This document shows, piece by piece, positions 1-13,768 of a DNA stretch of 13,768 nucleotides. This DNA comes from Escherichia coli (GTDB lineage: Bacteria; Pseudomonadota; Gammaproteobacteria; Enterobacterales; Enterobacteriaceae). The stretch lies in NCBI RefSeq assembly GCF_003334335.1, contig NZ_QOWQ01000061.1; one strand, 5' to 3'. The notes beneath the pieces were generated by a model, which saw nothing but the letters and a program-made list of their open reading frames with translations, made no database searches and was not told the DNA's origin. Both the position numbers and the translations under genes were made by a program. Positions within the stretch are counted from its first letter, which is position 1. Every line of letters starts with the position of its first letter.

Positions 1-71
1 TGGTTGATACTGTTTTTGTCATGTGAGTCACCTCTGACTGAGAGTTTACTCACTTAGCCGCGTGTCCACTA

Positions 72-431
72 TTGCTGGGTAAGATCAGTGCCTGGCACAC
101 GCGTTTGATGGAAGACGGCGTTCAGGCAATGCGCGATTATCTTGCCGGACTGGATATCGCTTCGCCAGAGCATCAGGTTCTGATGAACGTAACAGCAAAA
201 AGCGAGGTCGCTCCGTCAATTATCAAAGAAAATCTCTCATTACACTTAACTCATACGGTGAAATGGACTGAATCTCTCGATACATTTCTGAATATGCCAA
301 CCCCGGTAGCTTTCCTTGAAATAAGTAATAAGCCCTATTTGGGGAATATGTTAAATGATTTTGCTGGCGTGGATCAGCAACGAGTTATGCATTGTCGTAA
401 AGCATTTAGTGATGCAAAGGTATTCAAATGA
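72..431 (+). CDS. Malonyl-CoA:ACP transacylase (FabD)-like acyltransferase, C-terminal fragment only (possible truncated gene or pseudogene)
   Basis: Translation aligns by eye to the C-terminal third of E. coli FabD ([11 protein letters not shown]...HTVKWTESL vs FabD SAPFHCALMKP...PVQWTKSVEY). The frame has TGA stops at 24-26 and 39-41, so no full-length acyltransferase can be encoded here. ORF-track start is TTG at 72; first in-frame ATG is at 108; no clear SD for either. Stop overlaps the next start (ATGA at 428-431). Confidence 0.4.
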
Positions 432-1414
432 TTCCTGATTATTTAACTTTTATTCGCTTTCAGGATAAACGAAATCTGATATACATTTATGCTATTGGAC
501 TTATTCTGATAGGCTTTTATTGGAAGAATGCAGGGTTTACTTTTCCATCAGAGGATATTGGTGTAGTTAGTGGGATTCTGGCTCTGGTGCTGTATAATTT
601 TATTTTTGATCTCAAGGCGTACTGGGCTTATAAATGCGTCACGAAGAATATCGATTTTTCGTGGTTTAAGAAAAAGCAGAACCACAAAATAGAATTATTT
701 CTTACACAACCTCTGGTGGCAGGATTTCTGTCGTTAATCATGTTGAGTGCAATGAGTTGGGGGCTATACCAGCTTCTACCCTCGTTATATGCGCTGTTCC
801 TGATTTCGTTACTTGGGCCGTTGGTCATCTTTCTGCTGTTTCGGATGATCCGCACCAGTTATGTCAAGCAGGTCGCTATTTCAGTAGCGAAAAAAGTAAA
901 ATATAAAAGTCTGACTCGCTATGTGCTGCTTTCGGTGTGCATCTCAACGGTTGTTAACCTGCTTACTATCAGCCCGTTGCGTAACAGTGATTCTTTTGTG
1001 ACAGAGGGGCAGTGGTTAACGTTTAAATCGATAATTGCATTGCTCATTCTTTGTGGCGTAGTGTTGGCGATTAATCTGTTTTTTCTGCGCTTCTCCAAGC
1101 GGTACGCTTTTCTGGGCAGGCTTTTTTTGCAGGAAATCGATCTGTTTTTCTCCAGTGAAAATGCGTTGTCGACCTTTTTTGCCAAGCCGCTTTGGCTTCG
1201 GTTATTCATATTGCTGGTTATTGAAGTGATGTGGATTACGCTGGTGTCGGTATTGGCAACGCTTGTAGAATGGCGGATTTGGTTTGAAGCCTATTTTTTA
1301 CTCTGCTATGTACCGTGCTTAATTTACTATTTTTTCTATTGTCGATTCCTCTGGCATAACGATTTTATGATGGCATGTGACATGTATTTCCGTTGGGGGC
1401 ATTTTAATAAGTGA
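428..1414 (+). CDS. Polytopic integral membrane protein, function unknown
   Basis: 328-aa ORF with multiple long hydrophobic segments typical of transmembrane helices (e.g. [91 protein letters not shown]). Translationally coupled to the upstream ORF. Visibly AT-rich. No family recognised. Confidence 0.6.
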
Positions 1415-1573
1415 GGAAGTGATAGGAAGTGACCAGATAATACATATATGTTCTGTACTCTCTTGCGCATTTTGATTGTTGACTGAGTAACCAGACAGTT
1501 GATGTGCACGATTTCCCCTCGCCCTAACAGACGTGGGCGGGGGCACCCGGTGTGTGCAATATACGAAAAAAAA

Positions 1574-1601
1574 GCCCGTACTTTCGTACGAGCTCTTCTT
1601 T
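1574..1601. terminator. Hairpin flanked by an A8 run on one side and a T-rich run on the other; possible bidirectional intrinsic terminator
   Basis: Stem GCCCGTAC (1574-1581) / GTACGAGC (1586-1593) with one mismatch, loop TTTC, preceded by AAAAAAAA (1566-1573) and followed by TCTTCTTT. Read on the minus strand it is a hairpin followed by U8, the stronger terminator orientation. Confidence 0.4.
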
Positions 1602-1636
1602 AAATATGGCGGTGAGGGGGACCGCCTGAAATAAAT

Positions 1637-1664
1637 CTGACTTAATCCAGGGGTGTTATATAAT
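1637..1664 (+). promoter_or_regulatory. Candidate sigma70-like promoter upstream of the integrase gene
   Basis: -35-like CTGACT (1637-1642), 16-bp spacer, perfect -10 TATAAT (1659-1664), about 115 bp upstream of the int start. Sequence match only, no expression evidence. Confidence 0.25.
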
Positions 1665-1780
1665 TTCATTATAAACAATGTATTACACTTTTTGTTGTCC
1701 GATATTATCTAATGTATTCTTAGTGAAGCGAGAGACTAATGGCATACTGGATGGCATACCAGAGTGACGGGAATTAGCGT

Positions 1781-2983
1781 ATGGCAGTATTGACGGATAC
1801 GAAAGCAAGACATATCAAACCTGATGACAAACCATTGCCCCATGGGGGAATTACCGGACTGACCCTTCATCCTTCTTCAGTAAAGGGGCGGGGGAAATGG
1901 GTTTTTCGTTATGTAAGTCCGGTGACACAAAAAAGACGTAATGCTGGATTGGGAACTTACCCAGAGGTCAGTATTGCTGAAGCTGCACGTACTGCCCGGA
2001 TAATGCGAGAGCAACTTGCTGCAGGTGATGATCCTCTGGAGATTAAAAAGGCTGAATCTGAGAAAGTCGCTATCCCAACATTTGCCGATGCAGCCAGGCG
2101 TGTACATGCAGAACTGTCTCCTGGATGGGAAAATCCAAAGCATGTAAGGCAGTGGTTATCGACGCTTGAGAATTACGCGTTTCCTCAACTGGGAGCAAAA
2201 ACGCTGGATTCGATTACGGCTGCGGACGTGGCAGAAACACTGCGTCCAGTCTGGTTAACCTTGTCAGAAACGGCAAGCCGGGTTAAACAGCGCATTCATG
2301 TTGTTATGCAGTGGGGATGGGCGCACGGTTTTTGTGTAGCAAATCCTGTTGATGTGGTTGACCATTTGCTTCCTCAGCAGACAAGAGGACGTGATGAACA
2401 CCAACCCGCAATGCCCTGGAGGCAGTTACCGCTTTTTGTGGCGACCAGTGTGTATACCGATGAACCTTATAATGTTACCCGCGCACTGTTATTAATGGTG
2501 ATACTTACAGCAACTCGCTCGGGCGAAGCCAGGGGAATGCGCTGGGCTGAAATTGATTTTCATAAGCGGGTATGGACTATACCTGCAGAAAGAATGAAAG
2601 CTAGGCTACAGCATCGTGTTCCTTTATCCCGGCAGGCTATTTACATTCTGGAAAATATACGTGGCCTGCATGATGAACTGGTGTTCCCTTCACCCAGAAA
2701 GCAGCAGATCCTTTCCGATATGGTGTTGACAAGTTTTCTGCGTAAAAAGAAAGCCGTCAGTGACATTCCGGGGCGAGTTGCCACGGCACATGGTTTTCGC
2801 TCAACATTCAGGGACTGGTGTAGCGAACAGGGGTATTCGCGGGATCTGGCGGAAAGGGCGCTCGCTCATACGCTGAAAAATAAGGTTGAGGCGGCATATC
2901 ATCGTACTGATCTACTGGAGCAGCGTGTACCGATGATGCAGGCATGGGCGGATTATGTGATGTCTCAAATTGTGAATAAATAA
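1781..2983 (+). CDS. int: Tyrosine recombinase, P4-family (CP4-57 IntA-like) integrase
   Basis: 400-aa ORF. N-terminus has the typical P4-type integrase arm-binding region (LTDTKARHIKPDDKP...GKWVFRY...). C-terminus carries the catalytic signature (TRSGEARGMRWAEID, HGFRSTFRDW, catalytic Tyr in AAYHRTD). Family assignment from motif recognition, not a search. Confidence 0.93.
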   Translation: MAVLTDTKARHIKPDDKPLPHGGITGLTLHPSSVKGRGKWVFRYVSPVTQKRRNAGLGTYPEVSIAEAARTARIMREQLAAGDDPLEIKKAESEKVAIPTFADAARRVHAELSPGWENPKHVRQWLSTLENYAFPQLGAKTLDSITAADVAETLRPVWLTLSETASRVKQRIHVVMQWGWAHGFCVANPVDVVDHLLPQQTRGRDEHQPAMPWRQLPLFVATSVYTDEPYNVTRALLLMVILTATRSGEARGMRWAEIDFHKRVWTIPAERMKARLQHRVPLSRQAIYILENIRGLHDELVFPSPRKQQILSDMVLTSFLRKKKAVSDIPGRVATAHGFRSTFRDWCSEQGYSRDLAERALAHTLKNKVEAAYHRTDLLEQRVPMMQAWADYVMSQIVNK

Positions 2984-3114
2984 TAGTGAAAATGTATATT
3001 GTACGATCATGATTTGATATGTGATCGTAGCAGTAGTAATTAAGAAACCGCTTTTATGTCAAATGTATTGAGCTGATAATTATCAGATCGTCAGGAAAGC
3101 GTATTTTGATTAAC

Positions 3115-3142
3115 AGGGGATTACTTAACAATCCCCTTTTTA
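3115..3142 (+). terminator. Rho-independent terminator-like hairpin in the int / 605-aa gene convergent intergenic region
   Basis: Stem AGGGGATT (3115-3122) / AATCCCCT (3130-3137), 7-nt loop, followed by TTTTT (3137-3141). Lies between the convergent int (+) and 605-aa (-) genes. Confidence 0.5.
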
Positions 3143-3169
3143 TAAAAAATAATTTGCCTGTTTAACTCT

Positions 3170-4987
3170 TCACTCCTGCTGAGACTGAATTATTCCTAGT
3201 GCGTCATAAATCAGTCTTCTGCGTAGTTTATTGTTTTTATCTGCACCATATAACATAAATATATTTTCAACTTTTTCTTCAGGTGTTCTGAGATAATGGA
3301 TAAGAAAGGTTATCATTCCAACACAATGGAATAAAGTGAATCCATCAAACAGGCTTATCAGGTTTCCTTTTTTTTCCCGTGTTGTAAGTATTTTTTCGCG
3401 GGTAAGAATATTTGCCAGTTCATGGGGGGCTGATATGTTTCTGCTGTCTATAATGTCATTTATTTTACCAAGGGCTATATCAACTTCCTGTAATAGGTTA
3501 TTTATCATAGCTGAGTGAATGTTATTGGTTTCATGTTCCTGACAGTTTATGAACTTATAAATCATTGAGTTATACAGAAATATTACTCTTCCTAATAAAT
3601 ATGTGTTTGTGTCATTTTGAAGACAGGACTCTGGGTATTCGTGATCCAGTGAAATAAGGTTAATGGACTCGCCCTGATAAGTCATAAAATAATTGATGTC
3701 ATTTAATAATGCTCGGATATTTACATGATTTTTACTGAATTTTATTTTAAATGCTATCTTTAGTATAGCAAACGCGGCAATGATAAATCCAAAAGGTAAT
3801 TTCTCATAGTTCAGTTTATTGATGGTGCGATGAACACTTTCAGTCTTTCCTGAAGTAAGTTGTCTCAAACAGTTAACAAATTCTGTATAGCCATTTAAGA
3901 CATAATGGCATGAAGAATCTTTTAAAGAGTTTTCTATGTTTTGTAATGTGACGCCGTTGTTCAATGTATAAATGTAACCGCCAAAGACAATGTTTTCAAT
4001 CTCAACGACACAATTTATTGTTTTTTGTTCAGGATAAAGATAAATATCAGAAATACTATAGTCTCGTATTGCGTCAATGGCATCCCACGATAATGCACTG
4101 TCAATTTTCAGTGTATAAAATGGTGAGTTCTCATTAGGAAAGTAATATATGTATTTGTTCAGTATATTCATTACATCTATTGGGTTGGTTAAATATAATA
4201 ACTGGCATTCATATTCTGAAACTTCTCTTTCGCTTATCAGCATTTTATATAAAGTTGCCAGGGTGCTTGTTAATGAAGTTCGTCTTTCGAAAGCCAGTAA
4301 TATAGTGAGATAATAACATGCAACCTGAACTTTATCTAAGTCAGAAATTATTTTTTCCTTGTCTTCATTACTTAAATAAAGCAGATGTTTACAGGTTTCT
4401 TTGCATGTGTTGATAGTTGCGATAAGTTTTGTTTTTCCTGGTGTACTGTTTTTGCGAATATTACGAATGAATTCATATACGCCATCAAAGATATCTTTGA
4501 AATGCGCATTCGCTGGCGTGTATCCGGATAAACATAACTTAACGTAATTTCGCAGATATGTCCTTGCAGCATGATATATATCATCCTCATTATCCGGTAT
4601 CTGAGTGAGAAAAGAATGAATATGATAGTAAAATGCCATCTCATTATCCGGGCGATATGTGTTCCTGATGTCGAGTGCGAGAATCATTGGTACAATGTCA
4701 TTAAAATATTTTTGTTTTATTATTTGATGTGTTTTGTCTGTAAAAACAGAATAGTGCATTAGCTTAACATAGAGATCTTCATATCTCCTAAATATAACTT
4801 TTCGTTGTTCTTTACTCAATACTTGTTCTTTATCAATAATGTTTATTAATTCATCAAACATGTCGCCCAGTGAATGTTGATGTGAGGAAAAATTTTTAAT
4901 ATTTCGGATGTCACGGCTATTCTGGTTTTTAGCCAGAACACCAAAACATGAAAAGACATCATACATTATAGTGATAAAATTATACAT
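3170..4987 (-). CDS. Hypothetical protein, 605 aa, no recognisable family; AT-rich orphan cargo gene
   Basis: Long uninterrupted minus-strand ORF. Strong SD (AAGGAGA) 5 nt upstream of the ATG at 4987 (minus-strand sense). Codon usage markedly more AT-rich than int or the 1083-aa gene (by eye). One predicted hydrophobic helix (KLPFGFIIAAFAILKIAFKI). I recognise no catalytic motif. Confidence 0.8.
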   Translation of the reverse strand: MYNFITIMYDVFSCFGVLAKNQNSRDIRNIKNFSSHQHSLGDMFDELINIIDKEQVLSKEQRKVIFRRYEDLYVKLMHYSVFTDKTHQIIKQKYFNDIVPMILALDIRNTYRPDNEMAFYYHIHSFLTQIPDNEDDIYHAARTYLRNYVKLCLSGYTPANAHFKDIFDGVYEFIRNIRKNSTPGKTKLIATINTCKETCKHLLYLSNEDKEKIISDLDKVQVACYYLTILLAFERRTSLTSTLATLYKMLISEREVSEYECQLLYLTNPIDVMNILNKYIYYFPNENSPFYTLKIDSALSWDAIDAIRDYSISDIYLYPEQKTINCVVEIENIVFGGYIYTLNNGVTLQNIENSLKDSSCHYVLNGYTEFVNCLRQLTSGKTESVHRTINKLNYEKLPFGFIIAAFAILKIAFKIKFSKNHVNIRALLNDINYFMTYQGESINLISLDHEYPESCLQNDTNTYLLGRVIFLYNSMIYKFINCQEHETNNIHSAMINNLLQEVDIALGKINDIIDSRNISAPHELANILTREKILTTREKKGNLISLFDGFTLFHCVGMITFLIHYLRTPEEKVENIFMLYGADKNNKLRRRLIYDALGIIQSQQE

Positions 4988-5127
4988 AACATTCTCCTTT
5001 TATTGCACTATATAAAATTTTAACATTATATCATTTTGCTTTTCTGTTAACTGGTTTTCATTTTTGAATCAATATTTTCTGAACAGGGTAATAGTACACG
5101 TATTAACAGATTATGTCAGAAGGCCCC

Positions 5128-5890
5128 GGTGATGCCTTCTGACGATAGATTAATGTTGTATTCTATTGGTATCTGGAGACCATATGGCAACAGTTACAGT
5201 ATATTCTCCCCGCTGTAATTCCTATAAAGTGTACCGTTATGATCACAGCACCTCAGATCATGAGCGTTTCCAGTGCTAATCCTGCAAACGTGTATTTCAA
5301 CTGAATTACATCTACGAAACCCGAAAACCAGGCATTAAAGAGCAAATTGTTGAAATGGTTCATAACGGAGCCGGGGTTCGCGATAGCTCCAGAACGCTGA
5401 AGGTGGATATCAACACCGTCATTCTCACTTTAAAAAACGCTCACCACGTAAAGTAACCATATCTCCAGCCGCCAGTGTCGATGTGGCACTTATCTGTGAA
5501 CTTGATGAACAATGGAGTTTTGTCGAAAACAAAGCTCGTCAGCAGTGGCACTGGTACGCGTATAAGACCAAAGCTGACGGTGTGCTGGCTTACACTTTTG
5601 GTCCTCGCACTGATGAAACATGCCGTGAGTTGCCGGAATTCCTGAAGCCATTCTCCGCAGGCATGATAACCAGAGACAACCGGAGCAGTTATACCAGAGA
5701 AATGCCACAGGATAAGCATCTTGTCGGCAAGATATTTACCCGGCGCATTGAGCGCAACAATCTGACACTTCGTACTCACATCAAACGACCTGCCCGGAAA
5801 ACGATTTGCTTTTTACGCTCCCTGGAAATTCACGAAAAGCCATTGGTTCATTTATCGAAAACACATGTACTACTGACAGGAGTCATTACC
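5128..5890 (+). mobile_element. IS1-family insertion sequence, about 763 bp, probably inactive
   Basis: Left end GGTGATGCC... at 5128 and right end ...GGAGTCATTACC at 5879-5890 match IS1 terminal inverted repeats. Internal insA/insB-like ORFs with the conserved A6C frameshift motif (5432-5438). Element length matches IS1 (768 bp). No clean 9-bp target-site duplication seen. Confidence 0.8.
5184..5456 (+). pseudogene. insA: IS1-family insA with an in-frame premature stop
   Basis: Translation MATVTVYSPRCNSYKVYRYDHSTSDHERFQC*SCKRVFQLNYIYETRKPGIKEQIVEMVHNGAGVRDSSRTLKVDINTVILTLKNAHHVK aligns to IS1 InsA, but an in-frame TAA at 5277-5279 falls inside the zinc-finger region. Confidence 0.75.
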
Positions 5891-5920
5891 AGGGCCTCTT
5901 TTGCTGTTTTTTTGCCATGA
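5483..5920 (+). CDS. insB: IS1-family InsB-like transposase segment; reading frame runs past the right inverted repeat
   Basis: Translation (ICELDEQWSFVENKARQQWHWYAYK...TRRIERNNLTLRTHIKRPARK...) aligns to IS1 InsB ([26 protein letters not shown]...[21 protein letters not shown]). Frame is -1 relative to insA, as in IS1. The ORF continues 30 nt beyond the IS end at 5890, so the native stop appears lost. Confidence 0.7.
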   Translation: MALICELDEQWSFVENKARQQWHWYAYKTKADGVLAYTFGPRTDETCRELPEFLKPFSAGMITRDNRSSYTREMPQDKHLVGKIFTRRIERNNLTLRTHIKRPARKTICFLRSLEIHEKPLVHLSKTHVLLTGVITRASFAVFLP

Positions 5921-6086
5921 ATGATAATGAGAATCGACAGCGATAAGGGAAAAGTAAAATAACACTAATGCTGTTGTTTTCTATCATATTGATTTTTAAT
6001 TATTTATTGTCTTTTTTCTCAACCCATTTTTTTACGCAGACAAATTTACCCGGGGAATACAAACTGTAACGACAGTTCACCACACT

Positions 6087-6395
6087 ATGGGGGATAAAAT
6101 GCCAGATCAATCCGGACACTGCAGGACTCCTTCACGCATCTTACGGATGCCTGAACTGAGCCAATTGTTAGGTATATCTCGTTCGACAATTTACGAAAAA
6201 ATGAATCCGTTATCGAAATACTACGATGCAACCTTCCCCAGGCCGGTACGTCTTGGTAGTGGTTCTGTGGGCTGGCGTTCATCAGCTATTGACGAATGGC
6301 TTACTTTACATACTGTACCTGCCAGATCAGCAGTCAAAGGTGTTAATGACGAAGTGAGACATACGCTTTCTTCAGATATGACCATGAGCAGATAA
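6087..6395 (+). CDS. alpA: AlpA-family (prophage CP4-57 regulatory protein-like) DNA-binding regulator / excisionase-like protein
   Basis: Motifs ILRMPELSQLLGISRSTIYEKMNP and YDATFPRPVRLGSGSVGWRSSAIDEWL match the AlpA helix-turn-helix family. The likely true start is the ATG at 6099, preceded by GGGGGA. Confidence 0.85.
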   Translation: MGDKMPDQSGHCRTPSRILRMPELSQLLGISRSTIYEKMNPLSKYYDATFPRPVRLGSGSVGWRSSAIDEWLTLHTVPARSAVKGVNDEVRHTLSSDMTMSR

Positions 6396-6477
6396 GTTTT
6401 TGTCATCACGTGATCACCTCAGGAGGAAAAAGAAGCATAAGAACAATTTAGCCAGAAGTTTAATTGATAAACAGAAT

Positions 6478-6830
6478 TTCCAGCATTCATTGTTGAAAGA
6501 GCAGCTATTGTCGCTATTGTAGCGGTAATTGCTGCTATAACCGAAACGTATTACGAAAAAGGAAGCATTTATGCCTTACATCAAACCGGATATGCCGTAT
6601 TCAGTATATGCATGACCATCAATGATAGGGAAGGCAATAATTAAAGCTCAATACAATAAACAAGTACCTCTGACTCTGGTTGCAATGTCAGTATTAACAG
6701 CGATGTCAATTGCCTGTCAGAATCAGGTTGACGTATGCAGTCCCGGAAATTTACGTGGGGCCGTTAATATTTACACTATGGTTCTGGAGAAAGGGAAAAG
6801 ACCGGGGGAAAGGTATTAGTGAAATAATTT
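6478..6830 (+). repeat. Direct repeat copy 1: diverged duplicate of the promoter-proximal and 5' coding region of the yfjI-like gene
   Basis: Aligns by eye over about 330 bp with 6958-7310, including the shared motif AGCAGCTATTGTCGCTATTGTAGCGG and the coding stretch CAATTGCCTGTCAGAATCAG(G/A)TTGACGTATGCAG. I estimate roughly 75-80% identity (not computed). Confidence 0.7.
6571..6819 (+). pseudogene. Degenerate duplicated 5' fragment of the yfjI-like gene
   Basis: ATG at 6571 gives MPYIKPDMPYSVYA* and then, after a 1-nt indel relative to copy 2, a second frame (6622-6819) encodes ...QVPLTLVAMSVLTAMSIACQNQVDVCSPGNLRGAVNIYT, paralogous to QAPLAMVATSALTAISIACQNQIDVCRPGNLHGPVNLYS of the intact gene. 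Confidence 0.55.
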
Positions 6831-6957
6831 CTGGAGGTATTAAGAATGAGAAATATGAATGATATTTCGTGGTGAATAATACAGTCTTCACTGAATTAAC
6901 CTTATCGGTTTATTAAACATCAGATCTACAAATGCTCTGTATTTCTCAGAGCATCAG

Positions 6958-7310
6958 GTCTGAATAGCAGCTATTTTCGCTATTGTAGCGGGATTTGCTG
7001 CTATTTTACTAACCCATTAATGAAAAGAGAGGCTTTTATGTGCTTACTTGCACCAGAAAATCCTTATCCGATATATGCACTACCACCGCTGGTGAGAAAT
7101 GCAATAATTGAAACTCAAAAAAATACACAGGCACCTTTGGCTATGGTGGCAACATCCGCATTAACAGCGATCTCAATTGCCTGTCAGAATCAGATTGACG
7201 TATGCAGACCTGGAAATTTACATGGGCCTGTTAATCTTTACTCTCTGATTCTGGCTGATTCCGGTGAAAGGAAAACGACCGTGGATAAAGTGTTTATGAA
7301 AGCATTTTAT
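6958..7310 (+). repeat. Direct repeat copy 2: the intact promoter-proximal and 5' region of the yfjI-like gene
   Basis: Partner of copy 1 at 6478-6830; this copy is continuous with the long ORF starting at 7020/7038. Confidence 0.7.
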
Positions 7311-8177
7311 CTCAGGGATGAAGCCCTGGCGGAAGAATACGCGAAACTGGTTGAGAATTACAGTACAGAAAAGGAAATATGGGAGCAAAAACAAAAAGCG
7401 CTGGAATCAAAATTTCATAAAGAGATTCGTGCCGGTAAAGATTACAAGGCAACAGAATCAGAGCTTGAAACGCATCTGAATAAACCTCCTGTTCCGCCGC
7501 AGATACGTCGAACAATTTTTAATGAGACAACGATAGAGGGAATGTTAAAATATTACTCCGATAGCAATCGCTCTTTTGCTCTTGTATCCAGTGAAGGGGG
7601 GGTAATTTTTGACAGCCGGGCCATGAGTAAACTGGGAATTATTAACACTTTGTGGGATGGAGGTTCTCTTTTCATCGACAGGAAATCATCTCCCGGAATT
7701 AATTTGAAGGAGCCAAGACTGACGATATCGGTGATGATTCAGCCTGATGTTTACCACAAAGGTTTTTGTACGCGAAAAAAAGAAATTGTGAAAACGTCAG
7801 GACATCATGCAAGGTTTTTGATGTGTCAACCAACATCAACGCAGGGGACAAGGATAATAACCGGAGATAATTATTCATCACAGTATCAGGATTTGTTTGA
7901 AGAGAGGATCAATGAGCTTATTGATGAAAGTCTGGCGATGAGTGGTGAACGACGTTGCCTTCACTTTTCTCCTCAGGCTGCCAGAATCTGGACGGATTAT
8001 TACAATGATGTGGAATCGAAGCTGGGGGGATTGGGGCCTTTAAGACATTGCCGGGAATATGCTGCTAAAAATGCAGAGTATATGGCAAGACTGGCAGGAC
8101 TTATTTACCATTCGAGCGGGGGAGATTTCCCCTTACACTGCAGAAATGGCGAGAGAATTAGCAATATGGTACGGTAA
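7020..8177 (+). CDS. yfjI-like (DUF3987-type, putative replication-associated) protein, N-terminal 385 aa; frame interrupted near the 3' end
   Basis: Long ORF in the position occupied by yfjI after alpA in CP4-57-type islands. SD-like AAGAGAGG precedes the internal ATG at 7038, the more likely start. The reading frame continues in another frame (8059-8463) after a G5 tract. DUF3987 assignment is from genomic context and memory, not a search. Confidence 0.7.
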   Translation: MKREAFMCLLAPENPYPIYALPPLVRNAIIETQKNTQAPLAMVATSALTAISIACQNQIDVCRPGNLHGPVNLYSLILADSGERKTTVDKVFMKAFYLRDEALAEEYAKLVENYSTEKEIWEQKQKALESKFHKEIRAGKDYKATESELETHLNKPPVPPQIRRTIFNETTIEGMLKYYSDSNRSFALVSSEGGVIFDSRAMSKLGIINTLWDGGSLFIDRKSSPGINLKEPRLTISVMIQPDVYHKGFCTRKKEIVKTSGHHARFLMCQPTSTQGTRIITGDNYSSQYQDLFEERINELIDESLAMSGERRCLHFSPQAARIWTDYYNDVESKLGGLGPLRHCREYAAKNAEYMARLAGLIYHSSGGDFPLHCRNGERISNMVR

Positions 8178-8463
8178 TGAGTATGTGCGGTTGTCTAATC
8201 CGTTAACTTTTGACAACTCTGCCCTGACCGTACCTGTGCGACTCATTCCAGAGGAGCTTGAACTTTTCAACTGGATAAAAAGCTATTGTATTGAGAAGGG
8301 GATCCTCTGTATGAAAAAAAATGACATTTTACAGCGTGGTCCGAACCGTTTCCGGAAAAAGGATAAAATCAACTGGTTACTGGATTTACTGTATGAACAA
8401 AACAGAGTTGTACCGGTTATTGAGGGAAAAACGTTGTGTGTCGCACCTAACTTTGACCTCTGA
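8059..8463 (+). CDS. C-terminal segment of the yfjI-like protein in a shifted frame
   Basis: Overlaps the previous ORF by 119 nt in a different frame; no independent RBS. Combined length (about 480 aa) is what I expect for a yfjI-family protein. Confidence 0.55.
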   Translation: MLLKMQSIWQDWQDLFTIRAGEISPYTAEMARELAIWYGNEYVRLSNPLTFDNSALTVPVRLIPEELELFNWIKSYCIEKGILCMKKNDILQRGPNRFRKKDKINWLLDLLYEQNRVVPVIEGKTLCVAPNFDL

Positions 8464-8486
8464 ACGACTTAATCGTTGAGTTCATA

Positions 8487-8517
8487 TAGTCTCCTCTGCT
8501 ACTTGCGGAGGAGACTA
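8487..8517 (+). terminator. Perfect 10-bp stem-loop immediately downstream of the yfjI-like gene; possible terminator or protein-binding hairpin
   Basis: TAGTCTCCTC (8487-8496) pairs with GAGGAGACTA (8508-8517), 11-nt loop. Downstream sequence is only moderately T-rich, so it is not a canonical intrinsic terminator. Confidence 0.35.
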
Positions 8518-8518
8518 A

Positions 8519-9283
8519 TGTCTTTACCATGTCAGCGTTGTATTAGAAAACTCTGGTACAGGTCAGTCAGTAAATATAACTGGTGTAACCACTATTTACT
8601 ATTGGATAGAGTGTTGCTCAGGATATTGTCGGCTTTAGTCTGAGGTGAGGTGGGGCCTTCATTGTTTTCGTGTTCAATAAATAATTTAGGTTAATTAGTA
8701 TTATTAGTGGAAGTTATGTGATCTGTTATGTTGTCTTGTACGCACTTAACACTGGTTACGTACCGGAACACTATTAGAGTATGTTATGGCTCTGTTACAG
8801 TTTATAGGTATGAAAAAATATAATCTTTCCTGTATGAAATAATATTCTTATGGTGTGTGGGGTATGGTCTGTATACCATCATTTTTATGGTGAAGTTAAA
8901 TATCTGTAGAGGCCTTAAGCTGGGTCGCTGTTTTTACTTAATGGTACAGAAGTATTAATAGCGGTGTTGCCTGTGGCTACCCGATACTGGCTTTTGTGAA
9001 TGTCAGATTACTTCCTGTAAGTGATTGAATGGTACTTCCTTAAACTCAATTCTATGAGGTGTGTTTTTACCATTGTAATTCGTACTGGTCCTCAGTTTAA
9101 GTGAGTCTTACTGTACTCTGAAATATTACCTCTTTGGAGTAATGAGGTAATACGAAACAGTTTTATCAGGTTGTCTGTGCTGCTGGTTACCTCGTTTATT
9201 AATGCCGCGGTACGGCGTTTCTGTACTCTCAGTATTTATGTAATTCCACCTTCCTGTAACTTTTATAAAGTAAGGACTATAAA
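8519..9283. other. ORF-free AT-rich region with short repeated motifs and hairpins; candidate replication origin / regulatory region
   Basis: No ORF of 60 aa or more in any frame across about 820 bp. Repeated TTCCTGTA (8826, 9012, 9250), CTGTACTCT (9111, 9221), TGTTATG (8715, 8725, 8782). Inverted repeat TATTACCTC/GAGGTAATA (9124-9151). Sits directly upstream of the HUH Rep-like gene. Confidence 0.3.
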
Positions 9284-9847
9284 ATGTATAATGCTAATCC
9301 CAATTACGAAATGGACTTCATGATTCTGAAAGACGTGAATGAACACATGGAAGGTCTGTTTCAACGTTTTTCTAAACTGTTACCTTTCAGAATTGATTTT
9401 GCCTACAGGAAAGACACGCCCAGTTTTGGTCATTCCTGTAGGCACAGTATGTGTATTGAAATGCACCGCTTACTTAGTGAAACCCAAACGATGCTGGCGG
9501 GATATTACTGGGTAATGGAATATACGTCAAACAAGGGACTTCATATTCATTTTATCGGCTACTTGGATGGGCAACGTCACAAGAAATTTTATCGGATATC
9601 CAGGCAACTGGGAGATATCTGGAGTCGGATCACGGAAGGGGAGGGTTATTTTCACCTGTGCAGTACTAAAGACAAATACCCGGTGCGTATCGATCACGTG
9701 ATTCACTATAGTGATAAGTCTGCGGTAGACGGTTTACGTTACGCCCTTAGCTACCTGGCTAAACAGGAGCAGAAAGAACACGGTATTATTCTGATGCGTA
9801 GCAGACTTCCCGAAAAAAGTAACCGCGGCCGACCACGACACAACTGA
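9284..9847 (+). CDS. YagK/YfjJ (inovirus Gp2)-family protein with HUH-type motifs; putative rolling-circle Rep-like initiator
   Basis: 187-aa ORF with an HUH-like motif LHIHFIGY and a downstream tyrosine motif YALSYLAK (YxxK-like). Occupies the position of yfjJ in CP4-57-like islands. Shorter than I would expect for this family. Confidence 0.65.
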   Translation: MYNANPNYEMDFMILKDVNEHMEGLFQRFSKLLPFRIDFAYRKDTPSFGHSCRHSMCIEMHRLLSETQTMLAGYYWVMEYTSNKGLHIHFIGYLDGQRHKKFYRISRQLGDIWSRITEGEGYFHLCSTKDKYPVRIDHVIHYSDKSAVDGLRYALSYLAKQEQKEHGIILMRSRLPEKSNRGRPRHN

Positions 9848-10355
9848 ATTACAGCTGTATTAGAATTAAGTTTCCGTAAGTTGTTGGGAGGTGCTTGAGT
9901 TAATAGGCAGTAGAGGGGGCGCTGTAATCAGTGTAGGGGACCCGAATTTCTGCTGTGGTGCTTCAGTGGTTCGGATACAGGTAACGAATATGGTTCATAA
10001 ATCTGACAGTGATGAATTAGCAGCACTGAGGGAAGACATCACTTGAAGCTTATGGGATTGAATGGCGACGTAAACCGCAGAGTCCTGTGCAGTGCGTTTC
10101 CGTATTATCCACGGATGAGAAAGTTGCGTTATTTCGTCGGTTTTTTCGTGGGCGTGGTGATGTATGGGGCCTTCGATGGGAAAGCAAAACCAGCGGCAAA
10201 TCAGGGTACTTGCGGGCCTGTGCTAACGAATGGCAGCCGGGAATAGCGGTAAACTCCGGATAAAATGTGGGGACTGCGCTCACCGTCAGTTGATCCCTGT
10301 ATCTGATCTCATCATCTACCACTACACGGTTTAACGGGGCCGCGTCATCTCGGCG

Positions 10356-10385
10356 TTGCCCGATAAATTCTTTTCTACGTATAAT
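10356..10385 (+). promoter_or_regulatory. Candidate sigma70-like promoter for the 1083-aa gene
   Basis: -35-like TTGCCC (10356-10361), 18-bp spacer, perfect -10 TATAAT (10380-10385), about 110 bp upstream of the start codon. Sequence match only. Confidence 0.3.
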
Positions 10386-10497
10386 AACCAGAATGAACGT
10401 GTAAAACACCATAGTATTCAGAACTATAAACATCGAAACTTGCCATATTGACCAGAATAAATGACCTTATTTTTACTGAAATTTAAGGAGAACACCG

Positions 10498-13768
<3,271 letters not shown>

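Follow-up and report, generated by a model that had tools for sequence, protein, structure and literature searches.

A probable IS3-associated deletion scar carrying a truncated malonyltransferase gene and an intact ycdU in Escherichia coli

Why does the last third of an acyltransferase gene, its reading frame still open, lie against an intact gene for a membrane protein? This arrangement occupies the start of the window, by which we mean the whole 13,768-nucleotide stretch of Escherichia coli DNA that was analyzed. The original prediction viewed it as possibly what a rearrangement had left of an accessory operon for biosynthesis or export, and comparison with other genomes supports that view: a 15-gene operon is intact in E. 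coli O157:H7, and an IS3 element replaces 31.7 kb here. We conclude, with a probability of about 0.9, that an IS3-associated deletion between dgcT and the tRNA-Ser gene serX left this region as its right-hand scar, at a site formerly occupied by a biosynthesis and export operon.

The acyltransferase remnant, the pseudogene ymdE', lies at positions 88 to 431 on the plus strand and corresponds to the last 344 nt (nt 599 to 942) of a 942-nt gene for a FabD-like ACP S-malonyltransferase, as judged from TIGR00128, RefSeq, and comparison with O157. Its complete codons run from position 90 to the TGA at 429 to 431 and encode 113 amino acids that open with A-W-H-T and are collinear with residues 201 to 313 of the intact 313-amino-acid O157:H7 enzyme; 36% of the protein is left, in agreement with the predicted C-terminal third. 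The predicted resemblance to FabD is likewise backed by alignment, with codons 90 to 428 matching TIGR00128 (fabD) at E = 2.3e-9 (37.1 bits, profile positions 197 to 264 of 290). The intact O157:H7 enzyme matches the same model over 260 residues at E = 1.8e-52 (178.7 bits). Both scores fall below the equivalog cutoff of 260.9 bits, and because this holds for the intact O157 protein, we consider that protein a dedicated paralogue rather than the housekeeping FabD. Like other proteins of the FabD type (TIGR00128, Pfam Acyl_transf_1), the intact O157 protein has both the GHSxG serine motif and the His motif, whereas the copy in the window, a C-terminal fragment of 113 codons, lacks the nucleophile. 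The catalytic His motif (the FabD His201 region) is kept, as AWHTRLM at positions 90 to 110 in the window and GAWHTRLM in O157; the nucleophile elbow, which is GHSVGE in the O157 enzyme and lies upstream of residue 201, is missing from the window together with everything before it. RefSeq labels the fragment "ACP S-malonyltransferase, incomplete, missing N-terminus." Given the established chemistry of FabD, we infer that ymdE' cannot be an active transacylase, because it has lost its serine nucleophile along with the entire N-terminal subdomain.

Upstream of the remnant, positions 1 to 87 belong to an IS3 that lies on the minus strand and form its left end, identified by comparison with the full element, and the terminal inverted repeat ends, on the plus strand, in ...GGGTAAGATCA. 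This segment includes the first seven codons of the transposase gene orfA (minus strand, ATG at 22 to 20). Only 87 bp of IS3 are inside the window, and the length and ends of the element were measured in other genomes: over 120 bases, the terminus agrees at every position with that of the complete 1,258-bp IS3 of strain ETEC4090. Where genomes match the window at 100%, the RefSeq annotation is [quoted passage not shown] and the CDS ends at window position 22. The original prediction had noted stop codons upstream of the fragment, at 24 to 26 and 39 to 41. Translation confirms that both are present in the frame of the open reading frame at 72 to 431; however, both lie within the IS3 terminus, and the gene remnant starts only at base 88. 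The stops are IS3 sequence, not gene decay.

The membrane protein gene, ycdU, lies at 428 to 1414 on the plus strand and encodes an intact inner-membrane protein of 328 amino acids, with 100% identity over 100% coverage to cluster P0001, "protein YcdU [Escherichia coli]," which has 2,498 member sequences. Hydropathy indicates about eight hydrophobic segments, and together with the positive-inside pattern predicts about eight transmembrane helices with both termini inside, so the homology and topology checks agree with the polytopic membrane protein that had been predicted. The gene is also AT-rich, as had been predicted, with a G+C content of 40.5% (34 to 46% in sliding windows). Its ATG at 428 to 430 overlaps the ymdE' TGA at 429 to 431, which confirms the ATGA overlap (428 to 431), and a putative weak Shine-Dalgarno-like motif, AAGG at 417 to 420, lies 7 nt 5' of the ATG. 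No sigma-70-like promoter was found on the plus strand of positions 1 to 430, and over the window, promoter-like and terminator-like sites were not above chance expectation, the tRNA gene scan returned none, and the Rfam scan returned no family at the gathering score. ycdU is an intact orphan, severed from its operon promoter. The predicted translational coupling is seen only as an overlap of four bases, and since the remnant has no evident start site, coupling in the truncated state is doubtful.

What the remnant once belonged to can be seen in O157:H7, where the full-length malonyltransferase gene and ycdU, with the same ATGA overlap, close a same-strand operon of 15 genes that resembles type II FAS/PKS systems and includes export functions; strain KV7 also has the full-length enzyme followed by ycdU at the end of the operon. 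The operon is part of O-island 47 (OI-47), which in E. coli O157:H7 EDL933 comprises 31,727 bp, z1528 to z1556 (PMC8565820). Its biosynthetic part encodes AcpS, a FabG-like reductase, a FabZ-like dehydratase, an ACP, a GcvT-like protein, a FabF-like ketosynthase (KS) fused to a second KS-like domain, and a divergent KS. The export part consists of a LolD/LolCE-like ABC exporter and a LolA-like carrier. In addition, there are three unknown proteins, and the dedicated FabD-like malonyltransferase and then YcdU come last. Among the unknown proteins, those of 462 and 317 amino acids had no Pfam match, and these two and the one of 218 amino acids had no NCBIfam match; the 462-amino-acid protein is a probable outer-membrane beta-barrel. 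The SDR of the operon matches the flexirubin FlxB model, below the cutoff of that model.

Aryl-polyene, flexirubin, and xanthomonadin clusters of Gram-negative bacteria combine type II FAS-like enzymes with genes for LolA-like proteins and exporters. Compared with these known clusters by description, the OI-47 operon likewise has a dedicated ACP, KS, KR, and DH along with LolA-like and exporter genes, and by analogy this combination suggests an outer-membrane lipid product. The operon differs in that its exporter is an ABC transporter of the MacB/LolCDE type, in that it adds the GcvT-like protein, the fused double KS, the probable outer-membrane barrel, and YcdU, and in that no ammonia-lyase or aryl-activating enzyme was seen in OI-47-type operons of O157, Klebsiella, Mixta, and Enterobacter. 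A literature search by EDL933 locus tags returned unrelated papers only, and searches with spelling variants of "O-island 47" and with the gene combination found no characterization of the operon or its product.

We mapped the flanks of IS3 onto O157:H7 to define what was lost. The deletion junction, where IS3 meets GTGCCTGGCAC, falls at positions 87 to 88 of the window. In the genomes that match at 100%, the 1,258-bp element borders, on its far side, on sequence 3' of dgcT, 10 bp after the stop codon of that gene, so that a single IS3 replaces 31,741 bp of O157:H7 sequence, from 10 bp past the dgcT stop to nt 598 of the malonyltransferase gene. Besides the first part of that gene, 25 other complete genes, which in OI-47 separate dgcT from the malonyltransferase, are missing: an EAL protein, the GrvA regulator, fimbriae, a two-partner secretion pair, and 13 operon genes (AcpS, KR, DH, ACP, KSs, ABC, LolA-like, and outer-membrane barrel included); only the last 344 nt of the malonyltransferase gene are left in the window, with IS3 and dgcT upstream in place of the 13 operon genes. 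The element is flanked by TTT on the dgcT side and by GTG in the allele of the window (hereafter the short allele) or GGC in a sister allele (the long allele). A 3-bp target duplication is thus absent at these flanks, which indicates a rearrangement after insertion. The long allele has the same left junction and a right junction 185 bp further out, for a deletion of 31,556 bp; with 185 bp more retained beside the same left junction, it implies that the state of the window arose in at least two steps. These could have been deletions beside the terminus of IS3; alternatively, two IS3 copies could have recombined first, with an IS-adjacent deletion of 185 bp as the second step. The order of steps and the mechanism are not readable from the end state, given that two-IS3 recombination and IS-adjacent deletion leave an identical scar.

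A fixed IS end, loss of the flank, the absence of a target duplication, and nested endpoints are all features shared with IS-mediated adjacent deletions, described for the IS3 family and classically for IS1, although here both intramolecular transposition and homologous recombination between two IS3 copies are possible. There is a natural precedent in strain HS-01, in which IS3 lies between a truncated pgaC and the last 46 bp of ycdU. There is also an experimental one, an "IS3-mediated" deletion of 26,518 bp that extends from the same IS3 through ymdE to pyrC (PMC8611074).

We determined how widespread these alleles are by searching 5,426 complete E. coli genomes. The fragment and ycdU were present together in 2,668 of them, the IS3 junction in 2,195, and the intact N-terminus in 390 (approximately 7%). 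Of the part that the window lacks, about 727 genomes retained only nt 414 to 599, which makes their remnant 185 bp longer, and about 1,500 had the short remnant as in the window. Together, the two nested IS3 junctions account for approximately 40% of the complete genomes. Matches at 100% to the window are found among E. coli genomes, K-12 derivatives match its positions 89 to 1414 at 100%, and with the same sequence recurring in thousands of complete E. coli genomes, none of the observed features is due to chance.

Three other histories of the junction deserve to be weighed, and we give each of them next to no credence. The window ends within IS3 and, taken alone, is compatible with a plain insertion of the element, in which case the N-terminal two thirds of the acyltransferase would be found on its other side. 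This reading is refuted by the far-side flank and the census, unless the source genome is unlike all of its 100%-identical relatives: those relatives have the dgcT 3' flank beyond IS3, the flanks TTT and GTG form no target duplication, and the missing 598 nt occur only in the approximately 390 genomes with an intact operon or, in part, in the long allele. An assembly or sequencing artifact, in which a frameshift or indel splits a full-length gene, is refuted just as firmly. The identical junction recurs in about 1,500 independently assembled complete genomes, K-12 derivatives included, RefSeq calls the gene a partial pseudogene, and extending the region upstream by way of matching genomes, a check that the original prediction had proposed, led into IS3 and then dgcT, where neither a full-length gene in another frame nor a sequencing indel is present. 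Finally, OI-47 has classically been considered an O157-specific island relative to K-12 (PMC8565820), as would be expected if the K-12-type arrangement were ancestral and OI-47 had been inserted in the O157 lineage, completing the gene by coincidence. The continuity of the gene refutes this history, since an insertion cannot make 199 in-frame N-terminal codons for a pre-existing C-terminus; furthermore, the full-length enzyme and YcdU end this operon in several genera as well as in distant Proteobacteria, and IS3 sits exactly at the breakpoint.

The ymdE'-ycdU locus and its truncation by IS3 are already known. In K-12 MG1655, ymdE (b1028, a pseudogene) and ycdU (b1029) occupy the same locus in the order pgaABCD-dgcT-IS3-ymdE'-ycdU (dgcT is also called ycdT), and the literature gives the dgcT-IS3-ymdE-ycdU order of K-12 likewise. 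Goldstone et al. (2016, PMC4951805) described ymdE as foreshortened by IS3, with a 945-bp homologue elsewhere. The two backgrounds differ downstream: in the window, ycdU is followed by an OI-48-type island at serX, whereas in K-12, serX and ghrA come directly after ycdU. The fragment in the window is a catalogued pseudogene scar and has little import by itself; checking it removes a false lead and documents a deletion mechanism along with its frequencies in the population.

Could the truncated ymdE' nevertheless still function, either as a short upstream open reading frame that brings ribosomes to the ycdU start or as a truncated protein? Its open frame and the ATGA overlap are preserved in all sampled alleles. 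Goldstone et al. (2016, PMC4951805) inferred a possible role from the absence of frameshifts in phylogroup A, and they cited evidence of transcription in GEO. We nonetheless consider a function improbable. Apart from the loss of the nucleophile and the N-terminal subdomain, there is no Shine-Dalgarno sequence or obvious start upstream of the ATG at 108, and the TTG at position 72 is itself part of IS3. Among truncated alleles, ymdE' has one synonymous and four nonsynonymous polymorphisms, a ratio that cannot be distinguished from neutrality (P = 0.70, at five sites only), and low diversity in E. coli is sufficient to account for the absence of frameshifts.

A related question is whether the orphan ycdU is kept by selection for an operon-independent function, for example in envelope physiology, in the approximately 2,200 genomes that lack the operon. 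The gene is intact in approximately 97% of its carriers, even where the neighboring IS3 transposase has decayed, and it is enriched in mastitis isolates, belonging to the "mastitis-specific core" of phylogroup A (PMC4951805). Across eight operon-less alleles, its polymorphic codons comprise 11 synonymous and 7 nonsynonymous changes, which departs from neutrality (P = 0.00045) and sits uneasily with a useless orphan; the contrast between the polymorphism of ycdU and that of the fragment is not significant (Fisher P = 0.155). However, this synonymous bias may come from variation that predates the deletion or that was imported by recombination with intact-operon lineages, and one short-allele strain carries an O157-like ycdU. 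Expression of ycdU in K-12 is very low, with RNA counts of 53 and 64 (PMC10294691). Moreover, approximately half of E. coli genomes are without ycdU, natural and laboratory deletions have no obvious cost, and in every other organism examined the gene is found only inside the operon. On balance, maintenance by selection seems unlikely. Associations of ycdU or ymdE in K-12 or mastitis strains should not be read as evidence of function.

The native setting of YcdU is more informative. In all eight contexts considered (O157, Klebsiella, Mixta, Enterobacter, and four distant metagenomic members), a gene of the YcdU family is the last gene and directly follows an Acyl_transf_1 gene, and the order KS...Acyl_transf_1-YcdU is common to Klebsiella, Mixta, Enterobacter, and the distant members, the last of these at 15 to 23% identity. 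This E. coli "y-gene" is thus the obligate last gene of a conserved FAS/PKS-like operon, beside a dedicated malonyltransferase. The family is tiny and uncharacterized: Pfam returned only a spurious single-helix match of YcdU to Ycf12, NCBIfam returned no match, the PDB holds no fold relative of YcdU and gave no sequence match at E <= 1 in a profile search, and Foldseek against AFDB50 found only family members and uncharacterized proteins. The AlphaFold2 model of YcdU (pLDDT 86.6) is all-helical. We considered a Cys/His/Asp site in the C-terminal W-H-x-D...C-D-M-Y-x-R of Enterobacterales YcdU and rejected it, as it is not conserved in distant members with the same context. Across the wide family, only M1, N34, Y68, P183, and G230 are invariant, and judging from the sequences, YcdU is probably not an enzyme.

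These observations allow a tentative proposal for the native role of YcdU, one that we put forward as possible and not as probable, and that rests solely on synteny, topology, and the absence of conserved catalytic residues. YcdU might be a non-catalytic part of the inner membrane whose conserved cytoplasmic and periplasmic loops act with the malonyltransferase or the ACP machinery and with the MacB/Lol-like exporter, in which case it would handle a lipid-like product en route to the outer membrane. The stronger version, in which YcdU represents a new kind of inner-membrane component of a sporadic proteobacterial envelope-spanning lipid/polyketide system and the orphan has been kept by selection for an operon-independent role in approximately 2,200 genomes, strikes us as a long shot by comparison. 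The context in which to study YcdU is O157:H7, Klebsiella oxytoca, or Enterobacter instead of K-12. In Klebsiella, Mixta, and Enterobacter, the malonyltransferase and YcdU genes are approximately 10 to 15 nt apart, in contrast to the ATGA overlap found here.

We examined the plus-strand reading frame that closes at position 431 of the window, which ends in ...AKVFK* and carries stop codons at 24-26 and 39-41. Over its 113 complete codons (90-428), the frame aligns with positions 197-264 of the 290-position fabD profile TIGR00128 (E = 2.3e-9), bearing out the FabD resemblance that the original prediction had proposed. The predicted ATGA overlap is likewise seen in the ORF listing, where it is shared by the plus-strand ORFs 72..431 and 428..1414 (ycdU, 328 aa). 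The first base of the gene remnant, referred to as ymdE', is exactly position 88. Positions 1-87 are the left terminus of an IS3 element (minus strand). Genomes that are 100% matches to window 1-1700 carry a full element of 1,258 bp whose end is identical to these bases; RefSeq annotates it as an IS3-family transposase (programmed frameshift), with the CDS end at window position 22. The two stops that had been predicted in frame are thus present, but they belong to IS3 rather than recording decay of the gene. Extending upstream in the matching genomes, as had been proposed, places IS3 and then dgcT before the remnant, in the order efeUOB-phoH-pgaDCBA-dgcT-IS3-remnant-ycdU. K-12 derivatives match window 89-1414 at 100%, and the literature gives the identical order for K-12; this is the K-12 ymdE/ycdU locus.

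In O157:H7, the gene is a full-length 313-aa ACP S-malonyltransferase (942 nt) with the same overlap with ycdU, and the two genes close a long same-strand operon. Family searches assigned the upstream genes to AcpS, an ACP, a reductase resembling FabG, a dehydratase resembling FabZ, and a GcvT-like protein; to two ketosynthase (KS) proteins, one of 852 aa that joins a FabF-like KS to a second KS-like domain and a divergent one of 407 aa; and to a LolD-like ATPase and a LolCE/FtsX-like permease. Pfam assignments from related-genus contexts added a TP_0789/LolA-like protein. No family assignment was found for three of the operon proteins. For one of these (462 aa), a moderate AlphaFold2 model (pLDDT 64) has approximately 18 antiparallel strands, and its top PDB hits are outer-membrane barrels throughout (OccD2, AlgE, and MOMP among them; TM-scores approximately 0.45 to 0.55), which supports a predicted outer-membrane barrel at the level of fold class only. 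Between dgcT and the operon, O157 has a fimbrial operon, a two-partner secretion pair, and genes for an EAL-domain protein and a winged-helix regulator. Together with the operon, these make up O-island 47, for which a size of 31,727 bp (z1528-z1556) and the presence of the regulator GrvA have been reported (PMC8565820).

The deletion endpoints were obtained by placing both flanks of IS3 on the O157 sequence. The left flank stops 10 bp past the dgcT stop, and the right flank enters the malonyltransferase gene at its nt 599; 31,741 bp have therefore been replaced by one IS3. This agrees with the earlier interpretation of an operon remnant disrupted by rearrangement. IS3 is flanked by the triplets TTT and GTG, which do not form a 3-bp target duplication, and a simple insertion is thereby excluded. 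A longer allele, exemplified by 2013C-3264, has an identical left junction but keeps 185 bp more of the gene (176 codons, IS3 joined to GGCGGTTAAAGG, 31,556 bp missing). Because the two alleles share their left junction and differ by 185 bp, the state in the window needs at least two events. These could have been deletions bordering the IS3 end; alternatively, two IS3 copies could have recombined, with an IS-adjacent 185-bp loss afterwards. The end state fits both pathways alike. In HS-01 (L002 3623-6046), the same IS3 copy lies between a truncated pgaC and the last 46 bp of ycdU, which indicates that further deletions have occurred in nature on both sides of IS3, and a laboratory evolution study reports an "IS3-mediated" loss of 26,518 bp that starts here, takes in ymdE and ycdU, and reaches pyrC (PMC8611074). 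Both are precedents for deletion adjoining this very IS3 copy. The IS3 transposase is a pseudogene in EH41 (L017 286-1434) and VTB96775v (L019 87-1249), frameshifted in one and with an internal stop in the other, yet the adjoining ycdU is intact. This decay makes the insertion look old and suggests that it is now partly immobile.

Across 5,426 complete E. coli genomes, the fragment and ycdU are carried by 2,668, and the IS3-fragment junction of either allele by 2,195. Scored by the presence of 80% or more of its N-terminal 599 nt, the intact gene occurs in 390 genomes, mainly O157:H7 but also strains such as KV7, ETEC1738, and PapRG-06-5. The long remnant (nt 414-599 only) accounts for approximately 727 genomes and the short, window-type remnant, by difference, for approximately 1,470 to 1,550. 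Several dozen have other rearrangements, such as IS1 insertions, and the locus is wholly absent from about half.

FabD enzymes form an acyl-serine intermediate by means of a Ser-His pair. In the intact O157:H7 protein, GHSVGE is the serine-nucleophile motif and GAWHT the histidine motif, whereas malonyltransferase coding in the window starts at A-W-H-T, so the nucleophile and the whole N-terminal part are gone. Judging from known FabD chemistry, the fragment could not be an active transacylase. It has no evident start site: TTG 72 lies within IS3, and ATG 108 lacks a Shine-Dalgarno sequence. The plus strand of 1-430 yielded no promoter-like site. Among seven truncated alleles, one synonymous and four nonsynonymous polymorphic codons fit neutrality (P = 0.70), although these five codons are a small number. 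The remnant is a pseudogene. Goldstone et al. (2016; PMC4951805) already noted the foreshortening of ymdE by IS3 and the 945-bp homologue in other phylogroups, and speculated that ymdE may keep a function; our data lean against this. Overall, the original observation is confirmed and its interpretation supported, but the pseudogene scar and orphaned ycdU had been described and are not new. Beyond the literature found, we add where exactly the deletion ends on either side, the nested pair of alleles with their frequencies, the place of the YcdU family as the obligate last gene of a conserved, uncharacterized operon, and the family's lack of any recognizable fold relative.

As predicted, ycdU is AT-rich (40.5% G+C; 34 to 46% in sliding windows) and encodes a 328-aa polytopic membrane protein, with approximately eight hydrophobic segments and Lys/Arg concentrated in alternate loops, in line with an N-in/C-in topology. 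Among E. coli YcdU sequence clusters, the most common one has the same sequence as the window protein. The family is small: a search of 5.8 billion proteins returned 114 clusters, all Enterobacterales, and a profile search of 1.84 billion returned only 71 representatives, including distant members of 335 to 370 aa. Foldseek recovered family members from Providencia, Winslowiella, Paraburkholderia, Verminephrobacter, Aquipseudomonas, and Desulfatitalea (15 to 23% identity, TM-score 0.77 to 0.88). In all eight genomic contexts examined, the gene comes last, directly after an Acyl_transf_1 gene, in a shared KS/ABC/FtsX/TP_0789 cluster with unrelated downstream neighbors each time, a pattern that strongly supports a function of YcdU together with this operon. 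In a metagenomic contig with a distant homologue (L012, P0134), neither the TP_0789/LolA-like gene nor the probable barrel gene is found between permease and malonyltransferase, yet Acyl_transf_1 and YcdU still close the cluster, which suggests a tighter linkage within this pair than for the export genes. Only M1, N34, Y68, P183, and G230 are invariant across the wide family, and the His/Cys/Asp-rich C-terminal motif of Enterobacterales is not conserved, which makes a catalytic role unlikely. We tentatively propose a structural or substrate-handling role in the inner membrane, where YcdU might bridge the cytoplasmic synthase and the Lol-like exporter.

Two observations suggest that the orphaned ycdU may still be useful: the gene is intact in approximately 97% of carriers, and eight operon-less alleles have 11 synonymous and 7 nonsynonymous polymorphic codons (per-site ratio 0.18; P = 0.00045 against neutrality). 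However, ycdU and the fragment do not differ significantly in this respect (Fisher P = 0.155), and some of the variation may be older than the deletion or recombinational; one short-allele strain carries an O157-like ycdU. Moreover, ycdU RNA in K-12 is very low (53 and 64 normalized counts; PMC10294691), and the gene is dispensable, having been lost in natural and laboratory deletions. We consider a retained independent function improbable.

Depending on the strain, the ycdU-serX spacer lacks a 137-nt "RtT sRNA" element or has one or two copies of it (L002 6243-6560, L003 6220-6356, and L016 3019-3155); the window has none (no Rfam hit). The 14-bp repeat TGGCGGTGAGGGGG (1607-1620), which occurs once in the window, is the last 14 bp of the tRNA-Ser gene serX; the window itself contains no tRNA gene. 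Together with the P4-type integrase gene that follows (1781-2983), it marks the left edge of a genomic island of the OI-43/48 type, which has integrated at serX in the manner described for O157:H7 (PMC3064760). Adjoining the integrase, a minus-strand 605-aa ORF (3170-4987; "hypothetical" in RefSeq) has no NCBIfam or PADLOC match and is low in G+C in its 3' region (33 to 37%). An IS1 transposase remnant lies at 5483-5920 (NF033558, E = 2.6e-35). ORFs 7020-8177 and 8059-8463 overlap and occupy the place of a single 478-aa YfjI-family gene in ETEC4090; the window copy is probably frameshifted. A plus-strand 1,083-aa ORF (10498-13749) matches the PADLOC model MkoA of the Mokosh anti-phage system (E = 0), over model positions 1-1025 of 1607 only, with weak matches to PglW/MAD6-type kinases as well. 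Matching genomes part from the window near 13692, where one has an IS21-family element, so this MkoA-like gene may be truncated. RefSeq annotates the region as an "AAA domain-containing protein" beside a TOTE primase-domain protein.

Follow-up and report, generated by a model that had tools for sequence, protein, structure and literature searches.

The stretch of DNA analyzed here, hereafter the window, comprises 13,768 nucleotides of Escherichia coli. On the evidence of its sequence, positions 1621-13692 very probably represent the integrase-proximal (left) arm of an island of the SpLE1/O-island 43-48/SRL-PAI family, an integrative element of the CP4-57 type that sits at the 3' end of the tRNA-Ser gene serX. 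The genes are arranged in the order P4-type integrase, a reverse-strand gene for a 605-residue protein (p605), an IS1 remnant, an AlpA/Rox-like regulator, YfjI (a DUF3987 helicase), a spacer of 820 bp devoid of ORFs, and a YfjJ-like putative HUH protein. The serX islands are long-known genomic islands of E. coli and Shigella (SpLE1, O-island 48, the SRL island) that have been described since 2001, and the present element is not new: the integrase, the 14-bp att core, the excision frequency and the Rox factor of the family have been published, and the Mokosh cargo found here belongs to an already catalogued defence system. As the family, its parts and its cargo are known, the principal identification raises no new question. 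Being a decayed island with a broken Mokosh system, this copy is also ordinary, bar one conserved partner gene, that of p605.

The left boundary is marked by a 14-nt direct repeat, TGGCGGTGAGGGGG (1607..1620). This attL core corresponds, as its reverse complement, to the final 14 nt of serX. The window is 100% identical to K-12 over positions 1-1620 and diverges directly after this core, with the island starting at 1621. The same repeat occurs at the annotated left end of SpLE1 and is the published direct repeat of OI-43/48 and the SRL-PAI (PMC3064760). The right end of the island lies outside the window, and a second copy of the repeat was located only in the complete relative A7, inside the intact serX at the far island end. 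Within the island, two copies of TGGCATAC, 12 nt apart (1740..1759, plus strand) and the only ones in the window, are candidate arm-type Int-binding sites; a matching, equally spaced pair is present in the A7 island, 57-76 nt inward from its right end. Scans of the window for tRNAs and Rfam families gave no match at gathering thresholds. The RtT annotation seen in relatives is part of a 181-nt repeat unit, and this unit is absent from the window.

The intact integrase gene (1781..2983, plus strand) encodes a P4-family tyrosine integrase of 400 residues with the Pfam domains Arm-DNA-bind_3, Phage_int_M and Phage_integrase, and it falls in PHROG 1 (integrase). It lies in a stretch with 99.6% nucleotide identity to Sakai SpLE1 (including ECs_1299), and its product shows 96% identity to the Int of L016, a locus of the SRL-PAI-like kind. 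The AlpA/Rox-family regulator, a putative recombination directionality factor (RDF), is likewise intact (6087..6395, plus strand; Pfam Phage_AlpA, 7.3e-19) and adjoins the DUF3987 (YfjI-like) gene; it shows 52% identity to K-12 AlpA and 80% to the protein in the Rox position of L016, and Rox itself has been cited as an RDF (PMC3014918). In EDL933, Sakai and clinical strains, OI-43/48 has been shown to undergo Int-dependent excision that restores serX, with complete excision at 1.8e-3 and 2e-4 per cell for near-identical islands (PMC3064760). By extension from these close relatives, in which both activities have been shown, the integrase of the window would recombine the 14-bp core, with the AlpA/Rox-like protein probably serving as the excision factor. 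The initial annotation had proposed that the element may be immobilized; this is plausible only with regard to the replication genes, since no damage is seen in int, attL or the Rox-like gene, and excision of near-identical islands occurs at 1e-3 to 1e-4 per cell.

Comparisons with sequenced islands place the element more precisely. Its counterpart in E. coli O157 Sakai is annotated as "phage-like element SpLE1", carries ECs_1299-1305 in matching order, and is identical to the window at 99.6% of nucleotides over 88-7858 and at 96.3% over 7907-10322. SpLE1 corresponds to O-islands 43/48 of EDL933, the tellurite-resistance/adherence island, and shares with the window the serX site (serW in some strains), the 14-bp repeat and ECs_1299-1304 in order. 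The IS1 remnant and the scar formed by a partial yfjI copy are also present in Sakai SpLE1. The two differ in that only a frameshifted stub of 333 nt remains here of iee (ECs_1305), Mokosh I having taken its place, and in that yfjI of the window is 48 bp longer than that of Sakai, yet has its own 8-bp frameshifting deletion. In A7, the remainder of the island holds enterotoxin, sugar-utilization and fec genes in place of the ure, ter and iha genes of SpLE1. Complete relatives have islands of 71-86 kb (71 kb in A7), and in another genome the backbone is found at serW, beside clpA. The region is not part of a conserved core chromosome, which would have counted against the initial annotation: it is accessory, K-12 has an empty site, and among 5426 complete genomes the entire window is present in 260 and the 6000-9900 backbone in 1211.

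The resemblance to CP4-57 of K-12, recognized in the initial annotation, holds at the level of gene order and of family-level homology (Int 34%, AlpA 52%, YfjI 41% identity). CP4-57 reads intA, yfjH, alpA, yfjI, yfjJ, abpBA and rnlAB onwards, and five backbone positions agree with the window in order and orientation. In both elements a defence system directly follows yfjJ, namely Hachiman/AbpAB in CP4-57 and Mokosh in the window. The distal module of the A7 island (GTPase, Ag43, DUF932, antirestriction, RadC/JAB and YeeU/CbtA), which adjoins the intact serX, is also of CP4-57 type in its YfjP/YeeP GTPase, DUF932, antirestriction, RadC and CbtA/YeeU genes. The elements differ in their attachment: CP4-57 is inserted at ssrA with its integrase beside the intact RNA gene (ssrA, then intA), whereas the serX island has its integrase distal to the intact tRNA, the opposite arrangement, with which the published OI-48 maps agree. 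Furthermore, the relation of CP4-57 YfjJ to the 187-residue protein of the window is barely detectable, and YfjH is unrelated to p605.

The gene list published for the SRL PAI comprises int, a YfjI-like gene, rox, an orf4 without similarity, and the Gp2-family genes orf5 and orf6 (PMC6980539). It matches two loci, L015 and L016, whose assignment to the SRL type is based on gene order and not on comparing them directly with the SRL PAI itself. The SRL PAI and the window have the serX core repeat in common. In L016 the protein in the orf5 position is 90% identical to the 187-residue HUH-like protein, and in the SRL type a p605-family gene (orf4 position, 30% identity) is divergent from rox, as in the window. 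Two features of the SRL type also occur in the A7 island, namely the fec operon and the genes for aspartate racemase/DcuA. In the SRL type, however, the block of four genes has the opposite orientation with respect to int, so that int is followed by yfjI and rox on the opposite strand and then by orf4, unlike the window, in which int is followed by p605 on the opposite strand and then by alpA and yfjI. The two YfjI proteins are only 26% identical.

Downstream of alpA lie the genes that might act after excision. The yfjI-like gene for a DUF3987 helicase (7038..8463, plus strand) is a pseudogene in the source strain because of an 8-bp frameshifting deletion after 8117, by which it is split into ORFs at 7020-8177 and 8059-8463. 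The lost octamer is GGTGAAGA, and this is the sole indel over 12 kb relative to A7, whose intact orthologue of 477 residues has a DUF3987 match (3.5e-84) and aligns along its whole length with K-12 YfjI at 41% identity. A DUF3987 protein has been demonstrated to be a 5'-3' helicase paired with a PrimPol (PMC11724360). Preceding yfjI is a diverged duplicate of its 5' end (6497..6830, plus strand), 74% identical to 6963-7307, a recombination scar that is annotated in relatives as a small DUF3987 fragment.

The initial annotation had described an ORF-free repeat region followed by a YfjJ-family HUH-like gene. Both the ORF-poor spacer (8464..9283) and the gene (9284..9847, plus strand) are present, but the repeats are not. 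Tandem Repeats Finder detected no tandem repeats in the spacer, and a further repeat search yielded only two-copy families of 10-14 nt and one terminator-like hairpin (8487-8517); with no significant repeats in either search, an iteron or tandem-repeat reading is rejected. An E-value-based Rfam scan of the spacer returned only sub-threshold noise. The spacer also has a hypervariable core (approximately 8824-8944) and 300 conserved nucleotides immediately upstream of the YfjJ-like gene. This gene is intact and encodes a YagK/YfjJ-like putative HUH (Rep-like) protein of 187 residues, in which the H87-x-H89 and Y157-x-x-K160 motifs are invariant in an alignment with K-12 YfjJ and Pfam-positive YagK_YfjJ_C proteins. 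Its profile statistics are weak (Pfam REP_ORF2-G2P, 0.0012; YagK_YfjJ_C, 0.28; hhalign E-value, 0.0038) and its AF2 model has low confidence (pLDDT 61). Foldseek searches with the model gave no match below 0.01, the weak matches including the origin-binding domain of AAV Rep. The HUH assignment, made from these motifs, is accordingly a putative one, and YfjI and the YfjJ-like protein are best viewed as putative post-excision replication or processing genes of the element.

These same genes allow a second, doubtful but possible, explanation, in which the island is an integrative mobilizable element (IME) moved by conjugation. Here the YfjJ-like HUH protein would nick an origin in the conserved upstream spacer as a relaxase or rolling-circle initiator, YfjI would unwind the DNA, and the distal antirestriction, DUF932 and RadC genes would form a leading region in the recipient. 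The conserved HUH and YxxK motifs are consistent with such a role, as is the conservation of the 300 nt upstream of the gene, which is as strong as that of the coding sequence. Distal modules of the CP4 type (Antirestrict, DUF932, RadC) flank the four-gene block in relatives, and IMEs with an int-alpA-rep organization that are mobilized by conjugative plasmids have already been described (PIMEs). However, the window yielded no traJ, trbJ or trbL and no known relaxase family, the HUH membership of the putative relaxase is statistically weak, no conspicuous nick site or inverted-repeat origin emerged, and yfjI is frameshifted in the source strain.

The gene for p605 merits separate consideration. 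Two variable cargo slots had been postulated in the initial annotation, one occupied by this gene and the other following the YfjJ-like gene. The second does vary; p605, in contrast, is constant in the lineage and syntenic with alpA in distant relatives. A word-indexed protein search with p605 recovered only homologs with at least 91% identity, and the wider family was found by exhaustive search. Its members, down to 24% identity, lie divergently beside alpA-DUF3987 in all nine contexts examined. Thus p605 is not free cargo: its gene is a conserved partner of the alpA-yfjI-yfjJ operon and is transcribed divergently from it.

It is improbable, though it merits weighing, that p605 is simply a cargo gene for stand-alone phage defence, placed in a first variable slot. 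Its GC content is low (32%, against 41-49% in neighbouring genes), it diverges fast, and the same position is filled by unrelated large genes in CP4-57 (YfjH) and in the thrW/nfeF islands; in the latter lineage, identity is 68% for the slot gene, compared with 98.6% for the flanking int. Against this, p605 remains constant with the backbone in all close relatives, its homologs of 24-35% identity keep their divergent place while the cargo opposite changes, a conserved noncoding motif precedes the gene, and p605 has no PADLOC match. As to structure, p605 belongs to an uncharacterized family and yields a confident globular, all-alpha model. The Sakai annotation as a membrane protein does not appear to be supported, its sole hydrophobic helices being two borderline ones that lie buried within this model. 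Remote homology of p605 to YfjH or to the 545-residue slot gene of the thrW island was rejected (hhalign probability <0.1%). A relative of 866 residues (P0051) has no Pfam domain, and a fused HTH was not confirmed in it. The family is small, has a confident structure, is linked through synteny with the alpA operon and shows expression in EHEC. It is a candidate, and a testable one, for the regulator still missing from the picture of these islands, and is the sole lead of this analysis.

The proposal that the element is a phage satellite, which formed the other half of the initial annotation, is largely refuted as a claim of membership. In this scheme a helper phage would induce alpA, and a PICI or P4-like element would excise, replicate via YfjI/YfjJ and be packaged in helper capsids, its cargo slots carrying anti-phage genes. 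The window does share with PICIs and P4-like satellites a tyrosine integrase, an AlpA regulator and then replication genes, an order resembling the left end of Gram-negative PICIs (PMC10085698), as well as hotspots of anti-phage cargo, here beside yfjJ. Unlike them, it lacks packaging or capsid-redirecting genes: the main ORFs have no capsid-morphogenesis, small-terminase, psu/delta/sid or P4-alpha match in PHROGs or Pfam, and of the P4-like genes only int and alpA are shared, the psu-delta-sid operon, epsilon and the alpha primase-helicase not being detected. PICIs are defined by five core components and a size of about 10-15 kb (PMC10085698). The window has an integrase and an alpA-type regulator, and its primase-replicase candidates are only the frameshifted DUF3987 helicase and a dead PrimPol stub, giving at most three of the five components, while the SatelliteFinder classes accept four or five. 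The complete relatives, at 71-86 kb, are also far above the capsid-limited PICI/P4 size of about 10 kb, and in a single-protein search close relatives of YfjI occurred in just 2 of 2.9 million IMG/VR contigs. That the element is a phage satellite is very unlikely.

Returning to the island as a member of the SpLE1 family, the position directly downstream of the YfjJ-like gene is its cargo exchange point. Among islands it is occupied variously by IEE (as in SpLE1), Mokosh I, PifA (PifA::IS100), Hachiman/AbpAB, Mokosh II (MkoC) and the candidate systems PDC-S47 and PDC-S15. Its recurrence as a defence-gene exchange point in CP4-type islands makes it a useful anchor for mining. In the window it begins with the frameshifted 5' remnant of iee, the gene for the IS-excision enhancer, a PrimPol-helicase (9990..10322, plus strand), whose homology to Sakai ECs_1305 ends at 10322, at about codon 117, leaving 333 nt. 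A type I Mokosh module has replaced all but this portion, and exchange at one and the same nucleotide was observed at 10320/10322. Alternatively, because DUF3987 helicases partner with PrimPols, IEE may be a backbone replicase rather than cargo, in which case Mokosh destroyed a backbone gene instead of swapping cargo.

Decay of the source strain's copy involves both backbone and cargo. That backbone genes looked damaged was noted at the outset, and it is borne out by the yfjI deletion, the duplicate yfjI 5' end, the iee remnant and the degenerate IS1-family remnant between p605 and alpA (5184..5876, plus strand). The latter is 72% identical to an IS1 copy, and PGAP classes its orthologue as an IS1 pseudogene that is frameshifted and has an internal stop; where relatives lack this remnant, p605 and alpA are separated by 59-205 nt. 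The further claim that the cargo stays intact proved wrong for mkoA (10498..13692, plus strand), the type I Mokosh gene encoding NERD and kinase-like domains followed by a helicase (PADLOC MkoA PDLC03921, 1218 bits), which is interrupted at 13692|13693: codon 1065 is followed by the final 76 nt of IS100, an element of the IS21 family (13693..13768). These 76 nt have 100% matches in 2939 genomes under istB or IS100 annotations, and the junction itself is absent from all complete genomes searched. The intact MkoA orthologue of A7 has 1652 residues (2206 bits) and is accompanied by MkoB (503 bits; both PADLOC); its helicase region spans residues ~1049-1620 and is almost wholly cut away in the window. 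A type I Mokosh system consists of full-length MkoA and a PLD-like MkoB, whereas the window has residues 1-1065 of MkoA and then IS100. The replication gene and the defence cargo are both broken, with the parts for integration and excision preserved; int, the AlpA/Rox-like regulator, p605 and the HUH-like gene are intact. In this lineage, then, Mokosh displaced IEE, which promotes IS excision, and IS100 then struck the Mokosh gene, upstream of which a promoter-like 10/12 match lies at 10356-10385.

From position 1 to 1620 the window is 100% identical to K-12 (a stretch with an IS3 terminus, the ymdE pseudogene, ycdU and the beginning of the ycdU-serX spacer), and K-12 lacks the sequence from 1621 on. 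Because of this absence, and because at least 80% of the window is carried by 260 of 5426 complete E. coli genomes, the region is accessory rather than a part of the conserved core chromosome. The flank is K-12-like, whereas the island is closest to that of strain A7, the best match to the window among the complete genomes (99.7%). Within 1-431, the IS3 end (1-87) adjoins ymdE (a fragment of an ACP S-malonyltransferase) in precisely the K-12 arrangement.

Of the att direct repeats that the initial annotation had proposed to locate, the left copy is in the window and the right one was seen in A7. The 14-mer TGGCGGTGAGGGGG at 1607-1620 directly precedes the break with K-12 and is the reverse complement of the 3'-terminal 14 nt of the tRNA-Ser gene serX; the A7 island, about 71 kb long, reaches at its far end an intact serX holding the same 14-mer. 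A tRNA scan found no tRNA gene inside the window. Just within both island ends lie identical pairs of TGGCATAC with 12-nt spacing (window 1740-1759; 42722-42741 in the compared locus L002), which, judged from sequence, are candidate arm-type integrase sites. K-12 has four copies of the 14-mer, each closing a 75-nt block of a 181-nt tandem repeat, the last inside serX. Such blocks occupy 1546-1620 in the window and 2962-3579 in the K-12 locus L004 (four blocks), and their number left of the island varies (one in the window, two in A7, two in O111). The K-12 repeats resemble tyrT/RtT repeats and bear the PGAP label RtT sRNA.

The element is already named and has an existing literature. In E. coli O157:H7 Sakai, the annotated phage-like element SpLE1 begins at the equivalent of 1607 and comprises an integrase (ECs_1299), a "membrane protein" (ECs_1300), a transposase pseudogene (ECs_1301), a regulatory protein (ECs_1302), ECs_1303, ECs_1304 and the IS-excision enhancer IEE (ECs_1305). 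Exactly this 14-bp repeat flanks O-islands 43 and 48 (Bielaszewska et al., PMC3064760), which share it and an integrase (99% nucleotide identity) with the Shigella SRL pathogenicity island, and for which complete excision is reported in 1.8e-3 and 2e-4 of cells (PMC3064760). The genes listed for the SRL PAI are int, a YfjI-like gene, rox, orf4 with "no similarity" and two Gp2-family ORFs (PMC6980539); two loci reached via a homolog of p605, the 605-aa reverse-strand gene product of the window, match this list (L015/L016; Int 96%, Rox-position protein 80% and orf5-position protein 90% identical to those of the window). Rox is cited as the recombination directionality factor of the SRL island (PMC3014918). 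In other strains the same backbone is inserted at serW, adjoining clpA. SpLE1 is 99.6% identical to the window over 88-7858 and 96.3% over 7907-10322. In Sakai and O157-like strains yfjI is 48 bp shorter, in frame (1386 versus 1434 bp in the window and A7), and the fall in identity lies downstream of this difference; the drop near 7858-7907 suggests a recombination boundary within yfjI.

The attribution to a CP4-57-type backbone holds. The initial annotation was mostly right; it erred on the satellite reading, on one of the two slots and on the intactness of the cargo. Gene order and orientation match K-12 CP4-57, which runs intA, yfjH (reverse strand), alpA, yfjI, yfjJ, then abpB/abpA and rnlAB; AbpA and AbpB score as Hachiman HamA and HamB in PADLOC. 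CP4-type distal genes also close the A7 island (GTPase, Ag43, DUF932, antirestriction, JAB/RadC, DUF987, YeeU/CbtA and DUF4942). Unlike in CP4-57, int here is at the far end of the island from the intact tRNA. The integrase (1781-2983; Arm-DNA-bind_3, Phage_int_M and Phage_integrase) is 34% identical to IntA, and the regulator (6087-6395; Phage_AlpA, 7e-19) 52% identical to AlpA. YfjI (7038-8463; DUF3987, 3.5e-84 in the intact A7 orthologue) shares 41% full-length identity with its K-12 counterpart; one DUF3987 protein was shown to act as a 5'-3' helicase that, together with a PrimPol partner, replicates a mobile element (PMC11724360). The 187-aa protein (9284-9847) can be aligned with K-12 YfjJ and with proteins that match YagK_YfjJ_C in Pfam, with W76, E79, H87-x-H89 and Y157-x-x-K160 invariant. 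Its family-profile scores are weak (Pfam 0.0012 and 0.28; hhalign E 0.0038), as are all fold matches of its AF2 model (pLDDT 61), AAV Rep among them; it is likely, though not proven, to be HUH Rep-like. The 5' end of yfjI is duplicated upstream (6497-6830 versus 6963-7307, 74% identical). Since this duplicate moves with the yfjI-HUH module into islands with unrelated int/alpA modules (L009, L011, L012), it marks a mosaic junction.

Membership among phage satellites is not supported. The PICI definition rests on five core components, namely integrase, regulator, primase-replicase, capsid-morphogenesis gene and small terminase (PMC10085698); the window has two, at most three, of these, packaging genes and P4 core genes were not found in it, complete relatives measure 71-86 kb, and only 2 IMG/VR contigs carry close YfjI relatives.

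The ORF-free stretch at 8464-9283 had been described as a repeat region, a description that fails: Tandem Repeats Finder returned nothing, a repeat search gave only short two-copy families, and no Rfam family matched. It holds a terminator-like hairpin (8487-8517) and a hypervariable core (around 8824-8944), and the approximately 300 nt preceding the HUH-like gene are conserved to the same degree as the coding sequence.

Downstream of the HUH-like gene, SpLE1 homology ends at 10322, within iee near codon 117; the stub (9990-10322) carries a frameshift and is followed by a promoter-like site (10356-10385) and mkoA. The intact A7 orthologues score as type I Mokosh in PADLOC (MkoA 2206 bits, MkoB 503 bits). 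Where the backbone recurs in other islands, in the same or a related form, this position is occupied by an intact IEE (L005, L006, L010 and Sakai, L008), PifA split by IS100 (L009), a group II intron with sugar transport genes (L011, L012), IS fragments (L007), a CHAT protein (L014), a Trypsin-AAA protein (L019), an FRG protein (PDC-S15) close to further conflict-system genes, PNP and SLATT (L020), DUF4062, Abi_alpha (PDC-S47) and Abi_C proteins (L021) or an MkoC-like protein (L022). Defence genes are indeed exchanged at this position, with two caveats: IEE might be a backbone replicase instead of cargo, and in L020 a GAP1/DO-GTPase/GASH cluster also lies on the side of p605, so that defence genes are not limited to this slot. 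In the window and in the SRL-PAI-like L016, the iee stubs stop at points of iee no more than 2 nt apart (window 10320-10322; L016 about 12056), with Mokosh next in the former and a YfjJ-like gene next in the latter; this suggests either a single truncation in an ancestor or a site of repeated exchange.

The cargo is not intact. Over 12 kb the window differs from A7 by 17 substitutions and one 8-bp deletion; the deletion frameshifts yfjI. Intact in this copy are int, attL, the regulator gene, p605 and the gene of the HUH-like protein. mkoA is cut off after codon 1065 by the end of IS100 (IS21 family), which makes up the final 76 nt of the window (13693-13768). This junction occurs in no complete E. 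coli genome, and the end inside IS100 is probably a contig end of the draft assembly.

Of the two variable cargo slots initially proposed, only the one downstream of the HUH-like gene survives. For the p605 gene, between int and the regulator, searches of Pfam, PADLOC, NCBIfam and PHROGs gave no match. A word-indexed search returned only homologs at least 91% identical, and an exhaustive phmmer search about 15 full-length relatives (24-35% identity). In all nine genomic contexts examined, the homolog is divergent from and adjoins AlpA-DUF3987, usually with YagK_YfjJ next, at 59-205 nt from the alpA gene. A noncoding motif upstream, roughly TGCCAT..CATCTGAGATACTGTCC.CGTA.AAAAATGGAAACCAAC.GGAG (intergenic regions of L013-L022), is kept among homologs with just 25-35% protein identity. 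Relative to int, the four-gene block is found in both orientations, and in the SpLE1 lineage p605 and the adjoining IS1 remnant are constant. We conclude that p605 belongs with the alpA operon as its conserved partner and is not swappable cargo. Its AF2 model is confident and all-alpha (pLDDT 83.8, pTM 0.84), and no structural relative specific to it was found; a regulator or sensor would be our preferred, if doubtful, guess. In other island lineages the position is taken by unrelated genes, which encode YfjH in CP4-57 and proteins of 537-545 aa elsewhere. Pieces resembling the upstream motif lie at about 5040-5190 and 5990-6030 of the window, with the IS1 remnant between them. In the nfeF/thrW lineage, the reverse-strand gene at this position is locally fast-evolving: it is 68% identical between L010 (6417-8030) and L012 (6443-8074), the integrases of these two islands being 98.6% identical.

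Follow-up and report, generated by a model that had tools for sequence, protein, structure and literature searches.

A family of predicted all-helical proteins encoded divergently from alpA at the border of defence cargo in enterobacterial islands

What role does an AT-rich gene of 605 codons play between the integrase gene and alpA of an Escherichia coli island? A sequence-only reading had regarded this gene (gene X hereafter, with protein X as its product) as an orphan and as a candidate cargo or defence gene. Gene X is the only conserved core gene of such islands to which neither a function nor a fold had been assigned, and it is located both at the control region and at the cargo border. 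Identification of the partner of protein X would reveal how the islands sense their helpers, or would add a structurally new protein to the known defence proteins.

The locus and the integrity of gene X

The window, i.e., the whole stretch of 13,768 nucleotides that was analysed, is the left end of an E. coli island inserted adjacent to ycdU, near dgcT and the pga operon. The island is arranged in the order int, X (on the opposite strand), an IS1 remnant, alpA, yfjI (DUF3987), yfjJ (inovirus Gp2-like), and a TOTE-primase remnant, past which a 1652-aa AAA protein and its 478-aa partner are encoded (Table 1). The frameshift in yfjI was judged by alignment to an intact 477-aa copy in another locus (L002). 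The unit int-X-IS1-alpA-yfjI opens the O157:H7 island beside ycdU and is also found in UTI89 and ABU 83972, with a second site next to clpA. X was at least 99% identical in 1035 of the 1040 matching records, the latter standing for 1037 of 5426 complete genomes; copies at this identity are thus found in approximately 1,035 complete E. coli genomes (~19%), including O157:H7 and UPEC strains. About a fifth of the complete E. coli genomes contain the island family, whose members include the tellurite/adherence islands of O157:H7 and islands of UPEC. A wide range of defence systems is encoded by related islands in other Enterobacterales.

Table 1 Coordinates of the features in the window.
Feature	Position	Strand	Remarks
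P4-type tyrosine integrase gene (int)	1781..2983	+	Convergent with X
Terminator-like GC-rich hairpin followed by a T-run	3115..3137	+	Between the stop codons of int and X; putative, for int
Gene X (605-aa all-alpha protein)	3170..4987	-	ORF and translation; RefSeq WP_000282209/WP_000282206, "hypothetical protein"
A8GG homopolymer tract in X	3366..3375	-	1-nt deletions cut the last ~65 aa in several alleles
C6 tract in X	3424-3429		Second site of truncation by a 1-nt deletion
X proximal upstream region	4985..5127	-	SD AAGGAG and TGATATAAT, an extended -10-like site (5033-5025), candidate
IS1 copy, 763 bp	5128..5890		Between X and alpA; both terminal IRs (5128; 5879-5890); transposase gene broken by a frameshift and an in-frame stop codon
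First half of the conserved X promoter/leader block, GGTAAATTTGTCTGCGTAAAAAAATGG	6024..6050	-	Beside alpA, oriented towards X
alpA (Phage_AlpA-type HTH)	6099..6395	+	RefSeq annotation; divergent partner of X
yfjI (DUF3987)	7020..8463	+	Split ORFs; 8-bp deletion near 8117 causing a frameshift
yfjJ (inovirus-type Gp2-like), third gene of the module	9284..9847	+	PF11726 in remote loci

The coordinates bear out that X is convergent with int and placed between int and alpA, as had been described before. The SD sequence claimed previously could be read directly as AAGGAG (4999-4994), 7-8 nt before the ATG start codon. The GC content of X was 0.325 (GC3 0.30), compared with 0.490 for int, 0.455 for alpA, and 0.417 for the window. 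At this composition, the chance of obtaining 605 stop-free codons is about 1e-21.

Comparison of X with the 94%-identical allele in another E. coli locus (L020) gave a dN/dS of 0.18 (55 synonymous and 44 non-synonymous changes), whereas that of int in the same pair was 0.05; four other pairs gave values of 0.26-0.34 for X. These values indicate that X is under purifying selection, which is weaker than that on int. Furthermore, when copies of X spread over E. coli were sampled, ~93% were full length, in agreement with the earlier view that the gene is intact and not decaying. X is a genuine gene maintained by selection. The explanation that X has been silenced or is decaying and no longer functions is hardly credible, since the frameshifts at homopolymers in some alleles, the split copies in three loci (L027, L028, and L033), and a pN/pS of ~1 among copies at least 99% identical, which differ by very few substitutions, are outweighed by the length of the open frame at 32% GC, by the dN/dS of 0.18-0.34 on well-sampled pairs, and by the full-length relatives across genera together with a confident fold prediction.

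The protein family and its predicted structure

No domain had been assigned to protein X by the sequence-only reading, and this was confirmed by searches against Pfam, NCBIfam, PADLOC, PHROGs, and the PDB sequences, none of which gave a significant match. The designation as an orphan held only in part. Close copies of X (at least 91% identity) were confined to E. coli in a word-indexed search, whereas HMMER, run exhaustively against 1.84 billion cluster representatives, yielded 34 matches, about 15 of which were full-length proteins of 570-660 aa with 28-35% identity to X, and structural relatives were present in AFDB. The members of the family were matched over their full length with E values of 1e-30 to 1e-71. 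Overall, the full-length relatives showed 25-38% identity and were spread over many Enterobacterales, and scanning 100,044 species genomes with a pattern located X-type loci in Kluyvera, Pseudescherichia, Xenorhabdus, Edwardsiella, Morganella, Providencia, and Enterobacter.

Among the blocks conserved in the alignment of the family were NFSxHQ, YKYEQLYN, ALDI, LPxGYL..A..I..ALKIKL, NNxTIMR..xLYN, and TLYNC. Very few polar columns were near-invariant, the invariant and near-invariant columns being mostly hydrophobic, and neither a conserved catalytic set or motif nor NTPase or nuclease motifs were recognised in the alignment. The AlphaFold2 model of X, for which an alignment of 17 sequences was used as the input, consisted of ~30 helices and no strands (pLDDT 83.5, pTM 0.84). 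When this model was compared with BFVD by Foldseek, nothing was obtained at E <= 0.001. The search against AFDB50 gave only uncharacterised proteins of the same family with TM-scores of 0.8-0.9, from Leclercia, Pantoea, Hafnia, Salmonella, Shigella, Providencia, Proteus, and Edwardsiella, the more distant ones belonging to Aeromonas and Burkholderia. The structure searches revealed no solved, viral, or enzyme-like neighbour. The assignment of these proteins to one family is well supported by the full-length homology, the shared fold, and the position divergent from alpA-DUF3987. Literature searches found no publications on protein X. The logic of a divergent gene paired with an excision regulator is known from other islands, but not this protein or its fold.

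Two more specific assignments were considered and rejected. Some E. coli fragments are named integral membrane protein in UniProt; however, there is no conserved transmembrane segment. X has a single hydrophobic helix (397-417), the 19-residue Kyte-Doolittle maximum being 2.0 in X and 1.3-1.8 in its relatives, where R or D interrupts this region in some cases, and the GRAVY value is negative throughout. As the helix is inconsistently hydrophobic among the relatives and the GRAVY value is negative, protein X is likely to be soluble. The other candidate was an HEPN-type all-alpha RNase. Its Rx4-6H motif is absent from X, in which the sole R..H pattern, R28-x7-H36, is mis-spaced and its His is replaced in homologues.

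Neither Pfam nor the structure searches detected a DNA-binding domain in the canonical X proteins. A distant member of 866 aa (P0051) possesses an N-terminal piece of an IS481-type HTH (NF033577, E 2.5e-11, well short of the curated cut-off), which gives a weak hint that the family may act in association with DNA.

Position beside alpA and exchange of alleles

The position of X was compared among 17 independent remote loci, namely those of P0023, P0025, P0026, P0028, P0030, P0034, and P0051, eight genome loci, and those of the weakest matches, P0054 and P0055. X was located ~100 bp from alpA and divergent from alpA-DUF3987 (yfjI) in all 17. The alpA partners match PF05930 and are followed by the DUF3987 gene and, where the DNA extends further, usually by a YagK/YfjJ-type gene. 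The position of int relative to X varies: it lies mostly beyond yfjJ or beside yfjI, with X facing away. The window is reversed in this respect compared with most of the remote islands, and X faces int.

In 14 remote loci, the start codon of X is directly preceded by a block of ~45 nt, CTGnnAnAnTGTCCnCGTAnAAAAnnGGAAACCAACnGGAG. It holds an extended -10-like element and the SD sequence, and its conservation exceeds that of the X protein. RNAalifold detected no shared RNA structure of the block among the remote loci, suggesting that the conservation is more likely at the level of the DNA or the linear sequence. Only the first half of the block is left in the window, where AT-rich DNA of ~150 bp, then the IS1 copy, and then a stretch of 140 bp with the TGATATAAT element lie between it and X. 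A promoter scan upstream of X gave only consensus-level matches in AT-rich DNA.

The IS1-family element reported earlier upstream of X is indeed present, as a 763-bp copy with both inverted repeats and a broken transposase gene, which is annotated as a pseudogene by RefSeq in O157, UTI89, ABU 83972, AH20E044, and FP4. The locus with the 94% allele of X (L020) has a colinear IS1 copy of 90% identity; therefore, the insertion predates the split from that allele. It had been supposed that the element may affect the expression of X, but the remnant is old and fixed in the lineage, and selection on X has continued since its insertion. From this continued selection, X is presumably still expressed despite IS1.

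The genes beyond X differ from island to island. They encode a type I RM system in L004, a GAP1/DO-GTPase/SLATT system in L012, Hachiman HamB with PDC-S06 in L026, a type III RM system in L029, and Mokosh MkoA/MkoB in L033. In L039, no cargo is present and the DUF932-YqaJ-RadC backbone follows directly, so that backbone genes flank X on both sides. The synteny linked to alpA is thus constant while the cargo varies, which identifies X as a backbone gene of integrative islands of the CP4-57/SRL type. X is the constant gene at the inner edge of the variable defence-cargo region and is not cargo itself. The previous description as cargo was accordingly abandoned, since the constant neighbour of X in 17 of 17 remote loci is alpA and not int, and the real cargo varies beyond X. 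It did prove correct to look for homologues near defence genes, as X homologues are found repeatedly in islands that encode both a P4-type integrase and defence systems. The X-alpA junction offers a practical landmark for finding defence cargo.

The AT-richness noticed from the sequence is real (0.325 against 0.490 for int), but the separate acquisition deduced from it was not supported. X had the lowest GC content of the module in the first seven loci, 3-13 points under its neighbours, and in seven further loci its GC content was well below the locus average. Because none of the 14 loci measured departed from this low GC content of X, AT-richness characterises the X family as a whole and is not a sign of separate recent acquisition.

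The slot between the integrase gene and alpA is occupied by other genes in related islands. In CP4-57 of K-12, as correctly stated in the sequence-only reading, the place of X is taken by yfjH, which is flanked by intA and alpA, lies on the strand opposite to them, and is upstream of yfjI-yfjJ. X showed no homology with YfjH (hhalign probability 0.06), a protein of 318 aa, and the AlpA that accompanies YfjH shares only 41-52% identity with the AlpAs linked to X. Among E. coli genomes, X was present in 1031 and the X-linked alpA-yfjI type in 1025. Approximately 375 further genomes carry a yfjI that is 88-95% identical at the nucleotide level, the homology starting ~100 bp past alpA. The slot of their islands is filled with unrelated proteins of 545 aa and 198 aa, and AlpA is only 27% identical. 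Since the slot genes and AlpA differ while yfjI is 88-95% identical, the slot gene and alpA move as a cassette and are exchanged together in related E. coli islands. The slot proteins of these islands and of CP4-57 had no match in PADLOC or NCBIfam.

The occupation of one slot by unrelated genes (yfjH in CP4-57 and others in E. coli islands), together with a GC content 16 points under that of int, would be compatible with X being independently acquired cargo that landed between int and alpA and has no connection with the core of the island. This explanation is very unlikely, however, because the same family keeps the same position relative to alpA in many genera at 25-38% identity, low GC is common to all family members, and X and alpA travel together.

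Within the family, the X proteins diverge rapidly, and X is both the most divergent and the most AT-rich gene of the island core. X identity was below AlpA identity in 78 of 78 pairs obtained from 13 loci. The Spearman coefficient of X identity in these loci was highest with AlpA (0.85), followed by YfjJ (0.75), YfjI (0.74), and Int (0.17); the correlation between X and AlpA may reflect physical linkage only. Between L004 and L026, X and AlpA were 81% and 92% identical, respectively, and YfjI only 33%. The pair L012 and L031 showed 92-93% identity in AlpA, YfjI, and YfjJ and 39% in X, with a synonymous divergence of 1.8 for X versus 0.14-0.29 for its neighbours. This contrast indicates that the X allele was replaced by recombination inside a constant backbone. 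Such allele turnover is typical of proteins facing phages or plasmids.

Possible roles of protein X

One possible role of X is in the transfer or maintenance of the island, as a replication accessory of YfjI/YfjJ, a factor that hijacks or interferes with a helper, or a stabilisation function. X is strictly linked to the alpA-yfjI-yfjJ module, and related islands with int, alpA, and Gp2-like genes are mobilised by phages or plasmids (PMC12595487; bioRxiv 10.64898/2026.01.12.698999). Nevertheless, transcription of X proceeds away from the replication operon, the gene that X is exchanged with is alpA and not yfjI, NTPase or nuclease motifs are absent from X, and X is retained where yfjI is a pseudogene, all of which make a role of this kind improbable.

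A defence role has a better standing, although we still consider it rather unlikely. X would then protect against phages or exclude competitors on its own, as a fixed part of the backbone, acting as a constitutive non-enzymatic blocker or as a trigger of abortive infection, with alleles that recognise different phages. Consistent with this, divergent X alleles are exchanged by recombination within near-identical backbones, X directly adjoins the defence cargo, its low GC content is typical of conflict genes, and purifying selection has preserved an intact X in ~19% of E. coli genomes, including those in which the replication genes of the island are broken. On the other hand, X matched no families at E<=1 in PADLOC-DB v2, including the PDC guilt-by-association candidate families, whereas neighbouring cargo genes were matched strongly with the same tool. 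X also contains no effector-type domain, conserved catalytic residues, or consistent transmembrane segment, and the proposal of a defence gene made from the sequence thus gained no support from these searches. Moreover, unlike known defence genes, X is invariably present, its position next to a single AlpA clade being fixed, while cargo comes and goes. A defence role nonetheless remains a serious rival owing to the high turnover of the alleles and to the points against a control function given below.

The explanation that we prefer, tentatively and at somewhat short of even confidence, is that protein X is a non-enzymatic component of the alpA control module of the island, serving for specificity or as a sensor. 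As an all-helical protein without a catalytic signature, it probably acts by binding. X would be made from the compact shared control region adjoining alpA and would restrain or license the excision-replication programme driven by alpA. This control would last until X meets a factor of an incoming helper or competitor, i.e., a phage or a plasmid. The logic would be the same as in Stl of the SaPIs or in the LuxR-type alpA partner of PIME1, with an unrelated fold.

Several observations touch on such a control module from either side. The synteny in 17 of 17 loci, the X identity tracking that of AlpA, the CTGnnAnAnTGTCCnCGTAnAAAAnnGGAAACCAACnGGAG block, the confident all-alpha fold, and the HTH piece in P0051 speak for it. 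The same side is taken by the varying position of int and of the cargo, the co-occurrence of X with its alpA-yfjI type in E. coli, the cassette exchange with alpA, the allele turnover, the purifying selection, the family-wide low GC content, the scarcity of conserved polar columns, the lack of an enzyme-like structural neighbour, and the PIME1 parallel. The lack of a detected DNA-binding domain in canonical X speaks against it, as does the swapping of X while AlpA stays 93% identical, which argues against a tight co-adaptation of X and AlpA. X is also intact where yfjI is frameshifted and IS1 cuts off the ancestral control region, although decay would be expected of a gene that does nothing but regulate the island in such immobile-looking E. 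coli islands.

The SaPI Stl proteins are ~250-280 aa in length with an N-terminal HTH, and are encoded divergently from the excision/replication operon over a short control region. Their divergence reflects the recognition of different helper-phage proteins. X resembles Stl in being divergent from an excision/replication operon and in being very divergent between otherwise similar islands. A short control region is likewise present in the remote loci, in which the gap of ~100 bp between X and alpA contains the ~45-nt block, whereas it is interrupted by IS1 in the window. Unlike Stl, X is ~600 aa in length, has no detectable HTH, and shows no sequence or structural similarity to Stl. In PIME1, a luxR-family gene is divergent from alpA, and neither excision nor replication takes place unless both genes are present (bioRxiv 10.64898/2026.01.12.698999). 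X is similarly arranged back-to-back with alpA in an int/alpA island with defence cargo. However, X has no LuxR/GerE domain, giving no match to PF00196 even at E<=10, and the X islands carry DUF3987/Gp2-like replication genes and no tra/trb genes, in which they differ from the PIME1 islands. The parallels with PIME1 and Stl are analogies, not homology. Helical sensors of the RRNPP/TPR type (NprR; the sensor bundle of TorS) are also among the known systems closest to X.

A broader and more doubtful possibility is that the X family represents a new class of hypervariable non-enzymatic sensors, with a fold lacking any solved relative, that set the "immunity type" of defence islands of the CP4-57/SRL type. 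Such sensors would couple the recognition of an incoming phage or plasmid protein to alpA-driven induction or to direct exclusion, and their alleles would be both kept and shuffled by frequency-dependent selection.

A possible member of the family was also noticed in the SRL pathogenicity island of Shigella flexneri, in which orf4, described as having "no similarity", adjoins rox, the gene for an AlpA-like excision factor. The order int-orf2 (YfjI-like)-orf3 (rox)-orf4 of the SRL is the same as that in three of our loci (L005-L007), which are at the same chromosomal site and carry P0026, a protein 33% identical to X. The orf4 product probably belongs to the X family.

Independent recombination of the integrase and the X module

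The ycdU site used by the island in the window is also occupied in other E. coli loci (L005-L007), where a 96%-identical integrase is attached to a different module. There, YfjI and AlpA are 27% and 80% identical to those of the window, respectively, and the product of the AT-rich gene X is replaced by a remote relative, P0026 (33% identity). The orientation of this module is opposite to that in the window, and the gene order corresponds to the int-orf2-rox-orf4 order of the Shigella SRL island, in which rox encodes an AlpA-like excision factor. Because such similar integrases at the same site carry different modules, the integrase and the X-alpA-yfjI module recombine independently.

Sister E. 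coli islands at other sites (L034:3729-6049, L035, and L036) have yfjI genes with 88-95% nucleotide identity and an AlpA with 27% identity. The X slot, back-to-back with alpA, is taken by an unrelated protein of 545 aa together with a hypothetical one of 198 aa, and neither of them matched PADLOC or NCBIfam. These proteins are a second uncharacterised "slot" family.

Upstream block and homopolymers of X

A block of approximately 45 nt (CTGnnAnAnTGTCCnCGTAnAAAAnnGGAAACCAACnGGAG) immediately 5' of the X start codons in loci L003-L033 was more conserved across genera than the X protein itself. It contains two GGA motifs, one of which is part of the SD; no consensus RNA fold was found in it. Only its first half, adjoining alpA, is kept in the window.

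Single-nucleotide deletions were located precisely at the A8GG or C6 homopolymers of X in independent alleles (L020, which is 94% identical to X, L022, and strain FP4), leading to the loss of the final ~65 aa. X was 1817 nt long in three of the 59 E. coli copies sampled. Errors in sequencing could account for these deletions, as could early decay or a switching mechanism based on slippage.

Positions of features in the window
Feature	Position	Strand	Remark
A8GG tract	3366-3375	minus	within X
C6 tract	3424-3429	minus	within X
First half of X-upstream block	6024-6050	minus	adjoins alpA
yfjI (DUF3987)	7020-8463		8-bp deletion near 8117
TOTE conflict-system primase gene remnant	10043-10433		just upstream of the large ORF
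Large ORF, N-terminal part of 1652-aa AAA-domain protein	10498-13749		continues past the window end

Distant relatives of X

P0051 (L024:2467-5067), an 866-aa distant relative, is likewise divergent from alpA-DUF3987. Its ~300-aa N-terminal extension matched the IS481 transposase profile (E 2.5e-11, far under the family cut-off) over the HTH and the beginning of the catalytic core; the extension looks like a domesticated DNA-binding module. Furthermore, the islands with the most distant relatives encode their own H-NS paralogue directly 3' of yfjJ (L037:2399-2800 and L038:202-603), which may be relevant to the silencing of AT-rich X-type genes.

JAEWTL010000133.1, a contig of 3.2 kb that bears the label "Bacillota bacterium MAG", carries yfjI-alpA-X with 93% protein identity to the enterobacterial island L008, and is probably mis-binned.

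State and cargo of the island

Compared with the intact 477-aa copy of strain MDP9-27, the yfjI of the window is split into two separate ORFs and has an 8-bp deletion; the island of this strain is probably replication-defective. Islands with this type of integrase are usually described as tRNA-associated. ARAGORN found no tRNA gene in the window (1-13768); the intact tRNA, if there is one, must lie at the island's opposite end. The AAA-domain ORF (10498-13749), with the primase gene remnant just upstream of it (10043-10433), is presumably the real cargo here, and complete copies of the AAA-domain gene are followed by a gene for a 478-aa hypothetical protein.

Follow-up and report, generated by a model that had tools for sequence, protein, structure and literature searches.

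A dead IS1-family insertion sequence fixed between an orphan gene and alpA in a common Escherichia coli island

The locus examined here raises the question of what lies between a 605-amino-acid orphan gene and alpA in the window (the whole 13,768-nucleotide stretch of Escherichia coli DNA that was analysed), whether it can still move, how it came to be there and whether it does anything for its two neighbours. The segment at positions 5128–5890 is a 763-bp insertion sequence (IS) of the IS1 family, and it is dead. An earlier note made from the sequence alone had already placed an IS1-family element between these genes; the distances it gave are correct as well, the start of the 605-aa gene (4987) being 140 bp from the element and that of alpA (6087 or 6099) 196 or 208 bp.

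Four intact members of the family were used for alignment, namely those from a Klebsiella plasmid, Enterobacter mori, Pantoea and Shigella dysenteriae (IS1N). Similarity to all four runs from end to end and breaks off precisely at 5128 and 5890, so that the terminal inverted repeats described in the earlier note do coincide with the termini of IS1-family elements. The 5' end reads GGTGATGCC... and the 3' end ...GGAGTCATTACC, the first bases of the segment being GGTGATGCCTTCTGAC and the last CTGACAGGAGTCATTACC. The repeats themselves are imperfect, of about 23 bp and starting with GGT(G/A)ATG, and they align with the termini of the four intact members and of IS1A, in which left and right repeats agree at 18 of 23 positions as against 15 of 23 here. 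The length of the element falls inside the class of about 740–800 bp that is characteristic of the family, and insA is followed by insB' in the −1 frame. A conceptual repair of the product, with the nonsense codon of insA read as Lys, a −1 shift introduced at A6C and the two absent bases put back, yielded 231 amino acids scoring 210.6 bits on the NCBIfam model NF033558 "IS1 family transposase" (transpos_IS1; cut-off 100) and matching the Pfam domains Zn_ribbon_InsA, HTH_Tnp_IS1 and DDE_Tnp_IS1 (PF03811, PF12759 and PF03400) over their full length, the last from position 1 to 131 of 131. Membership of the IS1 family is secure on the strength of this score and of the three full-length domains. 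The model for the zinc domain, NF050000, gave 24.7 with the repaired product, which is under its cut-off of 28 and fits the loss of a zinc-finger cysteine. The features of the element and of its left flank are collected in Table 1.

Table 1. Coordinates of the IS1-family element, its lesions and its left-junction features in the window.
Feature	Start	End	Strand	Remarks
Whole IS1-family element, non-functional	5128	5890	+	End-to-end alignment with intact elements; PGAP: IS1 family transposase pseudogene
Left inverted repeat (IRL), GGTGATGCCTTCTGACGATAGAT	5128	5150	+	15/23 positions match IRR
Right inverted repeat (IRR), minus-strand reading GGTAATGACTCCTGTCAGTAGTA	5868	5890	-	15/23 positions match IRL
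insA pseudogene, 91 codons, natural stop TAA 5454–5456	5184	5456	+	Translation; 65% identical to Klebsiella InsA
Codon 8, TCT (Ser) for first zinc-finger Cys	5205	5207	+	TGT/TGC in all intact relatives and in divergent allele L005
In-frame TAA, insA codon 32	5277	5279	+	CGC, CGG, CGT or AAG in relatives
A6C programmed −1 frameshift motif, AAAAAAC	5432	5438	+	Intact in the window allele; TATAAAAC in the 96–97% allele group
insB' frame (DDE domain), up to ancestral stop TGA 5874–5876, now out of frame	5435	5876	+	PGAP pseudogene CDS ends at the same TGA
CGG (Arg) for conserved Trp	5681	5683	+	Stretch aligned by eye with IS1 TDGW; TGG in divergent allele and reconstructed ancestor
A4 run, 1-bp deletion from A5 of 4/4 intact relatives	5835	5838	+	Common to all 32 fossil alleles
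Second A-run, 1-bp deletion against intact relatives	5858	5861	+	Probably shared; divergent allele short of one further base
Flank arm GTCAGAAGGC of perfect 10-bp inverted repeat	5115	5124	+	Partner is IRL positions 7–16 (5134–5143)
Candidate decayed target-site duplication, left copy AAGGCCCC	5120	5127	.	Right copy AGGGCCTC at 5891–5898, 6/8 match

Translation from the insA start codon, ATG 5184, places the in-frame TAA that the earlier note had reported at codon 32. The TAA is genuine: hundreds of independent assemblies carry it, as do 60 of the 63 full-length copies examined, which rules out a sequencing error, and the remaining three copies represent a divergent allele with CGC at this codon. 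The A6C motif, also reported as intact, is indeed so in the window allele, where it is contained in TTTAAAAAAC (5429–5438) as a putative frameshift signal; of the four aligned intact relatives, three (Klebsiella, Pantoea and IS1N) have the motif at the equivalent place. As to insB, the frame had been described as open through the right end with its stop lost. The first part of this is correct, the −1 frame running on past the right end as far as TGA 5918–5920; the stop, however, is not lost but survives as the TGA at the end of the insB' frame, the counterpart of the TAA or TGA with which insB ends in the intact relatives, and is out of register because of the two single-base deletions in A-runs. 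All four intact relatives have CA(C/T)GAAAAAG and AT(C/T)GAAAA(A/G)(C/T)A at these places, where the window has CACGAAAAG and ATCGAAAACA, respectively. The deletions alter only the extreme C-terminus of the transposase, replacing the last ~12 residues. In the stretch equivalent by eye to TDGW of IS1, Klebsiella has SDDW and the window RDNR. With a nonsense codon, a lost zinc-finger cysteine, two frameshifting deletions and not one intact copy among the 63, the element is no active insertion sequence, and what had been proposed as a probable fossil proves to be one, present once per island and drifting neutrally among its alleles.

The 63 full-length copies represent 32 distinct alleles, which fall into three groups. 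Besides the window type there is a 96–97% type (IHE3034, EcN, PapRG), with a 2-bp insertion in insA and the mutated A6C motif given in Table 1, and an 88–90% type (L005–L007), which has kept Cys8 and has CGC (Arg) at codon 32, together with a 13-bp insA deletion of its own and a degraded IRL. The changes in the IRL of the last group form a cluster, GG-GATGACTTCCGGGGGCAG, that accompanies the 13-bp deletion in L005:4083–4890 and likewise in L006 and L007. The extra 1-bp deletion of L005–L007 at the second A-run brings their loss over both runs to three bases, and this should return the ancestral TGA to frame.

Since the A5-to-A4 deletion is common to all 32 fossil alleles, it, alone or together with the second A-run deletion, is the oldest detectable lesion, and we infer that it was the inactivating event. 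The TAA, by the same kind of comparison, would be a late lesion of one lineage and not a founding one, because the divergent allele is without it and yet shares the first A-run deletion. All three adjacent bases differ between CGC and TAA in a lineage that is only ~6% diverged overall, which suggests one multi-nucleotide mutation. An ancestor reconstructed by parsimony, polarised with the four intact relatives as outgroups and leaving 11 ambiguous columns, has insA and A6C intact and insB open apart from the two A-run deletions. Among the fossil alleles pN/pS is 0.5–0.9, and the substitutions between the window and L005 are spread over the three codon positions as 19/21/22; compared with the intact Klebsiella relative, pN/pS falls to 0.27 and most of the substitutions are at third positions (37/36/105). 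It follows from this contrast that the element diverged from its relatives while functional and has drifted neutrally since. The drift goes back beyond the deepest island split sampled.

The closest intact transposases to the repaired product in a protein search are those of Enterobacter mori (73% amino acid identity) and IS1N (69%); the repaired product of the ancestor reaches 83% identity with the closest intact transposase on record, that of E. mori. No close living relative was found in plasmids, where the best full-length nucleotide identity is 73.4% with the element and 76.5% with the ancestor. As no intact transposase is more than 73% identical, no living copy of the lineage of this element is on record. 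Identity with IS1N itself was considered and is ruled out by the 69% figure; the literature on IS1N concerns Shigella and Klebsiella, and NCBI annotation uses the name for an iso-IS1 of S. dysenteriae and Klebsiella. IS1N and the elements from Enterobacter mori, Pantoea and the Klebsiella plasmid are nevertheless built much like the fossil: they are 761–766 bp long compared with 763 bp, and they share with it the termini GGT(G/A)ATG...CAT(T/C)ACC, the three Pfam domains, the homologous stop position and, with the exception of the E. mori copy, the insA/insB' layout with the A6C motif. They differ from it in nucleotide sequence (73–76% identity), and in that the fossil is dead and single-copy. 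A further difference lies in the inverted repeats, which carry CTGAC (IRL) and CTGTC (IRR) where the corresponding bases of the intact relatives are CAAT or TAAT and then a C or T; the presence of CTG(A/T)C in both repeats suggests a trait of the once-active ancestor rather than decay. The element may be the sole surviving trace of an IS1N-like lineage without a living copy on record, and an active form could be rebuilt by restoring the two single-base deletions in the reconstructed ancestor.

Canonical IS1 is carried by many E. coli strains. Its representative IS1A, from E. coli K-12, has a like architecture, and the first 8 bp of its IRL and the last 12 bp of its right end are identical to those of the element; the two are otherwise distant, with 56% nucleotide and 37% amino acid identity and with matches at 13 of 23 (IRL) and 14 of 23 (IRR) positions. 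K-12 carries the canonical IS1. The fossil has never been mobilised in the 5426 complete E. coli genomes searched.

The same element was found at the same site in 1034 of these 5426 genomes. Its identity to the window element is at least 99% in 803 records and 95–99% in 233, and the number of copies per genome has a median of 1 and a maximum of 2. A 400-bp query made by joining the two flanks gave 2168 flank places against 1088 element places, in the identical 1034 genomes; hence each island copy has a single element, and the element lies nowhere else. An empty site was not found in the 5426 E. coli genomes by either near or distant modes of searching, the flanks being always split by the element, nor among the most divergent homologues of the orphan gene, all of which show a 1.1-kb gap indicating the element. 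Searches of the GTDB species representatives with the exact right-flank pattern and with AlpA relatives returned nothing close, the left-flank pattern had no match in viral contigs, and a gapped pattern for the empty junction had none in metagenome contigs, as against 57 matches for the occupied junction used as a control.

The feature is already known, being annotated as a pseudogene in public genomes, and the lesion history is added detail. RefSeq/PGAP labels it "IS1 family transposase; frameshifted; internal stop", a 100% identical feature is present in O157:H7, O26, O103 and other strains, and in one record (P0096) the insB fragment is labelled 'putative IS1nuxi transposase'. The locus is the integrase end of a P4-like island adjoining ycdU, and the same module occurs in ExPEC strains, e.g. 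IHE3034 and a Nissle (EcN) culture. We take the O157:H7 island to be SpLE1/OI-48, with OI-43 as its duplicate, and the ExPEC ones to be serX islands; the annotation supports these names. The IS pseudogenes of SpLE1/OI-43/OI-48 and of the ExPEC serX islands are the same feature as that of the window and show no structural difference from it. Site-specific excision of OI-43 and OI-48 is reported at frequencies of about 2e-3 and 2e-4 per cell, respectively (PMC3064760), and since the islands still excise, the insertion has not disabled their recombination module.

Some observations were made on the surroundings of the element. No tRNA gene was detected by ARAGORN or Rfam between ycdU and the integrase gene (1415–1780), so the window holds only the integrase-side attachment junction and not an intact serX. 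The 605-aa gene (3170–4987, minus strand) lies beside the integrase gene and has 32% G+C. It had no Pfam, NCBIfam or PADLOC match, its homologues were found only in E. coli islands of the same family, at identities of at least 91%, and on these searches it is taken to be a true orphan. P4-like elements often carry defence cargo at an integrase-adjacent position. At the other side, an open reading frame running from 10498 to 13749 on the plus strand, to the end of the window, matches the PADLOC model MkoA (PDLC03921) with 1218 bits, so that a Mokosh anti-phage system seems to be part of the island copy in the window; in O157:H7 the equivalent downstream portion of the island has the primase gene of a TOTE system. 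The gene yfjI (DUF3987; region 7020–8463) is split in the window into open reading frames at 7020–8177 and 8059–8463, while in O157:H7 and IHE3034 it is intact and encodes 477 amino acids; the alignment length difference is 8 bp. When positions 1781–6395 of the window were compared with L002 and L003, the divergence between island lineages was found to rise at the left end of the IS. The integrase gene, the orphan gene and the left intergenic region are 99.1–100% identical, with synonymous differences of 0.35–1.8% in the two genes, whereas the IS and the right intergenic region are 95.4–97% identical and differ by 3–4.6% between allele groups. Such a step calls for recombination or another cause beside drift, and it probably reflects recombination mosaicism between island variants.

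The history that best accommodates the element is that an IS1N-like IS inserted once between the 605-aa orphan gene and alpA, died early and has since drifted as a passenger of the island, and this account is very probably correct. The insertion would have been a single event, into a divergent intergenic region of ~340 bp in the common ancestor of the P4-like island family. Activity would have been lost early, the likeliest first lesions being deletions by slippage in homopolymer runs close to the insB 3' end, and the neutral drift that followed would have left separate lesions in each island lineage: Cys8Ser, the CGC-to-TAA change at codon 32 and the Trp-to-Arg change in the DDE region in that of the window, the 2-bp insertion and the loss of A6C in the B2-type alleles, and the 13-bp deletion in the most divergent allele. 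In its present state the element makes no transposase and does not move, and would be no more than a 763-bp spacer between the promoter regions of two genes. IS1 makes target duplications of 8 or 9 bp. The earlier note saw no clean duplication, and there is none: the best 8-bp candidate agrees at six of eight positions, and the 9-bp register at only three of nine. Simple insertion is for this reason unproven, and an IS-mediated rearrangement (for example, a deletion next to the element, cointegrate formation or recombination involving two copies) may instead have joined an AT-rich orphan module to the alpA side. Such an event would account for the lack of a clean duplication, and it would suit an orphan gene whose G+C content is 32%, when the window has 42% and the element 45%, and which is without homologues beyond these E. 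coli islands, as well as the rise of divergence between lineages that coincides exactly with the left IS end. The six-of-eight match, however, abuts both ends and has a chance of only ~0.004 per register, which makes a decayed 8-bp duplication plausible; the divergence step is missing against allele L005, from which both flanks have diverged, and neither a second copy nor a partner junction was present in any genome searched. A rearrangement is thus unlikely, and single insertion followed by decay is the reading retained here. The left junction has one more peculiarity, the perfect 10-bp inverted repeat that the earlier note had described as straddling it, which is readily confirmed from the sequence and whose right arm is GCCTTCTGAC. 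Two perfect 10-bp inverted repeats with a short loop are present in the window where 0.36 would be expected, the other one being at 8487–8496 / 8508–8517 with the arm TAGTCTCCTC; the number expected to straddle an IS end is only ~7e-4. This low expectation, together with perfect arms, a loop of 9 nt and a stability of −16.8 kcal/mol as RNA, could speak for a functional hairpin, for instance a barrier to transcription or translation shielding the element or the orphan gene. The right arm is, however, altered at four of its ten positions in L005–L007, the left arm showing no change to compensate, and a T-run is absent downstream on both strands, for which reasons a functional hairpin is extremely unlikely; the terminator scan does not report the repeat, whose position upstream of the candidate orphan-gene promoter would also keep it out of that transcript. 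The choice of a target beside a sequence resembling the element's own end would be the simplest account of the repeat, and the early IS1 literature reported target choice near sequences like the ends of IS1. The left flank was also considered as the remnant of a second IS end in a tandem junction, and rejected, as only the 10-nt arm matches and the next 6 nt do not.

A dead element may still have been co-opted by its neighbours, either through a derepressed promoter in IRL reading into alpA or by insulating alpA from the promoter of the orphan gene. The IS1 promoter is known to be repressed by InsA, which in the window is cut short at codon 32; insA runs in the same direction as alpA, the insertion lies inside a divergent promoter region, and the element has been kept in every island copy examined. 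Ancestry alone, however, accounts for this retention, and between island lineages no other segment of the region has diverged as far as the element (96.1–96.7% identity compared with 99.1–99.9% for the integrase and orphan genes), whose changes are scattered over its full length. A consensus scan for promoters and terminators yielded nothing in excess of shuffled expectation; it found no promoter-like site on the plus strand inside the element and none facing outward, the four sites found in the region comparing with 4.2 expected from shuffling, and the best candidate picked by eye in IRL agrees at 8 of 12 hexamer positions. Plausible native promoters, moreover, persist in both flanks, the consensus matches being at 5119 to 5091 on the minus strand for the orphan gene and at 5959–5987 on the plus strand for alpA. 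Co-option in either form is accordingly very improbable. The narrower proposal that the loss of InsA lets a weak, unrepressed IRL promoter read through to alpA and set its basal level is decidedly improbable too; if true, the level of alpA would set the spontaneous excision frequency of islands of the SpLE1/OI-43/48 type. No known RNA family was matched when the whole window was scanned with Rfam, and as far as the comparisons reach there appears to be no sign of a present function.

The element is, then, an ordinary IS1-family pseudogene, annotated before now and fixed in an island that is common in E. coli. The process it documents is ordinary too: once inserted in an island, an IS dies and undergoes neutral decay, carried along as the island spreads through E. 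coli. The 145-aa "transposase" open reading frame at 5483–5920, called in many assemblies, is to be treated as a pseudogene fragment. The lesion series provides a set of neutral markers for tracing the lineages of the island family, leading from the shared A-run deletion to the TAA with Cys8Ser and on to the 2-bp insertion with the loss of A6C, and having the 13-bp deletion as a separate branch.

Follow-up and report, generated by a model that had tools for sequence, protein, structure and literature searches.

What is an incomplete second copy of the start of a yfjI-like gene doing between that gene and the alpA-like gene upstream of it? The question arises from a 13,768-nt stretch of Escherichia coli DNA (contig NZ_QOWQ01000061.1 of assembly GCF_003334335.1), referred to here as the window. 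An earlier note on this DNA had described a partial tandem duplication of the yfjI regulatory and 5′ coding region, and suggested that it could titrate a regulator such as AlpA or simply record an old rearrangement. We call the upstream copy U and the downstream copy D. The relevant features are as follows:

6099..6395, + strand: alpA-like HTH gene of the Phage_AlpA type (98 aa), immediately upstream of the repeat (PGAP; same protein in loci L001 and L002; Pfam PF05930 on the identical arrangement in L012; PHROG excisionase/regulator matches)
6478..6570, + strand: U leader, aligned with the D leader at 75% identity; Shine-Dalgarno-like AAGGAAG before the ATG at 6571
6500..6536, + strand: U stem-loop/palindrome (RNA fold -19 kcal/mol, z -2.8); its left arm is the 9-mer tandem GCTATTGTC GCTATTGTA at 6504-6521
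6571..6830, + strand: U pseudo-coding region, a remnant of yfjI codons 1 to ~91, assigned from a TGA, a 10-bp deletion, dN/dS and lineage-specific lesions
6831..6944, + strand: unique spacer, with GGAGG and a 9-codon ORF at 6846-6875 (MRNMNDISW) and the left part of an 8-bp hairpin (6932-6954)
6945..7037, + strand: D leader of the live yfjI, placed by alignment; 95.5% identical (first codons included) to the leader of the single-copy island L005
6962..7006, + strand: D stem-loop/palindrome (AATAGCAGCTATTTTCGCTATTGTAGCGGGATTTGCTGCTATT), then TTAC (RNA fold -24.6 kcal/mol, z -4.4, reached by 0/200 shuffles; flagged terminator-like)
7038..8463, + strand: yfjI-like gene (DUF3987, helicase-like; PGAP 'YfjI family protein', 477 aa in L001; PHROG 2373 DNA helicase, E 1.4e-62)
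9284..9847, + strand: Gp2/YfjJ-like gene with HIH and YALSYLAK motifs, third member of the conserved alpA-yfjI-yfjJ module

Self-BLAST of the window returned one significant repeat pair, 6497-6830 (U) against 6963-7307 (D), with 74% identity over 346 columns including 13 gap columns. This collinear similarity is far above chance (E 2.4e-56). A repeat search resolved it into two ungapped blocks, 203 nt at 78% and 74 nt at 74%, offset by 466-467 nt, and MAFFT followed weak similarity back to ~6478/6945. The repeat is confirmed, and the two diverged copies of about 330 bp, said to lie about 130 bp apart, are borne out. The duplication is partial, as had been claimed, but "tandem" does not strictly apply since the copies do not abut: unique sequence (6831-6944/6957, ~115-127 nt) separates them. 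Each copy has a leader stem-loop of 40 nt, followed by a ribosome-binding site and by the first ~91 yfjI codons (7038-7307 in D), which encode the start of a DUF3987, helicase-like protein. Identity between U and D is 75% in the leader, 86% in the stem-loop and 77% in the coding part.

The two copies have fared very differently as genes. Homology of U to yfjI stops at 6830, and U lacks 10 bp present in D (GCTGATTCCG; deletion after 6786). The upstream copy had been read as a fragment disrupted by an indel, which is correct, but a nonsense codon had been missed: an in-frame TGA at 6613-6615, codon 15 after the ATG at 6571. What is left is a residual ORF of 65 aa (6622-6819) that PGAP names 'DUF3987 domain-containing protein'. 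The lesions differ by lineage. The window has the TGA at codon 15 and the 10-bp deletion, L003 a TGA at codon 76, L004 indels of +1 and -12, and L012 other changes, so that U ORF lengths and frames vary. Values of dN/dS are 0.79-1.54 among U copies against 0.20-0.55 among D copies. U is a pseudogene evolving neutrally and D is under purifying selection. D is joined to yfjI, as the earlier note held, but the gene is not full here: an 8-bp deletion near 8119 shifts the frame, which is lost after codon 360, and intact relatives have 477 aa.

In our view the locus probably preserves, in fossil form, a single old partial duplication that took place where alpA meets yfjI in a CP4-57-like integrative island. 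What was duplicated would have been the yfjI leader, with its stem-loop and ribosome-binding site, together with the first ~91 codons. D would have stayed joined to yfjI and been kept by purifying selection; U, severed at codon ~91 and with an unrelated spacer of 127 bp behind it, would have been a pseudogene ever since, decaying neutrally and differently in each lineage. The two-copy arrangement would have spread with the island and become the majority form of the module in E. coli, with U and D still recombining and the 9-mer of the U stem-loop slipping between two and four copies. The proposal that the duplication records an old rearrangement is supported in this respect. U/D is a commonplace relic, not a regulatory device peculiar to one strain.

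The distribution of U bears this out. U and its 127-bp spacer are present in 1338 of 5426 complete E. coli genomes, about 95% of the ~1400 that carry this alpA-yfjI module; carriers include O157:H7, ATCC 25922 and Nissle 1917. They belong to several diverged lineages and lie at two chromosomal sites, beside ycdU/dgcT or thrW, behind two unrelated alpA types of 98 or 75 aa. Searched on its own, the spacer turns up in 1338 E. coli genomes, just as U does, with a median of one site in each, and in E. coli it occurs only together with U. The 3′ end of the U homology (GTGAAATAATT) and the spacer are common to the window, L003, L004 and L012. All carriers share the same breakpoint, so the duplication happened once. 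The idea that it might be specific to this strain is not supported. In a neighbour-joining tree the U copies form one clade with longer branches, whose sister contains D and the single-copy L005, both lying inside the K-12/Yersinia outgroup. When one genome per species was scanned with YfjI, only two loci came back, in Yersinia rohdei and Citrobacter, both distant (39% identity) and neither with two copies.

The two copies have also exchanged sequence. U/D mosaics were found (P0008/L015, P0013 and P0002), the U copy of L015 is placed in the D clade, and some U copies have a D-like 5′ half. These are products of gene conversion between U and D and, as the copies are still ~75-86% alike, recombination between them continues. 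The pair shows ongoing gene conversion between a live gene and a relic, and the relic itself cleanly marks the common descent of an island module that is widespread.

The origin of the spacer is less straightforward. No significant local alignment was found to the alpA 3′ ends of both types, to yfjI past codon 91 or at its 3′ end, to the K-12 intergenic region or to other sequence in the loci; the best alignment, to the alpA 3′ end of L003, had p ~0.03 uncorrected. As the copies of a strict tandem would abut, a 127-bp spacer without detectable source means that the event was more complex or that the source has since been lost. It also leaves some room for an alternative in which U is the remnant of a yfjI allele from another, related island, and in which an exchange, illegitimate or homologous (a deletion between islands integrated in tandem, for instance), placed the foreign spacer, the D leader and yfjI behind it. 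A spacer unrelated to anything nearby would fit such a junction, as would the clearly mosaic nature of the region: two alpA types precede the same U and, between the window and L012, the U leader differs by only 3% and the spacer by 28%. The U-D dS of ~0.33-0.39, far above divergence among D copies, points the same way. However, U-D dN/dS is 0.65-0.76, as expected of one neutral and one constrained branch, whereas two alleles that had both once worked would give ~0.2-0.3. The fixed changes on the U branch are spread evenly over codon positions 1, 2 and 3 (3/3/4), and the tree places U beside D as its sister clade inside the window-type lineage. Nor was a full-length U-type protein found in a collection of 5.8 billion proteins: the 29 matches to a reconstructed U peptide are all of 52-94 aa, although this is a weak negative, as only 30 candidates were listed and D-type YfjI was absent among them. 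Taken together these observations make the foreign-allele origin unlikely.

Under the preferred reading of a decayed duplicate, U probably has little or no function apart from lengthening the stretch between alpA and yfjI by ~470 nt of leader, most of it untranslated, and supplying a spare stem-loop there. It is a dead gene fragment and, as a duplication, of minor importance. It does explain the small 'DUF3987 domain-containing protein' or 'hypothetical protein' calls that precede yfjI in more than 1000 E. coli genomes, and these can be marked as pseudogene remnants.

The stem-loop repeated in both leaders is another matter. The earlier note had described a motif kept in both copies: GCTATTGTCGCTATTGTAGCGG is indeed exact in U at 6504, but D has GCTATTTTCGCTATTGTAGCGG at 6970, with one mismatch. 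Its internal GCTATTGT tandem is real, although it does not stand alone as a repeat but makes up the left arm of a stem-loop/palindrome. The 9-mer GCTATTGTC is present in U in two copies in the window, three in L008 and four in L007. Among E. coli genomes, match lengths of 530 and 539 instead of 521 reflect extra 9-mer copies, and the 3- and 4-copy variants are common. The palindrome is conserved family-wide upstream of yfjI: it precedes every yfjI examined, including those of K-12 CP4-57, Yersinia rohdei, Citrobacter, L021, L022 and L033/36/37/42/44, and is kept where the rest of the alpA-yfjI intergenic region is not alignable. In L022 it is perfect over 36 nt and centred on ATTAAT. In the K-12-type versions the right arm, TTAATAGCGGAATAGC, is nearly invariant and the left arm is variable; their centre, ATTAATAGCGG, is conserved, and window-type versions have TTGTAGCGG or TTATAGCGG there. 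A degenerate palindrome pattern had 34 matches in viral contigs, about the chance number by a hand estimate; eight were upstream of a yfjI homologue and none in other context. No Rfam match was obtained in 6000-7400 at E up to 1. This strongly conserved and undescribed element of the yfjI leader thus extends over CP4-57-like islands from E. coli K-12 to Yersinia, and offers a concrete target for finding out how such islands control or replicate their yfjI-yfjJ module.

Does it act as RNA or as DNA? Across 13 distinct versions, pairing holds in 85% of cells, and at 7 of the 19 pairs both sides have changed, a level reached by 3 of 500 shuffles, bearing in mind that the structure was derived from the same sequences and that a symmetric DNA site would behave alike. 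Symmetric operators also show such "compensatory" changes. U.G pairs occur on the + strand, and in 12 of 12 window-type versions the + strand folds with a stability equal to or greater than that of the - strand; K-12-type versions fold better on the - strand, and strand asymmetry is not decisive. Their almost invariant right arm beside a variable left arm likewise makes an RNA-level reading less secure. The stem-loops have changed less than the sequence around them (one-sided Fisher p 0.002-0.4, over comparisons that are not independent). The U stem-loop, for its part, is somewhat better conserved than the U pseudo-coding part, which could mean residual function and not gene conversion. An intrinsic terminator would fit only the D-type tail and not the whole family: the versions in U, K-12, Yersinia, L021 and L022 are without a U tract. 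We tentatively infer a nucleic-acid stem-loop that belongs to yfjI, most likely situated in its mRNA leader, and that may act on expression of the replication-type genes yfjI and yfjJ.

A role at the DNA level is a doubtful alternative. The palindrome could be an origin, nick or loading site for the YfjI helicase-like and Gp2/YfjJ-like HUH proteins of the island, with the 9-mers resembling iterons, in which case the duplication would have created two tandem origin-like sites. The palindrome always accompanies yfjI and the Gp2-like gene and tracks their lineage, but physical linkage to yfjI is enough to explain this co-inheritance. The proteins themselves would suit such a role: YfjI matches a phage DNA helicase family, and the Gp2-like protein has HUH (HIH; LHIHF) and YxxxYxxK (YALSYLAK) motifs together with weak Pfam REP_ORF2-G2P matches (i-E 0.0012 here, 1.4e-6 for K-12 YfjJ). 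The perfect L022 palindrome and the nearly invariant K-12-type right arm would also be in keeping with such a site, although the + strand G.U pairs fit RNA as well. In addition, TTAATAG(C/T)GG resembles CTTTAATAGTGGACTC, the M13 origin sequence at which gpII nicks. As in HUH rolling-circle origins such as that of M13 gpII, a hairpin adjoins genes for HUH-motif and helicase-like proteins. In contrast, M13 gpII belongs to Phage_CRI and G2P_X_C, not to YagK/YfjJ or REP_ORF2-G2P, the resemblance is weak in the copies of the window, where TTGTAGCGG or TTATAGCGG is found instead, and the likeness may be due to chance; we retain it only as a weak lead. Were the element an origin of the alpA-yfjI-yfjJ class of enterobacterial islands, most E. 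coli copies of the module would carry two tandem origin-like sites, one with a variable number of 9-mers, and this could influence how the excised element initiates or terminates replication, or its copy number.

That the repeats are a duplicated promoter-operator bound by AlpA, two copies of which would titrate AlpA or provide two-step control of yfjI, is very unlikely. The element does lie directly downstream of alpA in every island, and in Pseudomonas aeruginosa AlpA binds promoter DNA (PMC7969949). Here, however, the palindrome does not change with AlpA. Those of K-12 and of Yersinia/Citrobacter are nearly the same, but only 28 residues of the corresponding AlpA proteins can be aligned, at 32%; the palindrome of the window recurs in L005, whose AlpA is only 25% identical to that of the window. 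Since the palindrome follows the yfjI lineage and not the alpA type, an AlpA operator, and with it the suggested titration, is not supported. The P. aeruginosa binding element GGGACG-N5-GGTA (motif taken from PMC7969949) is absent from 5900-7400 with up to two mismatches. A sigma-70-like match, TTGAAA-16-TATTGT (6493-6520), overlaps the U palindrome, but promoter-like matches are at chance level (6 found, 4.3 expected) with none at D, and the common 3- and 4-copy variants of the 9-mer would destroy this match and alter the geometry of any promoter or operator in U. In the Vibrio PICMI satellites, moreover, AlpA left transcription of satellite genes unaltered and resembles the excisionase TorI (PMC10803314). 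Some other factor could act through the palindrome. The alpA-yfjI region of the window contains no LexA box, and LexA-like boxes were seen only behind the 75-aa alpA of other lineages.

The P. aeruginosa system also involves antitermination, with a binding element in the promoter and an intrinsic terminator before the first gene (PMC7969949, PMC9371919). Likewise, the present locus has an AlpA-family gene and a stable hairpin between the likely promoter region and the first gene, and in D the hairpin is followed by TATTTTAC and was flagged terminator-like. It differs in having no binding element, in the missing U tract of U and of the K-12, Yersinia, L021 and L022 hairpins, and in an element that does not co-vary with AlpA type.

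Finally, it is extremely unlikely that U and the spacer form a functional leader, acting either through a short peptide encoded by the residual U ORF or by the 9-codon ORF, or as a phase-variable control set by 9-mer copy number: the 9-codon ORF and its GGAGG are kept in the window, L003, L004, L015 and L017 with only synonymous (AAT->AAC) or stop-to-stop (TGA->TAA) changes, and 9-mer copy number does vary among strains, but L012 has neither the GGAGG nor the ATG of the small ORF, the U ORFs are unequal in length and frame among lineages, a 9-nt unit repeated 2-4 times is not typical of contingency repeats, and, between the window and L012, the spacer (28% different) has diverged at a rate close to those of the U pseudo-coding region (20%) and the D leader (24%).

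As a fossil duplication in an island, the locus can be set beside several known systems. The K-12 cryptic prophage CP4-57 has the same order of integrase, alpA, yfjI (DUF3987) and a YfjJ/Gp2-like gene, and a homologous palindrome between alpA and yfjI. In contrast to the window it has a single copy, without the U fragment or spacer; its YfjI shares only 41% identity, the Gp2-like proteins can hardly be aligned, and its palindrome, GCTATTTCCGCCATTAATAGCGGAATAGC, is without the 8-bp outer extension. Partial duplications and pseudogene relics of other prophages and islands share the direct repeat of a 5′ end, the truncation of one copy, relaxed selection and gene conversion; here, however, a 127-bp spacer lies between the copies and, for something without a function, the relic is unusually old and widely distributed. 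Phage satellites built on an int-alpA-DUF3987 primase core (PICMI, P4-like; PMC10803314, PMC10085698) resemble this island in their conserved core of integrase, AlpA and DUF3987 protein, behind which lies variable cargo of a defence type. No psu/sid/delta, capsid-remodelling or Fis gene was seen here, and the likeness to satellites is one of gene content. The cargo of the window is a PglW/MAD6-like kinase, and that of L001 a TOTE primase.

The repeat that the earlier note had described in the 5′ region of the yfjI-like gene is real and is the sole significant internal repeat of the window. In a self-BLAST, 6497–6830 (upstream copy, U) matched 6963–7307 (downstream copy, D, joined to the yfjI-like gene) at 74% identity over 346 columns, 13 of them gap columns (E 2.4e-56). 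Without gaps, a repeat search recovered a 203-nt block at 78% identity and a 74-nt block at 74%, the copies lying 466–467 nt apart, and MAFFT extended weaker similarity back to about 6478/6945. Unique sequence of about 115–127 nt lies between the copies. The leaders of U and D are 75% identical, their stem-loops 86% and their coding parts, of about 91 codons each, 77%. Gene identities were read from annotated E. coli genomes.

Features of the island and of the two repeat copies
1781–2983: tyrosine integrase
After the integrase, on the opposite strand: hypothetical gene, 605 aa
5483–5920: IS1 transposase remnant between the 605-aa gene and alpA (PGAP: frameshifted, internal stop)
6099–6395: AlpA-family HTH gene, 98 aa
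6500–6536: stem-loop/palindrome of about 40 nt in the U leader
6571: ATG of U, with ribosome-binding site
6831–6944/6957: spacer
6846–6875: nine-codon ORF MRNMNDISW in the spacer, GGAGG 8 nt upstream
6962–7006: stem-loop/palindrome of about 40 nt in the D leader
7038: ATG of D, with ribosome-binding site
Downstream of the U fragment: 'YfjI family protein', 477 aa in annotated relatives
9284–9847: 'inovirus-type Gp2 protein', then variable cargo

In the window, U carries a TGA at codon 15 (6613–6615), lacks 10 bp after 6786 and loses its similarity to D at 6830, and so cannot encode the protein. The disabling lesions differ from lineage to lineage: next to the TGA and 10-bp deletion of the window there are a TGA at codon 76 in L003 (one of the comparison loci from other genomes, designated L), +1 and −12 indels in L004 and ORFs of 52–94 aa in other variants. 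Nei-Gojobori dN/dS was 0.79–1.54 for U against U, 0.20–0.55 for D against D and 0.65–0.76 for U against D. The last range is what is expected of one neutral and one constrained branch, and about 0.2–0.3 would be expected if two alleles had diverged as working genes. Changes fixed on the U stem branch are spread 3/3/4 over codon positions 1/2/3. Neighbour joining groups the U copies, which have the longer branches, in a single clade whose sister comprises the D copies and the single-copy locus L005; both clades lie inside the K-12/Yersinia outgroup. A shallow protein search recovered no full-length U-type protein, the reconstructed U peptide matching short fragments only. Taken together, the lesions, dN/dS, tree and protein search indicate that U became a pseudogene in the duplication or shortly afterwards and has been drifting ever since. 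On the same evidence, the duplication is younger than the split from K-12-type yfjI and older than the spread of the window-type lineages.

The duplication is not confined to one strain. U plus spacer, used as query (matches counted at ≥ 80% query coverage), matched 1338 of 5426 complete E. coli genomes, including O157:H7 strains, ATCC 25922 and Nissle 1917; the spacer alone likewise matched 1338, the median number of sites per genome being one. About 1400 genomes have the alpA-yfjI-yfjJ module at all, so that roughly 95% carry the two-copy form. This form occurs in several diverged lineages, U being 100–96% identical to that of the window in some, about 86% in L003 (strain F11), about 79% in L004 and still lower in L012. 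It is found at two sites, adjoining ycdU/dgcT and adjoining thrW, and behind two AlpA proteins of 98 and 75 aa which are 25% identical. All lineages have the same homology end (…GTGAAATAATT) followed by a homologous spacer, which indicates that the duplication happened once. The suggestion of an old rearrangement is supported. In the single-copy islands L005 and L035 the copy is D-type (95.5% identical to D). The feature belongs to a known kind: a pseudogene left behind by a partial duplication, in this case a widespread one; the U fragment is already flagged by annotation pipelines (PGAP: 'DUF3987 domain-containing protein' or 'hypothetical protein'), and a literature search found no published description of this duplication. 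The IS1 remnant is common to the window, L001, L002, L007, L008 and L018 and is absent at the corresponding position in L012; L003–L005 are without IS1 there and have the 75-aa alpA.

Some U copies are U/D mosaics. In that of L015 (peptide variant P0008), which is placed in the D clade, the leader and 5′ half are of the D kind (like L005) and the 3′ end is U-type; P0013 and P0002 are further mosaics. Position 7202 and its U counterpart are alike within a locus (A/A in the window, G/G in L003). Such mosaics and shared variants are the product of gene conversion, or of recombination, between U and D. The 9-mer GCTATTGTC of the left arm of the U stem-loop is present in two copies in the window, three in L008 and four in L007 and L018. 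Its expansions are common: in an evenly spaced sample of 40 U-plus-spacer matches, two were 530 nt and four 539 nt long, against the usual 521.

The spacer is the one feature unexplained by simple tandem duplication. Local alignment of the spacer against the 3′ ends of both alpA types, yfjI and the K-12 intergenic region gave nothing significant, and it is possibly a remnant of sequence upstream of the leader in the ancestor. Five lineages retain its nine-codon ORF, all changes there being synonymous or from one stop codon to another; in L012 both GGAGG and ATG are lost, and divergence from the window in the spacer (28%) is similar to that in the U pseudo-coding region (20%) and the D leader (24%). 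We have treated the spacer as non-functional filler.

Of all parts of the locus, only the conserved palindrome of the yfjI leader may be worth experimental work. Its left arm is the motif singled out in the earlier note, exact at 6504 in U and with one mismatch at 6970 in D, and the palindrome is family-wide in alpA-yfjI intergenic regions. It reads CTGCTATTTCCGCCATTAATAGCGGAATAGCC in K-12 CP4-57, TTGCTATTTCCACTATTAATAGCGGAATAGCAA in Yersinia rohdei and Citrobacter sp. (whose YfjI shares 39% identity with that of the window type), TTGCTATTTCCGCTACTAATAGCGGAATAGCC in L021 and GTCGCTATTTCCGCTATTAATAGCGGAAATAGCGAC in L022 (perfect, 36 nt); the remainder of these regions is not alignable. In a pattern scan of viral contigs it occurred only upstream of yfjI homologues, besides unrelated matches at about the chance estimate.

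Several observations suggest that the palindrome is best read as a cis-acting stem-loop in the yfjI leader. The RNA folds at −24.6 kcal/mol (z −4.4) for the D hairpin and −19 kcal/mol (z −2.8) for that of U. Among 13 distinct versions, 85% of cells pair, a level equalled by 3 of 500 shuffles and much lower in slid controls, and 7 of 19 pairs have changed on both sides (for example GCTATT/AATAGC to GCAATT/AATTGC in L015). The stem is extended by complementary sequences unrelated between lineages (ATAGCAGC/GCTGCTAT in the window, GTC/GAC in L022). U·G pairs lie on the plus strand, which folds at least as stably as the minus strand in 12 of 12 window-type versions; these properties would favour plus-strand RNA or single-strand structure. 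In the K-12 version it is the minus strand that folds better, and the right arm of this type is almost invariant while the left is variable. Both stem-loops, that of the dead U included, change less than their surroundings (Fisher p 0.002–0.4, the comparisons not being independent), which may be due to gene conversion or to some remaining function.

The main novel alternative is a DNA-level origin or nick site for the Gp2-like protein, which has an HUH-like motif, LHIHF (HIH), and a YxxxYxxK motif, YALSYLAK, and for the helicase-like YfjI (phage DNA-helicase family PHROG 2373, E 1.4e-62). TTAATAG(C/T)GG resembles the M13 origin core, a likeness which loses weight because M13 gpII belongs to Pfam families other than that of YfjJ. 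K-12 YfjJ matches YagK_YfjJ_C at 1e-63; Pfam matches of the Gp2-like protein are marginal (REP_ORF2-G2P, i-E 0.0012; YagK_YfjJ_C, 0.28), and its alignment with K-12 YfjJ spans no more than 18 residues surrounding the HUH motif. The alpA-yfjI-yfjJ core of the K-12 cryptic prophage CP4-57 corresponds to the module of the window, and satellites such as PICMI likewise have a core of integrase, AlpA and DUF3987 protein (PMC10803314).

The evidence supports neither an AlpA operator nor, in consequence, the proposed titration of AlpA by a second copy. It is with the yfjI/Gp2 lineage, not with the alpA type, that the palindrome type varies: one palindrome is common to K-12 and Yersinia, whose YfjI proteins are 64% identical and whose AlpA proteins align over only 28 residues, and another to the window and L005, with YfjI about 95% and AlpA only 25% identical. 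The P. aeruginosa-type AlpA binding element (PMC7969949) is absent from the alpA-yfjI region of the window, and the AlpA of PICMI satellites behaves as a factor for excision, not for transcription (PMC10803314). A family-wide intrinsic terminator was rejected since a T-rich tail follows the D-type hairpin alone.

A LexA-box-like sequence (AACTGTTTGTATTTTCAGTC or AACTGTCTGTATTTTCAGTA, CTGT-N8-xCAG) directly follows the stop codon of the 75-aa alpA (L005, 4980–5000; L015, about 2905–2925; L003 and L006, about 4968–4990) and is absent behind the 98-aa alpA of the window; the D leader retains only CTGTATTTCTCAG of it, inside an 8-bp hairpin (6932–6954).

The continuity of D with the full gene, as described in the earlier note, is true of relatives but not strictly of the window, where yfjI is broken: 8 bp of L001 (TGAAGAGG) are absent near 8119, so that the reading frame is lost beyond codon 360. 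In L002, otherwise 99.9% identical, an IS421 insertion lies 13 bp further along, with target duplication GGGGAGATTTCCC (window 8100–8135, L001 8715–8735, L002 junctions about 8740 and 10078). Among 5426 complete E. coli genomes this deletion does not occur; it resembles an IS-associated deletion that took place in a near relative of L002.

The interval 8464–9283, which separates yfjI from the Gp2-like gene, comprises about 820 nt without a long ORF, with long blocks kept across six lineages, a 13-bp inverted repeat (12/13 complementary) directly after the yfjI stop (8487–8517), a variable insert near 8737 and, at 8953–8964, TATTAATAGCGG, similar to the central part of the K-12-type palindrome. 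The interval has no Rfam match and may specify a non-coding RNA or serve as an origin. Between ycdU (428–1414) and the integrase ARAGORN found no tRNA gene; L002 is annotated with an RtT-like sRNA there, and Rfam gave weak sub-threshold matches only (MicC, Thr leader) at 1558–1662 on the minus strand. The window diverges after 10319 from L001 and L002, which have a TOTE-system primase there; 10320–13768 is variable defence-type cargo, with a 1083-aa ORF (10498–13749) whose PglW/MAD6-like protein-kinase matches are well below curated cut-offs.

Follow-up and report, generated by a model that had tools for sequence, protein, structure and literature searches.

Proteins of the DUF3987 family have been described as SF6, MCM-like proteins with a C-terminal wHTH, and as the probable replicative helicases of phages and mobile elements (PMC4889955). 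For a PriCT-DUF3987 protein, AgaPH, ATP-dependent 5'-3' helicase activity was demonstrated (PMC11724360). In E. coli, the family is represented in integrative islands and prophage remnants, for example by the 477-aa YfjI family/DUF3987 proteins WP_000335703.1 and WP_000335702.1 and, as more distant relatives of the gene considered here, by the 470-aa YfjI-type proteins of K-12 CP4-57. The window, which is the whole 13,768-nt stretch analyzed from E. coli contig NZ_QOWQ01000061.1, is identical to the WP_000335703-type protein over residues 1-361 and 364-477, and differs from that allele in having 8 nt fewer and in being frameshifted. The favored reading, held at a probability of roughly 90%, is that a genuine, recent and lineage-specific 8-nt deletion frameshifted and inactivated the yfjI-family gene of a chromosomal integrative island.

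A first-pass annotation had described two overlapping open reading frames as the pieces of one yfjI-like gene, and a run of five Gs within the overlap as the most likely slip site. The overlap was confirmed: the upstream ORF (ORF1, 7020..8177, + strand, 385 aa, or 379 aa from the RefSeq-style start ATG at 7038) and the downstream ORF (ORF2, 8059..8463, + strand, 134 aa) share 119 nt (8059-8177) and lie in frames 0 and +1, respectively (7020 mod 3 = 0, 8059 mod 3 = 1), and the GGGGG occupies exactly 8118-8122. The assignment of both ORFs to one yfjI-family protein also held, with the combined pair matching a single intact 477-aa YfjI family protein. The proposed alignment of both frames to the intact protein was carried out, and homology changes frame at residues 361/364. 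From 7038, ORF1 is identical to residues 1-361 of the WP_000335703-type protein and then continues into 18 wrong-frame residues; ORF2 begins with a 20-aa non-homologous leader, after which it is identical to residues 364-477. There are zero amino-acid substitutions elsewhere in either ORF, and the lack of any other change on both sides of the break indicates that the inactivation is recent. The ORF2 leader is the +1-frame reading of intact codons ~341-360 and not a genuine N-terminus. The possibility that the two ORFs are normally separate genes was examined as well, and ~1,360 E. coli alleles and 50 homologues proved to be single-frame. Judged by homology, the ORF pair is one gene, and a chance overlap is excluded. 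The features of the broken gene are listed here.

7038..8117, + strand: 5' part of yfjI, codons 1-360, frame 0, covering the N-terminal domain and the greater part of the DUF3987/MCM-like AAA+ core; identity to WP_000335703-type residues 1-361, with matches to PF13148 and PHROG 2373
8059..8118, + strand: 20-codon leader of ORF2, MLLKMQSIWQDWQDLFTIRA; only the last 114 ORF2 residues match the intact protein
8117..8119, + strand: deletion junction; a single 8-column gap versus strain LS4 and the only indel versus strain A7
8118..8122, + strand: G5 run of unchanged length; LS4 counterpart at 8227-8231
8119..8463, + strand: 3' part of yfjI, frame +1, residues 364-477; identical to the intact C-terminus
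8120..8177, + strand: out-of-frame tail GDFPLHCRNGERISNMVR and premature TAA at 8175-8177; ORF1 diverges from the intact protein at residue 362 onward
8146..8463, + strand: 105-aa ORF (MARELAIWYG...) reported by gene callers for the orphaned 3' part; called in the Logan contigs from SRR1815430 and SRR27904302
8487..8517, + strand: terminator-like hairpin with a 13-bp stem, just past the normal stop codon at 8461-8463, as called by a consensus scan

The promoter/terminator scan covered 6400-9300, where promoter-like sites occurred at chance level (9 found, 9.0 expected) and the hairpin following the gene was the only notable feature.

The intact protein was characterized by profile searches, alignment and structure prediction. 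Pfam DUF3987 (PF13148) matches residues 31-390 of the intact allele over model positions 1-363/364 (E=3.5e-84), essentially a full-length profile match that spans the break, and PHROG 2373 ("DNA helicase") matches residues 9-389 in the intact protein versus 9-357 in the window ORF. A scan of both ORFs and the intact protein against NCBIfam assigned no family, and a sequence search of the PDB found no relative. More than 100 homologues at 23-35% identity were found by database search, most of them 470-530 aa long with 90-100% query coverage, and some bearing N-terminal Toprim or AEP primase fusions. Fifty homologues (20-33% identity), picked for high coverage, were aligned with the intact protein to give 51 sequences, and each of the 50 spans the core (31-361) as well as the C-terminal region (405-477) in one polypeptide. 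R78, K79 and E186 are invariant in the alignment, and at least 90% of the sequences have S75, G76, E77 and T80, so that a Walker A-like S75-G-E-R-K-T80 and an acidic Walker B-like E186 can be recognized, all upstream of the frameshift and retained in the window. R351 is also invariant and is kept in the truncated core, and R442 and L454 are invariant in the C-terminal region. The break site itself corresponds to a variable loop between two helices, the second of which, following the break, shows strong conservation.

The intact allele was modeled with AlphaFold2 (mean pLDDT 90.2, pTM 0.80). In the model, the core reaches approximately residue 390 and is followed by a disordered linker (394-404) leading into a winged-helix domain (405-477), the latter built of helices 407-423, 430-436 and 444-456 and strands 460-465 and 468-473 in a three-helix plus beta-hairpin arrangement. 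When the model was compared with the PDB using Foldseek, the top 19 matches at E<=1e-3 were all MCM subunits, with modest TM-scores of 0.3-0.4, and the best match (8x7u_C, E=1.8e-5, prob 1.00) is consistent with an MCM-like AAA+ fold. The intact protein is thus predicted to be a DUF3987, MCM-like AAA+ helicase with a C-terminal winged helix.

Comparison with intact alleles located the lesion precisely. The window is without 8 nt, GGTGAAGA, between 8117 and 8118; placement is ambiguous by 2 nt within the GG at 8118-8119, and the lost 8-mer may equivalently be given as GTGAAGAG or TGAAGAGG. Pairwise alignment with strain LS4 contains one 8-column gap and no other nearby difference (intact ...TTCGAGC GGTGAAGA GGGGGAGATTTCC... 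versus window ...TTCGAGC GGGGGAGATTTCC...), and in the alignment with strain A7, the closest complete genome at 99.79% identity, the 8-nt gap is the sole indel in 12,147 nt. Loss of 8 nt shifts the downstream codons into the +1 frame, exactly as seen. The lost 8-mer and the one after it form an imperfect tandem in the intact allele, GGTGAAGA/GGGGGAGA, identical at 6/8 positions, the first copy being the one deleted; this makes a slipped-strand or microhomology-mediated event the likely origin of the deletion. From this sequence context, the 8 nt would have been lost through replication slippage or through deletion mediated by the GG microhomology.

The earlier proposal of the G5 run as slip site was right in position, as the break falls within the 119-nt overlap and abuts the run (8117|8118), but not in kind, as the run is unchanged and the lesion is an 8-nt deletion immediately 5' to it. 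The run has five Gs in both aligned intact alleles, LS4 and A7, these being the two genomes in which its length was read directly. The other homopolymer runs of the gene, G7 (7596), G6 (8024), an A-run of 7 and an A-run of 8, were compared run by run in the one intact allele of LS4 and have the same length there. From these alignments, a change in homopolymer length is not the cause of the frameshift. A slip of +/-1 in G5, G6 or G7 was accordingly ruled out, all run lengths matching the intact allele. Also ruled out was an ancestral state for the window, with the 8 nt an insertion elsewhere: with the 8 nt in place there is one continuous frame, and distant homologues keep to this frame through the conserved helix that follows.

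The frequency of the two alleles was evaluated by megablast of window positions 6900-8600 against 5,426 complete RefSeq E. coli genomes. The region is present in 1,400 of these, with at least 80% coverage in 1,373; the records annotate one "YfjI family protein" there, and the matched stretch is 1,709 nt in the records versus 1,701 nt in the window. In about 1,360 complete E. coli genomes, the 8 nt are present and the YfjI-family protein is encoded intact, as one chain of 477 aa. The top hits of a 100-nt probe centered on the junction had 100% coverage and 92.6% identity, corresponding to 108 nt of the record, and the uniformity of this identity in the top records indicates that the 8-nt gap is the sole difference there. 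The deletion is absent from the 5,426 genomes (zero gap-free matches to the probe), and exact scans with a 35-mer spanning the junction gave 0 matches in GTDB species representatives and 0 in JGI metagenome contigs. The same megablast comparison showed the yfjI region to be interrupted by IS1B in strain 266917_2 (NZ_CP026723.1) and by IS421 in CRE389 (NZ_CP166759.1), so that in these other lineages an IS element has independently hit this gene or the sequence right beside it.

A collection of 15 billion proteins contains exact copies of the 379-aa truncated product, in entries derived from Logan assemblies. One Logan contig (SRR1815430, with the same contig recorded in 4 samples) matches window positions 1591-13721 at 100% identity, and another (SRR27904302) matches 6604-9518 at 100% identity, the junction being included in both; in total, separate Logan assemblies of five sequencing runs share the truncated product and agree with the window DNA at 100% identity. 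The five runs may represent fewer than five independent isolates, and the window itself may derive from one of them. A literature search for both SRA run accessions gave no match.

The first-pass annotation had offered three options for the split, a sequencing or assembly indel, slippage-dependent expression, or a genuine inactivating mutation, and the last of these is supported, in the form of a real 8-nt deletion in a yfjI-family gene. An artefact, in which sequencing or assembly lost 8 nt that the DNA actually contains, would suit the rarity of the allele, since errors look like an allele found in none of the complete genomes, GTDB representatives or metagenome contigs. It is nonetheless very unlikely, as the Logan assemblies of five SRA runs are identical in sequence, with the same junction appearing in the separate assemblies of SRR1815430 and SRR27904302. 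Additionally, an 8-nt loss outside a homopolymer is atypical of platform error, an 8-nt repeat with 6/8 identity is much too short to mislead an assembler, and there are zero further indels in 12 kb relative to the nearest genome. Together, the separate assemblies from several runs, the non-homopolymer nature of the loss and the otherwise clean sequence argue strongly that the deletion is a real, lineage-specific mutation. Restoration of the full-length protein by ribosomal or transcriptional slippage, at the G5 or elsewhere in the overlap, or use of the tract as a phase-variation switch, is scarcely credible, even though the G5 lies inside the overlap and the frames would be reunited by a +1 shift at any point of 8118-8174. 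A programmed frameshift calls for a site and a two-frame architecture conserved among homologues, but the split is missing from ~1,360 E. coli genomes and 50 distant homologues, all comparators being single-frame, and none of the known +1 frameshift motifs is evident. A phase-variable locus calls for a tract whose length varies between strains, but the G5 does not differ in length from that of the intact alleles (LS4 and A7), and the lesion is one of 8 nt, unlike a +/-1 change. The G5 is also shorter than the tracts known for efficient slippage.

A further alternative accepts the deletion and holds that its products are functional, the truncated core cooperating with the separately initiated 105-aa winged-helix fragment (ATG at 8146), or the core alone serving as a selected dominant-negative that immobilizes the island. 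Both pieces are called by gene callers, the core retains the conserved Walker-type residues and R351, and the exact 105-aa sequence occurs on 334 contigs. However, the 105-aa ORF is also called where the gene is broken in another way, as by the IS1 insertion in strain 266917_2 and by IS421 in CRE389, and because it is called in genomes with unrelated disruptions, its frequency reflects repeated breakage of the gene and not a conserved split. No Shine-Dalgarno-like sequence is evident on reading the sequence ahead of 8146, the conserved helix 368-389 is severed from the core, and the split architecture is found in 0 homologues; cooperation of the pieces or a selected immobilizing core is highly improbable. 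In its broader form, the truncation would be a selected event that grounded the island, with a core lacking its winged helix acting as a dominant-negative or together with the 105-aa fragment, and with repeated hits in the gene explained by an advantage in silencing island replication; this too is to be regarded as most doubtful. Inactivation by a genuine, recent deletion is thus retained as the reading of the locus.

Given such a deletion, translation from ATG 7038 would produce 361 native residues and 18 wrong-frame residues before stopping at 8175. The expected product would be an MCM-like (SF6) AAA+ helicase core without its last lid helix, linker and C-terminal winged helix, and the remaining 114 codons would be orphaned in the +1 frame. 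In terms of the model, the frameshift follows helix 336-359, and the last lid helix (368-389), the linker (394-404) and the winged helix (405-477) are lost. A single polypeptide with core and C-terminal winged helix is encoded by the intact allele and by 50 of 50 homologues, but not by the window, and with these two parts in separate frames, the window allele is a pseudogene of the family and not an intact member. Loss of function would be the expected outcome, judging from the conservation of the lost part, although the truncated core, which retains its Walker motifs and the invariant R351, might still be partly active or act as a dominant-negative.

The gene lies in an island that adjoins ycdU, with the order int, AlpA-like HTH, yfjI, gp2-like and Mokosh mkoA. 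The other features of the island are as follows.

1781-2983: tyrosine integrase
3170-4987, - strand: 605-aa conserved hypothetical protein beside the integrase; no PADLOC match, and no functional annotation in RefSeq records
~5184-5920: IS1 remnant, a frameshifted partial transposase, from the RefSeq annotation of two syntenic loci
6087-6395: AlpA-like HTH regulator
6622-6819, + strand: 65-aa DUF3987 N-terminal fragment, 57% identical to YfjI residues 18-78; PHROG 2373, E=1.6e-6
9284-9847: inovirus-Gp2-type protein
~10000-10335: TOTE conflict-system archaeo-eukaryotic (AEP) primase pseudogene fragment, from the RefSeq annotation of the same two syntenic loci
10498-13692, + strand: Mokosh type I MkoA homologue ("AAA domain" gene); PADLOC PDLC03921, E=0, profile positions 1-1025 of 1607
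13693-13768: end of an IS100kyp element (IS21-family, istB end), which cuts mkoA at 13692|13693

Strains LS4 and A7 have the same island context as the window, comprising int, the hypothetical protein, the IS1 remnant, the HTH regulator, the DUF3987 fragment, yfjI, the gp2-type gene, the TOTE primase fragment and AAA/MkoA. By its similarity to YfjI, the 65-aa ORF is a leftover of a second DUF3987/YfjI-type gene, situated ~200 nt upstream of yfjI; its annotation in LS4 and A7 as well marks it as an older, shared remnant. The junction of mkoA with IS100kyp is present in 0 complete RefSeq E. coli genomes, and the MkoA defense gene is probably inactivated in the window's lineage. In this lineage, the island has suffered two private lesions, in yfjI and mkoA, atop older decay that is common to other strains. 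At its left edge, a 75-nt stretch (1546-1620) is present once in the window and as two copies ~106 nt apart in strain A7, where RefSeq annotates an RtT sRNA-like repeat. An ARAGORN scan found no tRNA in the window, so the attachment site of the island is no obvious tRNA.

For annotation, these findings mean that the ORF pair should be recorded as one pseudogene, a frameshifted YfjI family protein, rather than as two genes, and that the proper description of the lesion is an 8-nt deletion which, being no homopolymer error, should not be "corrected" by polishing. The yfjI deletion and the IS100 insertion in mkoA can serve together as a lineage marker for the strain's island. The deletion suggests an island that is no longer able to provide a helicase of its own; it raises no new biological question.

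In comparison with known systems, the intact allele has in common with the SF6 MCM-like helicases (AgaPH, PMC11724360; the phage DUF3987 proteins, PMC4889955) the DUF3987 domain, the GERKT motif, E186, the MCM fold and the C-terminal winged helix. The window differs from the mobile-element helicases of this group in having no fused or adjacent intact primase, with only the TOTE AEP-primase pseudogene fragment downstream, and in that the end of the lid and the winged helix are severed in its allele. The broken gene resembles the ordinary small-deletion pseudogenes of decaying prophages and islands and has nothing distinctive beside them: one indel, located at a short direct repeat, throws a replication gene of a mobile element out of frame. 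The companion decay is also alike, consisting of the IS1 remnant, the DUF3987 fragment, the primase fragment and the IS100 in mkoA. The yfjI allele of the window is an ordinary, recent pseudogene.

Follow-up and report, generated by a model that had tools for sequence, protein, structure and literature searches.

A conserved element upstream of a YfjJ-like HUH gene: candidate control or origin region of an Escherichia coli island

Double-strand origins of the pT181 and pMV158 families pair a conserved 'nic' locus with plasmid-specific 'bind' direct repeats. At the origins of CRESS viruses and geminiviruses, Rep-specific iterons overlap the rep promoter and the nonanucleotide is exposed in a hairpin loop, and some HUH origins need no hairpin. 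The origins of SaPI/PICI elements and of P4 are laid out with iterons flanking an AT-rich stretch, located 3' of the pri-rep or alpha gene.

We analysed a 13,768-nt stretch of Escherichia coli DNA (assembly GCF_003334335.1, contig NZ_QOWQ01000061.1; hereafter the window), in which an 820-bp gap (8464-9283) separates the helicase-like gene yfjI from a YfjJ-like HUH gene. The original prediction had proposed an origin at this position, based on iteron-like repeats and hairpins. What held of this proposal is a cis control or origin region belonging to the HUH gene, and it held by way of a 37-bp element, box1, which is the main support for such a reading and had not been flagged; the repeats and hairpins occur, as a class, at chance levels and form no iteron array. 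Box1 is the sole deeply conserved element of the gap and the one piece of it retained across the YfjJ-like family, and it is probably the site of action of the Rep-like protein or of its regulator.

The gap and its flanking genes

The gap, its subdivisions and the neighbouring genes are as follows.

6087-6395, plus strand: AlpA-family regulator gene (Pfam Phage_AlpA, E=7.3e-19)
7020-8463, plus strand: yfjI (DUF3987, helicase-like), split by a frameshift near 8119-8129
8464-8678, plus strand: 3' flank of yfjI, the first 215 bp of the gap (block-wise BLAST of 60 loci; alignment)
8679-8715, plus strand: box1, AAATAATTTAGGTTAATTAGTATTATTAGTGGAAGTT, 37 bp (nhmmer profile, conservation)
8716-9283, plus strand: G+T-rich spacer or leader from box1 to the yfjJ-like start codon, non-coding and without a conserved RNA fold
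9284-9847, plus strand: YfjJ-like HUH gene ('inovirus-type Gp2'), intact, 187 aa

Both flanks were as predicted, with the DUF3987 gene yfjI upstream and, downstream, a YfjJ-like protein that carries H-x-H and an invariant Tyr157. Among 15 homologues of the latter, H87-x-H89 was nearly invariant and Y157 invariant. Database names for this protein are inovirus-type Gp2 and rolling-circle replication-associated protein. Its Pfam match to REP_ORF2-G2P was weak (E=1.2e-3), and its AF2 model (pLDDT 88) gave weak Foldseek matches (E ~5e-3) to the HUH nuclease domains of AAV Rep and parvovirus NS1; a PDB sequence search with the family profile returned nothing. The split in yfjI was located by tblastn with an intact 477-aa YfjI, whose residues 1-366 aligned in frame 3 and residues 364-477 in frame 1 of the window. 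The intact allele matched Pfam DUF3987 (E=1.7e-85) and a PHROG entry named 'DNA helicase'. Together with the DUF3987 protein, the usual backbone of these islands includes an AEP-SF2 helicase, whose gene normally lies 3' of yfjJ; here it is cut to residues 24-118, and Mokosh mkoA stands in its place. Strain M19 (NZ_CP010221.1) is an example of an allele with yfjI and the AEP-helicase gene intact. We rejected the assignment of this AEP-helicase neighbour to a TOTE system (TPR, OB, TBP, Effector), since none of these partners is found here and the label thus denotes a domain family. In many distant loci alpA lies directly 3' of the yfjJ-like gene. Islands of this type, which carry AlpA and an HUH Rep, have been predicted to replicate as satellite-like elements, replication being deduced there solely from the presence of the AlpA and HUH genes (bioRxiv 10.1101/2025.09.15.676423).

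As had been claimed, neither strand of the gap has a reading frame that reaches 60 aa. Its longest ORFs encode 55 aa (8476-8643) and 50 aa (9171-9323), and none is conserved among alleles. We also considered hydrophobic small ORFs of 40-50 aa in the long alleles; since these could not be aligned between alleles and their substitutions were mostly non-synonymous, they were treated as a by-product of G+T-rich DNA. The description of the region as AT-rich was overstated (37.3% GC, against 41.7% for the window) and applies strongly to 8660-8740 only (26% GC), a segment that coincides with box1. Among 5426 complete E. coli genomes the gap is present in 1587 (~29%) and annotated in none. In its carriers it has yfjI on one side and an intact YfjJ-like HUH gene on the other, and the same allele recurs at an identity of at least 99% in 749 records. 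Carriers include O157:H7 strains and ATCC 25922, and a 41-kb circular record of the island, CP088535.1, comes from strain E16EC0562 and is a candidate multi-copy episome. Three candidate assignments were discarded: the Esr41 sRNA of SpLE1/OI-43, which has a different place in the island, between z1181 and z1182; a 'plasmid' match, NZ_CP010208.1, which has the core genes proA, phoE and dinB and is a mis-assigned chromosome; and an 85-bp match in strain PEC41 that adjoins a terminase fragment and is a scrap of rearranged DNA between pieces of IS. DNA and protein searches of a phage collection yielded no informative relative.

Box1 and its upstream position

An nhmmer profile of box1 built from 19 loci other than the window gave one match in the window (E=5.1e-7). 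The family consensus is GAATTAAGGTTAATTARTATTATYTAnAGAAGT, and the window copy is intact and identical to those of functional-looking relatives. The profile matched 91 sites in the 941 kb of loci that were fetched, and 89 of them lay upstream of a yfjJ-like gene and on its strand; for the other two the contig ends before the gene, and none was placed elsewhere. The carriers include Orbus, Yersinia, Erwinia, Rouxiella, Thorsellia, Citrobacter, Budvicia and others. Box1 of Orbus and that of the E. coli/Citrobacter type agree at 25 of 25 nt, while the proteins are 35% identical. This indicates stronger conservation of the cis site than of the gene, a pattern typical of HUH nick sites. In loci where other DNA replaces yfjI (L004, L037, L041 and L064), similarity to the window begins exactly at box1. 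The segment before it, 8464-8678, is 96-97% identical among yfjI-linked alleles and missing where yfjI is missing. No match to the box1 profile was found in the K-12 yagK region (L114), no box1-like site upstream of K-12 yfjJ (L002) by a 17-mer search with up to 4 mismatches, and no paper by a literature search with the exact box1 sequence.

Box1 includes the hexamer TARTDT, in which T, A and T are kept in 19 aligned lineages and in the window while positions 3-5 vary. These three positions, written TAnnnT, are the ones best conserved in a -10 element. Close behind an origin at this site comes a promoter or AlpA-type operator, which we regard as a substantial possibility. If box1 were a promoter or operator only, then AATTAAGGTTAAT beside TAnnnT would bind or load an island-encoded regulator, an AlpA-family protein being the candidate, which would act in the manner of P. 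aeruginosa AlpA or lambda Q, and the long leader hairpins would be terminators that transcription passes only with the regulator present. In a variant of this proposal, transcription from the alpA-yfjI operon crosses the whole gap. The pattern of invariant T, A and T with variable positions 3-5 over 20 lineages favours a promoter, and so does the arrangement in Rouxiella (L104), where the next conserved leader element is only ~24 nt away from box1 and a separate promoter would not fit; on these two grounds box1 could be a promoter and nothing else. An alpA gene is present in the window, and in many distant loci alpA comes right after the yfjJ-like gene; either would supply the regulator. The leaders of relatives add to this picture. 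They contain a hairpin that sequesters the Shine-Dalgarno sequence and whose own sequence differs from lineage to lineage, from which it follows that the leader is transcribed, and several of them are C-rich and G-poor (rut-like).

A simple promoter scan, however, found no plus-strand site in the gap, and no conserved -35 hexamer was present 16-18 nt upstream of TAnnnT in 13 lineages. Since the would-be spacer is in addition the best conserved part, the element looks unlike an ordinary sigma-70 promoter. The published AlpA element (ABE), GGGACGN5GGTA, is absent and unrelated in sequence, and promoters seldom stay identical over 25 nt from one order to another.

The surroundings of box1 were compared between lineages. 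Single-stranded DNA folds of box1 with 45 nt on either side were weak and inconsistent in 19 lineages, and box1 is thus not in a conserved hairpin. Direct repeats adjoin it in locus L107 (13-nt units in 8-9 copies, which would be unexpected for a promoter alone), in L098 (AGTrGAAGTATC units, plausible) and in long E. coli alleles such as L035 (a 12-nt tandem in two copies). The window has only GTTATG in three to four copies and CCTGTA in three, at a total repeat content expected by chance.

Drift, repeats and hairpins in the leader

The short repeats and hairpins of the gap are the following.

8487-8517, plus strand: hairpin right after the yfjI stop codon (~-25 kcal/mol), terminator-like with a poor T tract
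8714-8738, plus strand: GTTATG-type short repeats and a deletion junction, just 3' of box1 (alignment with L032)
8829-8834, plus strand: CCTGTA copy 1, inside TTCCTGTA, specific to the window allele at this site (alignment)
9014-9019, plus strand: CCTGTA copy 2, kept in most alleles
9253-9258, plus strand: CCTGTA copy 3 (comparison with the leaders of relatives)
9110-9166, plus strand: two-tier imperfect hairpin with ACTGT (9110-9114) and ACAGT (9157-9161) at its base, followed by TTTAT
9124-9132 with 9144-9152: upper stem of that hairpin, TATTACCTC pairing with GAGGTAATA
9201-9219, plus strand: GC-rich hairpin AATGCCG/CGGCGTT followed by TCTGT, terminator-like

The leader of ~570 bp is long by the standard of most relatives, in which 60-260 nt separate box1 from the start codon. 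The stretch from 8716 to 9283 evolves at about the synonymous rate and with indels: its 3' 380 bp are 84-89% identical between alleles, against 84-90% for the third codon positions of yfjJ, and the middle of the gap is ~75% identical with many indels between direct repeats. The window allele lacks 157 bp after ~8723 that other alleles have between two ATCTGTTATGTT..GTCT repeats. The original prediction had made repeat excess and conservation among related islands its checks. The repeats proved no commoner than expected, and the region is indeed conserved among related islands, though over most of it at best to the level of synonymous sites, which makes the outcome a split one. By these comparisons most of the gap is a fast-drifting spacer.

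Such drift, together with the frameshifted yfjI and the AEP-helicase gene reduced to residues 24-118, would also suit a gap that is as a whole a decaying relic without present function, kept by a young clonal island. We consider this unlikely. Box1 and the yfjJ-like ORF are both intact, the allele shared at 99% identity or more by 749 records shows that decay is not advanced, and a relic status would concern present activity, not the identity of the element.

The three repeated motifs that had been reported do recur, TTCCTGTA three times (8827, 9012, 9251), CTGTACTCT twice (9111, 9221) and TGTTATG twice (8724, 8782). Their description as iteron-like did not survive comparison with 500 dinucleotide shuffles, since repeated 8-, 9- and 10-mers and inverted 8- to 10-mers fell within the shuffled range (P = 0.14-0.56). 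TRF detected no tandem array in 8400-9350, and a repeat finder returned only short families of two to four copies. CCTGTA, the core of TTCCTGTA, is enriched in the window (3 copies against 0.31 expected, P=0.002). In relatives it is enriched, on the same strand only, ahead of independent genes of the yfjJ/yagK type, where 9 copies compare with 1.47 expected and none of 1000 shuffles reached 9. We rejected CTGTA as a family-wide iteron, as its enrichment is limited to some lineages. In relatives a pyrimidine arm of the leader pairs with the Shine-Dalgarno sequence; copy 3 of CCTGTA lies inside the degenerate version of this arm in the window. The Shine-Dalgarno sequence of the yfjJ-like gene here is AAGGA at 9272-9276. 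A profile of the leader 3' end of relatives (AAAAATTACA box plus Shine-Dalgarno hairpin) had no match in the window.

The scarcity of repeats bears on a further proposal, in which the gap would be a theta-type iteron origin for YfjI, placed 3' of its gene in the manner of SaPI/PICI or of the P4 ori/crr. Its position directly downstream of a helicase-like gene, the 26% GC of 8660-8740 and two hairpins within 8487-8600 are in keeping with such an origin. But TRF, the repeat finder and the k-mer shuffles gave no iterons, the gap between yfjI and yfjJ in K-12 is just 152 bp, and the 5' 215 bp are too invariant for selection to be tested in them. We consider a theta origin improbable.

Of the two hairpins that had been reported, the one at 8487-8517 exists, in a form other than the perfect 10-bp stem described: it has 13-nt arms (12 of 13 complementary) and a 5-nt loop. 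It is present in all alleles, with variation too low for a covariation test. The inverted repeat TATTACCTC/GAGGTAATA was found as reported, at 9124-9152. The larger hairpin of which it forms part (9110-9166) may act as a terminator or as a palindromic site for a protein. Its pairing is kept in 90% of cells over 17 distinct alleles, against 28-54% when the partner is slid, and covariation over 9110-9161 was not above that of shuffles (one compensatory cell, U-A to G-C; 431 of 500 shuffles as high or higher). At 9201-9219 single mismatches break the hairpin in some alleles, and its apparent conservation is biased because the site served as search pattern. The region 8000-9700 holds three terminator-like sites where 0.8 are expected, which speaks for terminators in a regulated leader; against that role, two of the three hairpins are allele-specific, the one at 8850-8879 lying within a 37-bp indel.

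A non-coding RNA had been offered as the alternative content of the gap. Several observations would be compatible with a long structured RNA or a small RNA, namely the strand-asymmetric G+T-rich composition, a minus-strand z of -3.2 in single-sequence folds (just 20 shuffles per strand) and 12 G-U cells in the 9124-9152 hairpin, which fit a plus-strand RNA. The same folds gave z=-1.7 for the plus strand, however, and are not decisive, and the middle third of the gap is ridden with indels. An Rfam search of the whole window at E<=1 gave nothing in 8464-9283, the only matches in the window being sub-threshold ones to MicC and Thr-leader at 1558-1662. For the 3' 430 nt, RNAalifold on 36 alleles returned a poor consensus fold of -35 (plus) and -24 (minus) kcal/mol over 450 columns, with the covariation term acting as a penalty. 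With no Rfam match, a poor consensus fold and hairpin covariation absent, this alternative fell away: the gap is not a structured RNA, and we hold any RNA of either kind to be highly improbable. Effort on a supposed new RNA is thereby saved.

A tentative origin core and its relation to known systems

The explanation we favour, though tentatively, is that box1 is the core at which the HUH protein recognises or nicks its origin, perhaps with the gene's promoter overlapping it, and that the gap is a control region of two modules. The first (8464-8678) would be the 3' flank of yfjI with its strong terminator-like hairpin, and the second would begin with box1 as the one sequence under deep selection, the ~570-bp stretch it opens being a lineage-specific leader expansion in near-neutral drift. 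Once the island is excised, the YfjJ-like protein would recognise box1 and nick one strand via Tyr157, and the nick would start replication of the rolling-circle type. Box1 would then correspond to the conserved 'nic' core, and the downstream lineage-specific repeats to the variable 'bind' part. Since box1 contains the invariant TAnnnT, it may double as the -10 of the gene's promoter, and an element that is both origin and promoter would lead to Rep autoregulation, as in geminivirus origins. The module in the present window is probably a relic; its yfjI is frameshifted and its AEP-helicase gene truncated and replaced by Mokosh mkoA. Several points count against an origin: box1 has no conserved hairpin, the window has no iterons that statistics can detect, TAnnnT is invariant, the spacing in L104 is tight, and the Pfam and Foldseek matches of the protein are weak.

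A wider proposal, which we put forward as possible but doubtful, is that YfjJ-type HUH proteins and box1 together form a self-contained rolling-circle replicon core common to a very large class of islands. This class would take in enterobacterial 'cryptic prophages', pathogenicity islands and defence islands (SpLE1/OI-43 and PAI-serX backbones here, CP4-44-like ones in relatives). After AlpA-driven excision the islands would replicate as circles from box1, and the lineage-specific repeats would set the specificity of each Rep. Such islands carry virulence and anti-phage cargo, here Mokosh mkoA, and if the replicon-core proposal is true, box1 would be a universal marker of, and an experimental handle on, the putative satellite-like life cycle of defence islands. 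Box1 offers a precise and cheap target for nicking assays, origin cloning, promoter mapping and ChIP, and it can be used as a sequence marker for finding the module in genomes.

Compared with pT181 and pMV158 origins, the gap is likewise located upstream of, adjoining and co-oriented with an HUH initiator gene, and it likewise has a short core that does not vary within the initiator family and that in some lineages precedes direct repeats peculiar to each of them. It differs in that box1 has no conserved hairpin and the window repeats are weak or absent; the carrier, moreover, is no small plasmid but an island in the chromosome that measures tens of kilobases and has an integrase, and nicking is putative. 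With CRESS and geminivirus origins it shares the idea of an invariant core with variable iterons, and possibly an overlap of origin and rep promoter. The box1 core TAGTATTAT resembles TAGTATTAC, which we take to be the CRESS-virus nonanucleotide; TAGTATTAT / TAATATTAT would match eight of nine positions of the CRESS/geminivirus nonanucleotide, presumably TAGTATTAC or TAATATTAC. Unlike the CRESS motif, box1 lies outside a hairpin loop, and the fold matches of the YfjJ-like protein to viral HUH domains are weak; nothing points to shared ancestry.

With AlpA and lambda-Q sites, such as P. aeruginosa PalpB, the locus has in common a conserved element that immediately precedes a hexamer of -10 type, an AlpA gene in the island and a long leader with terminator-like hairpins; in contrast to AlpA sites, box1 is unrelated to the published AlpA element and has no recognisable -35. 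The non-coding stretch 3' of a helicase-like gene recalls the origins of SaPI/PICI and P4, from which the gap departs in having no iteron arrays and in a conserved element that goes with the HUH gene and not with yfjI. The island type resembles SaPI/PICI and P4 in its P4-like integrase, AlpA and helicase-like gene, and a satellite-like lifestyle has been proposed for it (bioRxiv 10.1101/2025.09.15.676423).

The interval between yfjI and the YfjJ-like gene

The island in this window adjoins ycdU, and its backbone is that of O157:H7 SpLE1/OI-43 and the CFT073-type serX island. Its features are as follows.

1781-2983: integrase
3170-4987, minus strand: 605-aa orphan gene, an ORF in 30-33% GC DNA between integrase and alpA
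Between this gene and the AlpA-family regulator: IS1 debris
6087-6395: AlpA-family regulator (Pfam E=7e-19)
6571-6801: DUF3987 N-terminal fragment, 54% identical to YfjI residues 1-78, called a small 'DUF3987 domain-containing protein' in other annotations
7020-8463: yfjI, in two frames
8464-9283: ORF-free interval
9284-9847: intact YfjJ-like 'inovirus-type Gp2' (HUH) gene, 187 aa
10042-10325: AEP-SF2 helicase remnant, 95 residues (residues 24-118 of a 788-aa protein)
10498-13749: Mokosh mkoA (PADLOC PDLC03921, score 1218), reaching the window end

The original prediction proposed iteron-like repeats or a structured RNA in the interval. We confirmed that no ORF of 60 codons or more is present and that the listed motifs and both inverted repeats lie where they were placed. 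One of the latter, the hairpin at 8487-8517, has 13-nt arms and one mismatch instead of the perfect 10-bp stem described. The supposed AT-richness is slight overall (37% GC vs 42% for the window) and pronounced only at 8660-8740 (26% GC). As a class, the iteron-like repeats did not stand out: in k-mer counts against 500 dinucleotide shuffles, repeated and inverted 8- to 10-mers stayed within the shuffled range (P 0.14-0.56), and TRF found no tandem array in the interval. The RNA alternative fell as well, with no Rfam match inside the interval and a poor RNAalifold consensus (36 alleles, 450 columns; -35 kcal/mol on the plus and -24 kcal/mol on the minus strand, with covariation penalty). The inverted repeat at 9124-9152 caps a two-tier hairpin (9110-9161) with TTTAT after it. 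Across 17 alleles the arms of this hairpin stay paired in 90% of cells (28-54% with slid partners), and its covariation was not above shuffles. No ORF is common to the alleles, and most differences among the hydrophobic 40-50-aa ORFs of the long ones are frame shifts or non-synonymous substitutions. The interval is neither coding nor structured RNA.

Of 5426 complete E. coli genomes, 1587 contain the interval, annotated in none, and it was absent from the phage collection searched. Alleles came from E. coli records, one genome scan, and pattern scans of viral contigs and metagenomes, which gave 36 different sequences for the 3' part and 30 that span the full length, mostly 960-1010 bp. Relative to allele L032, the window has lost 157 bp after ~8723, between two ATCTGTTATGTT..GTCT repeats, and gained 37 bp at 8848-8884, likewise between direct repeats (ATTCTTATGGTG / ATTTTTATGGTG). 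The gained segment, shared with allele L034 and missing from most alleles, holds one of three terminator-like hairpins (8850-8879). Identity to the window is 96-97% over the first 270 nt, like yfjI itself, ~75% in the middle and 84-89% over the last 380 nt, vs 84-90% at yfjJ third codon positions; constraint over most of the interval is therefore not detectably stronger than at synonymous sites. Where other DNA replaces yfjI (loci L003, L004, L037, L041, L064 and L079), similarity to the window starts at ~8680, so the interval is made of two modules, 8464-8678 going with yfjI and 8679-9283 with the yfjJ-like gene.

A recurring element upstream of yfjJ-like genes

Comparing the DNA that precedes distant yfjJ-like genes (30-65% protein identity) revealed a shared motif, GAATTAAGGTTAATTARTATTATYTAnAGAAGT, which we call box1; the window copy lies at 8679-8715. 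With the window left out, 19 loci were used to build an nhmmer profile, which gave a single match in the window (E=5.1e-7). Over 111 sequences (941 kb) the profile gave 91 matches, 89 of them on the same strand and at most 1.4 kb upstream of a yfjJ-like gene; for the other two the locus sequence stops short of the gene. The Orbus (Orbales) copy is identical at 25/25 positions although the protein is 35% identical, and box1 also occurs in Yersinia, Erwinia, Rouxiella, Thorsellia, Budvicia, Citrobacter, Kluyvera, Cedecea and Klebsiella loci. Its distance to the start codon differs between lineages, being 60-260 nt in most, 580 nt in the window family and 1000-1150 nt in a 63%-identity family (L107-L109). 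An exact-sequence literature search found no mention of the motif. In K-12, the 152-bp yfjI-yfjJ gap (L002 7396-7547) has no box1-like site in a 17-mer search allowing 4 mismatches, and the profile has no match upstream of yagK (L114 4950-5220). The yfjI-yfjJ gap does contain CATCTTGATAGG, a sequence similar to CTTGATA, the nick site of pC194/phiX174-type origins.

The DNA 3' of box1 is variable. Locus L107 (1539-1640) carries eight to nine tandem 13-nt units (TGTAAnTCTAsCG / TGTAAATGAACyC) beginning 4 nt past box1, an iteron-like array more distinct than any other found in the family; the array recurs in L108, L109 and L111, a sister family with a ~1 kb leader. AGTrGAAGTATC-like units follow box1 in L098, a 12-nt unit occurs twice in long E. 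coli alleles, and the window retains GTTATG-type remnants only. The window leader holds three copies of CCTGTA, the core of the TTCCTGTA motif of the original prediction, against 0.31 expected (P=0.002). Taken from the window as a prior hypothesis, CCTGTA was enriched, and on the gene strand alone, in L008, L012, L107 and the K-12 yagK upstream region, the last with three copies; the total of 9 (1.47 expected) was reached by 0/1000 shuffles.

Eleven relatives (L005, L008, L012, L019, L096, L100, L102, L103, L106, L107 and L110) have a common leader in the 80 nt before the start codon: a AAAAATTACA box ~50 nt ahead of the ATG and, after it, a hairpin of a pyrimidine arm and the Shine-Dalgarno sequence. 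The stem differs per lineage (CTTCCT/AGGAAG, ATCCTTTG/CAAAGGAT, CCATGAA/TTCATGG, TGTTCCT/AGGAACA and others) in what looks like compensatory change, and the arrangement suggests that the HUH gene is controlled at translation. Searching with a profile of the leader gave no match in the window, where the third CCTGTA (9253-9258) sits in a degenerate counterpart of the pyrimidine arm.

State of this island and related records

Box1 and the HUH gene are both intact in the window. The module has probably lost the ability to replicate, because yfjI is frameshifted and the AEP-helicase truncated. A shift near 8119-8129 splits yfjI, a single 477-aa gene in other strains, into 385-aa and 134-aa ORFs, reflecting either a frameshift pseudogene or a sequencing error. 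The fragment at 6571-6801 is what is left of another yfjI-like gene, older than the present one and located upstream of it. Other strains have the complete 788-aa AEP-helicase 3' of the Gp2-like gene; here the Mokosh MkoA gene stands in place of most of it, as if cargo had been exchanged immediately 3' of the replication module. The helicase's label, TOTE, stands for TPR-OB-TBP-Effector, and these partners are absent here. Neither NCBIfam nor PADLOC gave a match for the 605-aa ORF, which may be a cargo or defence gene of an uncharacterised kind. At 1558-1662 (minus strand), a sub-threshold Rfam MicC match (37.6 bits; gathering score 90) and a Thr-leader match are driven by a strong GC hairpin and U tract, probably a mere intrinsic terminator between ycdU and the integrase.

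Islands that integrate at tRNA genes and carry a P4-like integrase, AlpA and HUH Rep have been predicted to be satellite-like replicating elements delivering defence systems, in a 2025 preprint that names no origin (10.1101/2025.09.15.676423). Record CP088535.1, a 41,067-bp circle deposited as an E. coli plasmid, consists solely of one complete CP4-44-like island, with integrase at one end and DUF4942 at the other; it carries CbtA/CbeA, antirestriction and autotransporter genes and an inovirus Gp2 family gene with box1 ~1.15 kb upstream. Replicon typing assigned it no type. The record may reflect an island circle that was excised and numerous enough to be assembled on its own, or else an assembly artefact. 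NZ_CP010208.1, labelled plasmid B of strain M11, was rejected as a plasmid since it carries proA, proB, phoE, crl, gpt, dinB and fadE and is mis-assigned chromosomal DNA; 'plasmid' matches for this region are therefore not trustworthy.

Origin and promoter readings of box1

Our leading, still tentative, reading of box1 is the core of a rolling-circle origin, possibly doubling as a promoter. It would supply a nic-like core, and the neighbouring variable direct repeats a bind-like part. The resemblance of its TAGTATTAT core to the CRESS-virus nonanucleotide is a lead only, and the lack of a conserved hairpin around box1 counts against an origin. That box1 is instead a promoter/operator and nothing else is a close, only slightly less probable rival. 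The TAnnnT of box1 is invariant and is the hallmark of a -10 element, and in Rouxiella the next conserved leader element follows box1 too closely for a second promoter to fit between them. Box1 has no conserved -35. Its conserved part would be the spacer, the place at which AlpA and lambda Q are loaded onto RNA polymerase (PMC7969949). AlpA genes accompany box1/yfjJ-like modules. Other readings of the interval share the remaining probability.

Origin and promoter are not exclusive, since Rep promoters that overlap origins are common. Rolling-circle origins of the pT181 and pMV158 families combine nic and bind loci, that is, an invariant core and variable direct repeats. Box1 resembles them in its invariant core, its fixed orientation by the HUH gene, and the variable direct repeats beside it.

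Follow-up and report, generated by a model that had tools for sequence, protein, structure and literature searches.

A complete stand-alone Gp2-like protein of predicted HUH fold and a conserved AT-rich element upstream of its gene in an Escherichia coli island with turned-over cargo

Island backbone, gp2-like gene and cargo

The window analyzed here is a 13,768-nt stretch of Escherichia coli DNA (assembly GCF_003334335.1, contig NZ_QOWQ01000061.1), which carries an island whose features are collected in Table 1. Its genes follow one another as integrase, 605-aa open reading frame (ORF), IS1 remnant, helix-turn-helix (HTH) regulator, YfjI/DUF3987 gene, gp2-like gene and cargo. CP4-57 of E. coli K-12 has the same order (intA, yfjH, alpA, yfjI, yfjJ, cargo). 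The gp2-like gene thus sits in a conserved backbone, directly before variable cargo. Similar surroundings recur around its relatives. An AlpA gene adjoins the gp2-like gene or lies within about 1.5 kb of it in Erwinia, Yersinia, Citrobacter, Orbus, Limnobaculum and metagenomic contigs, and for Citrobacter freundii and Orbus the stretch examined also shows a P4-type integrase. In Erwinia, Yersinia, Limnobaculum and Citrobacter braakii the flanking genes are typically CP4-like (DUF932, RadC, CbtA/CbeA, YfjP-like GTPase), and restriction-type cargo lies 3' of the gp2-like gene in Erwinia and Citrobacter freundii.

In the window the YfjI-family gene is split into ORFs of 385 and 134 aa; strain 15A retains it intact (477 aa). 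The 605-aa ORF (3170-4987, minus strand), placed between the integrase gene and the IS1 remnant, is kept in strain 15A and O157 as the 'hypothetical protein' WP_000282209.1 and had no match in NCBIfam or PADLOC. The IS1 transposase remnant (about 5185-5876) is frameshifted, as judged from the RefSeq annotation of its counterpart in strain 15A and O157. Rfam (at gathering score) and tRNA scans of the window returned nothing, despite the integrase gene at 1781. Strain 15A carries two 'RtT sRNA' repeats annotated by RefSeq just 5' of the integrase gene (2239-2556 of its locus, L001), and the window (1415-1780) seemingly has one repeat unit fewer, with 1546-1620 matching two places in strain 15A.

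The gp2-like ORF begins with ATG, 7 nt downstream of an AAGGA (9272-9276), and specifies 187 aa before its TGA stop (9845-9847). RefSeq lists a protein of the same length that differs at a single residue (E162D), the 'inovirus-type Gp2 protein' WP_000282077.1, annotated as the product of an intact 564-nt gene in E. coli O111:H21 strain 15A; positions 9000-10500 of the window are 99.8% identical to that strain. DNA resembling the same segment is present in 2,192 of 5,426 complete E. coli genomes. The gene is therefore already annotated and an ordinary member of a known and widespread family. Its dN/dS (0.21 against the O157 copy, 0.19 against the Escherichia albertii copy) indicates purifying selection. 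The ortholog of E. albertii NBRC 107761 (locus L014, 4753-5313, minus strand), which is 89% identical, has an internal stop at codon 59 and is thus a pseudogene in that strain. The protein database also holds many fragments of 103-145 aa from this family.

Table 1. Features of the window, with positions of the AT-rich element in other loci (last row)
Feature	Position	Strand	Basis or remark
Tyrosine integrase, backbone	1781-2983	+	
HTH regulator at the alpA position of K-12 CP4-57, backbone	6087-6395	+	PGAP: 'helix-turn-helix transcriptional regulator'
YfjI-family gene (DUF3987), backbone	7020-8463	+	Frameshifted by an 8-bp deletion at 8118
Conserved non-coding element TAATTTAGGTTAATTAGTATTATTA (consensus ATTWAGGTTAATTARTATTATTA)	8682-8706	+	578 nt 5' of the gp2-like ATG
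Cluster of octamer TTCCTGTA	8827, 9012, 9251 (+), 9404 (-), 9433 (+)		Around the gp2-like gene start
gp2-like coding sequence, complete, stand-alone HUH (Rep-type) protein (predicted)	9284-9847	+	ORF, relatives, AlphaFold2, dN/dS
Putative metal-binding residues E79 (9518-9520), H87 (9542-9544), H89 (9548-9550)	9518-9550	+	Invariant; predicted strands
YALSYLAK, aa 153-160, with Y157 (9752-9754) and K160 (9761-9763) as YxxK	9740-9763	+	Invariant; predicted helix
RGRPR, AT-hook-like, aa 181-185	9824-9838	+	Conservation; low-confidence tail
Intergenic spacer, gp2-like gene to PrimPol-helicase	9848-9989		Aligns with the O157:H7 spacer save for 7- and 5-bp gaps
Pseudogene: 5' stump (codons 1 to about 118) of the gene for an AEP/PrimPol + SF2 helicase of 786 aa ('TOTE conflict system')	9990-10322	+	DNA and protein alignment, PGAP
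Replacement cargo leader, unrelated to O157 sequence	10323-10509		Promoter-like site at 10356-10385
mkoA cargo (Mokosh type I defense)	10510-13749	+	PADLOC MkoA, 1218 bits
Element in other gp2-like loci	L005 7844-7868; L007 7844-7868; L009 7041-7065; L010 7787-7811; L012 7728-7752; also L014-L019		

The first-pass annotation had taken the roughly 650 bp that follow (9848-10497) as DNA without a confident gene and as possibly the decayed remainder of the gp2-like gene. The stretch indeed holds no intact gene, but a recognizable pseudogene fragment lies there, and it is the 5' stump of a different gene, encoding a PrimPol-helicase. In the same island of E. coli O157:H7 this gene is intact (786 aa, 7139-9499 of the locus), lies 155 nt past the gp2-like stop codon and encodes a PrimPol domain fused to an SF2 helicase. 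The alignment of the window to O157:H7 runs from the gp2-like stop codon to 10322, with no similarity beyond. Within the stump, deletions of 17 bp (10037/10038) and 1 bp (10245/10246) relative to the O157:H7 gene shift the frame and about 85% of the gene is lost, so that no intact PrimPol-helicase reading frame is left in the window. Once its frame is restored, the translated stump shares 78% identity with aa 1-118 of the O157:H7 protein (E 2e-61). In RefSeq, PGAP labels the strain 15A equivalent of 9990-10325 as the 5' part, with a frameshift, of a gene for a 'TOTE conflict system archaeo-eukaryotic primase domain-containing protein'; our literature search for 'TOTE conflict system' turned up no papers.

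The NCBIfam match of the mkoA product is a PglW/MAD6-like kinase. Homology of mkoA to the 1652-aa gene of strain 15A ends at 13692 and its stop codon occupies 13747-13749, so that mkoA has been either truncated or rearranged where the window ends. Since PrimPol homology ends at 10322 and mkoA starts at 10510, one cargo gene has been cut to a stump where another begins. With mkoA about 190 bp past the end of homology, the locus clearly illustrates how cargo turns over directly 3' of the island backbone.

Completeness, motifs and predicted fold of the Gp2-like protein

The 187-aa product had been judged short for its family and possibly a truncated initiator that had lost its C terminus. A search of 5.8 billion proteins retrieved full-length relatives of 183-201 aa from Escherichia, Salmonella, Erwinia, Citrobacter, Yersinia, Limnobaculum, Orbus and Rouxiella. 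These cover 95-100% of the query and align with it over their whole length. A full length of about 190 aa for this stand-alone subfamily is what the first-pass annotation had named as evidence against truncation; K-12 YfjJ measures 208 aa. RGRPR is invariant in the subfamily a few residues before the stop, and its presence at aa 181-185 of the window protein marks the C terminus as being in place. The impression of shortness holds only against a second architecture. The 2,579 relatives found by a profile search of 1.84 billion representative proteins fall into stand-alone forms of about 185-215 aa and long forms of 340-400 aa, the latter with the entire domain within their C-terminal half. Of nine relatives inspected, seven exceed 340 aa, and eight of the nine have GRPR at or near the C-terminal end, which places the extra part of the long forms N-terminally. 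Two relatives deviate at the other end: the sequence of P0213 (799 aa) runs beyond GRPR into a P-loop ATPase-like region, and P0117 (434 aa) has a long C-terminal extension. The domain is therefore also found in larger architectures, fused to other modules.

The flanking DNA tells the same story. Two family profiles run in six frames over 9848-10497 and 8464-9283 gave negative scores throughout, against 281 bits for the gp2-like gene itself, and no ortholog was found to have conserved C-terminal sequence beyond RGRPR that matches 9848-10497. We conclude that the protein is almost certainly complete. The notion of a rolling-circle initiator whose C-terminal part decayed into the downstream 650 bp draws on the greater length of classical inovirus gpII and of many relatives, and on downstream DNA that is truly gene-poor and littered with frameshifted coding remnants. 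Full-length orthologs with the same terminal motif, long forms extended at the opposite end, negative profile scores and a downstream stump that belongs to another protein all tell against it, and we give it practically no credence. The gp2-like gene being intact, and annotated as such in RefSeq, no decayed initiator is present here.

The proposal that LHIHFIGY (aa 86-93, 9539-9562) and YALSYLAK represent HUH and YxxK motifs has fared well, with catalytic residues that are invariant and at the expected positions and with Rep/NS1 nucleases as the best fold matches. Across 60 short and long relatives with 25-51% identity, E79, H87, H89, Y157 and K160 are invariant, as are R36, D38, G73, W113, G182 and R185, and R183 and P184 are conserved in at least 90%. 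E79, H87, H89, Y157 and K160 are also invariant among 25 subfamily members, and conservation of Y153 (at least 90%) is confined to the stand-alone subfamily. Y157 is accordingly the putative catalytic tyrosine of the YxxK motif.

In the AlphaFold2 model (pLDDT 89.3, pTM 0.85), the predicted strands 73-81 and 85-95 are adjacent; the latter carries H87 and H89, and the invariant E79 on the former is a candidate third metal ligand. The YxxK tyrosine falls within a helix predicted at 145-159. An HxH on a central beta-strand and a YxxK on a helix C-terminal to it make up the Rep-class arrangement. The last residues form a tail of low confidence (mean pLDDT about 57), in which R181-G-R-P-R185 matches the AT-hook pattern, an R-G-R-P core with basic flanks in a disordered segment; this is a match to the pattern only, and Pfam gave no AT_hook match for the protein.

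Foldseek returned the AAV5 Rep nuclease as the best PDB match. Among predicted viral structures, an 'Inovirus Gp2' protein ranked first (E 1.8e-8, TM 0.67), followed by parvovirus NS1 and microvirus initiators. Pfam matches of the window protein alone are weak (PF23343, i-E 0.0012; PF11726, E 0.28), and 22 and 9 of 25 orthologs, respectively, match these families at E no higher than 0.001. Searched with profiles built from 25 and 60 sequences, the solved structures yielded neither a Rep nor any other meaningful match, and NCBIfam and PADLOC had no match for the protein. The protein most probably belongs to the YagK/YfjJ, 'inovirus-type Gp2' or REP_ORF2-G2P group, and as far as computation can show, from motifs and a predicted model, the protein is a Rep-class HUH protein. 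The literature on the function of YfjJ, YagK or DUF3296 yielded passing mentions only.

A conserved AT-rich element and the possible role of the protein

Alignment of the regions upstream of diverged gp2-like orthologs revealed a single conserved block, an AT-rich, near-invariant element of about 22-25 nt (hereafter the 22-mer), often followed a few bases later by GAAGT. Every stand-alone locus examined has it 5' of the gp2-like gene, on that gene's strand and 100-936 nt away. Its variants read GGTTAATTA versus GGTTATTA, and three of these loci have a variant one base shorter. Scanning one genome from each of 100,044 species for the exact pattern gave six matches, in E. albertii, Edaphovirga, two Gilliamella and two Dechloromonas. 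A gp2-like ORF starts 100-565 nt downstream of all five that could be evaluated, the sequence around the sixth being cut off. For Dechloromonas, an exact match in the DNA goes with Gp2-like proteins that share only about 30% identity with the window protein. The element was not found upstream of K-12 yfjJ or of the one long-form relative checked. Terminator-like hairpins lie between it and the gp2-like gene in E. coli.

Other candidate signals in this region were considered and set aside. The core of the element, TAGTATTAT, resembles the circovirus/nanovirus nonanucleotide; a CRESS-like stem-loop origin was dropped, as the single-stranded DNA folds no better than shuffled sequence. Neither does the 22-mer contain a sigma-70 consensus on the + strand that would make it a promoter. 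Octamer TTCCTGTA occurs six times in the window against 0.38 expected, five of the copies within 8827-9440. O157 has the identical cluster, E. albertii retains part of it and other genera lack it; the cluster was rejected as a set of conserved iterons. Two of its copies form an inverted repeat with 16-nt arms inside the coding sequence (9400-9444).

The invariant AT-hook-like tail, the catalytic set and a nearly invariant AT-rich element together suggest a cognate protein-site pair, and we propose the 22-mer as the binding or nicking site of the Gp2-like protein. The protein would recognize the element with its AT-hook in the minor groove and its HUH domain on the bases; Y157, with a metal held by E79, H87 and H89, would then cut one strand and form a 5'-phosphotyrosine link, and from the nick the excised island would be replicated in rolling-circle fashion or transferred as a single strand. 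We advance nicking at the 22-mer tentatively, as something short of probable. Taken as a whole, a complete stand-alone HUH protein that acts in this manner is the explanation that we cautiously favor, a judgment that strikes a compromise between our near certainty on completeness and the lower standing of the mechanism.

The same observations may be read differently. The protein, with its HUH fold, might serve chiefly as a sequence-specific DNA-binding regulator of the island, e.g., an autorepressor or activator of a gp2-alpA unit, with the 22-mer as the operator of this or another factor and no part in replication. This would account for an element that is always 5' of the gene and on its strand, for alpA lying directly 3' in several loci, which suggests one transcription unit, and for the lack of both a hairpin at the element and an autonomous replicon relying on the family. 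A pure DNA binder, however, would not be expected to hold its tyrosine, lysine, both histidines and glutamate strictly invariant in relatives so diverged, and an operator fits poorly with a distance to the ATG that varies from about 100 to 936 nt, with intervening terminator-like hairpins in E. coli and with the missing sigma-70 consensus; we regard a regulator as unlikely. Islands without transfer genes of their own that are widespread all the same, and the movement of related Pseudomonas islands by jumbo-phage transduction (PMC12595487), would suit a relaxase-like nickase, for which the 22-mer would be an oriT used in mobilization by a co-resident conjugative element, or which would process DNA for phage-mediated transfer. 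One subfamily member has a weak match to MobI, but at E 0.016 it is not significant, and none of the loci examined has genes for a coupling protein or for mating-pair formation. Moreover, the HUH motif precedes the tyrosine, which is the Rep-class order and not that of classical relaxases. We hold this reading to be distinctly improbable.

The adjacency of cargo raises a further alternative, that the protein is a component of the neighboring defense system and partner of the TOTE PrimPol-helicase rather than the product of a backbone gene. The intact O157:H7 PrimPol-helicase gene does lie close downstream on the same strand. Yet the gp2-like gene is intact in the window and in many E. coli genomes where PrimPol has decayed, has no PrimPol neighbor in Erwinia, Yersinia, Citrobacter, Orbus and Limnobaculum, and encodes a protein that PADLOC does not recognize. 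Its wide occurrence without a PrimPol gene makes membership in the cargo very improbable indeed.

Under the favored explanation, a nicking HUH protein encoded by the backbone, the RGRPR-tailed protein and the 22-mer might even constitute a portable initiator-origin (or nickase-oriT) cassette, a more doubtful extension. If true, the cassette would let excised integrase/AlpA defense islands of Gamma- and Betaproteobacteria replicate or transfer as single strands, and a function would be assigned to a long-uncharacterized core gene family that includes relatives of K-12 yfjJ and yagK. The element and the AT-hook represent a modest new lead. Together with the catalytic residues, they furnish a concrete and cheaply testable hypothesis on the replication and movement of common defense-carrying islands.

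Relation to known HUH proteins and islands

The solved HUH Rep nucleases (SIRV1 ORF119, AAV Rep, parvovirus NS1, nanovirus/circovirus Rep) share 9-16% identity with the window protein, which amounts to no sequence-level relationship. Unlike them, the window protein lacks a fused SF3 helicase and bears an additional C-terminal AT-hook-like motif, and there is no stem-loop at its candidate site. Inovirus gpII replication initiators are proteins of about 400 aa encoded in inovirus genomes. With 187 aa and no inovirus homolog in a tblastn search of 50,697 phage records, which gave two weak matches, both to one Acinetobacter phage, the window protein falls outside that class. It does not qualify as a small-plasmid rolling-circle Rep either: the family is rare on plasmids (106 of 72,556 plasmid records match), every plasmid among the 30 matches listed is about 30 kb or larger, and Rep_1 gave a single weak match, in just one subfamily member. 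A family nearly absent from phage records and rare on plasmids means that 'inovirus-type' is a label and not a statement of origin.

Among Pfam families, PF23343 (REP_ORF2-G2P, replication-associated protein ORF2/G2P) is the best match, limited to aa 71-118 of the window protein and spanning the region of E79 and the HUH motif. PF11726 is YagK_YfjJ_C (formerly Inovirus_Gp2 or DUF3296), for which YagK of CP4-6 is named as a family member. Integrase-bearing defense islands integrated at the tmRNA gene of Pseudomonas also carry a Gp2-like gene beside alpA (PNAS 2025, PMC12595487). The authors regard Gp2-like proteins next to alpA as likely core functions. These islands belong to another genus and another integration site, and their Gp2-like gene is likened to that of the window by description.

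The closest parallel in position is YfjJ of K-12 CP4-57, a protein that is also small and stand-alone. BLAST aligns the two proteins over the HUH segment only. YfjJ lacks the terminal RGRPR of the window protein, and CP4-57 lacks the 22-mer. Both motifs are nevertheless common to the two proteins, the HxH appearing in YfjJ as HYHLI and the YxxK as YMTK, and yfjJ occupies the same place in the backbone as the gp2-like gene, in the order int, alpA, yfjI, yfjJ and cargo.

Follow-up and report, generated by a model that had tools for sequence, protein, structure and literature searches.

A truncated primase-helicase pseudogene joined to the upstream region of a Mokosh type I module in a genomic island of Escherichia coli

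The island and the 650-bp stretch

The window (the whole stretch of 13,768 nt that was analysed) covers a genomic island of Escherichia coli up to the 5' part of its cargo. The order of the backbone genes was taken from the RefSeq annotation of the collinear loci in strains NCTC86, AH65, and TW14359 and compared with CP4-57 of E. coli K-12. It ran integrase, AlpA-type HTH, YfjI (DUF3987), and YfjJ/Gp2-type gene, followed by variable cargo, which makes the island CP4-57-like. The cryptic prophage CP4-57 (intA-yfjH-alpA-yfjI-yfjJ-abpB/abpA) has the same backbone order, and its variable defence cargo, the anti-phage AbpAB pair in K-12, directly follows the yfjJ-type gene. The CP4-57 proteins are, however, only distantly related to those of the window island, and yfjK/abpB lies on the opposite strand. 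The YfjJ/Gp2-type backbone gene of the window, called 'Rep-like' in the original prediction, was a 187-aa ORF on the plus strand (9284-9847); a 99.8%-identical copy is annotated in RefSeq as 'inovirus-type Gp2 protein'. Only weak Pfam matches were obtained for its product (REP_ORF2-G2P, E = 0.0012; YagK_YfjJ_C, E = 0.28), and similarity to K-12 YfjJ was confined to the motif level (E = 3e-4 over 18 residues).

The YfjI-family (DUF3987) gene was broken up into two ORFs that overlap each other (7020-8177 and 8059-8463), and its 99.7%-identical copy in NCTC86 is flagged by PGAP as 'frameshifted'. The same gene is intact in TW14359 and AH65. The island backbone is decaying at more than one place. 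A degenerate IS1 transposase remnant, frameshifted and with an internal stop, was located at ~5184-5876 (coordinates projected from the NCTC86 annotation) between the genes for a 605-aa hypothetical protein and the AlpA-type HTH protein; it is kept in NCTC86, TW14359, AH65, UTME-7, and FEX669. In NCTC86, an IS3-family element of ~1.3 kb (8398-9729 of its locus) sits between the YfjI-like and Gp2-like genes. It is absent from the window, and the 6 bp shared by the BLAST segments on either side of it (8576-8581) may represent a target-site duplication.

Upstream of the integrase gene (1781-2983), positions 1608-1623 read TGGCGGTGAGGGGGA, which, in reverse complement, seems to resemble the 3' end of a tRNA-Ser; this is probably a partial copy of an att site. 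No complete tRNA was detected by ARAGORN in the window or the collinear loci. The island is flanked by ycdU (serX region) in the window and by clpA (serW region) in NCTC86.

The 650-bp stretch under study (9848-10497) lies between the 187-aa ORF and an ORF of 1083 aa on the plus strand (10498-13749). Its bounds are exact: position 9847 is the last base of the upstream stop codon, and position 10498 is the first base of the TTG that opens the downstream ORF. According to the original prediction, this stretch contained no convincing gene, only weak ORFs of 67 aa on the plus strand and 127 aa on the minus strand. Both ORFs exist, and the ORF list held no intact gene, only short overlapping ORFs. 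Those on the plus strand were 51 aa (9891-10046), 58 aa (10087-10263), and 67 aa with a TTG start (10043-10246) in length; the 127-aa ORF (10050-10433, minus strand) runs antisense and spans the recombination junction described below.

The stretch had also been predicted to be richer in GC than its neighbours. This held for its core, with a GC content of 0.48-0.52 over 9901-10350 versus 0.36-0.38 at 9001-9450 and 0.37 at 10351-10650. GC content was already 0.47 in the upstream coding DNA at 9601-9900, and thus the rise begins within the neighbouring gene. Judged by comparison with related loci, the stretch is a composite of an intergenic spacer, a helicase-gene remnant, a 6-bp filler, and the upstream region of a Mokosh module.

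The remnant of an AEP-helicase gene

The first 143 positions of the stretch (9848-9990, plus strand) belong to the island backbone and form the spacer that separates the Gp2-like gene from the start codon of an AEP-helicase gene. This spacer aligned with the one located 5' of an intact gene in O157:H7 strain TW14359 and in strain 1070/13, from which it differed by a copy-number change of the 7-bp unit GTATTAG and a 5-bp indel. The promoter scan detected no promoter-like site in 9848-9990, and the RNA fold z-score of the spacer (-1.33) was not significant.

In TW14359 and 1070/13, the intact gene follows the same Gp2-type gene after a spacer of 154 bp and measures 2361 bp. It encodes a protein of 786 aa, represented by WP_000233452.1 (ECSP_RS06365, TW14359) and WP_000233439.1 (1070/13). 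The protein comprises a Pfam AEP-TOTE domain (PF22548, residues 49-277, E = 2e-98), a ResIII/DEAD domain (423-565), and a Helicase_C domain (639-738), and its N-terminal 352 residues are matched by the PADLOC PrimPol model. The idea that this gene is the orthologue of K-12 yfjK was rejected: yfjK lies on the opposite strand, K-12 AbpB/YfjK is not an AEP-helicase, and only its Walker A region showed similarity (E = 0.017).

DNA alignment to the intact O157 gene identified positions 9991-10322 (plus strand) as a 5' remnant of this AEP(TOTE-type)/PrimPol-SF2 helicase gene. The remnant has the same position after the Gp2-like gene, the same spacer, and the same start codon (ATG at 9991) as the intact genes, and the first 351 nt are ~91% identical. 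Homology ends at 10322, so that ~117 of 786 codons are kept. Within them, 17 bp are deleted after 10036 and 1 bp after 10245 relative to the intact gene; since the two deletions add up to 18 bp, the reading frame returns after the second. This is seen in the forward-frame translations of the stretch, in which one protein-like sequence hops between frames: MVHKSDSDELAALREDIT and a stop, then LSTDEKVALFRRFFRGRGDVWGLRWESKTSGKSGYLRACANEWQPGI in the next frame, then KLRIKCGDCAHRQLIPVSDLIIYHY in the first frame again. The frame of the 67-aa ORF, which is the pseudogene frame between the two frameshifts, carries LSTDEKVALFRRFFRGRGDVWGLRWESKTSGKSGY and aligns to the intact AEP-helicase protein. The stitched, frame-corrected translation was 80% identical to residues 1-118 of the 786-aa protein (E = 1e-62) and matched PF22548 at model positions 1-68 of 230 (E = 1.1e-17). 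Against NCBIfam, the stitched fragment gave only a weak match to PrimPol_Msp (E = 0.0024).

The intact proteins have the complete AEP-TOTE and SF2 helicase domains, whereas the window holds codons 1-117 with two frameshifts. A complete primase and SF2 helicase in one uninterrupted ORF were not found in 9991-10322. Owing to the two frameshifts and the truncation at codon ~117 of 786, we classify the remnant as a pseudogene of the AEP-helicase family, not as a member able to function. The statement that the stretch has no convincing gene is thus right only in the sense that no intact gene is present; a pseudogene is recognisable, and the 67-aa ORF is not a random frame but the middle reading frame of that pseudogene. 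Among the explanations originally offered, a decayed gene was one, and the alignment, the 80% protein identity, and the PF22548 match bear it out for 9991-10322.

The pseudogene is already known, as RefSeq/PGAP annotates it in public E. coli genomes. B0915_RS05215 of NCTC86 (NZ_CP019778.1, 1019814-1020149) lies in a locus that is 99.8% identical to the window over all 650 bp and is described by PGAP as 'TOTE conflict system archaeo-eukaryotic primase domain-containing protein; frameshifted; incomplete; missing C-terminus'. Its neighbours are those of the window, with the Gp2-type gene upstream and a 1652-aa 'AAA domain-containing protein' (mkoA) downstream. The two loci differ in their insertion elements: of the two, only NCTC86 has the IS3-family element 5' of the Gp2-like gene, and mkoA, uninterrupted there, contains an IS100 in the window. 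TOTE conflict systems are named, in the definition of Aravind et al. 2022 as cited in PMC12458937, after TPR, OB, TBP, and Effector. An annotation check found no TPR-CSD/OB or TATA-binding-protein genes beside the intact gene in TW14359 and 1070/13 or in the window. 'TOTE' in the product name is a domain-family name only.

The dN/dS ratio between the remnant and the intact alleles was 0.27-0.30, compared with 0.29 between intact alleles and 0.19-0.25 for the Gp2-like gene; these values rest on small counts (~29-31 differences). Most of the divergence of the remnant probably predates its decay. The remnant is most likely without function; at most, transcription of the upstream backbone genes may continue through it.

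Homology to the helicase gene ends at 10322 and cargo homology starts at 10329

The remnant is followed by the filler TACACG (10323-10328), which has no counterpart in the intact AEP-helicase gene or in the cargo as carried by a plasmid. From 10329 onwards, the window is homologous to an unrelated plasmid, p353_DSM_115072 of Chimaeribacter arupi, and the left end of the homologous DNA reads GTTTAACGG. Identity over 10329-11322 was 89.2% by BLAST and continued uninterrupted across the region upstream of mkoA. Positions 10329-10497 (plus strand), which align with the plasmid DNA upstream of mkoA, thus form the upstream region of a Mokosh type I module, with a predicted promoter, 5' UTR, and ribosome-binding site. 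The whole unit, compared between NCTC86 (11482-18039 of its locus) and the plasmid (8001-14565 of its locus), spans 6.57 kb at 90.9% identity. On the plasmid, it starts 32 bp after avs1c, part of the Avs1 defence system. The same pair of genes is present on a Klebsiella IncHI1B plasmid, where homology sets in only at ~10446. The plasmid locus of C. arupi (774-14571) forms a small plasmid-borne defence island, in which Mokosh type I directly follows Avs1 (avs1a, protease, avs1c).

In Mokosh type I, a gene encoding kinase and COG1112/Upf1-like helicase domains precedes one for a PLD nuclease (Millman et al. 2022, bioRxiv 10.1101/2022.05.11.491447). The cargo agrees with this published architecture, and in NCTC86, whose copy is 99.9% identical, it fits the PADLOC models end to end (MkoA: 2204 bits, model positions 5-1603 of 1607; MkoB: 503 bits, positions 4-452 of 454). 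The window differs from this system in that its mkoA is cut by an IS100 at 13693 and that mkoB lies beyond the window. Positions 10498-13692 (plus strand) hold the 5' two-thirds of mkoA, a NERD-kinase-helicase gene of 1652 aa when intact, as in the 99.9%-identical full-length gene of NCTC86. The window diverges from NCTC86 at 13693, and only residues ~1-1060 of MkoA are present. The remaining 76 bp (13693-13768) are an end of the IS21-family element IS100kyp, 100% identical to IS100kyp copies beside istB in thousands of E. coli records. The 1083-aa 'NERD-kinase' ORF is therefore incomplete, its stop at 13749 lying in IS sequence. With mkoA cut by IS100kyp at 13692/13693, the Mokosh system is probably inactive in this strain.

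Because the same module with the same left end occurs on the Chimaeribacter plasmid, 10322/10329 can be taken as the left recombination junction of a cargo swap. A junction where cargo had been swapped in was another of the explanations originally offered; it is likewise borne out, by AEP homology stopping at 10322, cargo homology setting in at 10329, and the occurrence of the module on the plasmid. A repeat search at the junction revealed neither direct nor inverted repeats around the cargo; the two-copy matches obtained were short and of the kind expected by chance, and microhomology amounted to 0-2 bp at most. On the right, the E. coli module terminates within the final codons of mkoB, past which no sequence from the 3' part of the AEP-helicase gene was found. 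The lack of repeats or useful microhomology, together with that of a 3' helicase piece beyond the module, points to replacement by illegitimate recombination instead of site-specific insertion.

The promoter scan yielded a single sigma-70-like site inside 9848-10497, TTGCCC-18-TATAAT at 10356-10385, with 10 of 12 matches to consensus (predicted -35 at 10356-10361 and -10 at 10380-10385, plus strand). The original prediction placed a candidate promoter of the 1083-aa gene in this stretch. A plausible consensus site does occur there, in the cargo-derived part, but the number of sigma-70-like sites in the region, two, was at the level of shuffled sequences (1.6 +/- 1.1), i.e., without excess. The counterparts of the two hexamers on the Chimaeribacter plasmid are TTGTCC and CATAAT. 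On the Klebsiella plasmid, the site is absent from the sequence context of the module; as homology begins downstream of it (~10446), the candidate promoter is not an invariant part of the Mokosh module. Inspection by eye of the 52 bp common to all module copies (10446-10497) gave no acceptable -10/-35 pair.

A Shine-Dalgarno motif, AAGGAG, was predicted at 10485-10490 (plus strand), with a spacing of 7 nt to the TTG at 10498 and of 19 nt to the start annotated by PGAP, the ATG at 10510. Homology to a Vibrio plasmid (75% identity) begins at ~10497, which mildly favours TTG as the start of mkoA. Taken together, mkoA would be transcribed from the candidate TTGCCC-18-TATAAT site with a leader of ~105-118 nt and translated from the AAGGAG site. 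The fold z-score of the predicted 5' UTR was +0.47.

A small RNA had also been considered for this stretch and found no support. Searching the whole window with Rfam 15 gave no match at gathering score, and relaxing the filters (E <= 1) gave a lone match to an archaeal snoRNA at chance level (16 bits versus a gathering score of 42, E = 0.65). The fold z-scores of the spacer and the predicted leader do not argue for a structured RNA either. Neither a known RNA nor a conserved small protein mapped here.

Distribution among E. coli genomes and history of the locus

We compared the 650 bp with 5426 complete E. coli genomes using megablast. The query was found in 1829 of them, and among the matches listed, all but one carried a PGAP feature named 'TOTE conflict system archaeo-eukaryotic primase domain-containing protein', 'helicase', or 'DEAD/DEAH box helicase'. 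Whereas the 5' end of the gene occurs in 1829 genomes, only 686 retain 80% or more of its 3' 2 kb, leaving ~1100 genomes with a 5' stub only. The whole 650 bp, i.e., the identical junction, was present in 281 of the 5426 genomes at no less than 96% identity. The 5' end of this Mokosh module was carried by 349 genomes, and in nearly all of the matches sampled the AEP pseudogene adjoined it, which suggests that the module was acquired once here and then spread with the island.

Breakpoints were compared in a multiple alignment of nine sequences. The stub ends at ~10201 in FEX669, beside ISL3/transposase debris; at ~10219 in AZ191, inside an aerobactin/pap island; at ~10320 in UTME-7, 12 bp before an IS2-like end, where PGAP calls the adjacent feature 'transposase'; and at 10322 in the window, NCTC86, AH65, and YJ3, beside Mokosh. 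The terminus near the UTME-7 stub is presumably that of IS2. Every stub that covers the site has the 17-bp deletion, despite four different 3' ends. As the deletion is common to all of these, the simplest history of the nine sequences would have the frameshift first and repeated erosion or replacement from the 3' side afterwards. In YJ3, an IS21 has replaced the 5' part of the stub, including the site of the 17-bp deletion, and the sequence from 10046 onward is split from the spacer. The UTME-7 stub has an additional internal deletion of 63 bp. At 9400-9520 of the UTME-7 locus, the stub ends within 2 bp of the window breakpoint and continues into the 12 bp and the IS2-like terminus, with no Mokosh. 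The closeness of the two ends could reflect chance, an ancestral break common to both, or local fragility of the site.

In the reading that we prefer, with a probability of roughly 0.93, the 650 bp are a scar and not a functional gene: the stub of a truncated primase-helicase gene joined to the upstream region of Mokosh. The ancestral backbone would have consisted of integrase, AlpA-like, YfjI-like, and Gp2/YfjJ-like genes followed by the 786-aa AEP(PrimPol)-SF2 helicase gene, an order that is intact in O157:H7 and other strains. The helicase gene would first have been frameshifted in codon ~16 by the loss of 17 bp. The whole part beyond codon ~117 would later have been replaced by the 6.57-kb Mokosh type I module (mkoA-mkoB) via illegitimate recombination, the module bringing ~170-180 bp of its own upstream DNA. 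Points against this reading include the dN/dS of the remnant, which showed no visible relaxation of constraint.

The absence of an excess of non-synonymous change in the remnant would also suit a spacer and 5' stub that were kept for a function in cis, such as providing the adjacent Gp2/Rep-like protein with an origin or nick site, acting as a regulatory leader, or driving downstream cargo from a read-through promoter region. So would the finding that ~1100 genomes have kept the spacer and no more than the 5' 200-330 bp of the gene, its start always included, with 3' breakpoints at four or more different places. Such one-sided retention is, however, expected if cargo turns over downstream while the upstream backbone gene must stay intact. 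Moreover, no promoter-like site was present in the spacer, RNA structure there was not significant, and no notable repeats or hairpins were seen. Stub lengths vary, the stub of UTME-7 has lost 63 bp internally, and the IS21 inside the stub of YJ3 separates the part from 10046 onward from the spacer. We regard it as improbable that the spacer, together with ~200 bp from the 5' end of the dead gene, serves in ~1100 genomes as a cis-acting element of the island, be it a nick site/origin or a transcriptional entry for cargo; if it did, the position would be a built-in 'cargo socket'.

It is less probable still that a small protein is made here, whether an 18-aa peptide from the ATG at 9991, the product of the 67-aa ORF, or that of the 127-aa antisense ORF. 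These ORFs exist, and the ATG at 9991 retains the native start context of the former gene, but the 67-aa ORF begins at a TTG within the old gene, of which it is a shifted frame. The 127-aa ORF had no match in NCBIfam or Pfam, even at E <= 10. Since its N-terminal part is encoded by cargo DNA and the remainder by the strand opposite the pseudogene, it would have come into existence only when the junction formed and would be no older than the swap; we rejected it as a gene and consider it a chance ORF across the junction. None of these ORFs, the 127-aa one included, is annotated in the RefSeq copies examined, and they are cut short or deleted in other stubs. A sequencing or assembly origin of the frameshifts, with a gene that is really intact or only truncated, has a negligible chance of being correct. 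The 1-bp deletion after 10245, being a single-base indel, is of a type often introduced by assembly, but the independent complete genomes of NCTC86 and AH65 share the 17-bp deletion, the 1-bp deletion, and the junction, and YJ3 shares the 1-bp deletion and the junction. The full 650 bp recur at no less than 96% identity in 281 genomes, and the 3' 2 kb of the gene is missing regardless. On the population data, the assembly-error reading is already refuted.

The locus is a case of ordinary genomic-island decay beside a known defence system, and it matters little beyond annotation. For gene calling, annotation of the 67-aa and 127-aa ORFs should be avoided, and mkoA may begin at the TTG at 10498 instead of at the ATG at 10510 now annotated. 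The island lineage can be traced with the common 17-bp deletion and the junction at 10322/10329 as handy markers. The exchange of a defence module in an E. coli island can here be traced base by base: Mokosh type I, which is also found on Yersiniaceae and Klebsiella plasmids, appears to have overwritten a primase-helicase gene directly after the YfjJ-type gene, and it occupies the slot in which CP4-57 of K-12 carries AbpAB.
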